Below are positions 1 to 64,000 of a stretch of 64,000 nt of DNA, piece by piece. The stretch covers positions 128,813 to 192,812 of the forward strand of contig CAVZVG010000003.1 in the NCBI GenBank assembly GCA_963778665.1, read 5' to 3'. Made by a program: the position numbers and the translations under genes. Origin of the DNA: an uncultured Gammaproteobacteria bacterium. Its GTDB lineage: Bacteria; Pseudomonadota; Gammaproteobacteria; JBBQDK01. A model generated the notes under the pieces. It did not search any database. It had not been told where the DNA came from and saw only the letters and a list, made by a program, of their open reading frames with translations. Position 1 is the stretch's first letter. Each line of letters begins with the position of its first letter.

Positions 1-16
1 GAACAATAAACAAGTC

Positions 17-514
17 GTGACCGGGATTGCCTTGACACTGCTGTTGTCCACGCTGTCGGTGCACGCCGACCCGCTGGATGTGAAGCTCGGGCTTTGGGAA
101 ATAACCTACATGACACGGACCAGCGGCTCGATCATGCCGGAATCCGTCCTGAAGGAGATGTCGCCCGCGCAACGCGCGCGCGTCGAGGCCGCCATGCAAA
201 AACGTCAGGCGCAGCCGCCGCAGAGCCATACCCATAAGTCCTGTCTGACGCAGGAGGAGCTGAACCGTCCATTCGAAAAACAGGGTGATACGGAGGGCGA
301 GAAATGTACCAACACGATACTGACCGCCACGCGCACGGTGCAGGAATACAAGATCCACTGCACCGGGCGCATGCCCAGTAGCGGTGTGTCGCGCTTCGAG
401 GCGCTGTCACGCGAGCGCATCAAGGGCACGATCAAAATGAATATGCCCAACGGCACCGTAAACAACCAGTTGAGCGCCCGGTGGCTTGCGGCCGATTGCG
501 GCAAGGTGAAATGA
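17..514 (+). CDS. secreted DUF3617-like hypothetical protein (signal peptide; GLWEI motif)
   Basis: 165-aa ORF with a GTG start near the window edge, so the N-terminus may be truncated. Hydrophobic signal-like N-terminus; conserved Cys residues; ends before a strong terminator. Confidence 0.5.
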   Translation: MTGIALTLLLSTLSVHADPLDVKLGLWEITYMTRTSGSIMPESVLKEMSPAQRARVEAAMQKRQAQPPQSHTHKSCLTQEELNRPFEKQGDTEGEKCTNTILTATRTVQEYKIHCTGRMPSSGVSRFEALSRERIKGTIKMNMPNGTVNNQLSARWLAADCGKVK

Positions 515-594
515 CCGGCCATGGCAAGCCGGGGAACTTCTGCCGCACAGGCCGGTCCTACTAATCGATTCTCCCACTCCTGTAGTAAACTTGT

Positions 595-633
595 GACCCG
601 TCCCCGGACCCCCCGGGACGGGTCTTTTTTTTC
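595..633 (+). terminator. rho-independent terminator
   Basis: GC-rich hairpin GACCCGTCCCCGG/CCGGGACGGGTC followed by a T9 run, directly after the upstream ORF. Confidence 0.65.
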
Positions 634-667
634 TCCCGGCCACCCCTATTGCACCGGTGGATAAGCC

Positions 668-1246
668 ATGCCAGACAGCCAGTTACCCGACACGCCGGCG
701 CAATCCAGCCCGGACAGCATCCTGGACTTCTGGTTCTCGGCGCCGGTCCGCCCGCTGTGGTTCAAGTCCACGCCTGAATTCGATGCCGAGCTGCGCCGAC
801 GCTATGCGGATACCTGGCAGGCGGCGCGGCGCGGCGAACTCGGCGCGTGGGAAAGCTCGGCAAACGGCGCGCTGGCACTGGTGATCGTGCTCGATCAGTT
901 TCCCCTCAACATGTATCGCGACCGCCCCGAGGCCTTCGCCACCGAGGCCGCCTCGCGCGATGTAGCGCGCCGCGCCATCGCGCACGGTTTCGATACCGGC
1001 CTCGACAACAGCCGACGGGTCTTTTTGTATTTGCCCTTCATGCACAGCGAAGATCCCGCCGATCAGGATTACTCGGTGCAACTGTTCGCGCAGCCGGGCA
1101 TGGAAGACACGCTCAAATGGGCGCGGCATCATCGCGACATCGTGCGGCGCTTCGGCCGCTTTCCGCATCGCAATGCCGTGCTGGGCCGCGCCAGCAGTGC
1201 CGCGGAAATCGCCTATCTGGAATCCGAGGCGGCGTTCCATGGCTGA
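668..1246 (+). CDS. DUF924 family protein
   Basis: 192 aa. Motifs LDQFPLNMYR, YLPFMHSE and RFGRFPHRNAVLGR match my recollection of the DUF924 family. Stop overlaps the sprT start (ATGGCTGA). Confidence 0.55.
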   Translation: MPDSQLPDTPAQSSPDSILDFWFSAPVRPLWFKSTPEFDAELRRRYADTWQAARRGELGAWESSANGALALVIVLDQFPLNMYRDRPEAFATEAASRDVARRAIAHGFDTGLDNSRRVFLYLPFMHSEDPADQDYSVQLFAQPGMEDTLKWARHHRDIVRRFGRFPHRNAVLGRASSAAEIAYLESEAAFHG

Positions 1247-1829
1247 CTGCGGATCATCAGGCGGCACGGGGTTTGTGCTGTCAGCCGTGGAAAAACTCCG
1301 TCCCATCGATGCCGGCCGACAGCAGCAGGTCATCGCCTACACGCAGGCCTGCCTGGCACGCGCCGCCGCGCTGTACGGGCGCAAACTGCCATCGGTGGAG
1401 GTGCTGTTCGATCTGCGCGGTCAGGCCGCCGGCCAGTTCCGCTGGACGGCGCGGACCCGGCAATGCGTGATTCGCTACAACCCGTGGGTGTTCGCCGCCG
1501 ACTTCGAGCATCATCTGCACGACACCGTGGTGCATGAAGTCGCGCACTACCTCGTGTATCGCCTGCACGGTGCGCGTACCCGACCGCATGGCGCGGAATG
1601 GCGACGCGTGATGCAGGACTTCGGTATCAAACCCAAAGCCACCGGCCGTTACACGCTGCATGGCGTGCCTGTGCGGCGCCAGCAGCGGCACGCCTACCGC
1701 TGCGCGTGTCGCACCCACGAACTCACCAGCACCCGCCATAACCGTCAGCAGCAGGGCAGTGCGTATGTCTGCCGCCGCTGCGGCGAGCCCTTGCAGGCCG
1801 TTGCTTCGCCGGAGGCTCAGTGTGGTTAA
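1239..1829 (+). CDS. sprT: SprT family zinc metalloprotease
   Basis: HEVAH zinc motif; HGAEW motif; C-terminal zinc ribbon YRCACRTHELTSTRHNR...YVCRRCGEPL, collinear with the E. coli SprT C-terminus. ATG at 1239 overlaps the upstream stop; the ORF-track start 1173 is an upstream extension. Confidence 0.8.
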   Translation: MADCGSSGGTGFVLSAVEKLRPIDAGRQQQVIAYTQACLARAAALYGRKLPSVEVLFDLRGQAAGQFRWTARTRQCVIRYNPWVFAADFEHHLHDTVVHEVAHYLVYRLHGARTRPHGAEWRRVMQDFGIKPKATGRYTLHGVPVRRQQRHAYRCACRTHELTSTRHNRQQQGSAYVCRRCGEPLQAVASPEAQCG

Positions 1830-1844
1830 CAAAAAATGTTCTTG

Positions 1845-2075
1845 CCACGGAGGCGCAGAGCTCACAGAGAGGATGAAAACTGTTTTTCAGTGCCTAAGAG
1901 CGCCTAACAAAAAGCCATCACCACGGAGGACACGGAGAAATTTTATCAAAAGCATTCACCAGGGGGAATACGGGGAGCACGGGGGTAACCGCTGATAACC
2001 CCGTGCTCCCCGTGGTAATCGCTTTTCTGCATTGACAAAAAAATCTCCGTGTCCTCCGTGGTGAATGCTTTAAAG
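1845..2075. repeat. composite palindromic repeat element (family A, CACCACGGAGGACACGGAGA inverted repeats with an inner GC hairpin)
   Basis: Outer inverted repeats at 1918-1937 and 2044-2063 plus AAAGCATTCACC/GGTGAATGCTTT. Inner hairpin CGGGGAGCACGGGGG...CCCCGTGCTCCCCG. Related copies at 5558-5625, 20385-20650 and 46888-46988. Confidence 0.6.
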
Positions 2076-2104
2076 AAAAATCATGCGGCCGGCAATTCAT
2101 AAGA

Positions 2105-2515
2105 TCATCCGCTCATGATGCGCGGCCAGCGGTCATGCACCGCATCGGCCATTTCGGGTTCCACCGTCACCACATAGATGCGCCGTTCGTGCGCGTCGCG
2201 CGCGACCAGTCCCTGAATCCATTGTCCCCTGGTCAAGTCGTACCAATGCGAATGACCTTCCAGATCCTTCTCCATGAAACTCTTGACGGGAATCTTCACC
2301 GGGATCGGAAACCACTTGTCCCAACGGCCCGCATAGATCGAATCGAGCCGCGCCCAGCCGCCGAGCGGCAGTTGGCCGGCCTGCTCCCTGCGCCGTCCCC
2401 AGGGCAACAGTTCGACATGCCCGTCCTTGGCCTGCACCGGCAGCGCCGCCTTCGGATTGGGGAAATAGACACGGATGTCCGCGCCCTGATACGTGTAATA
2501 CACACCGCCACACAT
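2105..2515 (-). CDS. SOS-response-associated peptidase (SRAP/YedK)-like protein, short form
   Basis: Starts MCGG (Cys2, as in SRAP MCGR). C-terminal YVVTVEPEMADAVHDRWPRIM matches the SRAP motif ...IHDRMPVIL. Only 136 aa versus ~220 aa typical. Confidence 0.45.
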   Translation of the reverse strand: MCGGVYYTYQGADIRVYFPNPKAALPVQAKDGHVELLPWGRRREQAGQLPLGGWARLDSIYAGRWDKWFPIPVKIPVKSFMEKDLEGHSHWYDLTRGQWIQGLVARDAHERRIYVVTVEPEMADAVHDRWPRIMSG

Positions 2516-2542
2516 GCTGCAACCTGCTCGTGAATGCTTTCG

Positions 2543-2953
2543 TTACCGTCGCAATGCGGCGTCATCCCCAAGATTATCCTCCTGAAGTCGATAAACAATC
2601 TCCCCTCTCCCGCGAGCGGGAGAGGGGTCGGGGGAGAGGGCAAGGCGTATCCTTTCCAGCACAGAATCCATCTGCAGCATCACCTCGTTATTCCAGAACC
2701 GCAACAGGCGATAGCCTTGGGTACGCAGCCACGCATCCCGATACTGGTCATAGGCTATCCGCACGTTATGTTGCCCGCCGTCGAGTTCAATGATCAGTTG
2801 TCGCTCGACACTGACAAAATCGACGATGTAGCGGCCTATGGGTTTTTGCCGCTTGAATTTAACACCCATAAAGCGATGCGCTCGCAGGTGATACCATAAC
2901 CGCTGCTCGGCTATTGTTGGGTTGCTGCGCATGGTTTTGGCGTGGTGCAGCAT
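2543..2953 (-). CDS. DUF559 endonuclease-domain protein (Vsr-like fold)
   Basis: Motifs TIAEQRLWYHLRAHRFMGVKFKRQKPIGRYIVDFVSVERQLIIELDGGQH and LRFWNNEV. The 3' end reads into a GEG-type repeat element, as is common for DUF559 genes. Confidence 0.7.
   Translation of the reverse strand: MLHHAKTMRSNPTIAEQRLWYHLRAHRFMGVKFKRQKPIGRYIVDFVSVERQLIIELDGGQHNVRIAYDQYRDAWLRTQGYRLLRFWNNEVMLQMDSVLERIRLALSPDPSPARGRGEIVYRLQEDNLGDDAALRR
2600..2645. repeat. family E palindromic repeat (CCCCTCTCCCGCGAGCGGGAGAGGGG type)
   Basis: Perfect GC palindrome. Same family at 2990-3160, 5707-5747, 14944-15000 and 20345-20376. Confidence 0.6.
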
Positions 2954-2989
2954 AAGTTCCCTCTCTCTTTCAATTCTTAACCACCATCC

Positions 2990-3160
2990 TGTCCCCTCTC
3001 CCGGAGGGGAGGGTTCGGGAGAGGGCGAGACTCACGTGCGGCAGCAATTTAGTCCCTCTCCCAAGTGTTTTCCTTAATCAAGGAGGGGTAATTCACTCAA
3101 CCCCGCCAAGCACTCTCTATCCCATCCCTCTCCCCGCGCACAGGGAGAGGGTGCTTGCAG
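2990..3160. repeat. cluster of three family E palindromic repeats
   Basis: CCCCTCTCCCGGAGGGGAGGG, CCCTCTCCC...GGAGGGG and CCCTCTCCCCGCGCACAGGGAGAGGG hairpins. Confidence 0.55.
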
Positions 3161-3208
3161 AAGGCACCTTGGAGGGTAGCGCTTTCGTAAACCTGAAAAA
3201 ATCCATTG

Positions 3209-3349
3209 AACCGCCAAAGACGCCAAGAGCGCCAAGAACGCCAAGGAAGGCAAGCAATTTGACCCAGCTACCTTTTCACTGGTTGTGTGAATAGGCGGTT
3301 GGAAACATATATCAGATTCTCTTGGCGCTCTTGGCGTCCTTGGCGGTTT
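3209..3349. repeat. MITE-like element with TTGGCG-triplet inverted termini (family C)
   Basis: AACCGCCAAAGACGCCAAGAGCGCCAAGAACGCCAAGG at 3209-3246 is the inverted partner of TCTTGGCGCTCTTGGCGTCCTTGGCGGTT at 3321-3349. Related copies at 10388-10420, 20467-20545 and 58909-58925. Confidence 0.55.
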
Positions 3350-3352
3350 AAA

Positions 3353-4603
3353 CTAAATCGTTTGCCGGTGGCCGTGCGGTTTCCACGCCGGCGCGATGAC
3401 GTTGGGCATGGACGAGCGGTTCAACAGACGCGCCGGCGCCAGAGTGAATTCGCCGTAACGCTGGTTGATGCGATCCATCACGGCATGTACCGCGTGGGCG
3501 TTGCTCGGCGAGTCGTCGAACAGTTCGCGCTGTTGATCGGCGGGACGCGGATCGAGCGCGGTCACCTGTACCTGATGGATGCCGCGGCCCTGCCAGTAGT
3601 GATCGAGCACCGCCTCGCACAGCGTCATGATGGCGTGACTGTCGGCGCAGGGCAGCGCGGTTTTGAACTTGCCGCCGATCCAGCCGTCGTTGCAGCGCAG
3701 GCCGATGAAGAAGCGGCTTGCCTGCATGCCGTGACGGCGCAGCCGCGCGGCGACTTTTTCGCTCATGTGCAGAAGATAGGTGGTCAGTACTTCGCGCGCC
3801 CGCGTGTCGGGCGGCACCACCTTGCCGTGGCCGATGGATTTGGGCGCCGGGACATTGATGTGCATGGGCTCCGGGTCCTGTCCAAGACACATGTGCCAGA
3901 TGCGCCGGCCGGGATTGCCGAAGCGCTGCGCCAGCACGCTGATCGGCAGTTTCGCCATGTCGCCGCAGGTATACACGCCATGTTTGGCGAGAAAGCCGCC
4001 GATGCCCTCGGCGATGCCGCACAGTTCCGTGACGCGCGCCGTGCTCAGTCGCTCGCGCGCTTCCCACGGCGGAATGATCGTCAGCCCGTTGGGCTTGTCG
4101 AGTTTGGCGGCATATTTTGCCGTGGTCTTGTCGCCGCTTACGCCGATCGAACACAACACGCCGGAGGCGGCGAATACCACTTCCTTGACTTGCTGCGCGA
4201 TCTGCTCCGGCGTACCCAACAGGCGTTGGCAGCGCGTCACGTCGAGAAACGCCTCGTCCACCGAGAACACCTCGATATCCGGCGTGATGCTCTGCAGCGC
4301 ATCCATGATGGCGGTGGAGACCGCCGCATAACGCTGCGGCCGCGCCGGGCATTGGATGAGATCGGGACACAGCCGTCGCGCTTCCTTCAGGCGCATGCCG
4401 GTCTTGATGCCGTAGGCGCGCGCCTCGTACGAACAGGTGATGATGCAGGTGCCTTGCAGGCCGTTGGTCACGGCCACCGGGCGGCCGCGCCATTCGGGAC
4501 GGTCGCGCTGTTCGATGGACGCGAAGAAGGCGTTCATGTCGACGAGGATGATGGCGCGCGGCCAGATGTCAGGATGTGCGGCGGTCATGGCGGAGTCACT
4601 CAT
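3353..4603 (-). CDS. dinB: Y-family DNA polymerase (Pol IV/DinB-like), overlapping lexA
   Basis: N-terminal LVDMNAFFASIE and FSVDEAFLDV retain catalytic Asp/Asp-Glu equivalents of E. coli DinB D8/D103/E104, so this is not a catalytically dead ImuB. 416 aa. 8-nt overlap with the lexA stop. Alternative start at 4588. Confidence 0.75.
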   Translation of the reverse strand: MSDSAMTAAHPDIWPRAIILVDMNAFFASIEQRDRPEWRGRPVAVTNGLQGTCIITCSYEARAYGIKTGMRLKEARRLCPDLIQCPARPQRYAAVSTAIMDALQSITPDIEVFSVDEAFLDVTRCQRLLGTPEQIAQQVKEVVFAASGVLCSIGVSGDKTTAKYAAKLDKPNGLTIIPPWEARERLSTARVTELCGIAEGIGGFLAKHGVYTCGDMAKLPISVLAQRFGNPGRRIWHMCLGQDPEPMHINVPAPKSIGHGKVVPPDTRAREVLTTYLLHMSEKVAARLRRHGMQASRFFIGLRCNDGWIGGKFKTALPCADSHAIMTLCEAVLDHYWQGRGIHQVQVTALDPRPADQQRELFDDSPSNAHAVHAVMDRINQRYGEFTLAPARLLNRSSMPNVIAPAWKPHGHRQTI

Positions 4604-5186
4604 AGGTGCGCATCTGCCCGACCAGCACGCCCTGGATCTGCACGCGCTCGGCCGCGTAGCGCAGCGAAGTCATGGTGTGGTTGGCGGGAATCAATTCGAT
4701 CTCGCCGTTGCGGTGCTGCTTGATGTGTTTCAAGGTCACTTCGTCGTTGTCGATGAGTGCCACCACGACCTCGCCGTCGCGCGCGGCGTCGCGCTTTTCG
4801 ATGACCACCAGGTCGCCGTCGAGAATGCCCGCCTCGATCATCGACTCGCCGCTGACCTGCAAGACGAAGCGCTTCGGTCCATTGAACAGCGCATTGATGT
4901 CCAGCGACTGCTGATCGGCGATCGCCTCGATCGGCCGACCCGCCGCGATGCGTCCGAGCAAGGGCAGGGCATCCGCCGCGGGCGGCGTCGCGAGGCCGAT
5001 GCCGCGCCAGCCACGCTGCCGTTGCACATAACCCTTGTCGGTCAGCGACTGGATGTAACGATGCACCGTGCCCTTGGACTGCACGCCCACCGCCGCGCCG
5101 ATTTCGGTCAGCGTCGGGCCGTGTTCGTGGTGGTCGAGATGAACGCGGACAAAATCCAGGATGCGGCTTTCCAGTGTCGTGAGCAT
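4596..5186 (-). CDS. lexA: LexA repressor (S24 peptidase)
   Basis: HTH N-domain (MLTTLESRILDFVR...) and C-terminal S24 domain with the Ser (GESM) and Lys (VTLKHI) dyad context. GGAG Shine-Dalgarno 7 nt upstream of ATG 5186; the ORF-track start 5216 is an extension. Confidence 0.8.
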   Translation of the reverse strand: MLTTLESRILDFVRVHLDHHEHGPTLTEIGAAVGVQSKGTVHRYIQSLTDKGYVQRQRGWRGIGLATPPAADALPLLGRIAAGRPIEAIADQQSLDINALFNGPKRFVLQVSGESMIEAGILDGDLVVIEKRDAARDGEVVVALIDNDEVTLKHIKQHRNGEIELIPANHTMTSLRYAAERVQIQGVLVGQMRTYE

Positions 5187-5211
5187 GGGCAGGTCTCCAG
5201 GGTGTGAAAAC

Positions 5212-5240
5212 AGCATAGAGAACTTTTGGAGAACTTACAA
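5212..5240 (-). promoter_or_regulatory. candidate lexA promoter (-35 TTGTAA, 17-bp spacer, -10 TATGCT) with a direct-repeat operator GTTC-N7-GTTC in the spacer
   Basis: Minus-strand reading: TTGTAAGTTCtccaaaaGTTCtcTATGCT. The 8-bp direct repeat AAGTTCTC x2 sits ~34 bp upstream of the lexA ATG. No CTGT-N8-ACAG box is present. Confidence 0.35.
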
Positions 5241-5557
5241 GGCAAGATTGCGAGGCGATAAATACTTCCATAAAGACAATCTCTTGCATCTTCTTTGGCG
5301 GGTATGCGGGGTGTGTATCACGCGCCGTGCCGGGCATATTCAGGCGAATTCGCAGAGCCGCGGTTTGCAGTGCGGCGGCCCGGACTTGAGACAACAGGCG
5401 AGGGTTGCCCACCGTGTTCAGAGCCATTGTGTCCATTCGTCGTCTATCGATCCTCGATGTCTCGCTCCCGCACGCGGACGTCGTTCCGTTCACGAAGGCA
5501 TCGCTAGTGGTGTGTACTATTGATCACCAGGATGACATCGATACCCAATGACGCTTG

Positions 5558-5650
5558 GAGCGCCTGACAAACAGCGATCACCACGGAGGACACGGAGAAA
5601 TTTTATTAAAGGAACTCCTTAATTGCAAAGCCGTCATGCCCGCGAAGGCG
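5558..5650. repeat. family A half-element plus family G hairpin (CATGCCCGCGAAGGCGGGCATC)
   Basis: GCGCCTGACAAACAGCGATCACCACGGAGGACACGGAGAAATTTTAT is near-identical to 1890-1945. The hairpin recurs at 10340-10356 and 15072-15099. Together they create spurious ORF 5555..5797. Confidence 0.55.
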
Positions 5651-6029
5651 GGCATCCAAGTTTTTCAGGCGGCCTGGATTATTCGCTACGCGTTACCCTT
5701 CGCGCCGCCCTCTCCCCAATCCCTCTCCCGCAAGCGGGGAGAGCAAAATTCGGCGGGGCGTAGCCGGCGCGGACAAATAAATCAGAGCTTCCTTTAATGA
5801 CGGTTTTCGGATTGGTCAGGGGTTGCTTGGTATTTCCTGTTCACTGATATCACGCGCGTTGCAAGCGCGACGGATCAACGAGGTTTCTTGATAAACCGGC
5901 TCACTGACTTATACTGACCGGCGTACAAGGGTAAAAACAAACGGGATATTGATTGATATCCGACAACGGTCACCGGTCCATGTTTATTGCAAACCCGGGC
6001 TGCAATCAGGGCGCTGACTTGGATCAGGC

Positions 6030-7343
6030 ATGAAACTGAAACTTCACTGGCAAATCATGATCGCGCTGGTACTGGCCGTACTGGCCGGTGTCGCCAGTGG
6101 CAAGGATGCGGCGCTGTTCGGCATCTCGTTTTATGCCATGTTCGCGTTTATCGGCGCATTGTTCCTGAATGCGCTGAAGATGATCATCGTGCCGTTGGTG
6201 GTGTCGTCCATCATCGTCGGCATCGCGGGCATCGGTTCCTCGGGTGCGCTGGGTCGTCTGGGCGGCAAGACCGTACTGTATTACCTCAGCACCAGCCTGC
6301 TGGCGATTCTGGTCGGCCTGCTGATGGTCAATCTGTTTACGCCGGGCATCATCGACGGCCATCCGGCCCGCGAAGTGCTCGGGCAACTGAATGACAAGAC
6401 CGTCGGCGACGTGCTGTCCCGCGTGCAAGGCAAGGGCGCCGGCGACCTCGCGGGGATCTTCCTGCAACTGTTTCCTGCCAACATCATCGCCGCGGCCAGC
6501 AGTAACGGCCAGTTGCTGGGGCTGATCGTCTTCTCGCTGTTGATGGGTTTTTTCATGACCCGTATCGACGAGCCCTATGCGGAGACGCTGTATAAATTCT
6601 GGTCCGGCCTGAACCAGGTCATGATGATGATCACCGACCTGATCATCAAATTCGCGCCGATCGGCGTGTTCGGTCTGGTCGCCAAGGTGGTGGCCGACAC
6701 TGCAACATCCAGATTGGATGAGCTCGCGCAAACCGTCGGCATCTTTTTCCTGACGGTCATGGCGGCGCTGGCCATCCATTTCTTCATCATCCTGCCATTG
6801 ATTCTGCGCTACGTTGCCGGCGTCAATCCCTTGCGCCATTACAAGGCCATGGCGCCGGCATTGCTGATGGCCTTCTCCACCTCGTCATCGGCCTCCACCT
6901 TGCCGGTGACCATGGAGTGCGTGGAAAAGAACGCCGGCGTCTCCAACCGCACCGCCAGCTTCGTGTTGCCCTTGGGCGCCACCGTCAACATGGACGGCAC
7001 CGCGTTGTACGAATGCGTCGCGGCCATGTTCATCGCCCAGTCCTATGGCCTGGCACTGCCGTTTTCCGTACAGTTCACCGTCGTCCTGATCGCGCTGCTG
7101 ACATCGATAGGTGTCGCGGCCATTCCTTCCGCCAGCCTGGTCGCCATCACCGTCATTCTCGCCGCCATCGGTCTGCCCGCCGACGGCATCGCGATGATCA
7201 TGGCGGTCGACCGCATCCTCGACATGTGCAGGACGGCAACCAATGTGTTCAGCGATTCCTGCGGCGCCGTCGTGATCGGCAAACTGCAGGGCGAGCAGGG
7301 TATCCTTGAAGACAGCGACGAAGCCAGGATTGTGGGCGCTTAG
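6030..7343 (+). CDS. dicarboxylate/amino acid:cation symporter (DAACS/SDF family; GltP/DctA-like)
   Basis: 437 aa, ~10 TM segments. Family motifs: glycine-rich GIAGIGSSGALGRLG and a conserved C-terminal reentrant-loop region. Confidence 0.8.
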   Translation: MKLKLHWQIMIALVLAVLAGVASGKDAALFGISFYAMFAFIGALFLNALKMIIVPLVVSSIIVGIAGIGSSGALGRLGGKTVLYYLSTSLLAILVGLLMVNLFTPGIIDGHPAREVLGQLNDKTVGDVLSRVQGKGAGDLAGIFLQLFPANIIAAASSNGQLLGLIVFSLLMGFFMTRIDEPYAETLYKFWSGLNQVMMMITDLIIKFAPIGVFGLVAKVVADTATSRLDELAQTVGIFFLTVMAALAIHFFIILPLILRYVAGVNPLRHYKAMAPALLMAFSTSSSASTLPVTMECVEKNAGVSNRTASFVLPLGATVNMDGTALYECVAAMFIAQSYGLALPFSVQFTVVLIALLTSIGVAAIPSASLVAITVILAAIGLPADGIAMIMAVDRILDMCRTATNVFSDSCGAVVIGKLQGEQGILEDSDEARIVGA

Positions 7344-7384
7344 GCCGCATCGAGGACCGGGTTCACGATCCGGCCCGGCTTCAG

Positions 7385-8836
7385 TTGGTATCAAGCGCAG
7401 GCCGGATACAATGCACCGTTACTTTATGCAATGAGCCGAAGAACCGATCCGTGACAACTTCCGATTTCGACAAGCGGGTACTGATCGAGCAGGTGCGCTC
7501 TATCGAAGCGGAGCATGCGCTGGCCGACGACGCGCAGGGAGTCGCCGCCGATCTGCCCGCGCACAGTGATTTCGACGAGCGTCTCTGGCAACGGGCGCGG
7601 CAGCTTGTCGAGCGCAACGACTTGCAGTCCATTGTGGGGCGCGCCGCCATCCAGTCGCGCCGTGTCAATGGCATCGCCTTGCTCGTGGTTGCCGTGTCCG
7701 GTGCGCTGGCGACGAGTTACGCGCTTACCGCCGACCATGCCATCAATATCTACTGGCTGTTGCTGGTCCTGCTCGGTTTCAATCTGTTGTCCATGCTGCT
7801 GTGGCTGGTGGGCATCAGCCTGCATATGGAAGGCTTGATAAGCGGTGTGCTGGCCAAGCTGACCAGCTGGCTGCCCGCGCAGCTGAAAACCAATGGCAGC
7901 GTCGGCAGCCGCGCGGACCGCGCCTGGCTGGCCTGCAACTTCGGCGGCAAGGTCGGCAAGTGGCAGCTCAGCAAAATCGCGCATCAACTCTGGTTGGTGT
8001 ATATGCTCGCCGGACTGCTGGTGTTGGTGCTGGTACTGATGACGCGTCAGTACGACTTCGTCTGGGGCACGACACTGTTGTCCGATACGGCCTTCGTGAA
8101 ACTGACCAAGGCCTTGAGCACGCCACTGCAGGCATTGGGCCTGACCACGCCGACGCCACAGCAGGTTCAGGAGACGCGCATCGGCGCATTACAAGTATTG
8201 ACCGCCGCGCATCGCTACGCCTGGGCGCAGTTTCTGTTGGGCGCGTTGCTGTGCTTCGGCATCGTGCCGCGACTGCTGCTCTGGTGCTGGTCCGTGCTGA
8301 TGCGCGGCCTGGCCCGACGGCGCTTCGCGCTCGATCACTACCTGCCTTATTACATCGCTCTGCGCCAGCAATTGCTGCCGCTGGCGGGTCATGGCCGGAT
8401 CATCGACGCCGACACCTCGCCGCCTGCTGCCGATGCCGCGCCGCGCAGCGAGCCTGTGCCACACCAACTTCCGACTGAGGCGCAATGGGTGTCGGTCGAG
8501 CTCGGCGATGCTATCGCCTGGCCGCCGCAATCCGTCGACCCCGGCAGTGATCTCGGCCAGGTGGTCGATCGCGACTCGCTGACGCGGATATTGCAACGCC
8601 TGCAGCACGGCGCAGTGCCTGTGCTTGCCGTGGCGGTAGCGGCGGCCCGGTCGCCCGACCGCGGCGTGCAACGCACGATCGCCGACTTGATAGCGAACAG
8701 CGCGCAAGCCTGGCTGGTGCTGCTGCACAGCCGTGAGCATGCTGCGATCTCCACCACGCGATTGGCGGCCTGGTACCGGCTGGCCGAGGCTTGCAAGGTG
8801 CCTGCCGATCACGTCATCAGCATGAGCGTGGCGTAA
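7385..8836 (+). CDS. DUF2868-like polytopic membrane protein (partner of the downstream GTPase)
   Basis: 483 aa. TTG start at 7385, or GTG at 7451. Several TM helices (LLVVAVSGALATSYAL; IYWLLLVLLGFNLLSMLLWLVGISL; LWLVYMLAGLLVLVLVLM). Ala/Pro-rich C-terminus. The stop lies 4 nt before the GTPase gene. Confidence 0.5.
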   Translation: MVSSAGRIQCTVTLCNEPKNRSVTTSDFDKRVLIEQVRSIEAEHALADDAQGVAADLPAHSDFDERLWQRARQLVERNDLQSIVGRAAIQSRRVNGIALLVVAVSGALATSYALTADHAINIYWLLLVLLGFNLLSMLLWLVGISLHMEGLISGVLAKLTSWLPAQLKTNGSVGSRADRAWLACNFGGKVGKWQLSKIAHQLWLVYMLAGLLVLVLVLMTRQYDFVWGTTLLSDTAFVKLTKALSTPLQALGLTTPTPQQVQETRIGALQVLTAAHRYAWAQFLLGALLCFGIVPRLLLWCWSVLMRGLARRRFALDHYLPYYIALRQQLLPLAGHGRIIDADTSPPAADAAPRSEPVPHQLPTEAQWVSVELGDAIAWPPQSVDPGSDLGQVVDRDSLTRILQRLQHGAVPVLAVAVAAARSPDRGVQRTIADLIANSAQAWLVLLHSREHAAISTTRLAAWYRLAEACKVPADHVISMSVA

Positions 8837-8840
8837 AGCG

Positions 8841-10277
8841 ATGCCGAACCAGCCACGCGACGCCGGCATCCCTCCCGTCAGGCTTGCCGTGGTCGGTCAC
8901 ACCAATGCCGGCAAAACCTCCTTGATTCGTACCCTGCTGCGTGACGATCGGTTCGGCAAGATCGATGACGCCGCCGGCACGACGCGGCATGTGGAAAGCT
9001 CGGCGATTTTTGCCGGCGACGATGCGGTGTTGAATCTGTTCGACACACCCGGCTTCGAGGATTCCAGTGCCTTGTTGCAGAGGCTGGAAGCACTGGGGAA
9101 AACCGTTCCGGTCAAAGCGCCGGCGGATTTGTTGCGCGAGTTCATCGCGCGGGCGGCCGATTACCCCGACTTCGCGCAGGAAACCAAGGTGCTGCGGCAG
9201 GCGCTCAACAGCGATGTGCTGCTGTATATCATCGATGTGCGCGAACCCCTGTTGGGCAAGTATCGCGATGAAGTCGAAATCCTCGGCAAGGCCGGCAAGC
9301 CGATCGTTCCGGTGTTCAATTTCATCGCCGGCAACAGCGATGCCCTGGCGCGCTGGCGCGAACAGATGGCGCATTTCAATCTGCATGCGGCCTTGGAATT
9401 CGATACCGTCGCATTCGATTTCGAGGCCGAGAAGCGCCTCTACCAGAAGCTGCAAAGCCTGTACGAGAAACGTTACGATGCGCTGCAGGCGCTCATCGAC
9501 TATCGCCAGGAGGTGTGGGAAAACCTGCGGCATGCCGCCGCGCAGCGCATCTTTCAGTTGCTCGCCGAGGTCAGTTGTTATCGACGCGAAGTGAGCGGCA
9601 AGGGCGCCATCGCGCGCGTCGACATCGAATCAATGCAGGACTTCGTGCGCAGCGCGGAACAGCGCGCCTTGCGGGATCTGCTGGCGATATTCGCGTTTAC
9701 GCAGTTGGATGTCGACCTGCAGCAACTGCCCGTGAGCGACGGACAATGGGAGCTGGATATCTTCTCGCCCCGTGCCTTGAAGGTCTTCGGGCTGAACGCC
9801 GGCGCGACCGCGTTGAAGGGCGCCGCCGCCGGAGCGGGCGTCGACCTGATGGTCGGCGGTTTGAGTCTCGGTGCGGCAACACTGTTAGGTGCGGCGCTGG
9901 GTGCGGGATGGGCGACCGTGCGACGCTATGAACAGGAGTTGAAGGCCGCCTGGCGCGGGCACAAATGGTTGTGTGTGGATGACAACACGATCAGCCTGCT
10001 CTACCTCAGACAACGCCAGCTGTTGCAGACGCTGACGCAGCGCGGGCATGCCGCCCGCAACAAACTGCAACTCGCCGACGCCGCGGATCGCGCGCTGCCC
10101 AAGCGCTGGTCCAGGGTCGTCACCGTGCTGCGCCAGAATCCCGAATGGCAACAGGCCGCAGCGGGCGATCCGGAATATCAGCAAATGCAGACGCAGGTCG
10201 TGGAGTGGTTGTTGAGTGATGGAGATACCGCTTCGGGAAGTTCCGATGACACAGTGGTCGGTAATCAAGACTACTAA
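8841..10277 (+). CDS. membrane-associated GTPase (DUF3482-like; MMR_HSR1-type G domain)
   Basis: G1 GHTNAGKTS; G3 DTPGFED. C-terminal Gly/Ala-rich hydrophobic segment GLSLGAATLLGAALGAGWA. Confidence 0.55.
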   Translation: MPNQPRDAGIPPVRLAVVGHTNAGKTSLIRTLLRDDRFGKIDDAAGTTRHVESSAIFAGDDAVLNLFDTPGFEDSSALLQRLEALGKTVPVKAPADLLREFIARAADYPDFAQETKVLRQALNSDVLLYIIDVREPLLGKYRDEVEILGKAGKPIVPVFNFIAGNSDALARWREQMAHFNLHAALEFDTVAFDFEAEKRLYQKLQSLYEKRYDALQALIDYRQEVWENLRHAAAQRIFQLLAEVSCYRREVSGKGAIARVDIESMQDFVRSAEQRALRDLLAIFAFTQLDVDLQQLPVSDGQWELDIFSPRALKVFGLNAGATALKGAAAGAGVDLMVGGLSLGAATLLGAALGAGWATVRRYEQELKAAWRGHKWLCVDDNTISLLYLRQRQLLQTLTQRGHAARNKLQLADAADRALPKRWSRVVTVLRQNPEWQQAAAGDPEYQQMQTQVVEWLLSDGDTASGSSDDTVVGNQDY

Positions 10278-10320
10278 CGCCCTGCGCGATGAACGACAAC
10301 TCCACTTCGTCAGAGAACCT

Positions 10321-10480
10321 CTGATCAATCGCGAAACCGTCATGCCCGCGAAAGCGCGCCAAGATATCTCCTCTTGAATTTCAAAACAGATTTTCTTGGC
10401 GTCCTTGGCGTACTTGGCGGTTCAAGTAATAAATCAGGGTTTCCTTAAAGTTGCAGGGGCGGGTCTAAGACCCGCACCAG
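10321..10480. repeat. composite repeat: family G hairpin, family C ~105-bp element and family F palindrome (GGGGCGGGTCTAAGACCCGC)
   Basis: 10355-10450 is the inverted counterpart (~90% identical) of 20440-20545. Confidence 0.55.
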
Positions 10481-10491
10481 CGTTCGCCCGC

Positions 10492-11878
10492 TCAACCGAG
10501 CTTGTTGTCGGCGATGTGGTAATGCGGGTCTTCCTGCACATTCAGTTCGACCATGTCCTTGGCCTTGTCCAGCACTTCCAGGCAATCCGGGCTGAGGTGG
10601 CGCAAGTGCAGGCGCTTGCCGAGCAGCTGGTAGCGGGTTGCCAGCATGTCGATCGCTTCGACCGCCGAATGATCCATCACCTTGGCGCGGCGGAATTCGA
10701 CCACCACTTCATCCGGGTCGTCGAACGGGCGTGAACAAAGACTGGAAGCCGGCGGTCGAGGCGAAGAACAGCGAGCCTTCCAGTTCGTAGACCTTCCAGC
10801 CCTTGCCGTCGGTATAGGTCGTCACGTCGATCTGCTTGGCGTGCTGCCAGGCGAACACCAGCGCGGCAATCACCACGCCGAGCACCACCGCGATGGCAAG
10901 ATCGGTGAAGACGGTCACTATCGGTCACCGCCACCACGATGATGGCATCGGAACGGGGCATCTTGCCCAGGACCTGCAGGCTGCCCCATTCGAAGGTCTT
11001 TTCCGACACCACGAACATCACGCCGATCAGTGCGGCCAGCGGAATCCGCTCGATCAGGCTGGAACCGAACAGGATGAAGGACAGCAGGAACAGCGCCATG
11101 GCGATGCCGGACAGGCGATGGGTGGCGCCGTTGTTCACGTTGATCATGCTCTGGCCGATCATGGCGCAACCGCCCATGCCGCCGAACAAGCCGGTGACCA
11201 CGTTGGCGGCGCCTTGCGCCAGGCACTCCCGATTCGGCTTGCCGCGGGTGTCGGTCATTTCGTCGATCAGATTCAGTGTCAGCAGCGATTCGGTCAGGCC
11301 GATGGTCGCCAGGATCAGCGCGTAGGGAAACACGATCTGCAGCGTTGCCCAGTTCAGCGGCACATCCGGCATGTGGAACATCGGCAGTCCGCCCTCAATC
11401 GAAGCCGAGGTCGCCGACCGTCTTGGTGTCGATGCCGAGCCAGGCTCACCAGCAGCCGACACCGCCAGAATGCCGCCAGCGTGGCCGAGGCATCGCCTTG
11501 GTGAGCCTGGGCAGCAGATAGATGATCGCCATCGTCACCGCGATCAGGCCCAGCATGGTGCACAGCGGCATGCCCTGCATCCAGTGCTGGTGCCATCGGC
11601 AGCCGGTGTCTTGAAGTGCGCCAATTGCGCCAGGAAGATCACGATCGCCAGGCCGTTGACGAAGCCCAGCATCACCGGATACGGCACCATGCGGATGAAC
11701 TTGCCCAGCTTGGCAGCGCGCCGAACAGCATTTGCAGCAGGCCCATCAGCACCACGGTGGCGAACAGATACTCCACGCCGTGCTGCACCACCAGCGACAC
11801 CATGACCACCGCAAGCGAGCCGGTGGCGCCGGAAATCATGCCGGGCCGACCGCCGAAGGTCGCGGTGATCAAGGCCAT
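10492..11878 (-). pseudogene. SulP/DauA-family anion transporter with STAS domain, disrupted by at least 5 frameshifts
   Basis: Fragments in three frames: STAS C-terminus (VVEFRRAKVMDHSAVEAIDML), STAS N-part (ELEGSLFFASTAGFQSLF), and TM core (ESLLTLNLIDEMTDTRGKPNRECLAQGAANVVTGLFGGMGGCAMIGQS..., [44 protein letters not shown]), collinear with E. coli DauA. The N-terminal ~80 codons (up to ~12110) are not recoverable. Confidence 0.6.
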
Positions 11879-12274
11879 GATGAACGCGGCATACAGGCCG
11901 GTCAGTGGCTAGACATGGGCCACCAGTGCAAAGGCGATGGCTTCGGGCACCATCGCCAGGGCGACGGTGAGACCGCTCAATACGTTGTTCTGATCTCTTG
12001 CGGGGTGAGTGCGGACAAGTGACTTCTCCAGATTCTGAATACGCAGTGCTGCAAGAGTCCGGCCGCAAGGCGGGGAATGGCAGAGTACGAAAAGTGGACA
12101 GGGTATGACGCGGGCGTTCAGGCAGTGTGTATCGGGGAACGAATAACTCTAAACAGGTGCTGCGTAAGGGGGCGTCACATCGGCCTGTCGGGCCGCCCGA
12201 AATCGATGACATCAGCCCTGAAGTATATCATGTCGGCCTGCCCGGCGGTCTGAAATCGACCTGCGTTTCCCCGC

Positions 12275-13642
12275 TCAGTCCAGCGCCGTCAACTTCGCGC
12301 GCATGTCTTTGTTGATCTGCAGCAGGCGTTTTTTGTTGTCCGCCGGCACTGTCGTCAGCGCCTTGACCCGCGCCGCATAATCCGCCGTCACGCCGAGTGT
12401 CTCCTCGATCATGTCGCGCAGCGCCGCGCGCGAGAAACCGAAGCCCTTGGCGAGTTGCAGCAGCGCCGCCGCAAAGCCAACCGTATCCCCGGCCTTGTCC
12501 GCTTCGCCATAGCCGCCGAACGGCATCACCGCCAGCATATCGTGCCGACTGTAGGCGCGCATCGGCGTCGGGTCGTAGACCGGCGACCAGCCGAGTTGGC
12601 CATCGCGTTGCAGGAACGACAGATTCTCCAGATGCAGGTCACCGTTGCCGGTAATGAAGGCCAGCAACAGGCGTTGCAACAACTGCCGCTTCGCCGTCGG
12701 CGGATCCGACACCAATGGAATCGGCGAGCGATCGATGGCACGGCCGAGCGCGTCATAGGAGCTGCTGTAGTGATGCGTGACGCGCGCATCGCCGGTCGCC
12801 ATCACGGCGTAGGCGGTTTCCATGAACAGCGGGCGGCCGTTGGCATCGCGGTCGAAGCGTTCGATGGCGATGGCCGGAATGCCGTTGATCTCGGTGATCC
12901 AGTGGCGCGGCACGGCGAAACCGGCCTGTGCATGTATATCCAGCGTCAGCGCCTCCAGTTCGACGATGCCGCGATACTGTTCCTTCTCGAATTTCAGCAC
13001 CACATCGCAGCGACCTTCGCTCGCGCTGCGGCTCGGCAGACCGATGCGACCGTCCCAGCCCGACGCCGGTATCGACAGCAGCAACTTCGGAATCGCGCCA
13101 CCGACACTCGGCGTCGGTCCGAGCGCCGCCAGCAGCGCCTCGGCGTCCTGATCCATCCAGGCCAGAAATTCCTTCAGCGAGAAGCCGACTTTCTCGCTGA
13201 TCGGCATCAGTGGTGCCGGCGCCTTGTCGGCATACCAGGCCTGCGCCTTGGCATCGCTCTCGAACACATCGAGATGGCCGATGCCGCCATGCCCGGCGGT
13301 CAGCAGCATCGCCCAATCGCTGTCGAAGCCGGGCTTGGGGGTGCGACCTTGTTGTTCGAGATACGACAACACCAATCGACGCTGGAAATTCGCCTCGCCC
13401 GCCGGCGGCACATGGAATTGCAATTGCGGCAGCAGATTGAAATACGTCGAGCGTTCCCAGGTGATGGTCGTGGTGCCGACGAACGACGGCGCGTACAGAA
13501 TGCCCAGTCCGGGCAGATCCGCGCCGAGAAAGTCCGCGTCATAGCTGAAGCGGCATTGCGTGTCGGTGACCGTGAGCACGCCCATCTTCTGCGCGGCCGA
13601 GCCGATGCGCGTCCACACCACCGCGTGCTTGTCCGTCGCCAT
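12275..13642 (-). CDS. hipA: HipA-family Ser/Thr kinase toxin
   Basis: 455 aa. Catalytic-loop motif GNGDLHLENLSF (compare HipA GNTDDHLKNFS). Has both HipA N- and C-terminal domains. Confidence 0.75.
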   Translation of the reverse strand: MATDKHAVVWTRIGSAAQKMGVLTVTDTQCRFSYDADFLGADLPGLGILYAPSFVGTTTITWERSTYFNLLPQLQFHVPPAGEANFQRRLVLSYLEQQGRTPKPGFDSDWAMLLTAGHGGIGHLDVFESDAKAQAWYADKAPAPLMPISEKVGFSLKEFLAWMDQDAEALLAALGPTPSVGGAIPKLLLSIPASGWDGRIGLPSRSASEGRCDVVLKFEKEQYRGIVELEALTLDIHAQAGFAVPRHWITEINGIPAIAIERFDRDANGRPLFMETAYAVMATGDARVTHHYSSSYDALGRAIDRSPIPLVSDPPTAKRQLLQRLLLAFITGNGDLHLENLSFLQRDGQLGWSPVYDPTPMRAYSRHDMLAVMPFGGYGEADKAGDTVGFAAALLQLAKGFGFSRAALRDMIEETLGVTADYAARVKALTTVPADNKKRLLQINKDMRAKLTALD

Positions 13643-13655
13643 GACTTACGCGACC

Positions 13656-13907
13656 TCACTCATCCGTGAACAGGCTGCGCGACAGCAGCTTGTCGAGCGT
13701 CGGTTCATGCGGCGCCAGGCACACCCGCAAACCCACCGCCGCCGCCAGCCGCACCAGGGTCGACACCCGCAGGTCATCCGCCGCCTTGGCCTTGGACAAG
13801 GTACTGGCGCCCAGCCCCGCCTTGGTCACGATCGCCTTCTGATCCAGTCCCTGTGTCTTGCCGGCCGCGACTATCTCCGTCAGCAGCGACTCCACTGTGT
13901 CCGCCAT
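13656..13907 (-). CDS. hipB: XRE-family HTH protein (HipB-like antitoxin)
   Basis: 83 aa. HTH segment IVTKAGLGASTLSKAKAADDLRVSTLVRLAAAVG. Lies 13 bp upstream of hipA on the same strand. Confidence 0.6.
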   Translation of the reverse strand: MADTVESLLTEIVAAGKTQGLDQKAIVTKAGLGASTLSKAKAADDLRVSTLVRLAAAVGLRVCLAPHEPTLDKLLSRSLFTDE

Positions 13908-13974
13908 CAGGTTGTCCTATAGGGTAAATATTGTGGAATATATGTCATTAATTACCTAATAAAGCAACTATAAA

Positions 13975-14033
13975 ATTACCATTTAAGGTAATAAATGTAA
14001 TTATATTAGTATAAATTACCTTAAATGGTAAAT
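13975..14033. promoter_or_regulatory. two palindromic operator-like sites ATTACC-N6-GGTAAT upstream of hipB, in an AT-rich tract
   Basis: ATTACCATTTAAGGTAAT at 13975-13992 and ATTACCTTAAATGGTAAA at 14015-14032; centres 40 bp apart. The AT-rich 13920-14040 region contrasts with the ~65% GC surroundings. Confidence 0.4.
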
Positions 14034-14365
14034 ATAGCTTGTTCTGCGGAATACGCCCGTCCCGGCACACGCACTGTCCACCCCCGCGGCCTGCCTGCTG
14101 CGACAGGCTTGCCGCCACGGGCAATGCCGGACCGGTGCCGCGCACGATGCCCGGGCATCACGTCCGATGCAGTGCCATCCGGTCGTAGCGACAGGCTGAT
14201 CACGACCGGCGGGTGTGGCGCTCCGGCCGAGGTCTGGCACGAGGCTGTGATATCCTCAACTGAAAATCAGCCCTGTCGTATGGATCGACTTGTGCGGTGG
14301 CCGGACTTCCATACCGGGCTCGCGCTGCACGGCATCGATAGACTGCGACTCACCACGAGAACTTC

Positions 14366-14716
14366 ATGAGCAGTGACATCGAGCAACTGAAACTGCGTCT
14401 GCGCGAATTCGCCGCCGAGCGCGACTGGGACCAGTTCCATTCCCCCAAGAATCTGTCCATGGCACTGATCGCCGAGGCCGCCGAACTGGTCGAACATTTC
14501 CAGTGGCTGACCGAAGCGCAGAGCACCAGTCTCAAGCCGGACAAGCTCGCCGAAGTCGAGGCCGAACTCGCCGACATCTTCATCTACCTGATCCGCACCG
14601 CCGACAAGCTCGGCATCGATCTCGTCGCGGCGGCGCAGAAGAAGATCGAACACAACGCACGGAAATATCCGGCCGAGCAGGTGCGGGGCAGTGCCAAGAA
14701 GTACACGGAGTACTGA
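14366..14716 (+). CDS. MazG-like nucleotide pyrophosphohydrolase (small all-alpha NTP-PPase)
   Basis: 116 aa. EAAELVEHFQW and ELADIFIYLIRTADKLGIDL motifs typical of the MazG/YpjD family. Confidence 0.7.
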   Translation: MSSDIEQLKLRLREFAAERDWDQFHSPKNLSMALIAEAAELVEHFQWLTEAQSTSLKPDKLAEVEAELADIFIYLIRTADKLGIDLVAAAQKKIEHNARKYPAEQVRGSAKKYTEY

Positions 14717-14898
14717 CGCGGAAGACAGTGCTGCTTGGGATTCCAGCACCCCATCTGGATGGGCGGCATTGCTGGACGTTCCGTCACGGATATCGGATGT
14801 TACTCGCCAGCTGCAGCAAGTCCGAGTCCGCAGGCGCAACACATTTGAACCTGATGCTGATTTGTATGACTAAGGTTATAGCCGGCGCTATGATCACA

Positions 14899-15118
14899 GG
14901 AGCCTCTGATTTATTGAACTCATCAACATGGAGAGTCCGGCTTCGCTCCCCTCGCTGCGCTCTCCCCGCTTGCGGGAGCAGGGGACAGGGCGAGGGAATG
15001 TCTCTGAATAAGATTCCTTCCTCCGGTCAATTGCTTTTCATCAAGTGCTCTTATGGAAACTCTGATTGATTGGCATGCCCGCAAGTACGGGCATGACGGT
15101 TTTCCGATTGATCAGGGC
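14899..15118. repeat. repeat cluster: family H (AGGAGCCTCTGATTTATTGAACTCATCAA), family E palindrome, family G hairpin
   Basis: Family H recurs at 17348-17390. Hairpin GGCATGCCCGCAAGTACGGGCATGACGG at 15072-15099. Confidence 0.5.
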
Positions 15119-15145
15119 TTCCCTGGATAAATAAAGGGATCGACC

Positions 15146-17194
15146 ATGCCGCATTATCCTGTCGACGCTATCCGCAACATCGCACTGGTGGGGCAGAGCG
15201 GCAGCGGCAAGACCACCCTGGTCGAGGCCTTGCTGCATCGCGCCGGTGTCATCGGCACGCCCGGTGCGGTGGCCAGGGGCAACACGGTCTGCGACTTCAG
15301 TCCTTTGGAAAAGGAGTATTGCCATTCGCTGTCGTCCAGCGTGGTGAGCTTCGATCACGATCGCCTGCACATCAATCTTATCGACACGCCCGGTCTGCCG
15401 GACTTCGTCGGTCAGTCCATCGCCGCCTTGAGCGCGGTGGAGACGGTGGCGGTGGTGGTGGATGCCGTGGCGGGCATCGAGCCGGTCACGCGGCGTATGC
15501 TGGAGTGGGCCGCGGCGCGCAAATTGTGCCGCCTGGTCATCATCAATCGCATCGATACGCCGGGCGCTAAACTCGAGGAACTGGTGGCGTCGCTGCGCGA
15601 TGAGTTCGGTCCCGAGTGCCTGCCGCTGAATCTGCCGTCCGACAACAATGCGGCGGTAGTCGACTGCTTCTTCACGCCCGACGGCACGGCGGATTTCTCT
15701 TCGGTCAGCGTGGCGCACGATAACATCGTCGATCAGGTGGTCGAGGTCGACGAAGCGCTCATGGCGGTCTATCTGGAGCAGGGTCAGGCGCTGGCGCCCG
15801 AGCAATTGCATCAGCCCTTCGAGCAGGCCTTGCGCGAAGGCCATCTGGTGCCGATCTGTTTCGTCTCGGCGCAAACCGGTGTCGGCGTGCCGGAGCTGCT
15901 GGAGATATTCGAACGCCTGATGCCGAATCCGCTGGAGGCCAATCCGCCGGCCTTTCTCATCGGCGAAGGCGCGGCGGCCCGGCCGTTCGCGGTCGTGCCG
16001 GACCCCGGCAAGCACGTGGTCGCGCATGTGTTCAAGGTGATGGCCGATCCGTTCGTCGGCAAGCTCGGCGTGTTCCGCATTCATCAGGGCACGGTGACCC
16101 GAGCCAGTCAGTTGTTCGTCGGCGACGGCCGCAAGCCGTTCAAGATCGCCCATCTGTTCAAGCTGCAGGGCAACAAGCAGGCCGAAGTCGAGACCGGGAT
16201 CGCCGGCGACATCTGCGCGGTGGCCAAGATCGAGGAACTGCACTTCGATGCCGTGCTGCACGATTCGCACGAGACGGATTACCTGCATAGCAAACCGCTG
16301 CCGTTTCCGGTGCCGGTATTCGGTCTGGCGGTGGCGGCGAGCAGCCGTACCGATGAGCAGCGACTGTCATCCGCATTGGCGCGACTGGTCGAGGAGGATC
16401 CCTGTCTGCACCTGGAGCAGGACAGCGAGCAGAATGAAATGGTGCTGCGCGGCCTCGGTGAGTTGCACTTGCGCGTGACCCTGGAGCAGATGAAAGAGCG
16501 CTTCAGGATCGAGGCCGAGTCACGTCCGCCGCGCATCGCTTTCCGCGAGACCATTTCGACAGCGGCGGAAGGCCACCATCGTCACAAAAAGCAGACCGGC
16601 GGTGCCGGTCAGTTCGGCGAAGTGTTTCTGCGCGTGGCGCCGCTGGAGCGCGGCGCGGGCTTTCGCTTCGTCGATGCGGTGAAGGGCGGCGTGATTCCCG
16701 GGCAGTTCATTCCGGCGGTGGAGAAGGGCGTGCGCCAGGCCTTGCACGGCGGCGTGGTCGCCGGGTTTCCGCTGCAGGATATCGAGGTCACGGTGTACGA
16801 CGGCAAGCATCACACGGTGGATTCGAAAGAGGTGGCCTTCAGTGCCGCGGGCAGGAAGGCCTTTCTCGACGCGGTACGCAAGGCCAATCCCATACTGCTC
16901 GAGCCCATCATCCGACTGGTGCTGACGGTACCGAACGACCACATGGGCGCATTGACCGGCGATCTCACCGCGCGCCGCGGCCACGTACTCGGCACGCGCG
17001 CCTCAGCCAACGGACGGCTGATCCTCGACGCGTTGGCGCCCTTGGCGGAGCTCAGCGATTACGCGGGCAAGTTCAAATCCATCACCGCCGGCCAGGGCAG
17101 TTTCACGCTCGAATTCAGTCACTACGAAGCGGCACCGACAAAACTGCAGGCCGAGCTGGCGGCGCAATGGCGGCCGAAGGCGGAGGAAGACTGA
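15146..17194 (+). CDS. elongation factor G family GTPase (EF-G paralogue)
   Basis: 682 aa. G1 GQSGSGKTT; G3 DTPGLPDF. EF-G domains II-V recognisable. AAGGGA Shine-Dalgarno. Confidence 0.75.
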   Translation: MPHYPVDAIRNIALVGQSGSGKTTLVEALLHRAGVIGTPGAVARGNTVCDFSPLEKEYCHSLSSSVVSFDHDRLHINLIDTPGLPDFVGQSIAALSAVETVAVVVDAVAGIEPVTRRMLEWAAARKLCRLVIINRIDTPGAKLEELVASLRDEFGPECLPLNLPSDNNAAVVDCFFTPDGTADFSSVSVAHDNIVDQVVEVDEALMAVYLEQGQALAPEQLHQPFEQALREGHLVPICFVSAQTGVGVPELLEIFERLMPNPLEANPPAFLIGEGAAARPFAVVPDPGKHVVAHVFKVMADPFVGKLGVFRIHQGTVTRASQLFVGDGRKPFKIAHLFKLQGNKQAEVETGIAGDICAVAKIEELHFDAVLHDSHETDYLHSKPLPFPVPVFGLAVAASSRTDEQRLSSALARLVEEDPCLHLEQDSEQNEMVLRGLGELHLRVTLEQMKERFRIEAESRPPRIAFRETISTAAEGHHRHKKQTGGAGQFGEVFLRVAPLERGAGFRFVDAVKGGVIPGQFIPAVEKGVRQALHGGVVAGFPLQDIEVTVYDGKHHTVDSKEVAFSAAGRKAFLDAVRKANPILLEPIIRLVLTVPNDHMGALTGDLTARRGHVLGTRASANGRLILDALAPLAELSDYAGKFKSITAGQGSFTLEFSHYEAAPTKLQAELAAQWRPKAEED

Positions 17195-17216
17195 GTGCGA
17201 TACAAGAACATTTAAG

Positions 17217-17516
17217 GAGGATGGCACTTACTTAAGCGCTGAATTAGGAATGTAGCCTGGGCTGAGCGGTAGCGAAACCCGGGTTTCACTTCGTTCAACC
17301 CAGGCTACGTGTTGGCTTAAACGGTTAAGTAAGTGCCATTCCATTTAAGGAGCCTCTGATTTATTGAACTCATCAAAATGGAGAGGGGAGTAATCGAATA
17401 AATCAAGAGTTTCCTTAACAGAAAAATGCCTGCCGCAGAGGCGCTGAGGACGCAGAGAACAACCAGACACATGAATAACAACCTCATTACCTCTGCGTCC
17501 TCTGCGCCTCTGCGGC
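17217..17516. repeat. family D (GTAGCCTGGG...CCCAGGCTAC hairpin inside ATGGCACTTACTTAA inverted repeats), family H and family B (CCGCAGAGGCGCTGAGGACGCAGAGA inverted repeats) elements
   Basis: Family D also at 44733-44768 and 58938-59031. Family B also at 50409-50491. These overlap the annotated N-terminal extension of the LOG ORF. Confidence 0.55.
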
Positions 17517-17557
17517 ACAAGTCCATTCAGAATTTTCCTTTCGATGAGCAAACAATC

Positions 17558-18520
17558 ATGACTGAGCCTGCCGATCCGCATACACCATCAAAAGCCATAC
17601 CGGCGCCGGCGCATCCGCACCAGCGCCGCGAGCCCTTGCCCTGGCAACAACCGAAGACCATCGAGGAGGATCCGCTGTCGCATCAGCGGGTCAGGGTCAT
17701 ACTCGATAGCCCGAGTTATCGGGAGGCGGACCAGGATGTGGAGTTTCTCAATTGTGATTCGGTGCGCGGCGTGCGTCTGCTGCTCGATTATCTCAAACCG
17801 GAAACACTGCTGGCGCAGCACGGCGTGCTGCACACCATCGTGACCTTCGGCAGCACGCGTATCGTCGAACCGGCGGCGGCGCAGCGCAAGCTCACTGCGT
17901 TGCGCGATGCCGTGGCCCGCTCACCGGGCGATACGCAGTTGCATGCGCGGCTGACCGTGGCGGAACGCCTGCTGGAAAAAAGCCGCTATTATGATGTCGC
18001 CCGTGAGTTCGGTCGGCTGGTCGGTGCGTGCGGCGAGGGACCGAAAGATTCGCGTGTGGTGCTCATGACCGGCGGCGGGCCGGGTCTGATGGAGGCGGCC
18101 AATCGCGGCGCATTCGACGCCGACGCCGTGAACATCGGCCTGAATGTGACCTTGCCGCATGAGCAATACCCCAATCCTTATATCAGCCCCGATTTGTGTT
18201 TCCGCTTTCATTATTTCGCCATGCGCAAATTGCACTTCCTGCTGCGGGCCAAGGCGCTGGTGGCGTTTCCCGGCGGTTATGGCACCTTCGACGAACTGTT
18301 CGAGACACTGACGCTGGTGCAGACACGGAAGATCCAGCCCTTGCCGGTGGTACTGGTGGGCGAAGCCTTCTGGTCCAAGGCCTTCGATCTGCAATTTCTC
18401 GTCGACGAGGGCGTGATCGATCCGGAGGATGCGGAATTGTTCTGGGTAGTCGAGACCGCCGAAGAGGCCTGGCAGGGTATTCTCAAATGGCATGAGGAGA
18501 ACGGCACGCCGTTATTCTGA
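17558..18520 (+). CDS. LOG family protein (TIGR00730; cytokinin riboside 5'-monophosphate phosphoribohydrolase-like)
   Basis: PGGYGTFDELFE motif; GGGPGLMEAANRGA. The ORF-track start 17426 runs through a repeat element, so ATG 17558 is preferred. Confidence 0.75.
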   Translation: MTEPADPHTPSKAIPAPAHPHQRREPLPWQQPKTIEEDPLSHQRVRVILDSPSYREADQDVEFLNCDSVRGVRLLLDYLKPETLLAQHGVLHTIVTFGSTRIVEPAAAQRKLTALRDAVARSPGDTQLHARLTVAERLLEKSRYYDVAREFGRLVGACGEGPKDSRVVLMTGGGPGLMEAANRGAFDADAVNIGLNVTLPHEQYPNPYISPDLCFRFHYFAMRKLHFLLRAKALVAFPGGYGTFDELFETLTLVQTRKIQPLPVVLVGEAFWSKAFDLQFLVDEGVIDPEDAELFWVVETAEEAWQGILKWHEENGTPLF

Positions 18521-18955
18521 TGCCGGGAAAGCCGCTAGTCCATGGCGGTGCACGCTGGCGTTGTGTGCATGACGAGCTAGTCTTTACTATCAGGTGGTAG
18601 CACAGCATGGGAGTGGAGATGCATGAACAGTTCACGCACCGTGATATTTCAGCAGGTACCGGAACCGGAGGTGCCGCCGCCGCCCGAGGAGCCGACCCCG
18701 GCTGAACCGCCCGGTATTACGCCGGAACGTCCCGTCGAGATTCCGGTCGCGCCACCCTCCGAAGTGCCATCCGCTCCCCCCGTCGAGATTCCCGCAGTTT
18801 TCCCGCCGGAGTTGCGGAACCGGTAACACGGTTGCGAAGTCACCGGCGGGATCGGACTGCGATCGAAAGGCGGTGCCTGGCAGAGTGGCGCAACACTGTG
18901 CAGGCACCGCCGCATACAGGCCCTGAAGTTCAGCGATTGCCGAAGGCGAGCCCGA

Positions 18956-19492
18956 TCATTTCACGGGCACCATGATGTGCGCATAGGGCGTGCCCTTGTA
19001 CATGACCCACGGCCCGCCGCTCTTGGGATCGCTGGGCAGGTCGTCGAGCTGTTTCGGATCGGGCACGACGATCATGATGTGTGCGGGTGAATTCAACCAT
19101 TTCTCGCCGGGCTTGGGCGTCTTGGCGAAGGGATCGTCGTTGCTCGCATCCGATCCGCCCATCAGCATGTAGGCGACGCCCACTTTGTCGACAGCGGGTT
19201 TCTGCTTGTTCATCCATCCCTGCGCCCAGGCGGCCCACTGGCCATCCAGACACATCGGATCGTTGCCCGGCGTGCCCGCCATATCGGGATAGCAGACCCA
19301 GCCGTTGTTGCCTGCGCGCAAGGTATGATCGTTCCAGTCCTTGACGGTGGCGTGGGCGGCGATCCTGGCGGGTGCGGCGGAGAGGGCGTTCTTGATGATG
19401 GCTTTGGCGCCCGTTGTGGGCGGCGCGGCCGTGACTGTGAGTGGCAATGTAAACAGCGCTGCGGTCAGAAGTGATTCCACCATGCGGTTCAT
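18956..19492 (-). CDS. secreted hypothetical protein
   Basis: 178 aa. Cleavable signal peptide (LLTAALFTLPLTVTAAP). Trp/Cys-containing mature domain. No family recognised. Confidence 0.5.
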   Translation of the reverse strand: MNRMVESLLTAALFTLPLTVTAAPPTTGAKAIIKNALSAAPARIAAHATVKDWNDHTLRAGNNGWVCYPDMAGTPGNDPMCLDGQWAAWAQGWMNKQKPAVDKVGVAYMLMGGSDASNDDPFAKTPKPGEKWLNSPAHIMIVVPDPKQLDDLPSDPKSGGPWVMYKGTPYAHIMVPVK

Positions 19493-19778
19493 TTGACACC
19501 TCCTTATTTATAGTCAGGGTCCAACCGGGCAGTTATACGACTTTGTCCGTGCCGCGCCAATAGCCGTCTGTCGGCTGTCGTCACGGCCGCCGCCGGGCCG
19601 TTACAGGCGTGTCATTTTCCCGATGTCAATCCAGCCCGCCGCCATGACATAATTGTCAGGCAGGAGCGGTAATCGTGACTGAACTCCTGTGCGACGGCAT
19701 GGTCACAGATTTCGCCGGTTGCCGAGTCACTATCGCAGTCGCTGGTCAGTCCGGATCATCAAGTCGAGGAATCGTTCC

Positions 19779-20240
19779 ATGAAACATCGCATCGCAATGC
19801 TGTTCGTTCTGTCAGCCGTCGTCGCATTGAGCGGCTGCGCCTCCAATCTGTCCGGCGATTCCTATTCCCGCGAAGAGGCGCGTGTGCCGCAGCAGGTCCA
19901 GTATGCGACCGTCGAACAGGTGCGGCCCGTGAAGATCGAAGGCACCAAGACGCCGATCGGCGCGGGTGCCGGCGCGATCATCGGCGGGGTCGCCGGCAGC
20001 ACGGCCGGTGGTGGTCGGGGCAGCGCGGTCGCCGCCGCGGTGGGCACCGTGGCAGGCGGCCTGCTGGGTGCGGCCGCCGAAGAAGGCATCACCCGTGAAC
20101 AGGGCGTGGAAGTGACGGTGCGCTACGACAACGGTCAGACCGTCGCCATCGTCCAGGCCGCCTCCAAGAACGAAACCTTCAAGGTCGGCGACAGAGTGCG
20201 CGTGCTCAGCGTCGACGGCAACACCCGCGTCAGCCACTGA
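19779..20240 (+). CDS. outer-membrane lipoprotein with glycine-zipper 2TM domain (SlyB/Pcp-like)
   Basis: Lipobox LSGC. GAGAGAIIGGVAGSTAGGG glycine zipper. GAGGA Shine-Dalgarno before ATG 19779; the track start 19689 is an extension. Confidence 0.65.
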   Translation: MKHRIAMLFVLSAVVALSGCASNLSGDSYSREEARVPQQVQYATVEQVRPVKIEGTKTPIGAGAGAIIGGVAGSTAGGGRGSAVAAAVGTVAGGLLGAAAEEGITREQGVEVTVRYDNGQTVAIVQAASKNETFKVGDRVRVLSVDGNTRVSH

Positions 20241-20344
20241 GCGCTGCACACTGTTTTCCGCCAGTGTGGTGCTGCACGGTTCCTGGCGCTTTACCCACGC
20301 CAGCACATGCCGATGTGCATGTCGTCGAGCAGCAAGGTGATAGT

Positions 20345-20650
20345 TTCTCCCTCTACCTCCGGGTTGGGGAGAGGGTATATATAAAAGCGTCTAACAAAAT
20401 GATTGCTGAAAAGCATTAACCACGGAGGCCACGGAGAATTTTTAAGGAAACCCTGATTTATTACCTGAACCGCCAAGTACGCCAGAAGGACGCCAAAAAA
20501 ATCTGTTTTGAAATTCAAGAGGAAATATCTTGGCGTACTTGGCGGTTGACGGTTTTTTCAGACCTTCCTGAAAAGCATTCACCACGGGGAACACGGGGTT
20601 ATCAGCTGTTACCCCCGTGTCCCCCGTGGTGATGGCTTTTTGTTAGACGC
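20345..20650. repeat. nested composite of repeat families E, A and C (a family C element inserted inside a family A element)
   Basis: AGCGTCTAACAAAA at 20387 and TTTTGTTAGACGCT at 20637 bracket the composite. CACGGAG-type termini at 20420-20437 and 20582-20626. An internal 105-bp family C copy lies at 20440-20545. Confidence 0.55.
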
Positions 20651-20798
20651 TCTAAGTGTCCTGTCCGTCGGCAACCGCTTCCCGCGTTGTCCTGACTCCT
20701 GTATCCATGCGGTCGTCTCTCTGAAAGAGTAAAGAATATTCTTGTCAGGCTGCGCGGATAGCCCCCCTGTGTTTTTTCCAGACCGAGTATGCGCCCCG

Positions 20799-22253
20799 CT
20801 ATCGAGACCGGTGTTTCAGACTGTCCCAGATGTCGAGCGCCCTTGCGCGGCTCTGCGCCAGATCGACAATGGGTTCGGGATAGTCGACGCCGAATCGCAA
20901 CTGCACACTGTCCAGCACGGTGGCGGGTGCGCGCCACGGCTGGTGCAGCCACTTCACGGGCAGGTGCTCGAGTTCCGGAACCCAGCGCCTGACATAACCG
21001 CCCTCCGGATCGAAGCGTTGCCCTTGCAGCACCGGGTTGAAGATGCGGAAATAGGGTGCGGCATCGGCGCCGCAGCCGGCGACCCACTGCCAGCCCATGC
21101 TGTTGTTGGCGAGATCGGCATCGACCAGCGTGTCCCAGAACCAGCGCGCACCTTCCTGCCAGGGAATCAGCAGATTCTTGGTGAGCAGCGAGGCGACGAT
21201 CATGCGCACCCGGTTGTGCATCCAGCCCGTTGCCAGGAGTTCACGCATGCCGGCATCGACGATCGGGATGCCGGTATTGCCGTATTGCCAGCGCTGCAGG
21301 TCGGCCGCGTAGTCTGCGTGCCAGGGCATGGCAGTGAAGCGGACGTCCAGCGGTTCATTGGCGGTGTGCGGAAAGTGATAGAGCAGATGCTGAGCGAATT
21401 CACGCCAGGCCACTTGCCGAGTGAACGCCTCGGCCGCCGGCAATGCAGCGCGTGCCGTGGCGCTCGCGGCCCGGTTGTGGACATGCTGCCAGACCTGACG
21501 CGGACTGACTTCGCCGAAGTGCAGATGCGGTGACAGGCGCGACGTCCCGGGCAGGTCGGGGCGGTCACGATCCTGAGCGTAATCGGACAGTGCGTCATCG
21601 CACAGAACATCCAGCGCGACATGGGCGCCGGCTTCGCCGGGCCGCCAGTATTTGTGAAAATCCTTATCCCAGCGGATGCGCGGCAACAAGTCCAGTTGCG
21701 CCGGCGCAAGGCGCGGCAGTTTCGTTTGTGGGACGGGTGGCAGAACGGGCGGACAGCTGCCGGTCGCCGGCAAGGGACCGACCTTCTGCAGATTTTTCCA
21801 GAACGGCGTGAAGACACGGTAGGGCGTGCCATCCTGTTTCAAGAGTTGCGACGGTTCGCGGAGCAGATTGCCCGTATGGATGTGGACCTGCAGACCGAGG
21901 TCGCGCAAGCCCTGTTCGAGTATCCGATCCTGTTCGATGAGTGGTGGTTCGTAACAACGGTTCCAGTGCACGCTCGCGGCACCGAATGCGCGCGCGACCT
22001 GCGCGAGCAGCGCCAAAGGCTCGCCGCGGAAGATCAGCAGATCGCTGCCGTGCCGACGCAGATCGGCATGCAGCGCCGTCAGGCTGTGGTGCAACCACCA
22101 GGCGCTCGCGGCACCCAAGGGCCAGTCGCTGCGCGGCTCGTCATGTATATAGACCGGCACCGGCGTATGTCCCGCTTCGAGCGCCGATTGCAGGGCGGGA
22201 TTGTCGTGCAGTCGCAGATCACGGCGCAACCGGATCAGGGCAATCGTTTTCAT
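20799..22253 (-). CDS. phrB: deoxyribodipyrimidine photolyase
   Basis: 485 aa. N-terminal photolyase domain (LRLHDNPAL) and FAD-binding domain (WREF, GWMHNRVRMIVASLL, NSMGWQWVAGCGADAAPYFRIFNP). Start at the ATG giving MKTIALI. Confidence 0.85.
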   Translation of the reverse strand: MKTIALIRLRRDLRLHDNPALQSALEAGHTPVPVYIHDEPRSDWPLGAASAWWLHHSLTALHADLRRHGSDLLIFRGEPLALLAQVARAFGAASVHWNRCYEPPLIEQDRILEQGLRDLGLQVHIHTGNLLREPSQLLKQDGTPYRVFTPFWKNLQKVGPLPATGSCPPVLPPVPQTKLPRLAPAQLDLLPRIRWDKDFHKYWRPGEAGAHVALDVLCDDALSDYAQDRDRPDLPGTSRLSPHLHFGEVSPRQVWQHVHNRAASATARAALPAAEAFTRQVAWREFAQHLLYHFPHTANEPLDVRFTAMPWHADYAADLQRWQYGNTGIPIVDAGMRELLATGWMHNRVRMIVASLLTKNLLIPWQEGARWFWDTLVDADLANNSMGWQWVAGCGADAAPYFRIFNPVLQGQRFDPEGGYVRRWVPELEHLPVKWLHQPWRAPATVLDSVQLRFGVDYPEPIVDLAQSRARALDIWDSLKHRSR

Positions 22254-22441
22254 GGCGGAGTGTCTTGTGCGGAAATCGTGCGACGCGGCAAGCGGCAAGA
22301 GTACCTCGGCCGGCGTGCCGGTGAAACCCGGATTCACTGCCATCATTCACGATACGTGTCGGTCTTGTGGTCTTGCCGACGATGGCTGATACTTTGCGCG
22401 ACTTTTCCATCCCGATTTCAGTCATTGCAGGAGACAGTATC

Positions 22442-22537
22442 ATGAGTAAAGGTATGGACAGTAAGAAGCAGACCAAAAAAGAACCGGCCAAGACTTTGAA
22501 GGAGAAGCGGGCAGCCAAGAAGGAAAAGAAGAAATAG
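22442..22537 (+). CDS. candidate small Lys-rich protein (31 aa)
   Basis: AGGAGA Shine-Dalgarno 8 nt upstream of ATG. Product MSKGMDSKKQTKKEPAKTLKEKRAAKKEKKK. Not in the ORF track because it is under 60 aa. Confidence 0.35.
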   Translation: MSKGMDSKKQTKKEPAKTLKEKRAAKKEKKK

Positions 22538-22957
22538 CCGGCCCGGTCCGATGGCGGCGCCTGTTCGGTTGCCGCCATCGGGTCTGTTTCCGGTCGCGGT
22601 TCTTCCGGCTGCCGCATTCGGGGTGTTCGCGGCATCGGTACGTTCGAGACGGTTTGTTCCAATCAGTTTCACTTGCACCGGACGCCGCGCGCGTCCGTCG
22701 CTCCGATACCGGCATCCATCCCGACACTATTCCGGCGACAGCGTATACATGTTGCTTGAACAAGAGTCTTCCCGTTACTCAAAAATAGCATCAGCGGCCA
22801 TTCCGGCTGCCTGTGGGTCAATCGCAAGGTCTTTGCCCGTCAGGGGTAGTATTTTCCCCGAAGCTTGCTAACATCCTGCAACCGGGCAGCAGGTCGCCCG
22901 GTAGGAGAGTGCAACCTGTATACCTTGAGAGATGACCACCGGATAAGTCTTGCCGGC

Positions 22958-25900
22958 ATGCTGATCATGGTTGTACTCACGTTCGCCGCCGGTGTTGCGG
23001 TGTTTACCGTGATGCAGCGCCAAGCCGAAACTGTCCTGGCCAAGAGCCTGGCGCTCGCGTTGCAGGTCCGTGTCGAGCGGCTCGACGATACCCTCGAACA
23101 CGGCATTGCCAGCGCCGCGGCTATCACGACCCATCCCCATTTCGTACGCGCACTGCAGGGTTTCGAGGATGTGACCCTGTCTCCGGATCGGCAGGCCGAA
23201 CTCCTGCGCACCGCACAGTCGCTTGTGCCGGAAAGGTTCTCCGCCATCGCCTTGTACGACCGTAACGGCGACAACATGCTGCGGCTCGGACAATTCAGCA
23301 CCCATCCCGAACTGAGCGTCCCGCTTGTCACATCGGTTCCATCGATCACCGCCGTCCTGCTCCGCGACGCAGGCATGTGGCTGCGGGTCGATGTCGATAT
23401 CGTCGCGGGTGGAAAGCGTATCGGCCGTTTGCAGACCCAAACCCGCCTGCCGCAGATCGATGCCATGTTCGAAGAGGTCGGCAGCCTTGGCAAGAGCGGA
23501 GAGCTTGCCCTCTGCGCGCCGCTGCAGCAGGACATGAACTGTTTTCATACCCGCCTCTCCCGGCATGTCATCGGCAGGATTCCCCGTCACCAGCGATCCG
23601 GCGAGGCCTTGCCGATGAGTTATGCCTTGGCCGGTCGTCAGGGCGAGATCGTCGCGCATGATTACCGCCGACGGGAAGTCGTTGCGGCGTACAGCCCGGT
23701 AGCCAAGTTGGGACTGGGCATGGTGCTGAAGGTCGACAGCGCGGAGCTGTTCCAGCCCATACAGGGCCAACTCAAATATATCGTACCGCTGTTGCTGGGT
23801 CTGTTGGCCTGCGGCGCCGTGTTGCTGCGTTGGCAGGTCATGCCGCTGGTGCGGCGACTGGTACGCTCGGAAGGCGAGGCGCGGGAGAGCAATGCGCTGC
23901 TGTCGGCGAGTGAAGCCAATCTGAGTGTGTTGATGACGCTCTCGCCGGTGGGCATCTTCCGTGCCGACCCGGACGTGAACGCTGTTTATGTGAACGAACG
24001 TCTCTGCGAGATCACCGGCCTGTCGGCCGAACAGCTGCATGACCAAGGCTGGGTGCAGGCCTTGCATCCCAAGGACAGCGAGCGCGTGACGTCCGCGTGG
24101 TATGACACGACACATCACGGGCAGCCATTCCATCTGGAACACCGTTTTCTCCGGCCGGATGGCAGCGTCGCCTGGGCGCTCACGGAGGCGACCACACAAA
24201 CCGATGCGAATGGCACAGTCGTGGGTTACATCGGTACCGTCACCGACATCACCTCACGCAAGCACGTCGAAGAGGCGTTACGCAGCAGCGAGGCCCGTTA
24301 CCGGAATATCGTCGAGTTGTCGCAGGAAGGCATCTGGCAGATCGATGCGGACAGTCGCACCGTCTTCGTCAACGCCAGGATGGCCGAGATACTCGGCTAC
24401 ACTGTGGCGGAGATGCAGGGTCGATCGCTTTTCGATTTCATGGACGAGGACGGAAAACTGATTGCGGCGCGCAATGTCGAGCGGCGCCGTCAGGGCATAC
24501 AAGAAGAGCATGATTTCAAGTTTATCCGCAAGGACGGCAACGCAGTCTGGACGCTGCTGAGTACCAATCCCGTGCTCGATCCGCAGGGCGGTTACGCGGG
24601 CGCTTTCGCGATGGTCTCGGACATCACGGCGCGACGGCAAGCGGAATCGGCGCTCAGGGACAGCGAAGAACGTTACCGCTCGGTAATTACTGCCATGGTG
24701 GATGGCGTTATTATCCTGCGGCCGGATCTCAGCATTATCGCCTGCAATCCCAGCGCCGAACATATCCTGGGTCTTACCGCGGAACAAATGATGGGCCGCA
24801 CCACGAACGACCCAACTTGGCAGACGATCCATGAAGATGGTTCACCGTTTCCGGGCGAGACACATCCGGTCGCGGTCACGCTGCGCACCGGTAAGCCGCA
24901 GTCGAATGTGATCATGGGTGTGCGTCGTCCTGACGGCACGGACGTGTGGGTCTCGATCAACTCGCAGCCGCTTATCCGGGCCGCTGAAACTCAACCCTAC
25001 GCCGTGGCGGCGACGTTCGTCGATATTACCGAGCGCAAACGGGCCGAACGCGCGCTGATTCACAGCGAGAGCAACTTCCGCGCCCTGACCGAAAATGCCA
25101 ATGTCGGTATTCTGGTGCATTACCAGGGCAAGCATGTGTTCGCCAATCCGCGGTTGCTGGGCATGCTGGGTTATACCCTGGACGAATTCTGCCGCACGAC
25201 CATGCAGGACATCGTCCATCCGGACGAGTACCCCAAGGTCTCGGCGCGTTATCTTGCGCGGATGGCGGGCGAAGACGTGCCGTCTGTCTACGAGACGGTA
25301 TTGCAAGCCAGGGATGGCACGCCGATCCCGGTGGAACTGACTTCAACCACGACCACCTGGGAAGGATTGCCGGGCGGGCTGGTGCTGCTGCAGGACATCA
25401 GCGAACGCCGGCGTGCCGAGGAGCAGATGCGCAAGCTCTCCAGCGCCGTCGAGGAAATCGCCGACACCGTGATCATCACCAGCCCGGACGGCGTGATCGA
25501 ATATGTCAATCCGGCCTTCGTGCGCACCACCGGTTACACGCGCGAGGAGAGTGTGGGACAGACGCCGCAGCTGCTGAAATCGGGCAAGCAGGGCCAGGTC
25601 TTCTATCAGAAACTGTGGCAGACCATTCTGGCCGGCGACACATTCAGTGACGTCTTCATCAACCGGCGCAAGGACGGCGAGCTGTACTACGAAGAGAAGA
25701 CCATTACACCCCTCAAGGATGCCAATGGCCGGCTCACCCACTTCGTGGCCACGGGCAAGGACGTTACCGAGCGCATGCAGATCCAGGAGCGTCTCCAGTA
25801 TATCGCGCAGCACGACGCACTCACCGATCTGCCGAATCGCGTGCTGTTGTTCGACATCCTCAAGCGGGCGCTGGCGCGCGCCCGCCGGCACGATCGGCTG

Positions 25901-27103
25901 GTCGCAGTGCTGTTCATCGACCTGGACCGCTTCAAGAATATCAATGACAGTCTCGGCCACGAGGTCGGTGACTTGCTCTTGCAGCAGCTGTCGGAGCGTT
26001 TCACGCGCGCCGTGCGCGGCAGCGATGACATGGTGGCGCGTTTCGGCGGCGACGAGTTCGTGATTCTGCTGGACGATGTCACCGAGAACGATATCCGCGA
26101 GATCGCGCAGAAGGTCCTCAATGCCTTGTCGCCGCCGTTCAAGGTCGATCATCAGGAGTTGTTTATCACCGCCAGCATCGGTGTGAGTCTGTTCCCGAAC
26201 GATGGCGAGGATTCCAGTACACTGCTCAAGCATGCCGACGTCGCGATGTATCGTGCCAAGGATCTCGGCAAGAACACCTATCAGTTCTATTCCTCCGATA
26301 TGAGCGCACGAGCCTTCGAAAGGCTGACGCTGGAGTCGAGCCTGCGGCATGCATTGGATCGCGGCGAGTTCCTGCTTCACTATCAGCCGCAACTGGCAAT
26401 CTCCGACGGCTCGATCATCGGCGTCGAGGCGCTGCTGCGCTGGCAACATCCGGATTTCGGCATGGTCATGCCGGCGGATTTCATGTCGCTGCTGGAAGAG
26501 ACCGGTCTCATCGTGCCGGTCGGCGAGTGGGTACTGAAAGCGGCCTGCACGCAACTGCGCGCCTGGCATGATGCCGGATGGACGGGCTTGCGCATGGCGG
26601 TGAATCTTTCAGCGCGTCAGTTCCATTCGGCGGAGTTGGCGACCAGCGTGCAACGTAGCCTCGCGTTGCTCGATGGCGGTGCCGAACGTCTCGAGCTTGA
26701 AATCACCGAAAGCGTGCTGATGCATAACGCCGCGGCGACCGAAGAGACTCTCAAGCAGCTTGCCGCAATGGGCTGCCGGTTCGCGATCGACGATTTCGGC
26801 ACGGGCTATTCGTCGCTGTCCTATCTCAAGCGTTTTCCGATCAACGTATTGAAAATCGACCGGACCTTCGTGCGCGACATTCCCGGCGACACCGACGACG
26901 CGGCGATCGTCAGCACCATCGTCGCCATGGCCCATAATCTCAGGCTGGACGTGATCGCGGAAGGTGTGGAGACCATGGATCAGCTTGACTTCCTGAGCGC
27001 CTGCGGCTGTGATGTCATGCAGGGCTATCTGTTCAGCAGGCCCGTGCCTGCCGATGAAATCAAGGCCCTGCTGGAAGCGTCGACAAAGTACGCGCCCCGC
27101 TGA
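22958..27103 (+). CDS. sensor diguanylate cyclase/phosphodiesterase (periplasmic sensor, multiple PAS, GGDEF, EAL)
   Basis: Two TM segments flank a ~250-aa periplasmic domain. At least 4 PAS/PAC repeats. GGDEF (RFGGDEFVILL). EAL (EALLRW...DDFGTGYSSLSYL). Confidence 0.85.
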   Translation: MLIMVVLTFAAGVAVFTVMQRQAETVLAKSLALALQVRVERLDDTLEHGIASAAAITTHPHFVRALQGFEDVTLSPDRQAELLRTAQSLVPERFSAIALYDRNGDNMLRLGQFSTHPELSVPLVTSVPSITAVLLRDAGMWLRVDVDIVAGGKRIGRLQTQTRLPQIDAMFEEVGSLGKSGELALCAPLQQDMNCFHTRLSRHVIGRIPRHQRSGEALPMSYALAGRQGEIVAHDYRRREVVAAYSPVAKLGLGMVLKVDSAELFQPIQGQLKYIVPLLLGLLACGAVLLRWQVMPLVRRLVRSEGEARESNALLSASEANLSVLMTLSPVGIFRADPDVNAVYVNERLCEITGLSAEQLHDQGWVQALHPKDSERVTSAWYDTTHHGQPFHLEHRFLRPDGSVAWALTEATTQTDANGTVVGYIGTVTDITSRKHVEEALRSSEARYRNIVELSQEGIWQIDADSRTVFVNARMAEILGYTVAEMQGRSLFDFMDEDGKLIAARNVERRRQGIQEEHDFKFIRKDGNAVWTLLSTNPVLDPQGGYAGAFAMVSDITARRQAESALRDSEERYRSVITAMVDGVIILRPDLSIIACNPSAEHILGLTAEQMMGRTTNDPTWQTIHEDGSPFPGETHPVAVTLRTGKPQSNVIMGVRRPDGTDVWVSINSQPLIRAAETQPYAVAATFVDITERKRAERALIHSESNFRALTENANVGILVHYQGKHVFANPRLLGMLGYTLDEFCRTTMQDIVHPDEYPKVSARYLARMAGEDVPSVYETVLQARDGTPIPVELTSTTTTWEGLPGGLVLLQDISERRRAEEQMRKLSSAVEEIADTVIITSPDGVIEYVNPAFVRTTGYTREESVGQTPQLLKSGKQGQVFYQKLWQTILAGDTFSDVFINRRKDGELYYEEKTITPLKDANGRLTHFVATGKDVTERMQIQERLQYIAQHDALTDLPNRVLLFDILKRALARARRHDRLVAVLFIDLDRFKNINDSLGHEVGDLLLQQLSERFTRAVRGSDDMVARFGGDEFVILLDDVTENDIREIAQKVLNALSPPFKVDHQELFITASIGVSLFPNDGEDSSTLLKHADVAMYRAKDLGKNTYQFYSSDMSARAFERLTLESSLRHALDRGEFLLHYQPQLAISDGSIIGVEALLRWQHPDFGMVMPADFMSLLEETGLIVPVGEWVLKAACTQLRAWHDAGWTGLRMAVNLSARQFHSAELATSVQRSLALLDGGAERLELEITESVLMHNAAATEETLKQLAAMGCRFAIDDFGTGYSSLSYLKRFPINVLKIDRTFVRDIPGDTDDAAIVSTIVAMAHNLRLDVIAEGVETMDQLDFLSACGCDVMQGYLFSRPVPADEIKALLEASTKYAPR

Positions 27104-27290
27104 AGCAGCCGGTCTCTGGACTGCTGCGTGTGGTAATGCACGATGGTAAGTCGGTGACGCGAGTTACAGTGCGCGGCCGTGGTTGGCATGCTGATGAAGG
27201 GATTTGTCCGGTATTGCACTATCGTCCGCAGGACAATTCGTACATACTTTGATGCAACATATCACCTGCCTGAATTTCCGACAGTAAAGA

Positions 27291-28430
27291 ATGCAGAAGA
27301 ATCTCATCGTGCGCACCGAAACCCGTATAAATGTAACTCCCCACGCCCGGCCCGCACGCGGCATGCTGCTGCTCGTGATCATGGGTATGGTGTTTGCCGC
27401 CGGCTGCGGCAAATCGGGCTCGGAAAAACACGAACCCGTGCGACTGGTACGCACGGTCAAGGTCGCCGCCGCGCCGGTCTCGCGGCAATTGAGTTTCCCC
27501 GGGCAGGTCGAGTCGCGCTATGCGACGGCGCTGAGCTTCCGCGTGGGCGGAAAAGTGATCGGCCGTTCCGTGGACGTGGGGTCGCGCGTGCACACCGGGC
27601 AGGTACTGGCGCGACTCGATGCGACGGACCTGCTGTTGGCCGTGAAGGCCGCGCAGGCCGATCTCAACGGCGCCGAGGCGGATCGCAAACTCGCGCAGCT
27701 GAATTTCAAACGCTTCAGCGATCTGCGCAAGAAAGGACTGGTCAGTCAATCCGACTACGATCGCCTGCAAACGCAGCTCAAGGCCGCCGAGGAGCGGGTC
27801 ATCGCCGCGCGGTCGCGCGTCACGCAGGCGCAGAACCAGGCGCACTACGCCACGCTGCATGCCGATGCGGATGCCGTCATCTCGGCCGTCGATGTGGAAG
27901 TCGGGCAGGTGGTCGCCGCGGGACAGCCGGTATTGCAGTTGGACCGCAACGGCGATCGCGAAGTGTCGATCAGCGTGCCGGAGCAGCAACTCGCGGCAGT
28001 GCGCGGCGCACAGGCCATCCATATCAAACTCTGGTCGCACCCCGATCACATTTATACCGGCAAGCTGCGCGAGATCGCGCCGAGCGCCGATCCGGTGACC
28101 CGCACCTATGCGGTGAAGATCGCGGTGACCGACGCGGATGCCGACCTGCAACTGGGCATGACCGCGGCGGCGCTCATCGATCTGCCTGTGGAAAACGATC
28201 GGATCAGCTTGCCCTTGTCGGTGCTGTATACCAAGAATGCGCAGCCCAATGTCTGGGTCGTCGATCCCGCCACGCTTGCCGTGAAACTGGTGCCGGTGAC
28301 GACCGCCGGTCTGTCGGGCGATCAGGTCATGATCAGCTCGGGTCTGCATGCCGGTGACATCGTCGTCAGCGCGGGCGCCAATCTGCTGGTGCCGGGGCAG
28401 GTGGTGAAGCTGGCGGAAACCGAGCCGTGA
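27291..28430 (+). CDS. RND efflux periplasmic adaptor (MFP, AcrA/HlyD family)
   Basis: Lipobox AAGCG. Coiled-coil hairpin. ATGA-type overlap with the downstream RND pump. Confidence 0.85.
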   Translation: MQKNLIVRTETRINVTPHARPARGMLLLVIMGMVFAAGCGKSGSEKHEPVRLVRTVKVAAAPVSRQLSFPGQVESRYATALSFRVGGKVIGRSVDVGSRVHTGQVLARLDATDLLLAVKAAQADLNGAEADRKLAQLNFKRFSDLRKKGLVSQSDYDRLQTQLKAAEERVIAARSRVTQAQNQAHYATLHADADAVISAVDVEVGQVVAAGQPVLQLDRNGDREVSISVPEQQLAAVRGAQAIHIKLWSHPDHIYTGKLREIAPSADPVTRTYAVKIAVTDADADLQLGMTAAALIDLPVENDRISLPLSVLYTKNAQPNVWVVDPATLAVKLVPVTTAGLSGDQVMISSGLHAGDIVVSAGANLLVPGQVVKLAETEP

Positions 28431-31400
28431 GTGCCGGTGACAAGGAACCGGGCAACGGGTTCACCGATCGTTTCAATCTTTCCGCCCTGGCACTGCGCCA
28501 TCGGCAACTGACGCTGTTCTTCTTCCTGCTCATCGCCATCGGCGGCACGCTCGCCTATTTCCAGCTCGGTCAGCGCGAAGACCCGGACTTCACCATCCGT
28601 TACATGGTGATCCGCACGCTCTGGCCGGGCGCCAGTGCCGTACAGGTCGATCGCGAAGTCACCGATCGTCTGGAGCGCAAGCTGGAAGAGACGCCTTACT
28701 TCTACATCACCACCAGTTATTCCAAGCGCGGCGAATCGCTGATCATCCTGCAGGTCAAGGAGAGCGCGCCTCCCAAGGCGGTTGCCGACGCCTGGTATCA
28801 GGTGCGCAAACATATCGGCGATATCCGCAACACGCTGCCGCCCGAAGTCATCGGGCCGTTCTTCAATGACGAATTCGGCGATGTGTTCGGCTCTATCTAC
28901 GCCTTCACCGCCGACGGCTTCACGCAAAGCGAACTGCGCGACTATGTCGAAACCGTGCGCCAGCGGCTGATCACGCTGCCGAACGTGGCCAAGATCGAAC
29001 TGGTCGGCGTGCGGCCCGACAAGGTGTACATCGAAGTGTCGGACAAGAAGCTCGCGCAGCTCGGCATCGGCATCCCCGACATCGCCGCGGCCTTGCAGGG
29101 ACAGAACGCCATGCAGAGCGCCGGCACGCTGACGACGTCCGTGTTCAGCGTGCCGGTGCAGGTCACGGGCCAATACACCTCGATCGCGGCCATCGCGGCG
29201 ACACCGCTGCGCGCCAACGGCAGAACCCTCAAGATCGGCGACATCGCCCGCGTCTATCGCGGCTACACCGATCCGCCCGAACAGATCATGCGTTATCGCG
29301 GCAAGGAGGCCATCGGTCTCGCCGTGTCCATGGTCAAGGACGGCGACGTGCTCAAGCTCGGCGAAGACCTCAAGCGCAGCATGCAGGCGATCAAGGCCGA
29401 GCTGCCGCTCGGCGTCGAATTCGCGCAGGTCTCCGATCAGCCGCAGGTGGTGAAGCAGTCGGTCTCGGAGTTCATGACCGCCCTCGGCGAGGCGGTGGCC
29501 ATCGTGCTGCTGGTGAGCTTCGTCGCGCTGCGGTTGCGCGCCGGCCTGGTGGTGGCGGTGACCATTCCGTTCGTGCTGGCCGCGACCTTCCTGCTCATGC
29601 TGTATTTCAAGATCGACCTGCACCGCATCTCCACCGGCGCGCTGATCATCGCCCTCGGTCTGCTGGTCGACGACGCCATGATCGCCATCGAAATGATGGC
29701 GCGCAAACTGGAGGAGGGCTACGACCGCTTCGCCGCCGCGACCTTCGCCTTCAAATCGACGTCGATGCCGATGCTCACCGGCACCCTGATCACCGTCGCC
29801 GGCTTCCTGCCGATCGCCACGGCGAAATCCGCCACCGGCGAATACACCTTCGCCATTTTCGCTGTGGTCGCCATCGCGCTGTTGTCGTCCTGGGTGGCCG
29901 CCGTGACCATCACGCCGTTTCTCGGCTACAGCTTTCTCAAGGAGCACAAAGGTGTCGATTCCAGTCGCGATGTGTACGACACCCGGTTCTACCAGGGTTT
30001 CCGCGCGCTGGTGGACCGGTGCATCGAGCACCGCAAGCTCGTGATCGGCGTGACGCTGGCGGCCTTTCTGCTCGGCGGCTTCGGCATGAGTCTTACCGAG
30101 AAGCAGTTCTTTCCCTCGTCGAACCGCATCGAGCTGATGGTCGAACTGTGGTTGCCGGAAGGCTCCAGTCTCGCCGCCACGGAAACGCAGGTGAAACGGC
30201 TGGAAGGCATTCTGGAAAAAGACCCGGACATCGCCACCTACGTGAGCTATGTCGGCAACGGTTCGCCGCGTTTCTTTCTGTCCATGGACCAGAAACTGTA
30301 TCGGACCAATTTCGACCAGACCATCGTGCTGACCAAGAACCTCGCCGCGCGCGAGCGGGTGGTGCAGGTGCTGCGCAAGGCGCTGGCCAGCGAGTTCCCC
30401 GGCATCCGCGGCCGGGTGGAACGCGTGCCGCTCGGCCCGCCGGTGAACTATCCCGTGCAGTTCCGCGTCACCGGTCCGAAGATACAGCCGCTCAAGGCCA
30501 TCGCGGATCAGGTCGCCGCCGTGATGCGCAAGGATCCGCATACCCTCGACGTCAATGTCGACTGGGGCGAGCGCGTGCCGGCGCTGCACGTGCAGATCGA
30601 TCAGGACAAGGCGCGCGCGCTCGGCGTCACCACGCAAAGCGTTTCGCAGGCCCTGCAAGGTGTGTTGTCCGGACTGACCGTCGGACAGTATCGCGACAAT
30701 GACCGGCTGATCGATATCGACGTGCGCGGCGTTCCGTCCGAACGCCACGACCTGTCCGCGCTCGGCGAGATCAACGTCCCTACCGCCAGCGGACAGTACG
30801 TGCCGTTGGCGCAGATCGGCAAGGTCGAACAGGTGTTCGAAGAACCGATCATCTGGCGGCGCAGCCGCGAACTCACCGTGACCGCGCGCTGCGACATCGT
30901 CGACGGCGTGCAGGCGCCCGATGTGTCCATGGCGATCAATCCGCATCTCGACGCGATCCGCGCCAAACTGCCGCCCGGTTATCGCATCGACGTCGGCGGC
31001 GCCTGGGAAGAAAACTCCAAGGCGCAGGTCTCGATCAACAGCGGCTACCCGCTGATGATCGCGCTGACACTGACCCTGCTCATGCTGCAACTGCAGAAAT
31101 TCTCGCTGACCTTCATGGTGGCGCTCACCGCGCCGCTCGGCATCGTCGGCGTGGCGCTGGCACTGCTGCTGTTCCACCAGCCCTTCGGCTTCGTCGCGCT
31201 GCTCGGCACCATCGCGCTGTCCGGCATGATCATGCGCAACTCCGTGATCCTCATCGATCAGATCCAGCAGGACATCAAGGCCGGCCACCCGCTGTGGATC
31301 GCCATCCGCGAATCCGCCGTACGCCGCCTGCGCCCCATCCTGCTCACCGCCGCCGCCGCGATCCTCGCCATGATCCCGCTCACCCAGAGCGTCCTCTGGG

Positions 31401-31510
31401 CACCGATGGCCTTCGCCATCATGGGTGGATTGTTCATCGCCACCGTACAGACACTGCTGTTCGTACCGGCCTTGTATGCGGCGTGGTATCGGGCGAAGCG
31501 GCCGGGGTGA
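28427..31510 (+). CDS. RND efflux permease (AcrB/HAE1-like, 12 TM)
   Basis: 1027 aa. Typical RND topology with two large periplasmic loops. Confidence 0.9.
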   Translation: MSAGDKEPGNGFTDRFNLSALALRHRQLTLFFFLLIAIGGTLAYFQLGQREDPDFTIRYMVIRTLWPGASAVQVDREVTDRLERKLEETPYFYITTSYSKRGESLIILQVKESAPPKAVADAWYQVRKHIGDIRNTLPPEVIGPFFNDEFGDVFGSIYAFTADGFTQSELRDYVETVRQRLITLPNVAKIELVGVRPDKVYIEVSDKKLAQLGIGIPDIAAALQGQNAMQSAGTLTTSVFSVPVQVTGQYTSIAAIAATPLRANGRTLKIGDIARVYRGYTDPPEQIMRYRGKEAIGLAVSMVKDGDVLKLGEDLKRSMQAIKAELPLGVEFAQVSDQPQVVKQSVSEFMTALGEAVAIVLLVSFVALRLRAGLVVAVTIPFVLAATFLLMLYFKIDLHRISTGALIIALGLLVDDAMIAIEMMARKLEEGYDRFAAATFAFKSTSMPMLTGTLITVAGFLPIATAKSATGEYTFAIFAVVAIALLSSWVAAVTITPFLGYSFLKEHKGVDSSRDVYDTRFYQGFRALVDRCIEHRKLVIGVTLAAFLLGGFGMSLTEKQFFPSSNRIELMVELWLPEGSSLAATETQVKRLEGILEKDPDIATYVSYVGNGSPRFFLSMDQKLYRTNFDQTIVLTKNLAARERVVQVLRKALASEFPGIRGRVERVPLGPPVNYPVQFRVTGPKIQPLKAIADQVAAVMRKDPHTLDVNVDWGERVPALHVQIDQDKARALGVTTQSVSQALQGVLSGLTVGQYRDNDRLIDIDVRGVPSERHDLSALGEINVPTASGQYVPLAQIGKVEQVFEEPIIWRRSRELTVTARCDIVDGVQAPDVSMAINPHLDAIRAKLPPGYRIDVGGAWEENSKAQVSINSGYPLMIALTLTLLMLQLQKFSLTFMVALTAPLGIVGVALALLLFHQPFGFVALLGTIALSGMIMRNSVILIDQIQQDIKAGHPLWIAIRESAVRRLRPILLTAAAAILAMIPLTQSVLWAPMAFAIMGGLFIATVQTLLFVPALYAAWYRAKRPG

Positions 31511-31871
31511 TATGAGTGCTGTAGATCGGGAGACTTTTGTAAAGAGAAAAATATTTTCTCTATTAAGAGAGCGCTCGCAATCGGCGTGATCGGCTTGACA
31601 TTACCGGGTTCCGGAATTTAAATGGGGCCAAGACGAGCGGTGTGGGAATGGAAGTAGATCGCTCTCAATAAAAATCAACAGGGAATACCATGGAGAGGAC
31701 ACAACTCAATCGCCTCCGTGTACCTCACGCTACCGGCTTTGCGCTGGCAACCGTCCCTGTTCGTTCCAATCAGCCTTCCAAGGCTACGCGCGCAGTGAAT
31801 TTACGTGGTGAATCGGTTGGTATTCTGGGCGCGATATATATTGCGATACGGCATCAGGCTCGTGGCTTTCG

Positions 31872-32414
31872 GTGGCGTTTATAGCGCAAAAGATATTTGT
31901 TTTGTGTCTGCGACACATTACTACAATCTTGTGTGAGTTTTCCGTCCTAATTGTAGTGCTCGTAGTATGCTGTCAGCCCTTGGCAAAGGCATCCGTCAGT
32001 TTGCCACCCATTCTAACCCCTACGTATCTGTACAATACTTCATGGGATAGCGGCGTTCCCCTTCGCACGTACTCATCGTTTGATGAGATGAGTCAACGAA
32101 TTATACAGTCTCTCTTAAATTCTGACCCGATCCTCTTCGCGGGAAGCTATTGGATTCAAGGGTCGAATCTCTTGATCCGCAGCCCTAACTACGGGAGCGG
32201 AGCAACGTTTGATTGGCCCGGGTATTATGCCTGTAGTGATCCGTATGGAACCGTTACTGGAGTGCCGGTAGATTATACAAATCAAGACACTCCTTACCTT
32301 TGTGCCTCATGCGCTCCCGGGGCCTTTTTATATGGACCTGATACGAACTATCAGTGCATGGGTTACTACATCGAATCTCAACGTTTCAATCCAATTAATA
32401 ATGGAGGAAACTAA
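31872..32414 (+). CDS. hypothetical protein encoded in low-GC (~45%) DNA immediately upstream of Rhs
   Basis: 180-aa ORF in AT-richer DNA, where long random ORFs are unlikely. Hydrophobic N-terminal segment; 6 Cys in the C-terminal half. No family recognised. Confidence 0.3.
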   Translation: MAFIAQKIFVLCLRHITTILCEFSVLIVVLVVCCQPLAKASVSLPPILTPTYLYNTSWDSGVPLRTYSSFDEMSQRIIQSLLNSDPILFAGSYWIQGSNLLIRSPNYGSGATFDWPGYYACSDPYGTVTGVPVDYTNQDTPYLCASCAPGAFLYGPDTNYQCMGYYIESQRFNPINNGGN

Positions 32415-35400
32415 ATATTGTCCGGCAATTGTTGGAGACCCCATCAGTCTCACAACTGGCAACAAGTTCCAAGTAGAGGACGTAGTGATCGGCAACACTC
32501 CGAGTGGTCTCTCATTCGCTAGCTACTATAACAGCCAAGCAGAAACTGCAGGCTCTCTGGGTGTTAACTGGCAACATACCTACGGCAGCGTGCTGCAATT
32601 TGACAGTGCGTCGTCAGGCCCTCCCCCACAGAATCCGTACATTCCGCAGCGGAGCAATATCTACTCCTCACCTCAGGGTGCCTGCGATCAGGCTGGAATG
32701 ATATCAAAGGCAACATTGCAGAGCCGTGGGTCAGCACCGCTGTTACTCTATACACAAATAATCGCTGTGAGATATACAGCAACGGCAGGTTGGTGTTGCT
32801 CTTGCCTATTTATTATCTGGGCGGTACGATTTTTTCTGGGGGCGGACTTATTTCGTCAACACTTCCAACACATACCGTCACAGTCATTCGCCCTGATGGC
32901 AAACAGATCCAATTCAGCAAGATCAGCGGTGTCTGGCAGAACCAGTCCTATATTGCCGAGCACTTGACCGAGACTGACGATAGCAATGGCAATACCACCG
33001 GCTACACCTACACAACTGCCGATGACAACACCGAAAATTACGACGCTACCGGCAGGCTCCAGTCCATCACCGACATCGCGGTAACACGCAGAACACTCAG
33101 TTACGATCGCCAGGGCGTCTTTCCACCGTCATACCAATACTGCCGAGTCGCTGACGTTCAGTTACGATATCAGCAACCGCATCAGCACGATAACCGATCA
33201 AGGCGGCCGGTCTGGCTGTACGGCTACGACGCCAACAACAATCTCGCCTCGGTCACCTATCCGGACGCTACGATCGCCGACAACACCGACAATCCGGAGC
33301 GCGTCTATCTCTACGAGAACACCAGCTTCCCACACGCACTGACTAGCATCACCGATTGCGCGCACGTATCGAGCTGCAGCACCTCCGCCGTGAACCACTA
33401 CGCCAACTTCGAGTACGACGCGCAACGGCCGCGCCACCGCGAGCTATCTCGGTCCAGCAGACATCGGTGACTGACCGACCGCATCGAAGGCGTCTCCATC
33501 GTCTACAACAGCGACTTCATGCGCACCGTCACCAACAGTCGAGGCAAGGTCAGCACCTACAGCACCACCACGCAACTCGGCGTGGCGCTGGTCACCGGTA
33601 TCACCGGTCCGGGGTGTTCCTCGTGCGGCGGCAAGCAATGCAAGCACCAGTATGACGGCAGCAACAACCTCACCAGCAAAACCGATAACAACGGCCACGT
33701 CACCCATTACGGCAACTACGATGCCAACGGCAACCCGGGCTGCGTGGTCGAAGGCATGACGACGGCGGATGCCAGCACCGGCGTGTGCAGCTTCGATCCC
33801 GCCGCCTCGCCCGATGCACGCCGCATCGATTACACCTACGACCCACGCTTCCACAGCAAGGTCGCGACGATCAGCGAACCGTCGGTGTACGCAGGGCACA
33901 ACAAGCTCACCACCAACAGCTACGACGACTACGGCAACCTGACCCAGGTCACGATCAGCGGCTATACACCCGACGGCACTCCCGTCACGCGCACCACGGG
34001 CGGCACCTACGCCGGTCCCTTGCATCAGCTCTCACTGATCGACGGCCCGCGCACCGATGTGCAGGATCTCACGACACTGGCCTATTACCCCGACGATCCG
34101 ACGCAAGGCAGCAACCGCGCCCGCCTGCTGAGCGTCACCGACGCCATGGGTATCGCGTTGCGGTCCAACATCCAGTACTCCGCCACCGGCAAGGTGCTGT
34201 CCGAGTCGCGTCCCAACGGTGTCTCTCTGACCTACACCTATTACCCCGGCAACGACCGCCTGCACACATTGACCGAGACCGGCGGCGGCACCAGCCGCGT
34301 GCTGAGCTGGACCTATCTGCCGACCGGCGAGGTGCAGTCCATCACCACCGCGAGCGGCACCGCCGCCGCCACGACCTTGACCCTCGGTTATGACGCCGGC
34401 CGTCGCCTCACCCGCATCACCGACGGCCTCGGCAATTACATCGAGTACACGCTCGACACCGAAGACAACCGTATCGGCGAGAACACCTACGACAGCAACG
34501 GCGCCCTCAAGAAAGCCATCACCCAGACCTTCGACGACTACAACCATCTGAGCAGCCGCAGTCAGGCCAATGAGACCCTCACCACCCACGTCGCGCCGGA
34601 CGGCACCCTCAGCAACACGGTCGATGGCAACAGCAGCACGACAAGTTATGGCTACGACGCCCTGAAGCGCCTGATCAGCACCACCCAGGACCTGGGCGGC
34701 AGTGATCCCACCACCCAGAACGCACTGACCCAGTACGCCTATGACAGTCACGACGACCTCATCCGGGTCATCGATCCCGACAACCATGCCACCAACTATA
34801 GCTACGACGATCTTGGCGACCTGATCAGCACCACCAGTCCGGACACCGGCACCACCACCAATACCTATGACGCCGCCGGCAACCTCAAGACCCGCAGCGA
34901 TGCCAACGGCAGTTCGTTCAGCTACAGCTACGACGCCGACAACCGCCTCACGCTCGTCGACGCCCCCGGCAGCAACGATGACATCACCTACACCTACGAC
35001 ACCTGCACCGACGGCGCCGGCCGGTTGTGCAAGGTCAGCACGCCCGGCAACAGCGTGTTCTACACCTACACCGCCTTCGGCGAGATCGCCGGCAGCGAGG
35101 GGCTGTATTACAGCTACGATGCCGCCGGCCGGGTGCAGACCATGACCTATCCTTCCGGCGCCGTGGTGACCTACGGCTACGATGCCGCCGGTGGGATCAC
35201 CAGCGTGCAGCTCAACCGCAACGGCACGATCACCAACCTCGCCAGCGGCATCGTGCACGCGCCGTTCGGTCCGGTGACGGCGCTGAGCTACGGCAATGGC
35301 AAGACGCTGACGCAGACACTCGACAGCGCCTATCGGCTGCAAGCACAGACCGTCCCCGCCGCCCTCGATCTGAGTTATCCGCAGTACGATGCCAACGGCA

Positions 35401-37094
35401 ACCTCATGCAGCGCGGCGACAGCTTCGCCACGCCCGCGACCAGCGGCTTTGGCTACGACGCCCTGAACCGCCTCAACACCGCCACCGGTCCGTTCGGCAG
35501 CCGCAGCTACAGCGACGACAAGAACGGCAACCGCACCCAGCTCGCCGATGGCACGACGACCGACTACAGCTACGAGTCCGGCAGCAACCGCTTGCATACG
35601 ATCGGCACGGCCGACGTGCTGAACGACGCCAACGGCAACATGCTCGGCAACGGTGTCTGGAGCTATGCCTACAACACCCACAACCGAATGACGCAGGCCA
35701 AGCAGAGCGGTACGGTGATCGGCAGCTATAGCTACAACGGCCTGGGCCAGCGCGTCGTCAAGACGCTCGCCAACGGCAAGGGCCGGGTGTTCCTGTACGG
35801 CACCCACGGCGAACTGCTGGCCGAGGCCGATCAGGGCGGCACCGTCCTCAGCGAATACATCTACCTCGACGGCACGCTGCTCGCGATCAACCAGCCCGAC
35901 GACAACAATAACGGCCAGACCAATGCCCAGGAAGATGTCGCCGGCACCAACCCGGTCAGTGCCGACTATGACGTCGACGGCCTCAGCAACCTCACCGAGT
36001 GGTTCGTGACCGGCACCAATGCGCGCCAACACCGATACCGACGGCGACGGCATCAGCGACAGCGTGGAAGATCGCCAAAGGCACCGACCCGCTGAACGGC
36101 AGCGCCTATCCCGGCGACGGCGACCTCAACCAGGACGGCCAGATCAACGCCGGCGATCTGGTACTGGAATCGCAGATCGCCCTCGGCACCCGCACCCCGA
36201 CCGCCACGCAACTCACCCACGGCGACATGAACCAGGACGGCGATCATCGACGTGCGCGATATGCTGAAGCTGGAAAGAAAGATACTGGGGCTGGCGTTCA
36301 ACAGCCTCACCACGCTGCCCGGGTATCAGACGCTGGTCGCCAGCCTCGATCGGGCCAAAGACACACTCCACAGCACGGCACACCAACTCCTCGCGAGCCT
36401 GATCAGCGAGGCCGATGCCGCGACACCGGGCGGGAAGATCTTTTATGTGCACACTGATCAGGTCGGGACACCGCAGGTGCTGACCGACGAGACCGGTGCC
36501 GTCGTCTGGCGGGCGAGTTATGATCCGTACGGGATGGCGACGGTGACACTGGCGACGGGCAATCCCATTCCGGAGATGGATATCAGGATGCCGGGGCAGT
36601 ACTTCGATCAGGAGACTGGGCTGCATTACAACTACTATCGGGATTATGATCCGAAGAGCGGTAGATACCCGGAAGTAGACGCCATTGGTTTAGCAGGTGG
36701 GACGAATCCCTACGTGTACGGGTATAACAACCCACTGAGATATACAGACCCGTCAGGACTGAAACCCATTCCATGTCCCCCAGGGTCTCCTGAGGGCGCC
36801 ACATGCGATGATGGAACAGATAATCAGAATTCCCCGCCTGTCTGTGTAACTGCTGAATGTGCAGCAAACATATTACCTAACCCTCCTTCTGATGCTTGCG
36901 ACATTGAGTGCGGGTTTGCCTCTGATGCGTGGTCATCTAGGCAAATGGTTTGCACTCCAATCGGCGGTGTAGCGCGACTCTTTGGAGCACCAGGATGGGC
37001 TGTCTCAACTGGGTGCAAAATTATTGCATCGCACGAATGTAAGAAAAAGTGCGAGAAACGCAAGGAGAAGAGTGTCCCATGTACAAAAAAATAG
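32401..37094 (+). pseudogene. Rhs/YD-repeat polymorphic toxin, frameshifted in at least 5 places
   Basis: N-terminal Rhs motif CPAIVGDPISLTTGNKF...GVNWQHTYG. About 50 YD repeats. Core end IFYVHTDQVGTPQVLTDETGAVVWRASYDPYG...DPSGL at 36747-36761, then a 110-aa Cys-rich tip. Frame changes near 32800-32960, 33470-33520, 36030, 36065 and 36245. Confidence 0.7.
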
Positions 37095-37414
37095 CACTAT
37101 CAACAATTATCTTGTATCAACGATTTATATCCCCCTACAAGGGTTACTGTTGCGCGCATCGTATCGCGTATGGCGGACCGTCATGCTCGCAATATGCCGC
37201 AATAGTTATATCTGAATCTGGAGTTCTATCTTCAATTCTGAAGATTAAGTTTCGTTTGCATAAATGCAGAGCTGCCTATGCTCAATTGCTAACAGACCAT
37301 ACAAATGGCATCGGCAGTAACGGTGGTGAGACTGATGACAACCAAGCGAATGGGAAGTGTGGGCCATGTGCGAAAGACACCGCAGGGAATATATGCACAA
37401 TGCCTTGTCTGTGA
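37079..37414 (+). CDS. YidD/DUF37-like protein (membrane protein insertion efficiency factor homologue) with Cys-rich tail, in the Rhs immunity position
   Basis: ILYQRFISPYKGYCCAHRIAYGGPSCSQYA...KFRLHKC matches the YidD pattern YQRLISP...CRF.PTCS.Y...KC. Overlaps the Rhs stop by 16 nt. Low GC, like the Rhs tip. Confidence 0.55.
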   Translation: MYKKIALSTIILYQRFISPYKGYCCAHRIAYGGPSCSQYAAIVISESGVLSSILKIKFRLHKCRAAYAQLLTDHTNGIGSNGGETDDNQANGKCGPCAKDTAGNICTMPCL

Positions 37415-37481
37415 CTGCCAAAGGTGACGACTGCCAAAGGTGACAACCAAAGGTGACCAACCAAAGACTGCCAAAGGTGAC
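37413..37481. repeat. degenerate tandem array of a 16-bp unit GACTGCCAAAGGTGAC (about 4 copies)
   Basis: Two perfect units at 37413-37444, then degenerate units running into the left REP of the RAYT. Confidence 0.6.
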
Positions 37482-37483
37482 AG

Positions 37484-38283
37484 ACGAACCAAAAGGGACA
37501 GATTTATTTGAGTCCACCATGCGGCAAGCTTGAGTGGTCAAAAATCACGGAGAGGAAGACATGCCAAGGAATGGCAGAGTTGTGTTGCAAAACTACCCCC
37601 ATCACATCGTGCAACGTGGCCATAACCGGCAAGTTGTGTTTGCCGGGGAAGATGACTTCAGGTACTACCTCGACACGTTAATAAAGTGGAAAACAGAGTA
37701 TGGCGTCAAGGTCTATGGTTATTGCCTGATGACTAATCATGTTCACTTGGTGCTGGAACCGCCCGACGAGATCGCAGTGCTGGGCCGGTTGATGAAACGA
37801 CTGGCAGGGCGGCAGACCCGCTATGTGAATCGTCTGGAAGGTCGGCGCGGGACTCTTTGGGAGAGTAGATATAAATCGAGCCCAATCCAGACCGATGAGT
37901 ATTTGTTGGCATGCTGTCGTTATGTGGATCTCAATCCGGTACGAGCGCGCATGGTGGTTTCACCACAAGATTATCATTGGTCAAGCTACAGGATGAAGGT
38001 GGGATTGGACGCATCATCTTGGATAGACGAAGATCCTTGTTATTTGTCGCTTGGTCTCGTAGCCGCAACAGCGGTATGAACGTTACCAAGACTTTGTGTA
38101 TTCAGCGATAGCGGAGGGTGAATGGGAGTTGATACGACAGGCCGTTCATCGTTGCCAATTGACAGGAAACAAATACTTTATCGATGAAGTAAACGTATCA
38201 CAGGTCGGCGAATAGAGCACCGCAACCCTGGCAATCAACCGCTGGAGAAGCGCGCCAAATAAATCTGTCCCCTTTGGTTCGTC
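37484..38283 (+). mobile_element. REP-associated tyrosine transposase (RAYT, IS200/IS605-like HuH) flanked by 28-bp inverted REPs; transposase frameshifted
   Basis: Inverted repeats GACGAACCAAAAGGGACAGATTTATTTG (37484-37510) and CAAATAAATCTGTCCCCTTTGGTTCGTC (38256-38283), 1 mismatch. CDS 37561-38215 has HuH motif MTNHVHLVL and Tyr motif RYVDLNPVRARMV..WSSY. A C-terminal frame change near 38070 continues into ...EGEWELIRQAVHRCQLTGNKYFIDE. Confidence 0.65.
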
Positions 38284-38794
38284 TTGCTTGATGCAGCGAA
38301 ATTTGCCGCCGTCAATTATGCCGCATCGAGGAGCAGCATGTGAAAATGGATATTGAGATTCAGCGCACTGCAGAAGCGCTGGATGAGGGTGATCCATCGT
38401 CTGTGCATCGAACGATATTACTCGTTAGCGATCTCTAATATTCTGCTGCATGGCGCCTTAGGATTGACAAGCGCACGGCACCAGTGTTAGCGTCGCCTCC
38501 ACAAGAGATGTGCCGTCAGCGCATGTCCACAAGCAATGACTTGAATAATTCATACGCAGGGCTGCATCAATGTCTCACGGATCGATGACATTCTTCTTCT
38601 GAATCTTGCCGGATCGAGCGTGTACAGCTGTGTCGTCCGGTGATAGCGACTGTTCATAAAAGTTGTAGCGCAAGCGCTGCCCCGCAAGCTGTGCAGCGCG
38701 ATGCGTCAGCGTCGTCCGTAGGATGGACCGGCGCGCAGGGATTTCCGCACCGACGGTTTCAAAAATTACCAACTCGGCCTAAAGGGAGTTCGTC

Positions 38795-41700
38795 ATGACG
38801 CACAATCCTCGCAACCTTCTAAGCGGCATCGTCATCCGTTTTCTGCTGTTGGTTTCATTCTTCGCTCTCGCGCCGTCGACCGGGTCTGCCGCTCCAGACA
38901 AGCCGCAAGTGAAAAATGCGCAGGCCTTGATACATCGGATTGCCCCGACAAAACCCGGGCACACACTACTGACGGACGCGGTCTACCACGACCAGATCGT
39001 GGTCAAATTCCGGGAAGGGACCCGTATCCGTCTGCGCAACAAAGTGCTGAAGGCATTGAACGGAAAGAACCTGGCACAACTTCACGATATGCTCGACAAA
39101 CACGGCAGGCCGCGCGTCAGTCGCTTGTTCAGCCGTTCCGAGGCGGGTCTTGACGACGATAAGACACGTGGCGAGGCTCGTACCCATCAGCAGCTCGCGG
39201 ACCTCAATCTGTACTACATGGTCCAGCCGCCCAGTGGTGCGAGTGAACAGGATGTCGAGTCCTTGATCGACGATCTCAACGCCATGGATATCGTCGAGAT
39301 CGCCTATCCGGAACCCAAGGCCGAACCGGCCGCCGCCGACATCCCACCCACGACACCCGACTTCGAAGCGGATCAGGGTCACCTGAATTCAGCACCACAG
39401 GGTGTGGACGCACACTATGGTTGGACCCTGCCCGGCGGCCAGGGTCTGGGTACCCGGTTCATCGATGTCGAATACGGCTGGCGTTCTACCCACGAAGATC
39501 TGAAGGCGCCCTTCTTCGCAGCGGGCAATTTCAGCAGCGGCACCTTAAGCGGCAACTCGTCCAACGACAACCACGGCACAGCGGTACTGGGAGAGATTCT
39601 CGGCGACGCCAACGGTTTCGGTATCACCGGCATCGCGCCGCAGGCCGAATATGGTGTCTCCTCCGCCACGCAGGGCGTCGCCCAGGCCATCAACACGGCC
39701 GCGGCGCAGCTGTCGCCCGGCGACGTCATCCTGATCGAGTTGCACATGAAGGGTCCCGCGTCGGGGCAGACCTGCACCTGCAACTGCGGTCAGTTCGAGT
39801 TCGTGCCGATGGAATACACTCAGGCCGACTTCGATGCGATCAAGGCGGCCACGGCCAATGGCATCGTCGTCGTCGAAGCCGGCGGCAACGGTTCGATGGA
39901 CCTCGATTCAGCGATCTACAAGGGAATGTTCGACCGCAACGTACGCGACTCGGGTGCGATTCTGGTCGGCGCGGGCAATAGTACGAATCATGGCCCCACC
40001 TGCTGGACCAACTACGGCACGCGTATCGACGTCCAGGGCTGGGGCAATAACGTCTATACGACAGGCTACGGCAATCTTTTCAAAGGAGACACCTCCGCAC
40101 CGGATCCGAATCAGTACTACACGGCGACCTTCTCTGGGACCTCCAGCGCCTCGCCGATCATCGTCGGCAGCGTGCTGGCGATGGAGGGATATCGCAAGCA
40201 GAACTACGGCACCGTCATTGCGCCCGAGCAGATGCGTCTGCTGCTGTCCATGCTGGGAACGCCCCAGGCTTCCTCACCCAAGCACATCGGCCCTCTTCCG
40301 GATATCCATGCGATGGCCGACCGTATGGGCGTGGATTCCGATCTCGACGGGCTCACCGATCAGCAGGAAGTCCAGTTCGGAACCGACATCCACCAGGTGG
40401 ATACTGACCACGACGGTGTATCCGATTACCGGGAAGTCTGTTACGACGGAGATTGCTCGACCTACAATCCCGCACCTGGCGGCGGAGACATGAATGCACT
40501 CGATCCGGATACCGATCACGACGGACTGACCGACGGGGACGAACTGCTGTTGTACGGCAGCAGCCCCGTGGCGATCGACGGCGATGGAGACGGTCTGTCG
40601 GATTTTGATGAAGTTCATGTCTATGGGACCAACCCGGGCAAGAGCGACAGCGACGGCGACGGCCTGAACGATCAAGAGGAGATTGTCCAATACCACACCG
40701 ATCCGCTGAATGCCGATAGCGACGGCGACTTGTTGAACGACTACGACGAAGTCATCACCTACCATACCGACCCTAACAACCCCGACAGCGACGGCGACGG
40801 ATTCACCGATGGCCAGGAAGTCCAGGCCGGCATGGATCCGCTGCAGTACGACGGGGAAGCCCATCCGTGGCTGGGCACGGTGACTGGCCGCGTGACGACG
40901 CCGGACGGTCGGGGGCTGGCAGGGGTGACGTTCTGGGATGTCACGAAGTATCCGCAGACGGTGACCACCGATGCGAACGGTTACTTCGTGCAGCGTGGTT
41001 ACACCAGCGGTCAAACGGTGTACTTCAACACTTTCGGAGTGCCGGGTTACACGCTGACGCCTTCCGGTTGGAGCGGTGCGCCGTTCGCCCACTCCGGCGG
41101 CGCGGAGGTGGCACGCAACTTCATCGCCACGCAGAACACCGGCACGGTGTCGGGACGGGTGACGAAGGACGACGGCAGCGCCCTGGCGGGGGCGACGTTC
41201 TGGGATGTCGTGAAATACCCGCTGACCTTCACCACGGCGGCGGACGGCTCGTTCATCCAGACGGGGTATCAGGCAGGACAGACCGCCTACTTCAACTACT
41301 TCGTGGTGTCCGGCTATTCGCTGACGCCTTCCGGCTGGAGCGGTGCGCCGTTCATCCACGACGGCAGCGCAATGACGGGCAAGGACTTCGTGGCCACGCA
41401 GAAGACGGGCACCGTGTCCGGGCGCATCACCTCGCCTGACGGCAAAGGCATCTCCGGACTGACCTTCTGGGACGTCCAGCGTTACCCGCAGACGGTGACC
41501 ACGGCGTCCGACGGCTCGTTCATCCTCACGGGCTACAACGCAGGCGACAACGTATTGTTCAACACCAACGGTATATCGGGCTACATGGTTACGCCTTCAG
41601 GCTGGAATGGCCAGTCCTTCACCCACGACGGCAGCGCCATCAAGCATCGTGACTATGTGGCGGTGCCCAACGGCAGTACAACCTGGTTGGGCACGGTAAC

Positions 41701-42490
41701 TGGCCGCGTGACGACGCCGGACGGTCGGGGGCTGGCAGGGGTGACGTTCTGGGATGTCACGAAGTATCCGCAGACGGTGACCACCGATGCGAACGGCTAC
41801 TTCGTGCAGAGTGGTTACACCAGCGGTCAAACGGTGTACTTCAACACTTTCGTGGTGCCGGGTTACACGCTGACGCCTTCCGGCTGGAGCGGTGCGCCGT
41901 TCACCTACTCAGGCAGCGCGGAGGTGGCACGCAACTTCATCGCCACGCAGAACACCGGCACGGTGTCGGGACGGGTGACGAAGGACGACGGCAGCGCCCT
42001 GGCGGGGGCGACGTTCTGGGATGTCGTGAAATACCCGCTGACCTTCACCACGGCGGCGGACGGCTCGTTCATCCAGACGGGGTATCAGGCAGGACAGACC
42101 GCCTACTTCAACTACTTCGTGGTGTCCGGCTATTCGCTGACGCCTTCCGGCTGGAGCGGTGCGCCGTTCATCCACGACGGCAGTGCAATGACGGGCAAGG
42201 ACTTCGTGGCCACGCAGAAGACGGGCACCGTGTCCGGGCGCATCACCTCGCCGGACGGCAAAGGCATCTCCGGTATCACGTTGTGGGACGTGACCAAATA
42301 CCCCCAAACGGTCACGACGGCATCGGATGGCTCCTTCACCATCACCGGTTATCAGGGTGGGGAGAATGTGCTGTTGAACACCAACGGAGCCACGGACTAT
42401 GACATCACACCTTCGGGATGGGATGGCCAGACCTTCGTTCACGACGGCAGTGCGATCACCAAACGCGACTTCATAGCCGTGCACAAGTAG
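38795..42490 (+). CDS. secreted S8 (subtilisin-like) peptidase with TSP3-type Ca-binding repeats and six carboxypeptidase-regulatory-like domains
   Basis: Signal peptide. Catalytic triad contexts D (FIDVEYGW), H (NHGTAVLGE), N (VVEAGGNG) and S (FSGTSSASP). DxDxDG repeats (DTDHDGLTDGDE, DSDGDGLND). Six ~90-aa repeats of the form GTVTGRVTTPDGRGLAGVTF.... Confidence 0.8.
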   Translation: MTHNPRNLLSGIVIRFLLLVSFFALAPSTGSAAPDKPQVKNAQALIHRIAPTKPGHTLLTDAVYHDQIVVKFREGTRIRLRNKVLKALNGKNLAQLHDMLDKHGRPRVSRLFSRSEAGLDDDKTRGEARTHQQLADLNLYYMVQPPSGASEQDVESLIDDLNAMDIVEIAYPEPKAEPAAADIPPTTPDFEADQGHLNSAPQGVDAHYGWTLPGGQGLGTRFIDVEYGWRSTHEDLKAPFFAAGNFSSGTLSGNSSNDNHGTAVLGEILGDANGFGITGIAPQAEYGVSSATQGVAQAINTAAAQLSPGDVILIELHMKGPASGQTCTCNCGQFEFVPMEYTQADFDAIKAATANGIVVVEAGGNGSMDLDSAIYKGMFDRNVRDSGAILVGAGNSTNHGPTCWTNYGTRIDVQGWGNNVYTTGYGNLFKGDTSAPDPNQYYTATFSGTSSASPIIVGSVLAMEGYRKQNYGTVIAPEQMRLLLSMLGTPQASSPKHIGPLPDIHAMADRMGVDSDLDGLTDQQEVQFGTDIHQVDTDHDGVSDYREVCYDGDCSTYNPAPGGGDMNALDPDTDHDGLTDGDELLLYGSSPVAIDGDGDGLSDFDEVHVYGTNPGKSDSDGDGLNDQEEIVQYHTDPLNADSDGDLLNDYDEVITYHTDPNNPDSDGDGFTDGQEVQAGMDPLQYDGEAHPWLGTVTGRVTTPDGRGLAGVTFWDVTKYPQTVTTDANGYFVQRGYTSGQTVYFNTFGVPGYTLTPSGWSGAPFAHSGGAEVARNFIATQNTGTVSGRVTKDDGSALAGATFWDVVKYPLTFTTAADGSFIQTGYQAGQTAYFNYFVVSGYSLTPSGWSGAPFIHDGSAMTGKDFVATQKTGTVSGRITSPDGKGISGLTFWDVQRYPQTVTTASDGSFILTGYNAGDNVLFNTNGISGYMVTPSGWNGQSFTHDGSAIKHRDYVAVPNGSTTWLGTVTGRVTTPDGRGLAGVTFWDVTKYPQTVTTDANGYFVQSGYTSGQTVYFNTFVVPGYTLTPSGWSGAPFTYSGSAEVARNFIATQNTGTVSGRVTKDDGSALAGATFWDVVKYPLTFTTAADGSFIQTGYQAGQTAYFNYFVVSGYSLTPSGWSGAPFIHDGSAMTGKDFVATQKTGTVSGRITSPDGKGISGITLWDVTKYPQTVTTASDGSFTITGYQGGENVLLNTNGATDYDITPSGWDGQTFVHDGSAITKRDFIAVHK
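40868..42487 (+). repeat. 816-bp near-identical direct tandem duplication inside the S8 peptidase gene (2 units, each 272 codons = 3 domain repeats)
   Basis: Unit 1 40868-41683; unit 2 41684-42487. Only a handful of substitutions, e.g. QRGYTSG versus QSGYTSG. Confidence 0.75.
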
Positions 42491-42550
42491 CACAGGACGG
42501 ACGCCCGGCGCATGCAACACGCGCCGGGTAGCTCCGCTCGCCGTCATGAG

Positions 42551-42606
42551 AAAAAGGGGGTCGGTGACAAATCGCAATCGTTCCCATTTGTCACCGACCC
42601 CTTTTC
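42551..42606. terminator. bidirectional rho-independent terminator
   Basis: AAAAAGGGGGTCGGTGACAAAT..loop..ATTTGTCACCGACCCCTTTT. A perfect 21-bp stem flanked by an A-tract and a T-tract between convergent genes. Confidence 0.65.
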
Positions 42607-42752
42607 GAACCAACCGTACCGGAGACCGGTAATCGAGAGCTCGGTAGGGTGGGCAACGTGTTGCCCACGCGTGACCTGTCGTTCTCTGCGACGCTTTCAT
42701 GTCGATCTGCCGCGCTTTCACGTCACGCGTGGGCACGAACTACGTGCCCACC

Positions 42753-44529
42753 CTACATTGTTCTGCCTTTGTTGGTCGGCAGTGTCATCGGTATCGGTTG
42801 CTTGATGATTTTCCCAGGCCCCAGCAGGCACGGCGTCTGATCGTACTTGAGTGTCTTGAGTTGTTTTTCCACCAGCTTGTTCAGTTCATGGAAGCTGGGA
42901 TTTTCTCCCTTTGCCCGGTGCGTGTGCAGGACGGTGGCGAGGCTGTAGGTGTAGGCGCCGTAGGATGTCACGCCGTGCCGGTACTCGTAGGAGAGTTGGT
43001 TTTCCTGGCAGGCTTCCATGATGACGGGCAGATAGGGGCCGTGATGGCCGTAGTCCTTGCGGCGCCGGTCGTATTGCTTTGTTGCCAGCGAGCGCAGTTC
43101 GACGCCGCGGCCGAAACGGTTGGTGGCGCCTTTGCTGCCGACATACGCCGTGCCTTCCTTGGAGTCGGCGAGTCCCTTGTTGGCGGTGGTGAGCGGGCGG
43201 TCTTGCCACATCTGCAGTTCCACATTCCAGCGCATGGCGCGATGACGGATGTCGTCGGGCGGGCTGATGCCGCGCACGCGACGGGCGCCGTCGCGACTCA
43301 TGCCGCCCGAATGACAGCAATCGAAGATGGCGACCAGCAGGCTGTCATAGGGAAGCTGCGAATAGAACTCCACGAACTGCTTGTCGATGATCGCGTGCTC
43401 CGGTGACCAGTCGAAATCGTAAGGCACCAGGCACTCGTCGATGTGATCGACCTCGTCCTGCGAACCGTAGGCGGGGATCTGCGCGCCGTGACCGGAGTAG
43501 AACAGCACGCGTTCGTCGCCGGCCTTGGTGCCGTCGAGCAGCCAGTGCAGCCGGTCCATGATGCCTTTTGCGGTGGCGCGGTCGTCGAGCACGACGCGGA
43601 TCTCTTCCGGTTCGAAGGTGCTTTCCTGGAGCAGCTGGCTCATGAGAAAGACATCGTTGACGCAGCCGTCCAGGCGGTTCGCGGGGTCGGGGTAATCGTT
43701 GATGCCGATCAGCAGCGCGCGGCGCGTCGGCTTGGCGCTGGCGCTGCCGAAGGCCTTGATGCCGCGACTCACGGCCTTGCCGAGGCTGGTGCCGGACGCC
43801 TGTCGCCAGACGGTGTTCTCGGCGTTGACATGCGCGAGGTAATGAGCGGCGTCGTGGTTGATGATGTCGTTCGGGATGTCGAACTCGGTGATCACCTGCG
43901 AGAAATTGTCGGCGGCGATGTTGAGCTGCGCGGTCATGACATGATCGTCGGGGTTGAACAGGTGATACCACTTGCGCGCCGCCAGCGGCTCGATCCGTCC
44001 GGCGAACACATCGCGCACGAACGGATTGCCGATCTGGGAACCGAAGCTGACGAAATACTTGCCCTCGATCGCAGCGGCGTTCTGCCGGAAGGTATCGTAG
44101 CTGATCAGCGAGCCCAGACTGTGGGCGCAGACCATGTCGTAGGAACCGGCGCCGACCTTGTCGAGCAGCGCCTTGCGGGTCCTGGCGCGCAGTTTGTCGT
44201 CGGCGGTCCATTGCGCGACCATGCCGGCGGTCCACTTGACCTGCTCGGGGAAATCGAAGAAGCCGCGCGAGCGCGTGAAGAGATCGCCGACGCCGTGCAC
44301 GATGCCGCTCATCAGCAGTTTCGCGACGGCTGCCGAGTAGGTGGCGAGATTGCTCTCGGCATCCTGGAAATAATCGTCGTAATGCAGGAAGTCGAGTTGG
44401 AGTTGCGTGTCGGGAGACCATCTGCCGATGGCCGCGGTGATGGCCCGGGTCCAGGAGGGCACCAGTTGGGGGTCCGCCTCGCCGTGGCCGACACCGTGGA
44501 CACAGAGGATATTCATTGTCTTCGCCATA
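42753..44529 (-). CDS. fusion protein: N-terminal alpha/beta-hydrolase (lipase-like, GHSLG) plus C-terminal caspase-like C14 peptidase (metacaspase/CHAT-type)
   Basis: N-terminal oxyanion HG (MNILCVHGVGHG) and nucleophile elbow CAHSLGS. C14 His (VLFYSGHGAQ) and Cys (IFDCCHSGGMS) dyad. AGGGA Shine-Dalgarno before the MAKTM start. Confidence 0.7.
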
Positions 44530-44960
44530 TCAGGTTCCCTCATCTTGGCTGTGGTGGTGAAGCGGCGCGAATGTCCGCTTCTTGGTCGGGATGCGTCGAG
44601 TCGGCGGGTACTTGCCGTGCGGCATCCATGGCTTGGTGCTGTGTTGTTCAGTGCGGAGTGTCGGCAGGACTATTGTTCGGCGTGTGTCGGGCATGCGTCA
44701 AGCGTTGCCGGGTGGCATGCATCGGTGGGCGGCGCAAACCCGGGTTTCACTGCGTTCAACCCAGGCTACTCGATTCCTTTCCGCCAGCAAAACCGCGTTG
44801 CCGGCGGCAGGTTATTGCCGTGCGGGCTGTGCTGTCGAATCGGTGATGCCATCCGAGACAACGGCTTACGGACTGGCTTCACCCTATGCACAAGTCGGAA
44901 CGAATCTTGCCTGAGACCAGGTAACGACTGCTTATATCAGGTGCGACCCGAGGTGCTGCA

Positions 44961-45788
44961 ATGCGAATCCAACTGCCTACCATGAACAAGTCCAGCCTCA
45001 TCGGGCTGCTCGCCGGTGCCGGATTGGTGCTCGGCATGATGCTGCTGGTGCCGGCACACATCGGCGTGTTCTTCAATATCCCCGGGCTGCTGGTGGTGTT
45101 CGGCGGCACCCTGGCGGCGACCGTGGTGAGCCGGCCGATCGCCGATGTCAAACGCGTATTGCGCAGTCTGCCGGAGCTGGTCGAGGATAAGGATGATGCG
45201 GTCTCGGCCGAGGTCGAGATCGAGCAGTTGCTGCGGGTGGCCGAGTGGTATCGGCGCGGCAATCTTTACAACGCCGAACTGGAGCTGGAAAGGATCCAGA
45301 ATTCTTATTTGCACGGCGGCATCCGCATGGTGTTCGACGCGGCGCCTCTGCCGGATCTGATCAAGGTACTGCAATGGCGCAGCGCCGGCGTGCGCATGCG
45401 CGAGCATGCCGACTCGCAGATCCTGCGTACCATGGCCGCGCTGGCGCCGGCCTTCGGCATGCTGGGGACCTTGTTCGGTCTGGTGCAGATGCTGTCCGGC
45501 CTGGGTCACAGCGGCCTGCAGGAGATCGGTGCGACCATGGCCTTCGCCATGTCGGCGACGCTGTACGGCATACTCTCCGCGAATCTGGTGCTGAAACCGC
45601 TCGCCATCAAGATGGAGCGGCGCACGCAACGCCGTCTGGTGCTGATGAACATGCTGCAGGAAGGCATCCTGCTGTTGTATGAACGGCGTCATCCGATGCT
45701 GATCCGCGAAACCCTCGAGGCCTATCTGGCGCACCAGGCGGAAGCGTCCTATTCGATGCTCCCGCTGACCCTTGTGAAGGCCGCCTGA
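44961..45788 (+). CDS. MotA/TolQ/ExbB-family proton-channel protein (stator A-like)
   Basis: 275 aa, 4 TM. Conserved LAPAFGMLGTLFGLVQM and ATLYGILSANLVLKPL segments. Confidence 0.7.
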   Translation: MRIQLPTMNKSSLIGLLAGAGLVLGMMLLVPAHIGVFFNIPGLLVVFGGTLAATVVSRPIADVKRVLRSLPELVEDKDDAVSAEVEIEQLLRVAEWYRRGNLYNAELELERIQNSYLHGGIRMVFDAAPLPDLIKVLQWRSAGVRMREHADSQILRTMAALAPAFGMLGTLFGLVQMLSGLGHSGLQEIGATMAFAMSATLYGILSANLVLKPLAIKMERRTQRRLVLMNMLQEGILLLYERRHPMLIRETLEAYLAHQAEASYSMLPLTLVKAA

Positions 45789-45789
45789 C

Positions 45790-46860
45790 ATGGCCGCCGT
45801 GCTGCGGCCATCATTCGCGTTGGCGACATCCGACGGGGTCAGGCATTCGTCGCGCGCGCCGCGCCAGACCAATGATTTCATCGACCGGCGCGCCCTCGTC
45901 GACGTCATGGCCGTCATGGAGAACGTGCATCCGCAAAGCAGCGACGATGAAATCTGGATGATCAGCTATATGGACATCATGACGCTGCTGCTGACGCTGT
46001 TCGTGCTGTTGCTGGCCTTTGCCAGGATCACGCCGCAGGCGCCGCATGTCGCGCCGATGGCCCAGGTGACGGAGCACAAGGTGGTCAAGAGCAAGCCGGC
46101 GCAGGCTGCAGTGCACACCGACACGCCGATCATCGAGGCAGTGCCGGTCAGATCGGCAGCGATCCTTTCCCCTGTCGTTGTCGTACCGACAGCGCCTGCC
46201 GCAAAGCTGACGCCGGCAGTGAAGCCGACGGAAAGAACCAACAACACATCTCCGGTATCCGCGCCGCTGAGCATGGCTGCACTGGGTATTTTCTCATCGG
46301 TGGATGCGCTAAGGCCGCCGTTGAAGGCGGCGCCGCGGAATGTCGTGCCGCTGCGCCAGGAAGTTCCTGCCACGGTTCCCACCGTACCGGCTGCGGTCGC
46401 GGCGCGCGAGAAACTGCTCGAGTCGGTGCGGACCAGCGCCCTGGGTCAGCATATCGAACTGACCTCCGACCAGGAGAATGTCAATCTCGAAATCAGCGAC
46501 AACATCCTGTTCGACCCCGGCAGTGCGACGCTGAAACAGCACGGCCTGCAACTGCTGGATGAGTTGGCGAGCTTGCTGAGCACGCAGGATTGCACGGTAT
46601 CCGTCGAAGGTCACAGCGACAATGTTCCGTTCGCCAATGCGCACTTCGCGTCGAACTGGGAATTGTCGGCCACCCGTGCCACCAACGTGACGCGTTATCT
46701 GATCGCCCATGGCATCGCCGCCGCACGCTTGCGTGCCATCGGCTACGCCGACACCCGTCCGCGCGCCGACAATGACACGGTGCAGGGCAGGGCGCGCAAT
46801 CGCCGTGTGTCGCTGGTATTGCACATGCCGGTAGCGCCGCAGGTTGCGGCTACTGAGTGA
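45790..46860 (+). CDS. MotB-like protein with C-terminal OmpA-family peptidoglycan-binding domain
   Basis: TM/plug WMISYMDIMTLLLTLFVLL. Pro/Ala-rich linker. OmpA-like domain (NRRVSLVL). ATG begins 2 nt after the motA-like stop; the start may be later, ~45907. Confidence 0.7.
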   Translation: MAAVLRPSFALATSDGVRHSSRAPRQTNDFIDRRALVDVMAVMENVHPQSSDDEIWMISYMDIMTLLLTLFVLLLAFARITPQAPHVAPMAQVTEHKVVKSKPAQAAVHTDTPIIEAVPVRSAAILSPVVVVPTAPAAKLTPAVKPTERTNNTSPVSAPLSMAALGIFSSVDALRPPLKAAPRNVVPLRQEVPATVPTVPAAVAAREKLLESVRTSALGQHIELTSDQENVNLEISDNILFDPGSATLKQHGLQLLDELASLLSTQDCTVSVEGHSDNVPFANAHFASNWELSATRATNVTRYLIAHGIAAARLRAIGYADTRPRADNDTVQGRARNRRVSLVLHMPVAPQVAATE

Positions 46861-46887
46861 CGATCGGGGAATGAATCGGAACTGCCA

Positions 46888-46988
46888 GAGCGATAGCTGA
46901 CAAAAAACGATTGACCACGGAGAACACGGAGAAGGACTGTCTATGGCATCCTCAATGCTCTCCGTGTCCTCCGTGGTTAATGCTTTCG
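46888..46988. repeat. family A inverted-repeat element
   Basis: GACCACGGAGAACACGGAGA at 46913-46932 and TCTCCGTGTCCTCCGTGGTTAATGCTTT at 46960-46987. Confidence 0.55.
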
Positions 46989-47033
46989 GTTGTTACACGG
47001 TCAGAGAAAAAACCTGATCCGGCCGTTCTTGGA

Positions 47034-47609
47034 TCACCAATGCCGAACGCGTCCCACGTCCACGTGCACGAAATTCGATTTCGGGTAATAACCGACGCCG
47101 CCACGTCCGAGCGACAGCGCGGCTTGCCGCAGTGTGATCAGCGAGCGATCGGGCAGGAAGATGTCGGCGGCCATGCCTTCCATGTGCAGACTGTGGCTCG
47201 CGACACCGCTGCTGTGGGCGTGCAGGTAGGCGTTGGTGGCCGGTGAACGATAGCCGGAGATGATGTGAAAGGCCTGATGCGAACCGAGTGTGACCTGCAG
47301 GGCATAGAGCAGGTCCAGCAGGCGCGGGTCGATGGCCTTGACCTCGTTGGTGCGATGATCGCGCAGGATGTGATTGATCTCCGCCAGTCCCTCGGGCACA
47401 TAGTGACCGTGCTCCCAGTAGTCGGTGCGCAGCGATTCGCCGGTGTGGGTGTTGTAGAACGACAGTGGCCGTTGCTTCAGCGGACCGATCTTGGCGAAGG
47501 CGGGGCCGGCTATCATGCCGGCGGCGGTGAAAGCGGCCAGTTTGAGAAAATTGCGCCGTTTTAGACTCGTCGGCTTTACATCGGTGCCGGGCGTAAGTAT
47601 TGACGTCAT
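47034..47609 (-). CDS. mepK: DUF882/YcbK-family peptidase M15-like protein with Tat signal (MepK-like murein LD-endopeptidase)
   Basis: Twin-arginine motif KRRNFLKLAA. YcbK-family core. Sits downstream of the LdtD-like gene, as for E. coli ycbB-ycbK. Confidence 0.7.
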   Translation of the reverse strand: MTSILTPGTDVKPTSLKRRNFLKLAAFTAAGMIAGPAFAKIGPLKQRPLSFYNTHTGESLRTDYWEHGHYVPEGLAEINHILRDHRTNEVKAIDPRLLDLLYALQVTLGSHQAFHIISGYRSPATNAYLHAHSSGVASHSLHMEGMAADIFLPDRSLITLRQAALSLGRGGVGYYPKSNFVHVDVGRVRHW

Positions 47610-47686
47610 GGCGTCCCCTGAATTTGTTCAATACAAATCAATAAGTTGTGTTCATTGTACATAAATAGTAGGTCTTTATCCCCGAC

Positions 47687-49411
47687 TCAGTTCACATTTT
47701 GCAAAATCTGAGCCAATTTCACATCGCGCCCATAGATGTCATCGCGGAACTGCACGACGCCCTCGGTATCGACCCAGGCCGTGAAATACACCAGATAAAT
47801 GGGTATCGGGTGCGGCAGCGTCACGGTGCGGGTCTCTTGCTTGGCGATGGCGGCGGCAATCGTTGCCGGATTCCATTTCGCGCTGTCGTGCAGCAGGTAT
47901 TCGGCCAGGGCGTCGGGTTTCTGCACACGGATGCAGCCGTGACTGAGTGCCCGCACGCTCTTGTTGAACAGACGCCGGCTCGGCGTGTCGTGCAGGTAGA
48001 TGTCGTAGGAATTGGGCAGCAGGAATTTCACCTGTCCGAGTGAGTTGTGCGGTCCGGGCAGTTGCCGCAGTCGAAACGGAAAGTGCTTCTGTGTGTATTG
48101 CGACCAGTCGATGCCGCCGGGATCGATGGGTTGGGCATCCGCGGCCCAGCTGTCGAAGACCTGAAGGTTCTCTTTGGCCAGATATTCGGGGTCCTTCTGC
48201 AATATGGGCAGGATCTCCTTGCCGGCGATGCTCTGCGGGACGGTCCAGTAGGGATTGAAGACAATGTGCGTCAGTCGGCTGCTGAAGGCCGGTGTGCTGA
48301 GCAGTTGCTTGCCGACGATGACATGCATGCTCAGCATCGGGTTGTCGTGTTCCTCGACCTGCAGCTCGAAGCCGGCCATGTTGACGAGGATGTAACGCGT
48401 CGGGAATTGCCGCGGCAGCCAGCGCCAACGTTCCATGTTCACCTGCAGCTGGTCGATGCGTTGCGGTATGGAGACATCGAGCGCGGCGCGCGTCGATTTG
48501 CCGACGATGCCGTCCGGCTCCAGTCCGTGTGCGGCCTGGAACCGGCGCACGGCTTCTGCCAGCGTGTCATCGTACAGCGTGGCGGCAGCGGCGCTGACAT
48601 GAGCGGGTTCGCCGCTGCCCGCCAGGCGTTGTCGCAAGGCCGGGACGCGGGCATCGTCATCGCCCGGTTCGAGATTGGGGCCTGCCTCGATCATCGGTCG
48701 CGGGCCTTGTGCGGCGAGTTCGCGATAATGAGCCAGGGTCGCGCGCAGTCGTGCGTAAGCGGGATGCGGCGGCGGCAATGAACTCAACCACTGCGCCAGC
48801 TGATGATTGTCCAGCGCCGCTTCCAGTGCCTCGGCGATGTCCGGCGCGGCCGGCGCTGCGATGAACCACTCCGGATCCATCTGCCGAGGCACGAAACGGC
48901 CGGTCAGTTGATCATGGGCATAGCGCAATGCGGCATCGGTAAGCAGCAGTTCCAGTTCATTCGCAGCGAGCCGTCGCTCCGTCATGACGGGGATATGATA
49001 ATCGCGGGGATCGAGACCTTCCTTGTCGGCGGTGCGCAACACATCGAGTAACAACGTGGCATCCCGTGTCGGCCTGTTCCCCGCCAGCCATGCAGGACGA
49101 TTCTGCCGCCGGCTGTAGAAGGATTGCAGGGTCGTCCACGACGAGAGCGGTTCGCCGGCGATGATCGGCGCCTGGACACTGTTCAACCACGGCAGTTCCA
49201 CGGCAGCGGGTGTTGCAAAGGCGGTTGTCGACGGTGGCGGTTCCGCGTAGACATCGGGGCACGCGGACAGGCAGCCGCACAACAGAACGGCTGACAGTTT
49301 TGCGGGTTGGGAGCGTGTGCGGTGTGCTTTAAATCGGCGCGGTGCTACGCAGCGTAGCAGTTGGAATGGGGTGCGAGACTGCTGGCCCGTTGGTTTCGCT
49401 GAATCGATCAT
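47687..49411 (-). CDS. ldtD: L,D-transpeptidase (YcbB/LdtD family)
   Basis: 574 aa. PG-binding N-terminal region and YkuD catalytic motif SHGCIRV. Start uncertain: the lipobox-like LLCGCLSAC suggests a later start. Confidence 0.7.
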   Translation of the reverse strand: MIDSAKPTGQQSRTPFQLLRCVAPRRFKAHRTRSQPAKLSAVLLCGCLSACPDVYAEPPPSTTAFATPAAVELPWLNSVQAPIIAGEPLSSWTTLQSFYSRRQNRPAWLAGNRPTRDATLLLDVLRTADKEGLDPRDYHIPVMTERRLAANELELLLTDAALRYAHDQLTGRFVPRQMDPEWFIAAPAAPDIAEALEAALDNHQLAQWLSSLPPPHPAYARLRATLAHYRELAAQGPRPMIEAGPNLEPGDDDARVPALRQRLAGSGEPAHVSAAAATLYDDTLAEAVRRFQAAHGLEPDGIVGKSTRAALDVSIPQRIDQLQVNMERWRWLPRQFPTRYILVNMAGFELQVEEHDNPMLSMHVIVGKQLLSTPAFSSRLTHIVFNPYWTVPQSIAGKEILPILQKDPEYLAKENLQVFDSWAADAQPIDPGGIDWSQYTQKHFPFRLRQLPGPHNSLGQVKFLLPNSYDIYLHDTPSRRLFNKSVRALSHGCIRVQKPDALAEYLLHDSAKWNPATIAAAIAKQETRTVTLPHPIPIYLVYFTAWVDTEGVVQFRDDIYGRDVKLAQILQNVN

Positions 49412-49723
49412 CTGCCGCCATTGTAACCGGTTTGTCGCCGGATTATCGAGACAAGCGGCAGGAGACAGGCCTTAGACACAGTATTGTCCGGCAAGGCCTC
49501 CGTGTTACCGGCGCAGCTGACAGGTGCAATCCATTGATGCGTAATGACGTAGGCAGGGTGTGCGCAGGCCTTGTGGTACGCCCGTGCAGCGCCGCTGCGC
49601 AGCCGTATGCACGTGCACAGTCACGATCACTGCCGGTCATTCCAGTCTATCGTCATGCCGGCGGGCGCGTTATAGTCCCGCACATCAATCCTTCAAACTC
49701 GGCGGCGAGCGCTGCACCACACC

Positions 49724-50374
49724 ATGAACCAGACGCGGCAGGGCAATGCGGACACCGTCATCGTGCTCGATTTCGAGACCACGGGCATGTCGCCCGAGCT
49801 CGGCGACCGCGCCATCGAGATCGGCGCGGTGCGCATCGAGGGCGGGCGGATTACCGAGACCTTTCAGGGCCTGATGAACCCGGGCCGACGCATCAGCCCG
49901 TTCATCGAGGATTTCACCGGCATCACCAACAGCATGCTGCGCAGTGCGCCGTCCTGTGCGACGGTGATGGCGCAGTTCGCGGAGTTCAGCGCCGGCTACG
50001 ATCTGGTCGCGCACAACGCCGCCTTCGACCGGCGCTTTCTGCTGGCGGAGTTGCAGCACATCCGCCGGCCCTGTAGCGCCGAGTTCGCCTGTTCCATGCT
50101 GCTGGCCCGGCGCCTCTATCCCGAGGCGCCCAATCACAAGCTGGGCACGCTGGTCGCATACAAGCAACTGCCTAACGATGGCACCTTCCATCGCGCACTG
50201 GCGGATGCTGAGATGACGGCACATCTGTGGCTGGCCATGCTCGGGGAAATCACGGCACGGCATCGCATCGCGCAGATACCGTTTGCCTTGACGCAGAATC
50301 TAGGGCGGGTGGCGAAGCGAGCGGTACCGGATTTTCTTGAGCGATGGAAGGCCATGCAAGCACACCCTGAATGA
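49724..50374 (+). CDS. DEDDh 3'-5' exonuclease (DnaQ/epsilon-like domain protein)
   Basis: Exo I VLDFETTG; Exo II HNAAFD; Exo III HRALADAEMTA. Confidence 0.75.
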   Translation: MNQTRQGNADTVIVLDFETTGMSPELGDRAIEIGAVRIEGGRITETFQGLMNPGRRISPFIEDFTGITNSMLRSAPSCATVMAQFAEFSAGYDLVAHNAAFDRRFLLAELQHIRRPCSAEFACSMLLARRLYPEAPNHKLGTLVAYKQLPNDGTFHRALADAEMTAHLWLAMLGEITARHRIAQIPFALTQNLGRVAKRAVPDFLERWKAMQAHPE

Positions 50375-50408
50375 GCCTGGCTTTGTCATGATATTCTGCC
50401 GCAGAGGC

Positions 50409-50491
50409 GCAGAGTACACAGAGATTGGGGAAGTCGTTGCTGGTATCAGCATAAACCTCTGCGTCCTCTGCGCCTCTGCGGCAATAACTCA
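50409..50491. repeat. family B inverted-repeat element
   Basis: CCGCAGAGGCGCAGAGTACACAGAGA / CCTCTGCGTCCTCTGCGCCTCTGCGG; a copy of 17433-17516. Confidence 0.55.
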
Positions 50492-50518
50492 TTTCAGGCA
50501 ACAACCATATCGGCGCCA

Positions 50519-50914
50519 GTGAGAAAAGCCATGCCTACAGCAACGCTGTTTTCGATCATCGAATCGCCGGGCCATCCGAATTTTTCGGAGCTCTACCAGA
50601 CCCTGGGCTTGAACGAACTGAAGTTCAATTCGATGCGTCACGCCTTGCAGGCGCTCAAGACACAACAGCCGGACTTCATCGTCGCGGAATTCTTCTACGG
50701 TTATGGCAACAACTACGCGGGGGTGAATATCAGCAATCTGGATGTGCTGCTATACAGCCTCCAGAAATACGCGCCCGCGGCCCGGGTCGTCGTCATGGTG
50801 GAAAAGGATCAGCGTCAGTACGTGGACAAGCTCAACGAGATCCTGCCGCTGCATGCGGTCGTGCAGCATCCGGTGCGGGTGTCCGAGTTGGAGCAGTGTC
50901 TGTCCGGCAGTTGA
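50519..50914 (+). CDS. hypothetical protein with receiver (REC)-like fold but no conserved phospho-acceptor Asp
   Basis: 131 aa. Pattern ...QQPDFIVAEFFYG...VVVMVEKD resembles a REC domain with the acceptor Asp replaced by Glu. Weak Shine-Dalgarno. Confidence 0.35.
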   Translation: MRKAMPTATLFSIIESPGHPNFSELYQTLGLNELKFNSMRHALQALKTQQPDFIVAEFFYGYGNNYAGVNISNLDVLLYSLQKYAPAARVVVMVEKDQRQYVDKLNEILPLHAVVQHPVRVSELEQCLSGS

Positions 50915-50992
50915 TGAGATGCCTGCTCGGCGGTTGCGGACAGTGAAGGGCCGCCGCAGCGATGACGGCAAGCCGTGTGACAATGCTGACGA

Positions 50993-52123
50993 TCACTGCA
51001 TCGGCAGTTGCATGAGCGACTGGTGGCTGTGCAGGAACCAGCGGTCGAGAACGACGTGGCGCGTGAACCAGGGCTTGCGTAGCAGCCGCGTGCCGAGGTA
51101 GTTGCGCGCGGCTGTCGCGACCGGCTGCGGCTTCGCGGTGCTCGCCGGGCCGAAACGCCTGGTAAGACTGTCCTGATAGGCGGCCAGTCGGGCGGTGCCG
51201 TAATCGCCTTCGGCGGCGAGTATCGTGGCGGCGGCCAGCAGCCCTGACTCGATCGCCGGACGGATGCCCTCACCGCTTTGCGCATAGGCCAGTCCGGCGG
51301 CATCGCCGATCAACAACACCCCATCGTCGATCTGCTTGCGTCTGCTGTGACCGTAGAGCAGATAGGCGTGACCGTGCAGCGTATCGGGACTGTCGGCGGG
51401 AATCCGGTCCGTTGTCTTGAGCCAGTCGAGGAAGGCGGCGCTGTGTTCGGCCAGTCGCTGCGGGTCTTCGCGGCCCAGTCCGATGTTCAGGTAATCGCCT
51501 TTGTGAAACACCCAGCCATAGCCTTTCAGGTCGGCGCAGAAATACAACTCGGGCCGATCCGGCGCCGCATTGCAGCGGCGCTGTTGCGCAGCGCTCATTT
51601 TGAACTCGATTTCCCGGGCCGTGACGGCCAGTTCGCGGCGGCCGACATCGGCGCCGAGATAACGCGCTACCGGGCAGAAGTGTCCGCCGGCACCGATCAG
51701 CAGTGCGGCCTCGATGCGCCGGTTGATCAGCCAGCCGTCGTCCCGGCGTTCTATCGACTGCAGCGTTTCGCCGAGGGCCAGGCGCGCGCCGCTGCGTTGC
51801 AGCAGATAATCGTCGAATTCGCAGCGGCGAATGCCGTAACTGACGATCCGCGCATAGTCGACGTCGTGCGGCACGGCGCCGATCAGACCGAGACGGAAGC
51901 CCGTGATCGGTTGCAGCACGCGATCGCGGGCGTACTCCGCGCGGTCGACCTGCAGTTCGTCCAGCACCGGCGGCGTGATCCAGCCGGCGCACACCTTGTC
52001 ACGCGGGAAGCGGCTCTTGTCGAGCACCAGCACATCCAGTCCCGCCTGACGCAATACCCGCGCGCAACTGGCACCCGCCGGACCGCCGCCGACGATCAGT
52101 ACATCGCAACGTTCCGTGCTCAT
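50993..52123 (-). CDS. geranylgeranyl-reductase-family FAD-dependent oxidoreductase
   Basis: N-terminal dinucleotide fold DVLIVGGGPAGAS. GGR-family motif LLIGDAAGLAYAQSGEGIRPAIESG. ATG overlaps the cfa stop (ATGA). Confidence 0.7.
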   Translation of the reverse strand: MSTERCDVLIVGGGPAGASCARVLRQAGLDVLVLDKSRFPRDKVCAGWITPPVLDELQVDRAEYARDRVLQPITGFRLGLIGAVPHDVDYARIVSYGIRRCEFDDYLLQRSGARLALGETLQSIERRDDGWLINRRIEAALLIGAGGHFCPVARYLGADVGRRELAVTAREIEFKMSAAQQRRCNAAPDRPELYFCADLKGYGWVFHKGDYLNIGLGREDPQRLAEHSAAFLDWLKTTDRIPADSPDTLHGHAYLLYGHSRRKQIDDGVLLIGDAAGLAYAQSGEGIRPAIESGLLAAATILAAEGDYGTARLAAYQDSLTRRFGPASTAKPQPVATAARNYLGTRLLRKPWFTRHVVLDRWFLHSHQSLMQLPMQ

Positions 52124-53374
52124 GGCTGCTCCCGATACAGATCGGCGCGTGTCCACGAAATCCTGTTGTTGCCGTGCCGGTTGAACAACACCTGGAACAA
52201 TTGCATCTGACCGCTGGTGAACGCCGCCTGCGAACCGGCCAGATACAGGCGCCAGACGCGCACGAAGGTGGTCATCGAACATCTCCTCGACACGCGCGGC
52301 GTTGGCGTCGAAGCGCGCCAGCCAATGTTGCAGCGTCTTGGCGTAATGCAGCCGCAGGTTTTCGACGTCGAGAACGGAGAATCCCAGCGGTTCGAACAGT
52401 TCCATCATTTCGCTGAGGCTGGGCGGATAGGCGCCCGGAAAGATGCGCCGCGTGATCCAGGAATTCATGGGACCCGGGCAGTCGCGGCCGATGCTGTGGA
52501 TCAGGCCGCGGCCGTCCTCGGTGAGTGCCGCGTCGATGACCTTGCCGAGCGTCGCATAGTTGTCCACGCCGACATGTTCCAGCATGCCCACCGAGACGAA
52601 GGCATCGAACTTGCCTTTGATGGCGCGGTAGTCGTCTTCGACGAATTCGATGCGCTCGTGCAGACGCTCGCGGCGCGCCCAGGCGCGGGCATAGGCAATC
52701 TGTTCCCGCGAGATGTTGTAGGACGTGACGCTGACGCCGTAATGTTTCGCCATGTGCATGGCCAAGGCGCCCCAGCCCGAGCCCGCCTCGACAACCCGCT
52801 CGCCCGGCCGCAGCCGAAGTTTGCGGCAGACGTGATCGAGCTTGGCGATCTGCGCCTCTTCCAGGCTCGCTTCGGGCGTGGGGAAATACGCGCAGGTATA
52901 GACCATGCGTTCATCGAGCCAGAGACGATAGAATTCATTGCCGAGATCGTAATGATGATGGATGTTGTCGCGCGCGCGGTCCGTGTTGTTGTTCGGGCGT
53001 CGCGACAGGGCATGCAGGACGCGCCGCCGCAGGCCGGCCGCCAGCAGATGACGATAGACGGTGTCGAGAAAGGCGGGCAGTTCGCCCTCGATTTCGATGC
53101 GTCCGGCGCTGTACAGTTCGCCGAACGCATACTCGGGATTGGCAACCAGCTTTTGCAGACTGCGCCGATCGTGTATGACCATGCGGGCGACCGATGCCGC
53201 ACCGGTCGGTGCAAACACCGCGCCGTCCCACAGCGCTATCGAGATGGGCGGCTGACCGACACCGTCCAGCAACCGCTTCACCAGCCATCGGTCGGGCAGG
53301 CGCGCTTTGCCTTGTGCGGCCATCCTGCTTGCCGTGACAGTGTCATTTGCAACGTGTAAGTCCTGTTTTTGCAT
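52120..53374 (-). CDS. cfa: cyclopropane-fatty-acyl-phospholipid synthase family SAM-dependent methyltransferase, with an apparent 1-nt frameshift near 52268
   Basis: SAM motif VVEAGSGWGALAMHMA. The C-terminus in the +1 frame reads FVRVWRLYLAGSQAAFTSGQMQLFQVLFNR, the canonical Cfa end. In the assembled frame it reads through into the downstream gene, giving the 793-aa track ORF. Confidence 0.7.
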
Positions 53375-53846
53375 AGCAACACCTCTTTCTTCGAGTTGTT
53401 GAAGCGCCGTCGACAGTAAAATCTATGGCGCATTGCCTTGTGTCGCACAGGCCCGACTTTACGTGCGGACCGCTGAACTTCCTTAAGCAATTACAGTGAC
53501 AGTTACTTCAGCCGCACGCCGTTCCTTTTGCTGACGTTGGGCTGCGATTCAGTGCTTATATCCTTAAGTCTAGCCGAGCTTGCGGTGGTTTTCCGGCTGA
53601 TCCGGCCGTGTCACCGCACACGGTCCATGCCCCGGACTGTGCTGCAGGCGGCGAGTGCGCCGGTCAGTCTGAGTATTCTCGGCAGTACAAGAGACTTTTG
53701 TGGCATGGGGGCCTCTGTCCTTGGAATGTCGATCGATACAGTGCTTGGATATCGCCAGCCGGGTTGGGTTCCGTGCCTGCGGCAAGATATTGTAGCAAAG
53801 CCGTCGCTGCTCGCGATGCGCGGGCAGCGTGCCGGCAAGTCGCAGC

Positions 53847-55232
53847 CTACGCGGGGACTCCTCGCGGGGACGCGCCGGCGGTCGGCAGGCTGATGATGAC
53901 GCTCAGTCCCCCGGCGGGTTCGTTTTGTGCCGTGATCCCGCCGCCATGCAAACCGATGGCGCGTTCGGCAATCGCCAGACCCAGGCCATAACCGCCGCTG
54001 TGACGATCGCGCGCCTCGCCGACGCGTACGAACGGCTCGAACATCCGCGGCAGCATCTGCTCCGGAACACCGGGACCGTGATCGGTGACGCGGATCAGTA
54101 TGTGCCCATCCGTCCGGGTTGCAGTGATCGCCACGGCGCTGCCCGCGACAGTGTAGTGGATGGCGTTGCGCACCACATTTTCCAGTGCGCTGTGCAGCAG
54201 CTTCGCATTGCCCAGCACGCTCAATGCGGCCGGCTGCCGCAGTTGGACTTCGCAGTGGCGCGCGGCGGCCTCCAGTGTGGCATCTTCCGTCACGGTCGTG
54301 AGCACCTCGGACAGGTTGACGGTCTCCAGCGGCATGTCCTGCGCGCCGGCTTCCAGGCGTGCCAACGACAACAACTGGCCGATCAGTTCGTTCAGGCGTT
54401 CCGCCTCGCCCTCGATGCGATCCAGTTCCGGCTGGTCGGCGGCGCCGGCGCGCTGGCGCGCCAGTCCCAACGCGGCTTGCAGGCGCGCCAGCGGCGAACG
54501 CAGTTCGTGCGAGACATCGCGCAGCAATTGCTTGTGCGACAGCATCAGGTCGTTGAGCCGTTCCGCCATATGATCGAAGGCCAGCGCCAGATCGACGATC
54601 TCGTCGCGACGTCCGCCCAGCGACGCGCCGACGCGCTGGCTGAGGTCACCGGCCGCGTAGGCCTCGGCGGCGCGGCGCAGGCGTTCGATCGGTGCGGTGA
54701 GATAACGCGCCAGCAGAAAGCACACCAGTGCGCTGATCAACGTGCCCAGCAGCAGCGGTACGGCGATGACGCGCGGCCGACCCAGCAGGCGGGCCAGCGT
54801 GACGCCCTGAAAATCCGGCACGATGCGATAACGGCTGCCGTCGTCGAGCGTGATCCATGACTCGGGTCGCATGCGCCGCCGCATTTCGCGGGGTCGTTCG
54901 GCGCGTTCGTCATGGCGGCGCAGACGTTCCAGTGCTTGAGCGGGCACCTCCCTGCCCAGTACATCGTTGCCTTCGGCATCCAGCACCAACAGCGGCACCG
55001 CGTCCTGCTCATCCACTTCATGCGCCCAGGCTTTTAATCCATCCAGGCCCTTCTGTTGAGCGATTGCGCGGGCCTGCGCGATACGATATTCGTAGCGCAC
55101 GCGCGTTGCGCCGGCATCCTGCTGGTCGCGCAGCCGATCCAGATAATGCGAAGTGAACAGCAGGCTGGTGGCCGCGAACAGCACCAGCGCGGTCCAGAAT
55201 GAAACGAATATCTTCCAGTACAGACGTTGCAT
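53847..55232 (-). CDS. sensor histidine kinase (CpxA/EnvZ-like: 2 TM, HAMP, HisKA, HATPase)
   Basis: H-box DVSHELRSPLARL; N, G1 and G2 boxes. ATG giving MQRLYWKIF. Overlaps or abuts the response-regulator gene. Confidence 0.75.
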   Translation of the reverse strand: MQRLYWKIFVSFWTALVLFAATSLLFTSHYLDRLRDQQDAGATRVRYEYRIAQARAIAQQKGLDGLKAWAHEVDEQDAVPLLVLDAEGNDVLGREVPAQALERLRRHDERAERPREMRRRMRPESWITLDDGSRYRIVPDFQGVTLARLLGRPRVIAVPLLLGTLISALVCFLLARYLTAPIERLRRAAEAYAAGDLSQRVGASLGGRRDEIVDLALAFDHMAERLNDLMLSHKQLLRDVSHELRSPLARLQAALGLARQRAGAADQPELDRIEGEAERLNELIGQLLSLARLEAGAQDMPLETVNLSEVLTTVTEDATLEAAARHCEVQLRQPAALSVLGNAKLLHSALENVVRNAIHYTVAGSAVAITATRTDGHILIRVTDHGPGVPEQMLPRMFEPFVRVGEARDRHSGGYGLGLAIAERAIGLHGGGITAQNEPAGGLSVIISLPTAGASPRGVPA

Positions 55233-55243
55233 GCGCTGCCGCC

Positions 55244-55924
55244 TCAGGACGTGACGAACTGGTAACCGACGCCGCGCACGGTCTTGATACGCTCCTCGCC
55301 ATCGGGTCGGGCGCCGAGTTTGCGGCGCAGGCTGCTGACGTGCATGTCCAGGCTGCGGTCGTAACGCGTCAGTTTGCGACCCAGCGCCTGGTCCGACAAT
55401 TCCGTTTTGGCTACCACCTGTCCCGCATTGCGCAGCAGCACTTCCAAAACGCTGTACTCGGTGCTGGTCATGTCGACAGTCCGTTCCCCGCAACGCACGC
55501 TGCGCGAGCCGGTATGCATCTCCAGATCGTCGAAGCGCAGCGTCTCCGTCACCGGCGAAGGCGACTCGGCGCGACGCAGCACGGCGCGGATGCGCGCCAC
55601 CAGCACGCGCGGATTGCAGGGCTTGGCCAGATAATCGTCGGCGCCCAGTTCCAGGCCGATGATGCTGTCGACATCCTCGTCGCGCGCGGTGAGCATCAGC
55701 ACCGGCAGCTGCGTGCGGGCGCGCAATTCGCGCAGCACGTCGAAGCCATTCTTCTTCGGCATCATCACATCGAGCACCAGCAGATCGAAGCGGCCGCTGC
55801 CGGCGCGCGCCAGCGCAGCCTCGCCGTCGTGCACCGCCTCCACCGTGAAGCCCTCGGCGCTGAGGTATTGCGTGAGCATCTCACACAGTTCGACGTCATC
55901 GTCCGCCAGGAGGATGCCGGCCAT
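55244..55924 (-). CDS. OmpR-family response regulator (CpxR-like)
   Basis: REC domain (LLADDD...DLLVLDVMMPKKNG) plus winged-helix (TVRGVGYQF). Start at MAGILLADDD. Confidence 0.8.
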   Translation of the reverse strand: MAGILLADDDVELCEMLTQYLSAEGFTVEAVHDGEAALARAGSGRFDLLVLDVMMPKKNGFDVLRELRARTQLPVLMLTARDEDVDSIIGLELGADDYLAKPCNPRVLVARIRAVLRRAESPSPVTETLRFDDLEMHTGSRSVRCGERTVDMTSTEYSVLEVLLRNAGQVVAKTELSDQALGRKLTRYDRSLDMHVSSLRRKLGARPDGEERIKTVRGVGYQFVTS

Positions 55925-56012
55925 CACGTTGTTCCATACAGATCGGGTGTGCCTTTCATGCCTCACAGTCTGCCACAGCGCGGGCACGGACAGACAGCCA
56001 TGGATCATCGCA

Positions 56013-56027
56013 TTTACATAGATTTAC
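56013..56027. promoter_or_regulatory. candidate CpxR-type box GTAAA-N5-GTAAA in the divergent intergenic region
   Basis: TTTACatagaTTTAC on the plus strand equals GTAAAtctatGTAAA on the minus strand. About 90 bp from the regulator start and ~95 bp from the CpxP-like start. Confidence 0.45.
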
Positions 56028-56120
56028 AGGAACCAGACCCAGGCTTACGCGGTCCACGCCTAGAGTATGGCTACCGGTGCGATAAAGCACCTCGACACAA
56101 ACCGACTGGAGGACATCACC

Positions 56121-56598
56121 ATGAAACACACTACCACTACTGTCATCATCAGCGCCGTACTGGCGGGCAGCCTGGCCGCCGCGGTGCCCGCATTCGCGCG
56201 CGGTATGGGTCCGGGCGACTGTGGCCATGACCGGGGCATGACCGGCATGCGCGGCGACCCCGAGGCGCGCATCGAGCATATGACGCGCAGATTGAATCTG
56301 GATACCCAGCAACGCGACGCGGTGCGTGCCATTGCCGACAAGCATCGCGACCGAAATGCGCACGCTGCACGACCGGATGGCGGATAATCGCCAACAGTTG
56401 CGGGCGCTCACCGCGCAAGGCGGCGATGTCGATCAAGCCAAGCTGCGTACCCTGGCGGATGCACAAGGCAAGGACATGGCGGACATGATCATGCTGCGCA
56501 CGCAAATGCAGTCCGAGATCGCCAAGGTGCTGACGCCGGCGCAACGGGAGCAGATGCAGCAGCAGCGCCGCAGTGGATTCGGTCGGAAGGGCAGCTGA
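56121..56598 (+). CDS. periplasmic CpxP/Spy-family protein, with an apparent 1-nt frameshift near 56355
   Basis: Signal peptide. Two LTxxQ-type motifs (LNLDTQQRDAV and LTPAQREQM). The two track ORFs 56067..56387 and 56326..56598 join if one base is removed in ...KHR(D)TEMRTL. Confidence 0.65.
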
Positions 56599-56732
56599 AA
56601 GCGGATCGGCAATCGGGACCGGGGATCGGTAGAATGTCCTCAGGACAGGTATGACTCCGGTCCCGATGCCACTGCGGGTTCGAATTCCGCAAACTCTCAG
56701 GCAGCGTATAGTAGCCAGAACAGGAAACAATC

Positions 56733-57281
56733 ATGCAACTGCTGGACACCGACAAGCGTTTCGGGTTTGTCTCGATCGCCAATCATTGGCTCGCCGCATT
56801 GTTGATCATCGGCATGCTGAGCCTTGGGCTCTATATGGCGGATCTGCCCAAGGGGCCCTGGAAGGGCGAACTGTTCGACATTCATAAATCCTTCGGCGTC
56901 CTGGTGCTGTTGCTGGGCGCGGCGCGCATCGGTTGGCGTCTCGGCAATACCCGGCCGGGTCCGGTGGACTCGGCGCAGCCCTGGCTGCGCAAGACCGCGC
57001 GTCTGCTGCATGTGCTGCTGTTGGCGGCGATGCTGGCGCTGCCGCTGTCCGGCTGGGCGATGTCGTCCGCCGGCGATCATGCGGTGTCGTTCTTCGGTCT
57101 GTTCACACTGCCGCCGTTGCTGGAGGTGAACAAGGAGCTGGGCAAGACATTGGGCGAGGTGCACGAAACGCTGGCCTGGACACTGATTGCATTGCTGGTG
57201 CTGCATGCCGGCGCGGCACTGCAGCATCACTTCATCGCCCGCGATGCCACGCTGCGCCGCATGCTGGGACGCGCCCCATGA
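56733..57281 (+). CDS. cytochrome b561 family protein
   Basis: 182 aa, 4 TM. Conserved His pairs (HWLAA..., HKSFG, HVLLL, HAGAALQHH). Confidence 0.75.
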   Translation: MQLLDTDKRFGFVSIANHWLAALLIIGMLSLGLYMADLPKGPWKGELFDIHKSFGVLVLLLGAARIGWRLGNTRPGPVDSAQPWLRKTARLLHVLLLAAMLALPLSGWAMSSAGDHAVSFFGLFTLPPLLEVNKELGKTLGEVHETLAWTLIALLVLHAGAALQHHFIARDATLRRMLGRAP

Positions 57282-57395
57282 TCAGCGGAATTACGCATTG
57301 CCCGACATCCCGCGCAGTTCTCTACGCCGCGTGTGCAAGTGCATCCTGCATCACGATGACCAGGTCGCGGAGCCGGCTCGAGTAGAGGCCCTCTG

Positions 57396-58854
57396 ATGTT
57401 TTTCCGATGCACCGTTTCCACAAGACCTTGGCTGGTACCGACGCTGGCACTGACGCTGGCCGGCTGCGCGGCGGTCGGACCGGACTATGTCCGGCCGCAC
57501 GCCGCCACCCCAGCGGCATGGCATGCCGATCTGCAAGGCGGCTTGAACGCCCACGCCACCGATCCGCAGCTGCTGGCGCACTGGTGGCAAACGCTCAACG
57601 ATCCGGTGCTGACGCAACTCATCACCGAGGCCGGCGCCGGCAATCGCGATCTCGCGGTGGCGCGGGCGAATATCCGCGCGGCCCGGGCCAGTCGCGGCGT
57701 CGCGGCGGCGGCCTTCTATCCGACGCTCGATGCCAAGGCGTCCGCCACCCGCAATCACAACAACTCACAGATCGGCAGCTCCGGCGTGCGCAACCTCTAT
57801 TCGGCGGATTTCGATGCGCAATGGGAGCTCGATCTGTTCGGCGGCACGCGTCGCGCGGTGCAGGCGGCCGATGCGGATGTGCAGGCCAGCGAAGAACAGT
57901 TGCATGACGTACTGGTCAGCCTGCTGGCCGAAGTCGCGCTGAACTATGTGGATGTGCGTACCCTGCAGCAACGCATCGCTGTCGCGCAGCAGAGTCTTGC
58001 CGCGCAATCGCAGAGCAACGACATCAGCGGCTGGCGCTATCAGGCGGGACTCGGCACGGCGCTCGATACCGAGCAGGCCAAGTACGCGTTGGAACAGAGC
58101 CGCGCACAGTTGCCGTCGCTGCGCACCTCGCTGGCACAGGCGATGAACCGGCTCGCGGTCCTGACCGGTCGCCCGCCCGGCGCCGTGGCGGCACTGCTCG
58201 CCACACCCGCGCCGATACCGGTGACGCCGCTGGCGCTGGCCGTCGGTGTGCCGGCCGATGTGTTGCGCCAACGGCCGGATGTACGTCGCGCCGAGCGTCA
58301 GCTCGCGGCGCAGACCGCGCGGGTCGGCGTGGCCAGCGCGGCGCAGTATCCGAATTTTTCGCTGCTCGGCTCGATCGGCTGGGAAGCGCTGTCGGCCGGC
58401 GATCTGTTCACGACGGCCGCGCGCGGCACGACGATCGGCGCCAATCTTGCCCAGCCGATCTTCAACGCCGGGCGGATCCGCCAGACGATCGCCGTGCAGA
58501 ATGCCTTGCAGGAACAGGCGCTGGCGACCTACGAGTCGACGCTGCTCACGGCATTGCAGGATGTCGAGGACGCGCTGGTCGCCTACGTGCAGGAACAGCA
58601 TCGGCATACGCGCGTTGCAGGCCGGTGCGGCGGCCGCGCAGAACGCGGCGACGCTGGCACTGGATCAATACACGGCGGGCCTGGTCGATTTTCAGGTGGT
58701 GCTGGAGACGCAGCGCGCGCTGTTGTCACTGCAGGACCAGGCGGCGGTCAGTGCGGGTGAGGTCACTGCGGACCTGATTCGTTTATATAAGGCGCTCGGT
58801 GGCGGTTGGACGCCGTTGCCCGTGTCCGATCGGAACGCGGCGAGCAAAGGGTAG
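57396..58854 (+). CDS. efflux transporter outer-membrane factor lipoprotein (NodT/OprM family), with an apparent 1-nt frameshift near 58605
   Basis: Lipobox LAGC. Two OMF repeats. The C-terminal third continues in the frame of track ORF 58246..58854 (...ALQAGAAAAQNAATLALDQYTAGLVDFQVVLETQRAL). Confidence 0.7.
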
Positions 58855-58908
58855 TGGTGAATGGCAGTGCCTGAGGAAACCCTGAGTCATATTAACACAA
58901 TTTTTAAC

Positions 58909-59055
58909 GTACTTGGCGGTTCTGACGGTTTTTTCAGAATGTAGCCTGGGTTGAACGCAGTGAAACCTGGGTTTCGCTAAGCGCTCAACCCAGGCTACAT
59001 ATGAGCAGAAACGCCTTAAGTTAGTGCCATTGGTCTGAGACCCGCCCCTACAAGT
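58909..59055. repeat. composite of family C fragment, family D hairpin and family F half-palindrome
   Basis: GTACTTGGCGGTTCTGACGGTTTTTTCAG; GTAGCCTGGGTTGAACGCAGTGAAACCTGGGTTTCGCTAAGCGCTCAACCCAGGCTAC; GGTCTGAGACCCGCCCCTAC. Confidence 0.55.
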
Positions 59056-59112
59056 TTTTCATGAAGGATAGAGTAACGATGCAAGACAACAACACAGATC
59101 AGGCTGACCTCG

Positions 59113-60378
59113 GTGGCGAGCACTCTGGGCCTCGACAAGCCTGCGTTGTCCCGGCACGGCAAGGGCCGCTGGGTTTGGATCGGCTTGGCGCTGGTTGTCG
59201 CTACACTGTTGATCGTCTGGGCCACAAGCAACGGTACGGCACCGATACAGTACCGCACCGCAGCCGTGCATCGCGGCGCACTCACCGTCACGGTGACTGC
59301 GACCGGTAATCTGCAACCGACCAATCAGGTCGATGTCGGCAGTGAATTGTCGGGCATCATCAAGAGCGTCGCCGCCGATTTCAATGATCGCGTCAAGGTC
59401 GGTCAGGAACTGGCCCGCCTGGACACCACCAAGCTGGAGGCACAGGCCGCGCAGTCGCGCGCCGCGCTGGCCGCGGCGCAGGCCAAGGTCGTGCAGTCGC
59501 AGGCCACGGTCAAGCAGGCCGAGAGCGATCTGGCGCGCTTGCGCCACGTGCGTGTGTTGAGCGGCAACAAGGTGCCGTCCGCGCAGGACATCGATGCGGC
59601 CGAAGCGACACTGGCACGCGCGCAGGCCGACACGGCCAGCGCGCGTGCCGCGGTGGCGCAGGCGCAGGCGACGCTGTCGGTCAATGAAACCGATCTGTCC
59701 AAGGCGGTGATCCGTTCACCGATCAACGGCATGGTGCTGACGCGCACGGTCGAGCCGGGTCAGACCGTGGCCGCGTCCTTGCAGGCGCCGGTGCTGTTCA
59801 CCCTGGCCGAGGATCTGACCAAGATGGAACTGCACGTCGATGTCGACGAGGCCGATGTGGGTCGGGTGGAGAAAGGTCAGGCGGCCAGCTTCACGGTCGA
59901 TGCGTATCCGGATCGCGAGTTCCCGGCGCGCATCACCGAGGTGCGTTACGGCGCGAAGACCGTCAGCGGCGTGGTGACGTATGAAACCATACTCAACGTC
60001 GACAACTCGGATCTGTCGCTGCGACCGGGCATGACCGCCACCGCGACGATCACCGTGCAGAAGATCGACAATGCATTGCTGGTGCCGAATGCGGCATTGC
60101 GCTTCACGCCGCCGTCCGCGGCGGCCACGGGCGATGCCCGCGGCGGGCTCATGAGTTTCCTGTTGCCGCGACGTCCCGGCAGAACGCAACGCCAATCGGC
60201 GAACGGTGAAGCCGGCAAGCGCAAGGAACAGCAGCAGGTCTGGACGCTGCGTAACGGCCAACCGGTCGCGATTCCGGTGACGCTCGGCGTCACGGACGGT
60301 GCGCAGACCGAAGTCCTGAGCGGTGCAGTGCAGGACGGCATGGCACTGTTGACCGATGCGGTGAGCGCGAAACAATGA
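59113..60378 (+). CDS. MacA-like periplasmic adaptor (HlyD family) of a tripartite ABC efflux system
   Basis: N-terminal TM (RWVWIGLALVVATLLIVWA), coiled-coil, beta-barrel and MP domains. GTG start at 59113; an alternative ATG at 59061 in another frame leaves the N-terminus uncertain. Confidence 0.75.
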   Translation: MASTLGLDKPALSRHGKGRWVWIGLALVVATLLIVWATSNGTAPIQYRTAAVHRGALTVTVTATGNLQPTNQVDVGSELSGIIKSVAADFNDRVKVGQELARLDTTKLEAQAAQSRAALAAAQAKVVQSQATVKQAESDLARLRHVRVLSGNKVPSAQDIDAAEATLARAQADTASARAAVAQAQATLSVNETDLSKAVIRSPINGMVLTRTVEPGQTVAASLQAPVLFTLAEDLTKMELHVDVDEADVGRVEKGQAASFTVDAYPDREFPARITEVRYGAKTVSGVVTYETILNVDNSDLSLRPGMTATATITVQKIDNALLVPNAALRFTPPSAAATGDARGGLMSFLLPRRPGRTQRQSANGEAGKRKEQQQVWTLRNGQPVAIPVTLGVTDGAQTEVLSGAVQDGMALLTDAVSAKQ

Positions 60379-61073
60379 ACGCGCAGCCGGCGGAACAGCC
60401 CGTCATTGCGCTGCGCGATGTCAGCAAGGTGTATGGCACGGGCCAGGCGGCCATGACAGCGTTACGCGACGTCGATATCGACATCCGGCGCGGCGAGTTC
60501 GTCGCGGTGATGGGACCGAGCGGCTCCGGCAAATCCACCTGCATGAATATCCTCGGTTGTCTCGACACCGCGACCAGCGGCAGTTATTTCTTCGAGGGCG
60601 TGGAGGTCGGTGCACTGAGCCGCGATCAGCGCGCGCTGCTGCGGCGCAATTATCTCGGCTTCGTGTTTCAGGGTTTCAACCTGCTGAATCGCACCACGGC
60701 ACTGGAGAATGTCGAACTGCCGCTGATCTATCGCGGCCTGCCCGCCGCAGAGCGGCACACGCGCGCCCGGCAGGCGCTGGACGCGGTCGGGCTGACCGGC
60801 TGGGAGACGCATACGCCGGGCGAGTTGTCCGGCGGCCAGCAGCAGCGCGTGGCGATCGCGCGCGCCATTGTCAGCGATCCGCAGGTACTGTTCGCCGACG
60901 AGCCCACCGGCAATCTCGATTCCGCGCGCAGCCGCGAAGTCATGGAGTTGCTCAAAGAACTGAACGCCGCGCGCGGCATCACCGTGGTGATGGTGACGCA
61001 CGAACCGGACATGGCGGCCTATGCGCACCGCGCCATTCATTTCCTCGACGGCCACATCGACGGGAGCGCCTAG
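60375..61073 (+). CDS. ABC transporter ATP-binding protein (MacB/LolD-type)
   Basis: Walker A GPSGSGKST; signature LSGGQQQRVAIARA; Walker B LFADEPTGNLD. ATGA overlap with the adaptor gene. Confidence 0.85.
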   Translation: MNAQPAEQPVIALRDVSKVYGTGQAAMTALRDVDIDIRRGEFVAVMGPSGSGKSTCMNILGCLDTATSGSYFFEGVEVGALSRDQRALLRRNYLGFVFQGFNLLNRTTALENVELPLIYRGLPAAERHTRARQALDAVGLTGWETHTPGELSGGQQQRVAIARAIVSDPQVLFADEPTGNLDSARSREVMELLKELNAARGITVVMVTHEPDMAAYAHRAIHFLDGHIDGSA

Positions 61074-62285
61074 ATGCTCTGGAACGCGATACTGCTTGCA
61101 CTGCGTGCCATCCGCCGCAATGTCATGCGTTCGTCGCTGACGGTGCTCGGCATCGTCATCGGCGTTGCGGCGGTCATCACCATGGTGACGCTGGGCAACG
61201 GCGCCACCGCGAAAGTGACGGCCGATATTTCCAGTCTGGGCAGCAATCTTCTGCAGGTACGCCCCGGCCAGGGCATGCACGGCCCGGGCGGTACCCGCGC
61301 CGACGCCGTCCCCTTCAAGCTCGAGGACGCCCAGGCCATCGCGCGCGACATCAACAGTGTGGCGGCGGTGGCGCCGCTGGTCAGTCAGGCGACGCAGGCG
61401 ATCTATGGCAATACCAACTGGTCGACCGTGGTGTACGGCAGCGACAACGCCTATCTGCAGGTGCGCGCCTGGTCACTGCTGGACGGCCGTGAATTCAGCG
61501 ACGCCGAAGTGCGTGCCGGTCAGGCGGTGTGCCTGCTCGGCACCACGGTGCGTCGGGAACTGTTCGGCGGACAGAATCCGCTGGGCAGTACGATTCGGCT
61601 GAAGCAGTTGTCCTGCAAGGTGATCGGCCTGCTGGCCTCCAAGGGCTTGTCGACATTCGGCAGCGATCAGGATGATTTCGTGCTGATGCCGCTGCGCGCG
61701 GTGCAGCGCCGCATCGCCGGCAACAACGATGTCAGTTCGATACAGGTCTCGGCCCGCGACAGCGCGAGCACGGAAAAAACCCAGGCCGATATCGAGCGCC
61801 TGATGCGCGAGCGGCGCCACATCGCGCCGGGCGGCGACGACGATTTCAATGTCATGAACATGCAGGAACTGGTCAGCACCCTGACCGGCACCACCAAGAT
61901 TCTGACCGCGCTGCTGGGCGCGGTGGCGGCGGTGAGTCTGCTGGTCGGCGGCATCGGCATCATGAACATCATGCTGGTGTCGGTCACCGAGCGCACCCGC
62001 GAGATCGGCATCCGCCTGGCCATCGGGGCACTGGAGCGCGAGGTGCTGACGCAGTTCCTGGTCGAGGCGGTGGTGCTGTCCTCGCTGGGCGGACTGCTGG
62101 GTATCGCCCTGGGCCTGACCGCCGCGGGGGTGGGGGCGCTGGTACTGAGCGTACCCTTCGTACTCAACCCCGGCATTGTCGCCCTGGCGTTCCTGTTTTC
62201 GGCGGCGGTGGGTGTGGTATTCGGCTATTTCCCGGCGCGTCAGGCCGCGCGTCTGGATCCCATCGAGGCCTTGCGCCACGAATAG
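61074..62285 (+). CDS. ABC transporter permease (FtsX-like/MacB-type) with periplasmic domain
   Basis: 403 aa. N-terminal TM, a ~220-aa periplasmic domain, then three C-terminal FtsX TM helices. Begins 1 nt after the ATPase stop. Confidence 0.85.
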   Translation: MLWNAILLALRAIRRNVMRSSLTVLGIVIGVAAVITMVTLGNGATAKVTADISSLGSNLLQVRPGQGMHGPGGTRADAVPFKLEDAQAIARDINSVAAVAPLVSQATQAIYGNTNWSTVVYGSDNAYLQVRAWSLLDGREFSDAEVRAGQAVCLLGTTVRRELFGGQNPLGSTIRLKQLSCKVIGLLASKGLSTFGSDQDDFVLMPLRAVQRRIAGNNDVSSIQVSARDSASTEKTQADIERLMRERRHIAPGGDDDFNVMNMQELVSTLTGTTKILTALLGAVAAVSLLVGGIGIMNIMLVSVTERTREIGIRLAIGALEREVLTQFLVEAVVLSSLGGLLGIALGLTAAGVGALVLSVPFVLNPGIVALAFLFSAAVGVVFGYFPARQAARLDPIEALRHE

Positions 62286-62319
62286 AGAAGCGCTTGACTT
62301 GCCGAGAGATCAGAGAGAC

Positions 62320-62348
62320 GTAGGGGCGGGTCTCAGACCCGCCCCTAC
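62320..62348. repeat. perfect 29-bp palindrome GTAGGGGCGGGTCTCAGACCCGCCCCTAC (family F)
   Basis: Related half/variant copies at 10452-10480 and 59033-59052. Confidence 0.6.
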
Positions 62349-62406
62349 AACGCATTCCCGACAGGTTATAATCAATTCCACCACACACTCTATATAGTCC
62401 ATCCCC

Positions 62407-62790
62407 ATGCCGCCGAAAAAAACCACCTCCGATGCCGACCGCCTCAACAAGATCGTCGCCGATGCCCAGCGCAACCGCGAGGCGCGCGAGCAGGATTACC
62501 GCGCCCAGGCCCTCAAGCTCTACCCCTGGATCTGCGGGCGTTGCCGGCGCGAGTTCACCCGCGAGAATCTTCAGGAGCTTACGGTGCATCACCGCGACCA
62601 CAATCACGACAACAACCCCGCCGACGGCAGCAACTGGGAACTACTCTGTCTTTATTGTCACGACAACGAACACGCCCGTTACCTCGATCCGGTGGCACCG
62701 GGCGCCGCGTCATCGGCCGGCAAGTCCGGGCCGGTGTCCAAGCACAACCCGTTCGCCGACCTCAAGTCCATGTTGAAGACCAAGGACTGA
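62407..62790 (+). CDS. yajD: HNH endonuclease family protein YajD
   Basis: [55 protein letters not shown]...NPFADLK is collinear with E. coli YajD. Confidence 0.8.
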
Positions 62791-63014
62791 AAATCGGCCG
62801 GATCGAGGTCCATGACCTGTTTCGGGGCGGACTATTGCCCGGATCGGGGGGTGATCGAGGGGAAAAAGAACTGGATATCGCGCGGAGTTGGTGTATATTG
62901 GCGGCGTTGGAGTGCACTTCTTGTGGTCGGTTCGGTATTCAATCCCGTAATTTTTCTTCCAAGAATGAACTGCAAACCAACGCATTTCTACTTTTATTAT
63001 TACGAGGTATTACC

Positions 63015-63218
63015 GTGACGACAGGAACAGTAAAGTGGTTTAACGATGCCAAAGGCTTCGGCTTCATTACCCCGCAGGACGGCAGCAAGGATGTATTCGT
63101 TCATCACTCCGCCATCCAGGGCAGCGGCTTCAAGAGCCTGGCCGAAGGCCAGCAGGTAACGTTTGATGTCGAACAGGGCCCGAAAGGTCCGTCAGCCGTA
63201 AACGTAAAACCGGCCTGA
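63015..63218 (+). CDS. cspA: cold-shock protein (CspA family)
   Basis: [15 protein letters not shown] (RNP1) and VFVHH (RNP2). GTG start with GAGGT Shine-Dalgarno. The 225-aa track ORF 62541..63218 is an upstream extension. Confidence 0.85.
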
Positions 63219-63252
63219 ACCCACCGCTCTGCGCAAGCAGAATTGGGTACTG

Positions 63253-63285
63253 AAGACCCCGTCGCAAGGCGGGGTCTTTTTTTGT
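63253..63285 (+). terminator. rho-independent terminator after cspA
   Basis: GACCCCG..CGGGGTC hairpin followed by a T7 run. Confidence 0.6.
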
Positions 63286-63429
63286 GCGTGTGTCAGCCAC
63301 AGAACGCCAGGCGATTTCGCTCTCCGTCCCTGTACGGCATCCACCGGCGCCGAGCGCCGAACGCGGATTCTCTGATAACATCACGCCGGTAATGTCTCTG
63401 TATTGATTGCGAAGAACCGCCCCATTGCC

Positions 63430-63696
63430 ATGACCGAATGGTTCGTTTACATACTGCGTTGCGCCGATGACAGTCTCTATACCGGCGTGGCCACTGATCT
63501 CGCGGCCCGCGTCTCCAGGCACAATGCCGGAACGGGTGCCAAGTACACACGGGGTCGGCGACCGGTGGTGCTGGTCTATCACGAGGTCGCGGCCGATCGT
63601 GCCGCGGCACAGCGTCGCGAGGCCGAGATCAAGCAGCTGCGCGTCGAACTGAAGCGGCAACTCGTCGACCGGCAAGCCGGCGACGACGCAAGCTGA
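63430..63696 (+). CDS. GIY-YIG nuclease family protein (UPF0213/YhbQ-like)
   Basis: WFVYILRCADDSLYTGVATDLAARVSRHNAGTGAKYTRGRRPV matches the GIY-YIG pattern. Start at MTEWF. Confidence 0.75.
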   Translation: MTEWFVYILRCADDSLYTGVATDLAARVSRHNAGTGAKYTRGRRPVVLVYHEVAADRAAAQRREAEIKQLRVELKRQLVDRQAGDDAS

Positions 63697-63789
63697 TGGC
63701 GGCGCGGCGCGGTGCCGCGGTAATCTTTGCCGGAGACGTACTGCTATCATGATGTTTGATCGAACAACCGGAGCGGCAGGAGCGACAGC

Positions 63790-64000
63790 GTGAATATCGA
63801 GCTTGGCGAATACGAGGCCCGTGTGATCGGTTGCCTCATGGAAAAGGAAATCACCACGCCGGAGCAATACCCGTTGTCGCTCAATGCACTGCTCAACGCC
63901 TGCAATCAGAAAAGCAATCGTGAACCGGTGCTGGACCTCGAGGAAGCCGATGTCCAGCAGACAGTCGATGGCCTGGTCAAAAAGAGTCTGGTCAGTGCCA
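63790..64000 (+). CDS. yceH: YceH (DUF480) family protein, 5' partial at window end
   Basis: GTG start. Product [50 protein letters not shown] is collinear with the E. coli YceH N-terminus. CAGGAG Shine-Dalgarno. Confidence 0.7.

What the first reader, a model, noticed from the sequence alone, without database searches (positions are those of the whole stretch)
50993..53374. The 793-aa methyltransferase-reductase fusion ORF is a frameshift artefact; real organisation is cfa-family methyltransferase translationally coupled to a GGR-family flavoprotein
Shifting +1 near 52268 restores the canonical Cfa C-terminus (FVRVWRLYLAGSQAAFTSGQMQLFQVLFNR...), ending in a TGA that overlaps the ATG of the downstream FAD-dependent geranylgeranyl-reductase-family gene (ATGA). 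A lipid methylene-transferase coupled to an FAD reductase suggests methylenation followed by reduction, i.e. methyl-branched rather than cyclopropane acyl chains, as in 10-methyl fatty-acid synthesis. This functional reading is speculative.
Basis: inference. Interest (0 to 1): 0.6.

Follow-up and report, generated by a model that had tools for sequence, protein, structure and literature searches.

The report
Frameshifted tmpBA 10-methyl fatty-acid operon
The 793-residue "fusion" ORF is two ordinary overlapping genes, a Cfa-like lipid methyltransferase and a geranylgeranyl-reductase-like flavoprotein, joined by one extra base; they match the published tmpBA operon for 10-methyl-branched fatty acids, so the locus is a new member of a known kind.

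Summary
ORF 50993..53374 (-) exists only because of one extra base at 52272-52274 (minus-strand context TTCGATGACCACC, not a homopolymer).

Four contigs from close relatives lack that base. They carry a 416/417-aa Cfa-family gene whose TGA overlaps the ATG/GTG of a 376-378-aa reductase gene (ATGA/GTGA). Removing the base extends the Pfam CMAS match from 248/273 to 273/273 profile positions. GC3 in the 150-nt stretch is 0.82 in the shifted frame and 0.45 in the fused frame.

The functional guess is also right, but it is already published. The pair is 53-57% identical, full length and in the same order, to TmpB/TmpA of Marinobacter hydrocarbonoclasticus and Thiohalospira halophila (Blitzblau 2021, PMC7791843). 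Expressing those tmpBA operons in E. coli gave 10-methylene fatty acids. TmpA is the presumed GGR-like methylene reductase, but its activity has never been shown.

The Cfa-like gene sits directly upstream of the reductase in 76 of 77 informative genome loci from several phyla.

I cannot tell whether the extra base is a sequencing error or a real mutation. At least two other genes in the window are also frameshifted, which favours an indel-prone assembly. Interest is low to moderate.

The parts
52120..53374 (-). tmpB: Cfa/CMAS-family SAM-dependent lipid methyltransferase (417 aa once one base is removed). It has an N-terminal DUF7884 domain and a CMAS domain. The reading frame is broken by a 1-nt insertion at 52272-52274.
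   Evidence: Pfam CMAS 281.2 bits, profile 3-273/273 after correction. 57% identical to Thiohalospira TmpB and 57% (blastp) / 53% (alignment) to Marinobacter TmpB, against 30-36% to E. coli Cfa, BfaB and Desulfobacter TmpB. Bicarbonate-site residues are conserved: C161, E266, H293, I295, Y344. Best PDB match is 7qos, Aquifex CFA synthase, E 1e-73.
52272..52274 (-). Site of the single extra base. The minus strand reads TTCGATGACCACC; relatives read TTCGATG-CAACG or TTCGACA-CCACC. Removing A or G restores FDATFV or FDTTFV, as in the relatives.
   Evidence: DNA alignments with L085, L002, L003 and L001. tblastn of the L001 Cfa switches frame between 52274 and 52272.
52124..52271 (-). Native C-terminus of TmpB (F-V-R-V-W-R-L-Y-L-A-G-S...Q-L-F-Q-V-L-F...). 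In the 793-aa ORF it is read out of frame as an artificial 'linker' (HLRARLAPVSGRF...SVSGAA).
   Evidence: Three-frame translation. GC3 0.82 in the shifted frame and 0.45 in the fused frame. 84% identical to the L001 C-terminus in the shifted frame. It aligns to the end of the Aquifex CFA synthase chain (7qos).
52120..52123 (-). ATGA overlap of the tmpB stop (TGA) and the tmpA start (ATG). A GGGAG Shine-Dalgarno-like motif lies at 52133..52129, 5 nt upstream.
   Evidence: Sequence read directly. The same ATGA/GTGA overlap occurs in L001, L002, L003 and L085. Over 70-odd loci the spacing is mostly -26 to +17 nt, with -4 the commonest class.
50993..52123 (-). tmpA: FAD-dependent flavoprotein of the geranylgeranyl-reductase family (376 aa), the presumed 10-methylene-acyl reductase. 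The gene is intact.
   Evidence: NCBIfam TIGR02032 GG-red-SF 155.6 bits against a cut-off of 158.8. 56% identical to Thiohalospira TmpA and 53% to Marinobacter TmpA, full length. Best PDB match is 3oz2, an archaeal digeranylgeranylglycerophospholipid reductase, with C45 aligned to its Cys47 and YGWVFHKGDYLNIGLG aligned to the GGR motif. No similarity to BfaA.

Best explanation
The locus is a tmpB-tmpA (ten-methyl palmitate) operon, two translationally coupled genes that a single extra nucleotide has merged into one ORF.

Proposed mechanism:
- TmpB is a Cfa-like SAM-dependent methyltransferase. It adds a carbon to the cis double bond of phospholipid-bound monounsaturated acyl chains (preferentially delta-9 C14-C16 in the tested orthologues) and releases a 10-methylene (exo-methylene) product instead of closing a cyclopropane ring. 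This was shown for orthologues and is inferred here.
- TmpA is a geranylgeranyl-reductase-type FAD enzyme. It is then thought to reduce the exo-methylene to a methyl group, giving saturated mid-chain methyl-branched lipids such as 10-methyl-16:0. This step is inferred and has not been shown for any family member.

The extra base at 52272-52274 puts the first 367 codons of tmpB in frame with tmpA. The 793-aa ORF therefore lacks the native last ~50 residues of the methyltransferase fold and is not a designed fusion. Because at least two other genes in the window carry similar frameshifts, the extra base is more likely an assembly or sequencing indel (about 60%) than a real inactivating mutation (about 40%).
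For: Frame break:
- One extra base relative to four contigs from close relatives.
- The CMAS profile match is completed by removing it.
- GC3 switches frame exactly over the 150-nt stretch.
- tblastn of the relative's Cfa changes frame at 52272-52274.

Two-gene architecture:
- Relatives L001 and L002 have cfa 416/417 aa plus reductase 378/376 aa overlapping by 4 nt, in the same synteny.
- All 120 best reductase homologues are stand-alone.
- cfa lies directly upstream of the reductase in 76 of 77 informative loci, from Pseudomonadota, Acidobacteriota, Planctomycetota and Nitrospirota. Spacing is mostly -26 to +17 nt.

Identity with tmpBA:
- 53-57% full-length identity to Marinobacter and Thiohalospira TmpB and TmpA, about the level at which those two TmpB proteins match each other (57%).
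- Same B-then-A gene order.
- Four of five tmpBA operons made 10-methylene-palmitate in E. coli. The Marinobacter and Thiohalospira operons methylated C14-C18 delta-9/10/11 chains (PMC7791843).

GGR character of TmpA.

Other frameshifts in the window: the cpxP-like gene at ~56348 and a SulP gene at 10.5-12 kb.
Against: - TmpA gave no 10-methyl product in E. coli or yeast, so the reduction step is a hypothesis (PMC7791843).
- 53-57% identity does not guarantee the same regiochemistry or product.
- The fatty-acid profile of the source organism is unknown, and the organism itself is unidentified.
- The reads cannot be inspected, so error and real mutation cannot be separated. The indel is not in a homopolymer, which is atypical for some error models.
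- The GGR subfamily score is just below NCBIfam's cut-off (155.6 vs 158.8).
Confidence: 0.72

Rival explanations
1. The extra base is a real mutation. In this strain tmpB is a recent pseudogene: the methyltransferase lacks its last helix and strand. TmpA may still be made, either as the tail of the read-through protein or from its own ATG and Shine-Dalgarno motif. The organism would then no longer make 10-methyl-branched lipids.
For: The indel is not in a homopolymer. Other broken genes in the window could equally be real pseudogenes, notably the SulP gene split over at least 4 frames. The shifted-frame sequence is still 84% identical to relatives and keeps high GC3, so any inactivation would be recent.
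Against: All four contigs from close relatives have the intact frame. Two single-base insertions within 4 kb in otherwise well-conserved genes (tmpB and the cpxP-like gene) look like assembly noise. There is no decay of the downstream frame.
Confidence: 0.3
2. The 793-aa ORF is a genuine bifunctional TmpB-TmpA fusion enzyme, by analogy with the engineered BfaA-B fusion that improved conversion in yeast.
For: An engineered BfaA-B fusion works better than the separate enzymes (PMC7791843). A few two-domain proteins exist in the database, and one (P0127, 824 aa, A-B order) has both domains intact.
Against: - The junction is the conserved Cfa C-terminus read out of frame, and the CMAS match is truncated at 248/273.
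- GC3 shows that the stretch evolved in the other frame.
- No close relative has the fusion.
- Four of the six two-domain database proteins (P0121, P0124, P0126, P0135) show the same out-of-frame junction, so they are the same kind of accident.
Confidence: 0.02
3. Programmed +1 ribosomal frameshifting at 52272-52274 produces full-length TmpB from the sequence as given.
For: None beyond the existence of the frame break.
Against: There is no slippery or stop-codon context at the site (GAT GAC CAC CTT). The extra base is absent from all relatives, so the feature is not conserved.
Confidence: 0.01
4. The conserved pair does something other than 10-methyl fatty-acid synthesis. Examples: TmpA reduces or isomerises a different methylated olefin (isoprenoid or quinone side chain), or the end product is a methyl-branched unsaturated or otherwise modified lipid.
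For: TmpA was inactive in every heterologous test. Databases annotate homologues as 'menaquinone-9 beta-reductase' or 'geranylgeranyl reductase family'. MenJ and BchP/ChlP models give partial matches.
Against: The organisms used to define tmpBA all contain 10-methyl-16:0, and the negative-control species lack both the lipid and the operon (Table S2). The near-obligatory linkage with an acyl-chain methyltransferase that yields an exo-methylene product gives TmpA an obvious substrate. All isoprenoid/quinone reductase equivalog models score far below their cut-offs.
Confidence: 0.1

Closest known systems
tmpBA (ten-methyl palmitate) operon of Marinobacter hydrocarbonoclasticus (MARHY3375/3376) and Thiohalospira halophila (Blitzblau et al. 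2021, PMC7791843)
   Same: Same two protein families, same B-then-A order and tight coupling. Full-length identity is 53-57% for both proteins, about the level at which the two reference TmpB proteins match each other. The Cfa bicarbonate-site residues are conserved.
   Different: In the window tmpB carries a 1-nt insertion that merges it with tmpA. The host is an unidentified ~61% GC bacterium. The operon sits next to a CpxRA/CpxP-like envelope-stress system. No lipid data exist for this organism.
Desulfobacter/Desulfobacula-type tmpBA (same paper)
   Same: Same logic: a Cfa-like methyltransferase plus a GGR-like flavoprotein. The hosts contain 10-methyl-16:0.
   Different: Only 32-35% identical to the window proteins. 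That TmpB is closer to E. coli Cfa (52%), and that TmpA is shorter (315-323 aa). It is a separate subtype.
bfaAB (10-methylstearate / tuberculostearic acid) of actinomycetes (Machida 2017, PMC5660069; Blitzblau 2021)
   Same: The same two-step chemistry is proposed: SAM-dependent methylenation of a delta-9 acyl chain, then flavin-dependent reduction. BfaB is a Cfa homologue (30-36% identical to the window TmpB).
   Different: BfaA is an unrelated FAD oxidoreductase. blastp of the window reductase against BfaA finds nothing below E = 2. The gene order is A-B. BfaA activity with NADPH has been demonstrated, whereas TmpA activity has not.
Cyclopropane fatty-acyl phospholipid synthase (E. coli Cfa; PDB 6bqc, 7qos, 5z9o)
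   Same: Same fold, same SAM and bicarbonate sites, and the same substrate class, unsaturated phospholipid acyl chains.
   Different: 34-35% identity. All NCBIfam Cfa equivalog models score far below their cut-offs (333 vs 600; 283 vs 400). The orthologues' product is an exo-methylene, not a cyclopropane. The gene is obligately paired with a reductase.
Archaeal digeranylgeranylglycerophospholipid reductase (GGR; PDB 3oz2)
   Same: Full-length alignment, FAD GxGxxG motif, the conserved Cys aligned with GGR Cys47, and a YxWxF...GxG motif. Both act, or are presumed to act, on a methyl-substituted C=C in a membrane lipid chain.
   Different: Distant (E 1e-11). The presumed substrate is an exo-methylene acyl chain rather than an isoprenoid. 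The electron donor is unknown.

Membership tests
tmpBA operon (Blitzblau 2021) | Cfa/CMAS-family methyltransferase with the Cfa bicarbonate-site residues | tested here: met
   CMAS 281 bits after correction. C161, E266, H293, I295 and Y344 align with E. coli C139, E239, H266, I268 and Y317.
tmpBA operon (Blitzblau 2021) | GGR-like flavoprotein gene immediately downstream of the methyltransferase (B-then-A order) | tested here: met
   ATGA overlap at 52120-52123. TIGR02032 155.6 bits. Same order as the M. hydrocarbonoclasticus operon.
tmpBA operon (Blitzblau 2021) | Closer in sequence to experimentally tested TmpB/TmpA than to Cfa, BfaB or BfaA | tested here: met
   53-57% to the Marinobacter/Thiohalospira pair against 30-36% to E. 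coli Cfa, BfaB and Desulfobacter TmpB. No hit to BfaA. This is a pairwise comparison only; no full phylogeny was built.
tmpBA operon (Blitzblau 2021) | Intact tmpB reading frame | tested here: not met
   One extra base at 52272-52274 in the sequence as given. Whether it exists in the organism cannot be tested here.
tmpBA operon (Blitzblau 2021) | Host contains 10-methyl-16:0, or the operon yields 10-methylene acyl chains | not testable with these tools
   Needs FAME/GC-MS. The only indirect hint is that Steroidobacter agaridevorans, which carries the pair (L028), reports 'summed feature 9' (iso-17:1w9c and/or 10-methyl 16:0) at 7.6%.
tmpBA operon (Blitzblau 2021) | TmpA reduces the 10-methylene intermediate | not testable with these tools
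   Never shown for any TmpA; inactive in E. coli and yeast.
Geranylgeranyl reductase family (NCBIfam TIGR02032) | Score at or above the curated cut-off | tested here: not met
   155.6 bits against a cut-off of 158.8, matching profile 2-297/297. It is a near miss and best treated as a peripheral member or sister group.
Geranylgeranyl reductase family (NCBIfam TIGR02032) | FAD dinucleotide-binding motif, conserved Cys near the flavin, and the YxWxFP...GxG motif (the roles of these features are from my own knowledge of the GGR structures) | tested here: met
   VGGGPAG is present. C45 aligns with Cys47 of 3oz2. YGWVFHKGDYLNIGLG aligns with YIWVFPKGEGMANVGIG, with P replaced by H. C45 and the motif residues are invariant in 27 homologues.
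Bona fide cyclopropane fatty-acid synthase (NCBIfam equivalogs NF053839, NF040703, NF008686) | Score at or above the equivalog cut-off | tested here: not met
   333.5 vs 600, 299.5 vs 650 and 282.9 vs 400.
bfaAB (actinomycete 10-methylstearate operon) | BfaA-type FAD oxidoreductase partner | tested here: not met
   blastp of the window reductase against M. smegmatis and T. curvata BfaA gives no hit below E = 2.

The most novel reading that the evidence does not exclude
tmpBA is not a curiosity of Desulfobacter and a few gammaproteobacteria. It is a widespread, self-contained two-gene membrane-remodelling module, with 561 relatives in the species-level genome set, in Gallionellaceae, Steroidobacteraceae, Acidiferrobacterales, Zetaproteobacteria, Acidobacteriota, Planctomycetota and Nitrospirota, and often next to envelope- or heat-stress genes.

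If TmpA really is an oxygen-tolerant GGR-type lipid methylene reductase using an unidentified electron donor, then much of the environmental 10-methyl-branched PLFA conventionally assigned to actinomycetes or Desulfobacter could come from these lineages.
Probability: 0.3. Interest if true: 0.5.

Novelty: new member of a known kind. Interest (0 to 1): 0.25.

Why it matters
For annotation, the 793-aa ORF should be split into tmpB (frameshifted, or corrected after read inspection) and tmpA, and should not be reported as a bifunctional enzyme. The ATGA-overlap architecture in GC-rich genomes turns single-base indels into long 'fusion' ORFs; four of the six two-domain database proteins retrieved here show the same out-of-frame junction.

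For biology, the locus adds a member to a pathway whose second step is still undemonstrated. The survey made here shows that the gene pair is far more widely distributed than the original paper's five organisms. That bears on the use of 10-methyl fatty acids as taxonomic biomarkers and gives many candidate TmpA enzymes to test. None of this is surprising to a lipid biochemist who knows the 2021 paper.

Tried and rejected
- Exact-sequence look-ups of the 793-aa ORF and of the neighbouring response regulator found nothing on record, so the source genome and its reads or alternative assemblies could not be identified.
- The promoter/terminator scan around the operon gave nothing above shuffle expectation.
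- There are no tRNA genes, and only a cspA thermoregulator from Rfam, so the window holds no taxonomic marker.
- I looked for a conserved third gene, such as an electron donor for TmpA, by clustering all ORFs of 83 loci. Nothing is shared by more than 15 loci. The commonest neighbours are a response regulator (15 loci) and a small class-I methyltransferase (12 loci).
- I looked for a CpxR box upstream of tmpB and found none. The only perfect box lies between the cpxR-like and cpxP-like genes.
- Genuine fusion was considered and rejected.
- Programmed frameshifting was considered and rejected, because the extra base is not conserved and there is no slippery site.
- Homology to BfaA was considered and rejected.
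- Literature searches for 10-methyl fatty acids in Gallionella, Sulfuricella, Thiogranum, Thiohalophilus and Sulfurifustis returned no usable paper among the 15 listed.
- I did not build a proper phylogeny or predict structures. Pairwise identities and profile matches were judged sufficient.
Full report
**Observation.** The minus-strand ORF 50993..53374 (793 aa) exists as described. Pfam finds a CMAS (Cfa/mycolic-acid cyclopropane synthase) domain in its first half and FAD/NAD(P) Rossmann signatures from residue ~420. NCBIfam places the second half in the geranylgeranyl-reductase (GGR) family, TIGR02032, at 155.6 bits against a cut-off of 158.8.

In the fused ORF the CMAS match stops at profile position 248 of 273. 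The three-frame translation shows the missing end, FVRVWRLYLAGSQAAFTSGQMQLFQVLFNRHGNNRISWTRADLYREQP*, in the neighbouring frame. That frame ends in a TGA (52122..52120) overlapping the ATG (52123..52121) of the reductase. A GGGAG motif lies 5 nt upstream of that ATG. With one base removed, the CMAS match becomes 3-273/273 and rises from 247.7 to 281.2 bits.

**Is the frame break real in evolutionary terms?** No. The closest relatives in public assemblies have reductases 86-90% identical to the window's. All have two separate genes:
- L001: cfa 416 aa plus reductase 378 aa.
- L002: cfa 417 aa plus reductase 376 aa.
- L003 and L085: partial contigs with the same junction.

The two genes overlap by 4 nt (ATGA or GTGA). 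L001, the longest contig, shows the same synteny as the window (response regulator, histidine kinase, cfa, reductase, 130-aa ORF, L,D-transpeptidase); the shorter L002 shows the part it covers.

DNA alignments show exactly one extra base in the window. It reads TTCGATGACCACC where the relatives read TTCGATG-CAACG or TTCGACA-CCACC, which places the extra base at 52272-52274. Deleting A or G restores FDATFV or FDTTFV, as in the relatives. tblastn of the L001 Cfa switches frame at the same point.

Codon-position composition agrees independently. GC3 between the indel and the tmpA ATG is 0.45 in the fused frame and 0.82 in the shifted frame, while the flanks have 0.77 and 0.79 in the fused frame.

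**Sequencing error or real mutation?** This cannot be settled without reads. Exact-sequence look-ups for the ORF and for a neighbouring protein found no record of the source genome.

The window does contain other broken genes:
- The CpxP/Spy-like LTXXQ gene (56121..56589, +) has a single-base insertion at ~56348 relative to L001, again outside a homopolymer.
- A SulP-family permease at ~10.5-12.0 kb (-) is split over at least four frames.

Three broken genes in 64 kb, two of them by single-base insertions in otherwise 82-88% conserved genes within 4 kb, favours an indel-prone assembly. I put this at about 60:40 over genuine pseudogenes.

A search with the whole 793-aa sequence found six two-domain proteins among the 120 best hits listed. 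Four of them (P0121, P0124, P0126, P0135) visibly carry the same kind of out-of-frame junction. Overlapping genes in GC-rich DNA, where alternative frames stay open, seem prone to yield such 'fusions'.

**What the pair is.** A genome-collection scan with an alignment of reductase homologues confirmed 561 relatives. Of the best 80 loci, 77 have enough upstream DNA to judge, and 76 of those carry a Cfa-like gene directly upstream. The exception is L010, and L025 has a ~380-nt gap.

The stop-to-start spacing is mostly between -26 and +17 nt, with recurrent -4, -14 and -22 overlaps. The hosts include Gallionella, Sulfuricella, Steroidobacter/Peristeroidobacter, Acidiferrobacterales, Thiohalophilus, Zetaproteobacteria, Bryobacterales and other Acidobacteriota, Planctomycetota and Nitrospirota. 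No third gene is conserved across loci.

**The function is already in the literature.** Blitzblau et al. 2021 (PMC7791843) described two routes to 10-methyl fatty acids.
- The actinomycete route is bfaAB. BfaB, a Cfa homologue, makes 10-methylene acyl chains. BfaA, an FAD oxidoreductase, reduces them with NADPH.
- The second route is the tmp (ten-methyl palmitate) operon of Desulfobacter, Desulfobacula, Marinobacter hydrocarbonoclasticus and Thiohalospira halophila. [quoted passage not shown]

Four of five tmpBA operons produced 10-methylene-palmitate in E. coli. The Marinobacter and Thiohalospira operons accepted C14-C18 chains with delta-9, -10 or -11 double bonds. None produced the saturated 10-methyl product, so TmpA's activity remains hypothetical.

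Using the sequences in that paper's Additional file 3, I compared the window proteins:

| Window protein | Compared with | Identity |
|---|---|---|
| Corrected methyltransferase | Thiohalospira TmpB | 57% (blastp and alignment) |
| Corrected methyltransferase | Marinobacter TmpB | 57% (blastp), 53% (alignment) |
| Corrected methyltransferase | E. coli Cfa, BfaB, Desulfobacter-type TmpB | 30-36% |
| Reductase | Thiohalospira TmpA | 56% |
| Reductase | Marinobacter TmpA | 53% |
| Reductase | Desulfobacter-type TmpA | 33-34% |
| Reductase | BfaA | no detectable similarity |

The two reference TmpB proteins are themselves 57% identical to each other, so the window protein is about as close to each as they are to one another.

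The five residues that bind the catalytic bicarbonate in E. coli Cfa are conserved (window C161, E266, H293, I295, Y344), and all lie upstream of the frame break.

The nearest solved structures are:
- Methyltransferase: Aquifex CFA synthase 7qos, E 1e-73. The corrected C-terminus aligns to the end of the chain (residue 378 of 400).
- Reductase: Thermoplasma digeranylgeranylglycerophospholipid reductase 3oz2, E 1e-11, full length. Window C45 aligns with its Cys47, and YGWVFHKGDYLNIGLG aligns with the GGR signature.

**Mechanism.**
- Inferred, and shown for no family member: TmpA uses FAD to reduce that 1,1-disubstituted olefin. The substrate is chemically close to the methyl-substituted double bonds that GGRs reduce. 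The product would be a saturated mid-chain methyl-branched chain such as 10-methyl-16:0.
- The electron donor is unknown. No conserved partner gene was found.

There is a weak organismal correlate. Steroidobacter agaridevorans SA29-B, which carries the pair (L028), reports 7.6% 'summed feature 9' (iso-17:1w9c and/or 10-methyl-16:0). This is ambiguous by nature.

**Consequence of the frame break if it is real.** The read-through protein would lack the last ~50 native residues of the methyltransferase domain, which include the conserved WRLYL...QLFQVLF segment. It would very probably be inactive as a methyltransferase. tmpA keeps its own Shine-Dalgarno motif and ATG. A designed fusion and programmed frameshifting are both rejected, because no relative has the extra base, the junction is out-of-frame coding sequence, and there is no slippery site.

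**Verdict.** The thing itself is a further member of the already described tmpBA operon, carrying a probably artefactual single-base insertion. Its interest lies mainly in correct annotation, in the breadth of the family's distribution shown here, and in the still-open biochemistry of TmpA.

Noticed in passing
window 56121..56589 (+), indel at ~56348: The CpxP/Spy-like LTXXQ periplasmic protein gene is also frameshifted. Residues 1-78 of the L001 homologue align in frame +3 and residues 80-157 in frame +1. The cause is a 1-nt insertion (CATCG[C]GACCGA vs CACCG-GGCCGA), again not in a homopolymer.
   Followed up: yes
window ~10492..12000 (-): A SulP-family sulfate permease is fragmented over at least 4-5 ORFs in different frames. 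The Pfam Sulfate_transp match of the largest piece covers only profile 220-379/380. This is either a decayed pseudogene or a stretch of poor assembly.
   Followed up: partly
window 53847..56027: Directly upstream of tmpB lies a CpxRA-like two-component system (histidine kinase 53847..55232 and response regulator 55244..55924, both on the minus strand). A perfect CpxR-box consensus, GTAAATCTATGTAAA, sits at 56013..56027 in the divergent region towards the cpxP-like gene. No such box lies upstream of tmpB. The arrangement is conserved in L001 and L002, and 15 of 83 loci have a similar response regulator upstream.
   Followed up: partly
P0022 context; L006 (genome locus): In Nitrosomonadales/Gallionellaceae relatives, tmpBA is embedded among heat-shock and proteostasis genes (HSP20, GroEL, DegP-like protease, CBS, DnaK, DnaJ). 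This hints at stress-linked membrane remodelling.
   Followed up: no
L086:3001-5475 (P0127, GCA_966190075.1): An 824-aa protein with a TmpA-like domain at the N-terminus and a complete TmpB-like domain, native C-terminus included, at the C-terminus, next to a CDP-alcohol phosphatidyltransferase gene. It may be a genuine natural A-B fusion, mirroring the engineered BfaA-B fusion. It is a single record and has not been checked in relatives.
   Followed up: partly
L062:2764-3944: The tmpB of a Bryobacterales MAG also aligns in two different frames, so it is probably frameshifted. This is another example of the same kind of break.
   Followed up: no
window 62877..63282 (+): Rfam cspA thermoregulator (RF01766), 119.6 bits against a gathering score of 78. 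It was the only Rfam hit in the window. No tRNA genes were found.
   Followed up: no
L005:1939-2619 and 11 other loci: In 12 loci a small (~220-aa) class-I SAM methyltransferase (Methyltransf_11/25) lies just upstream of tmpB. Its role is unknown.
   Followed up: no
window 50531..50914 (+): A 127-130-aa ORF convergent with tmpA, 92% identical to its L001 counterpart, has no Pfam match.
   Followed up: no
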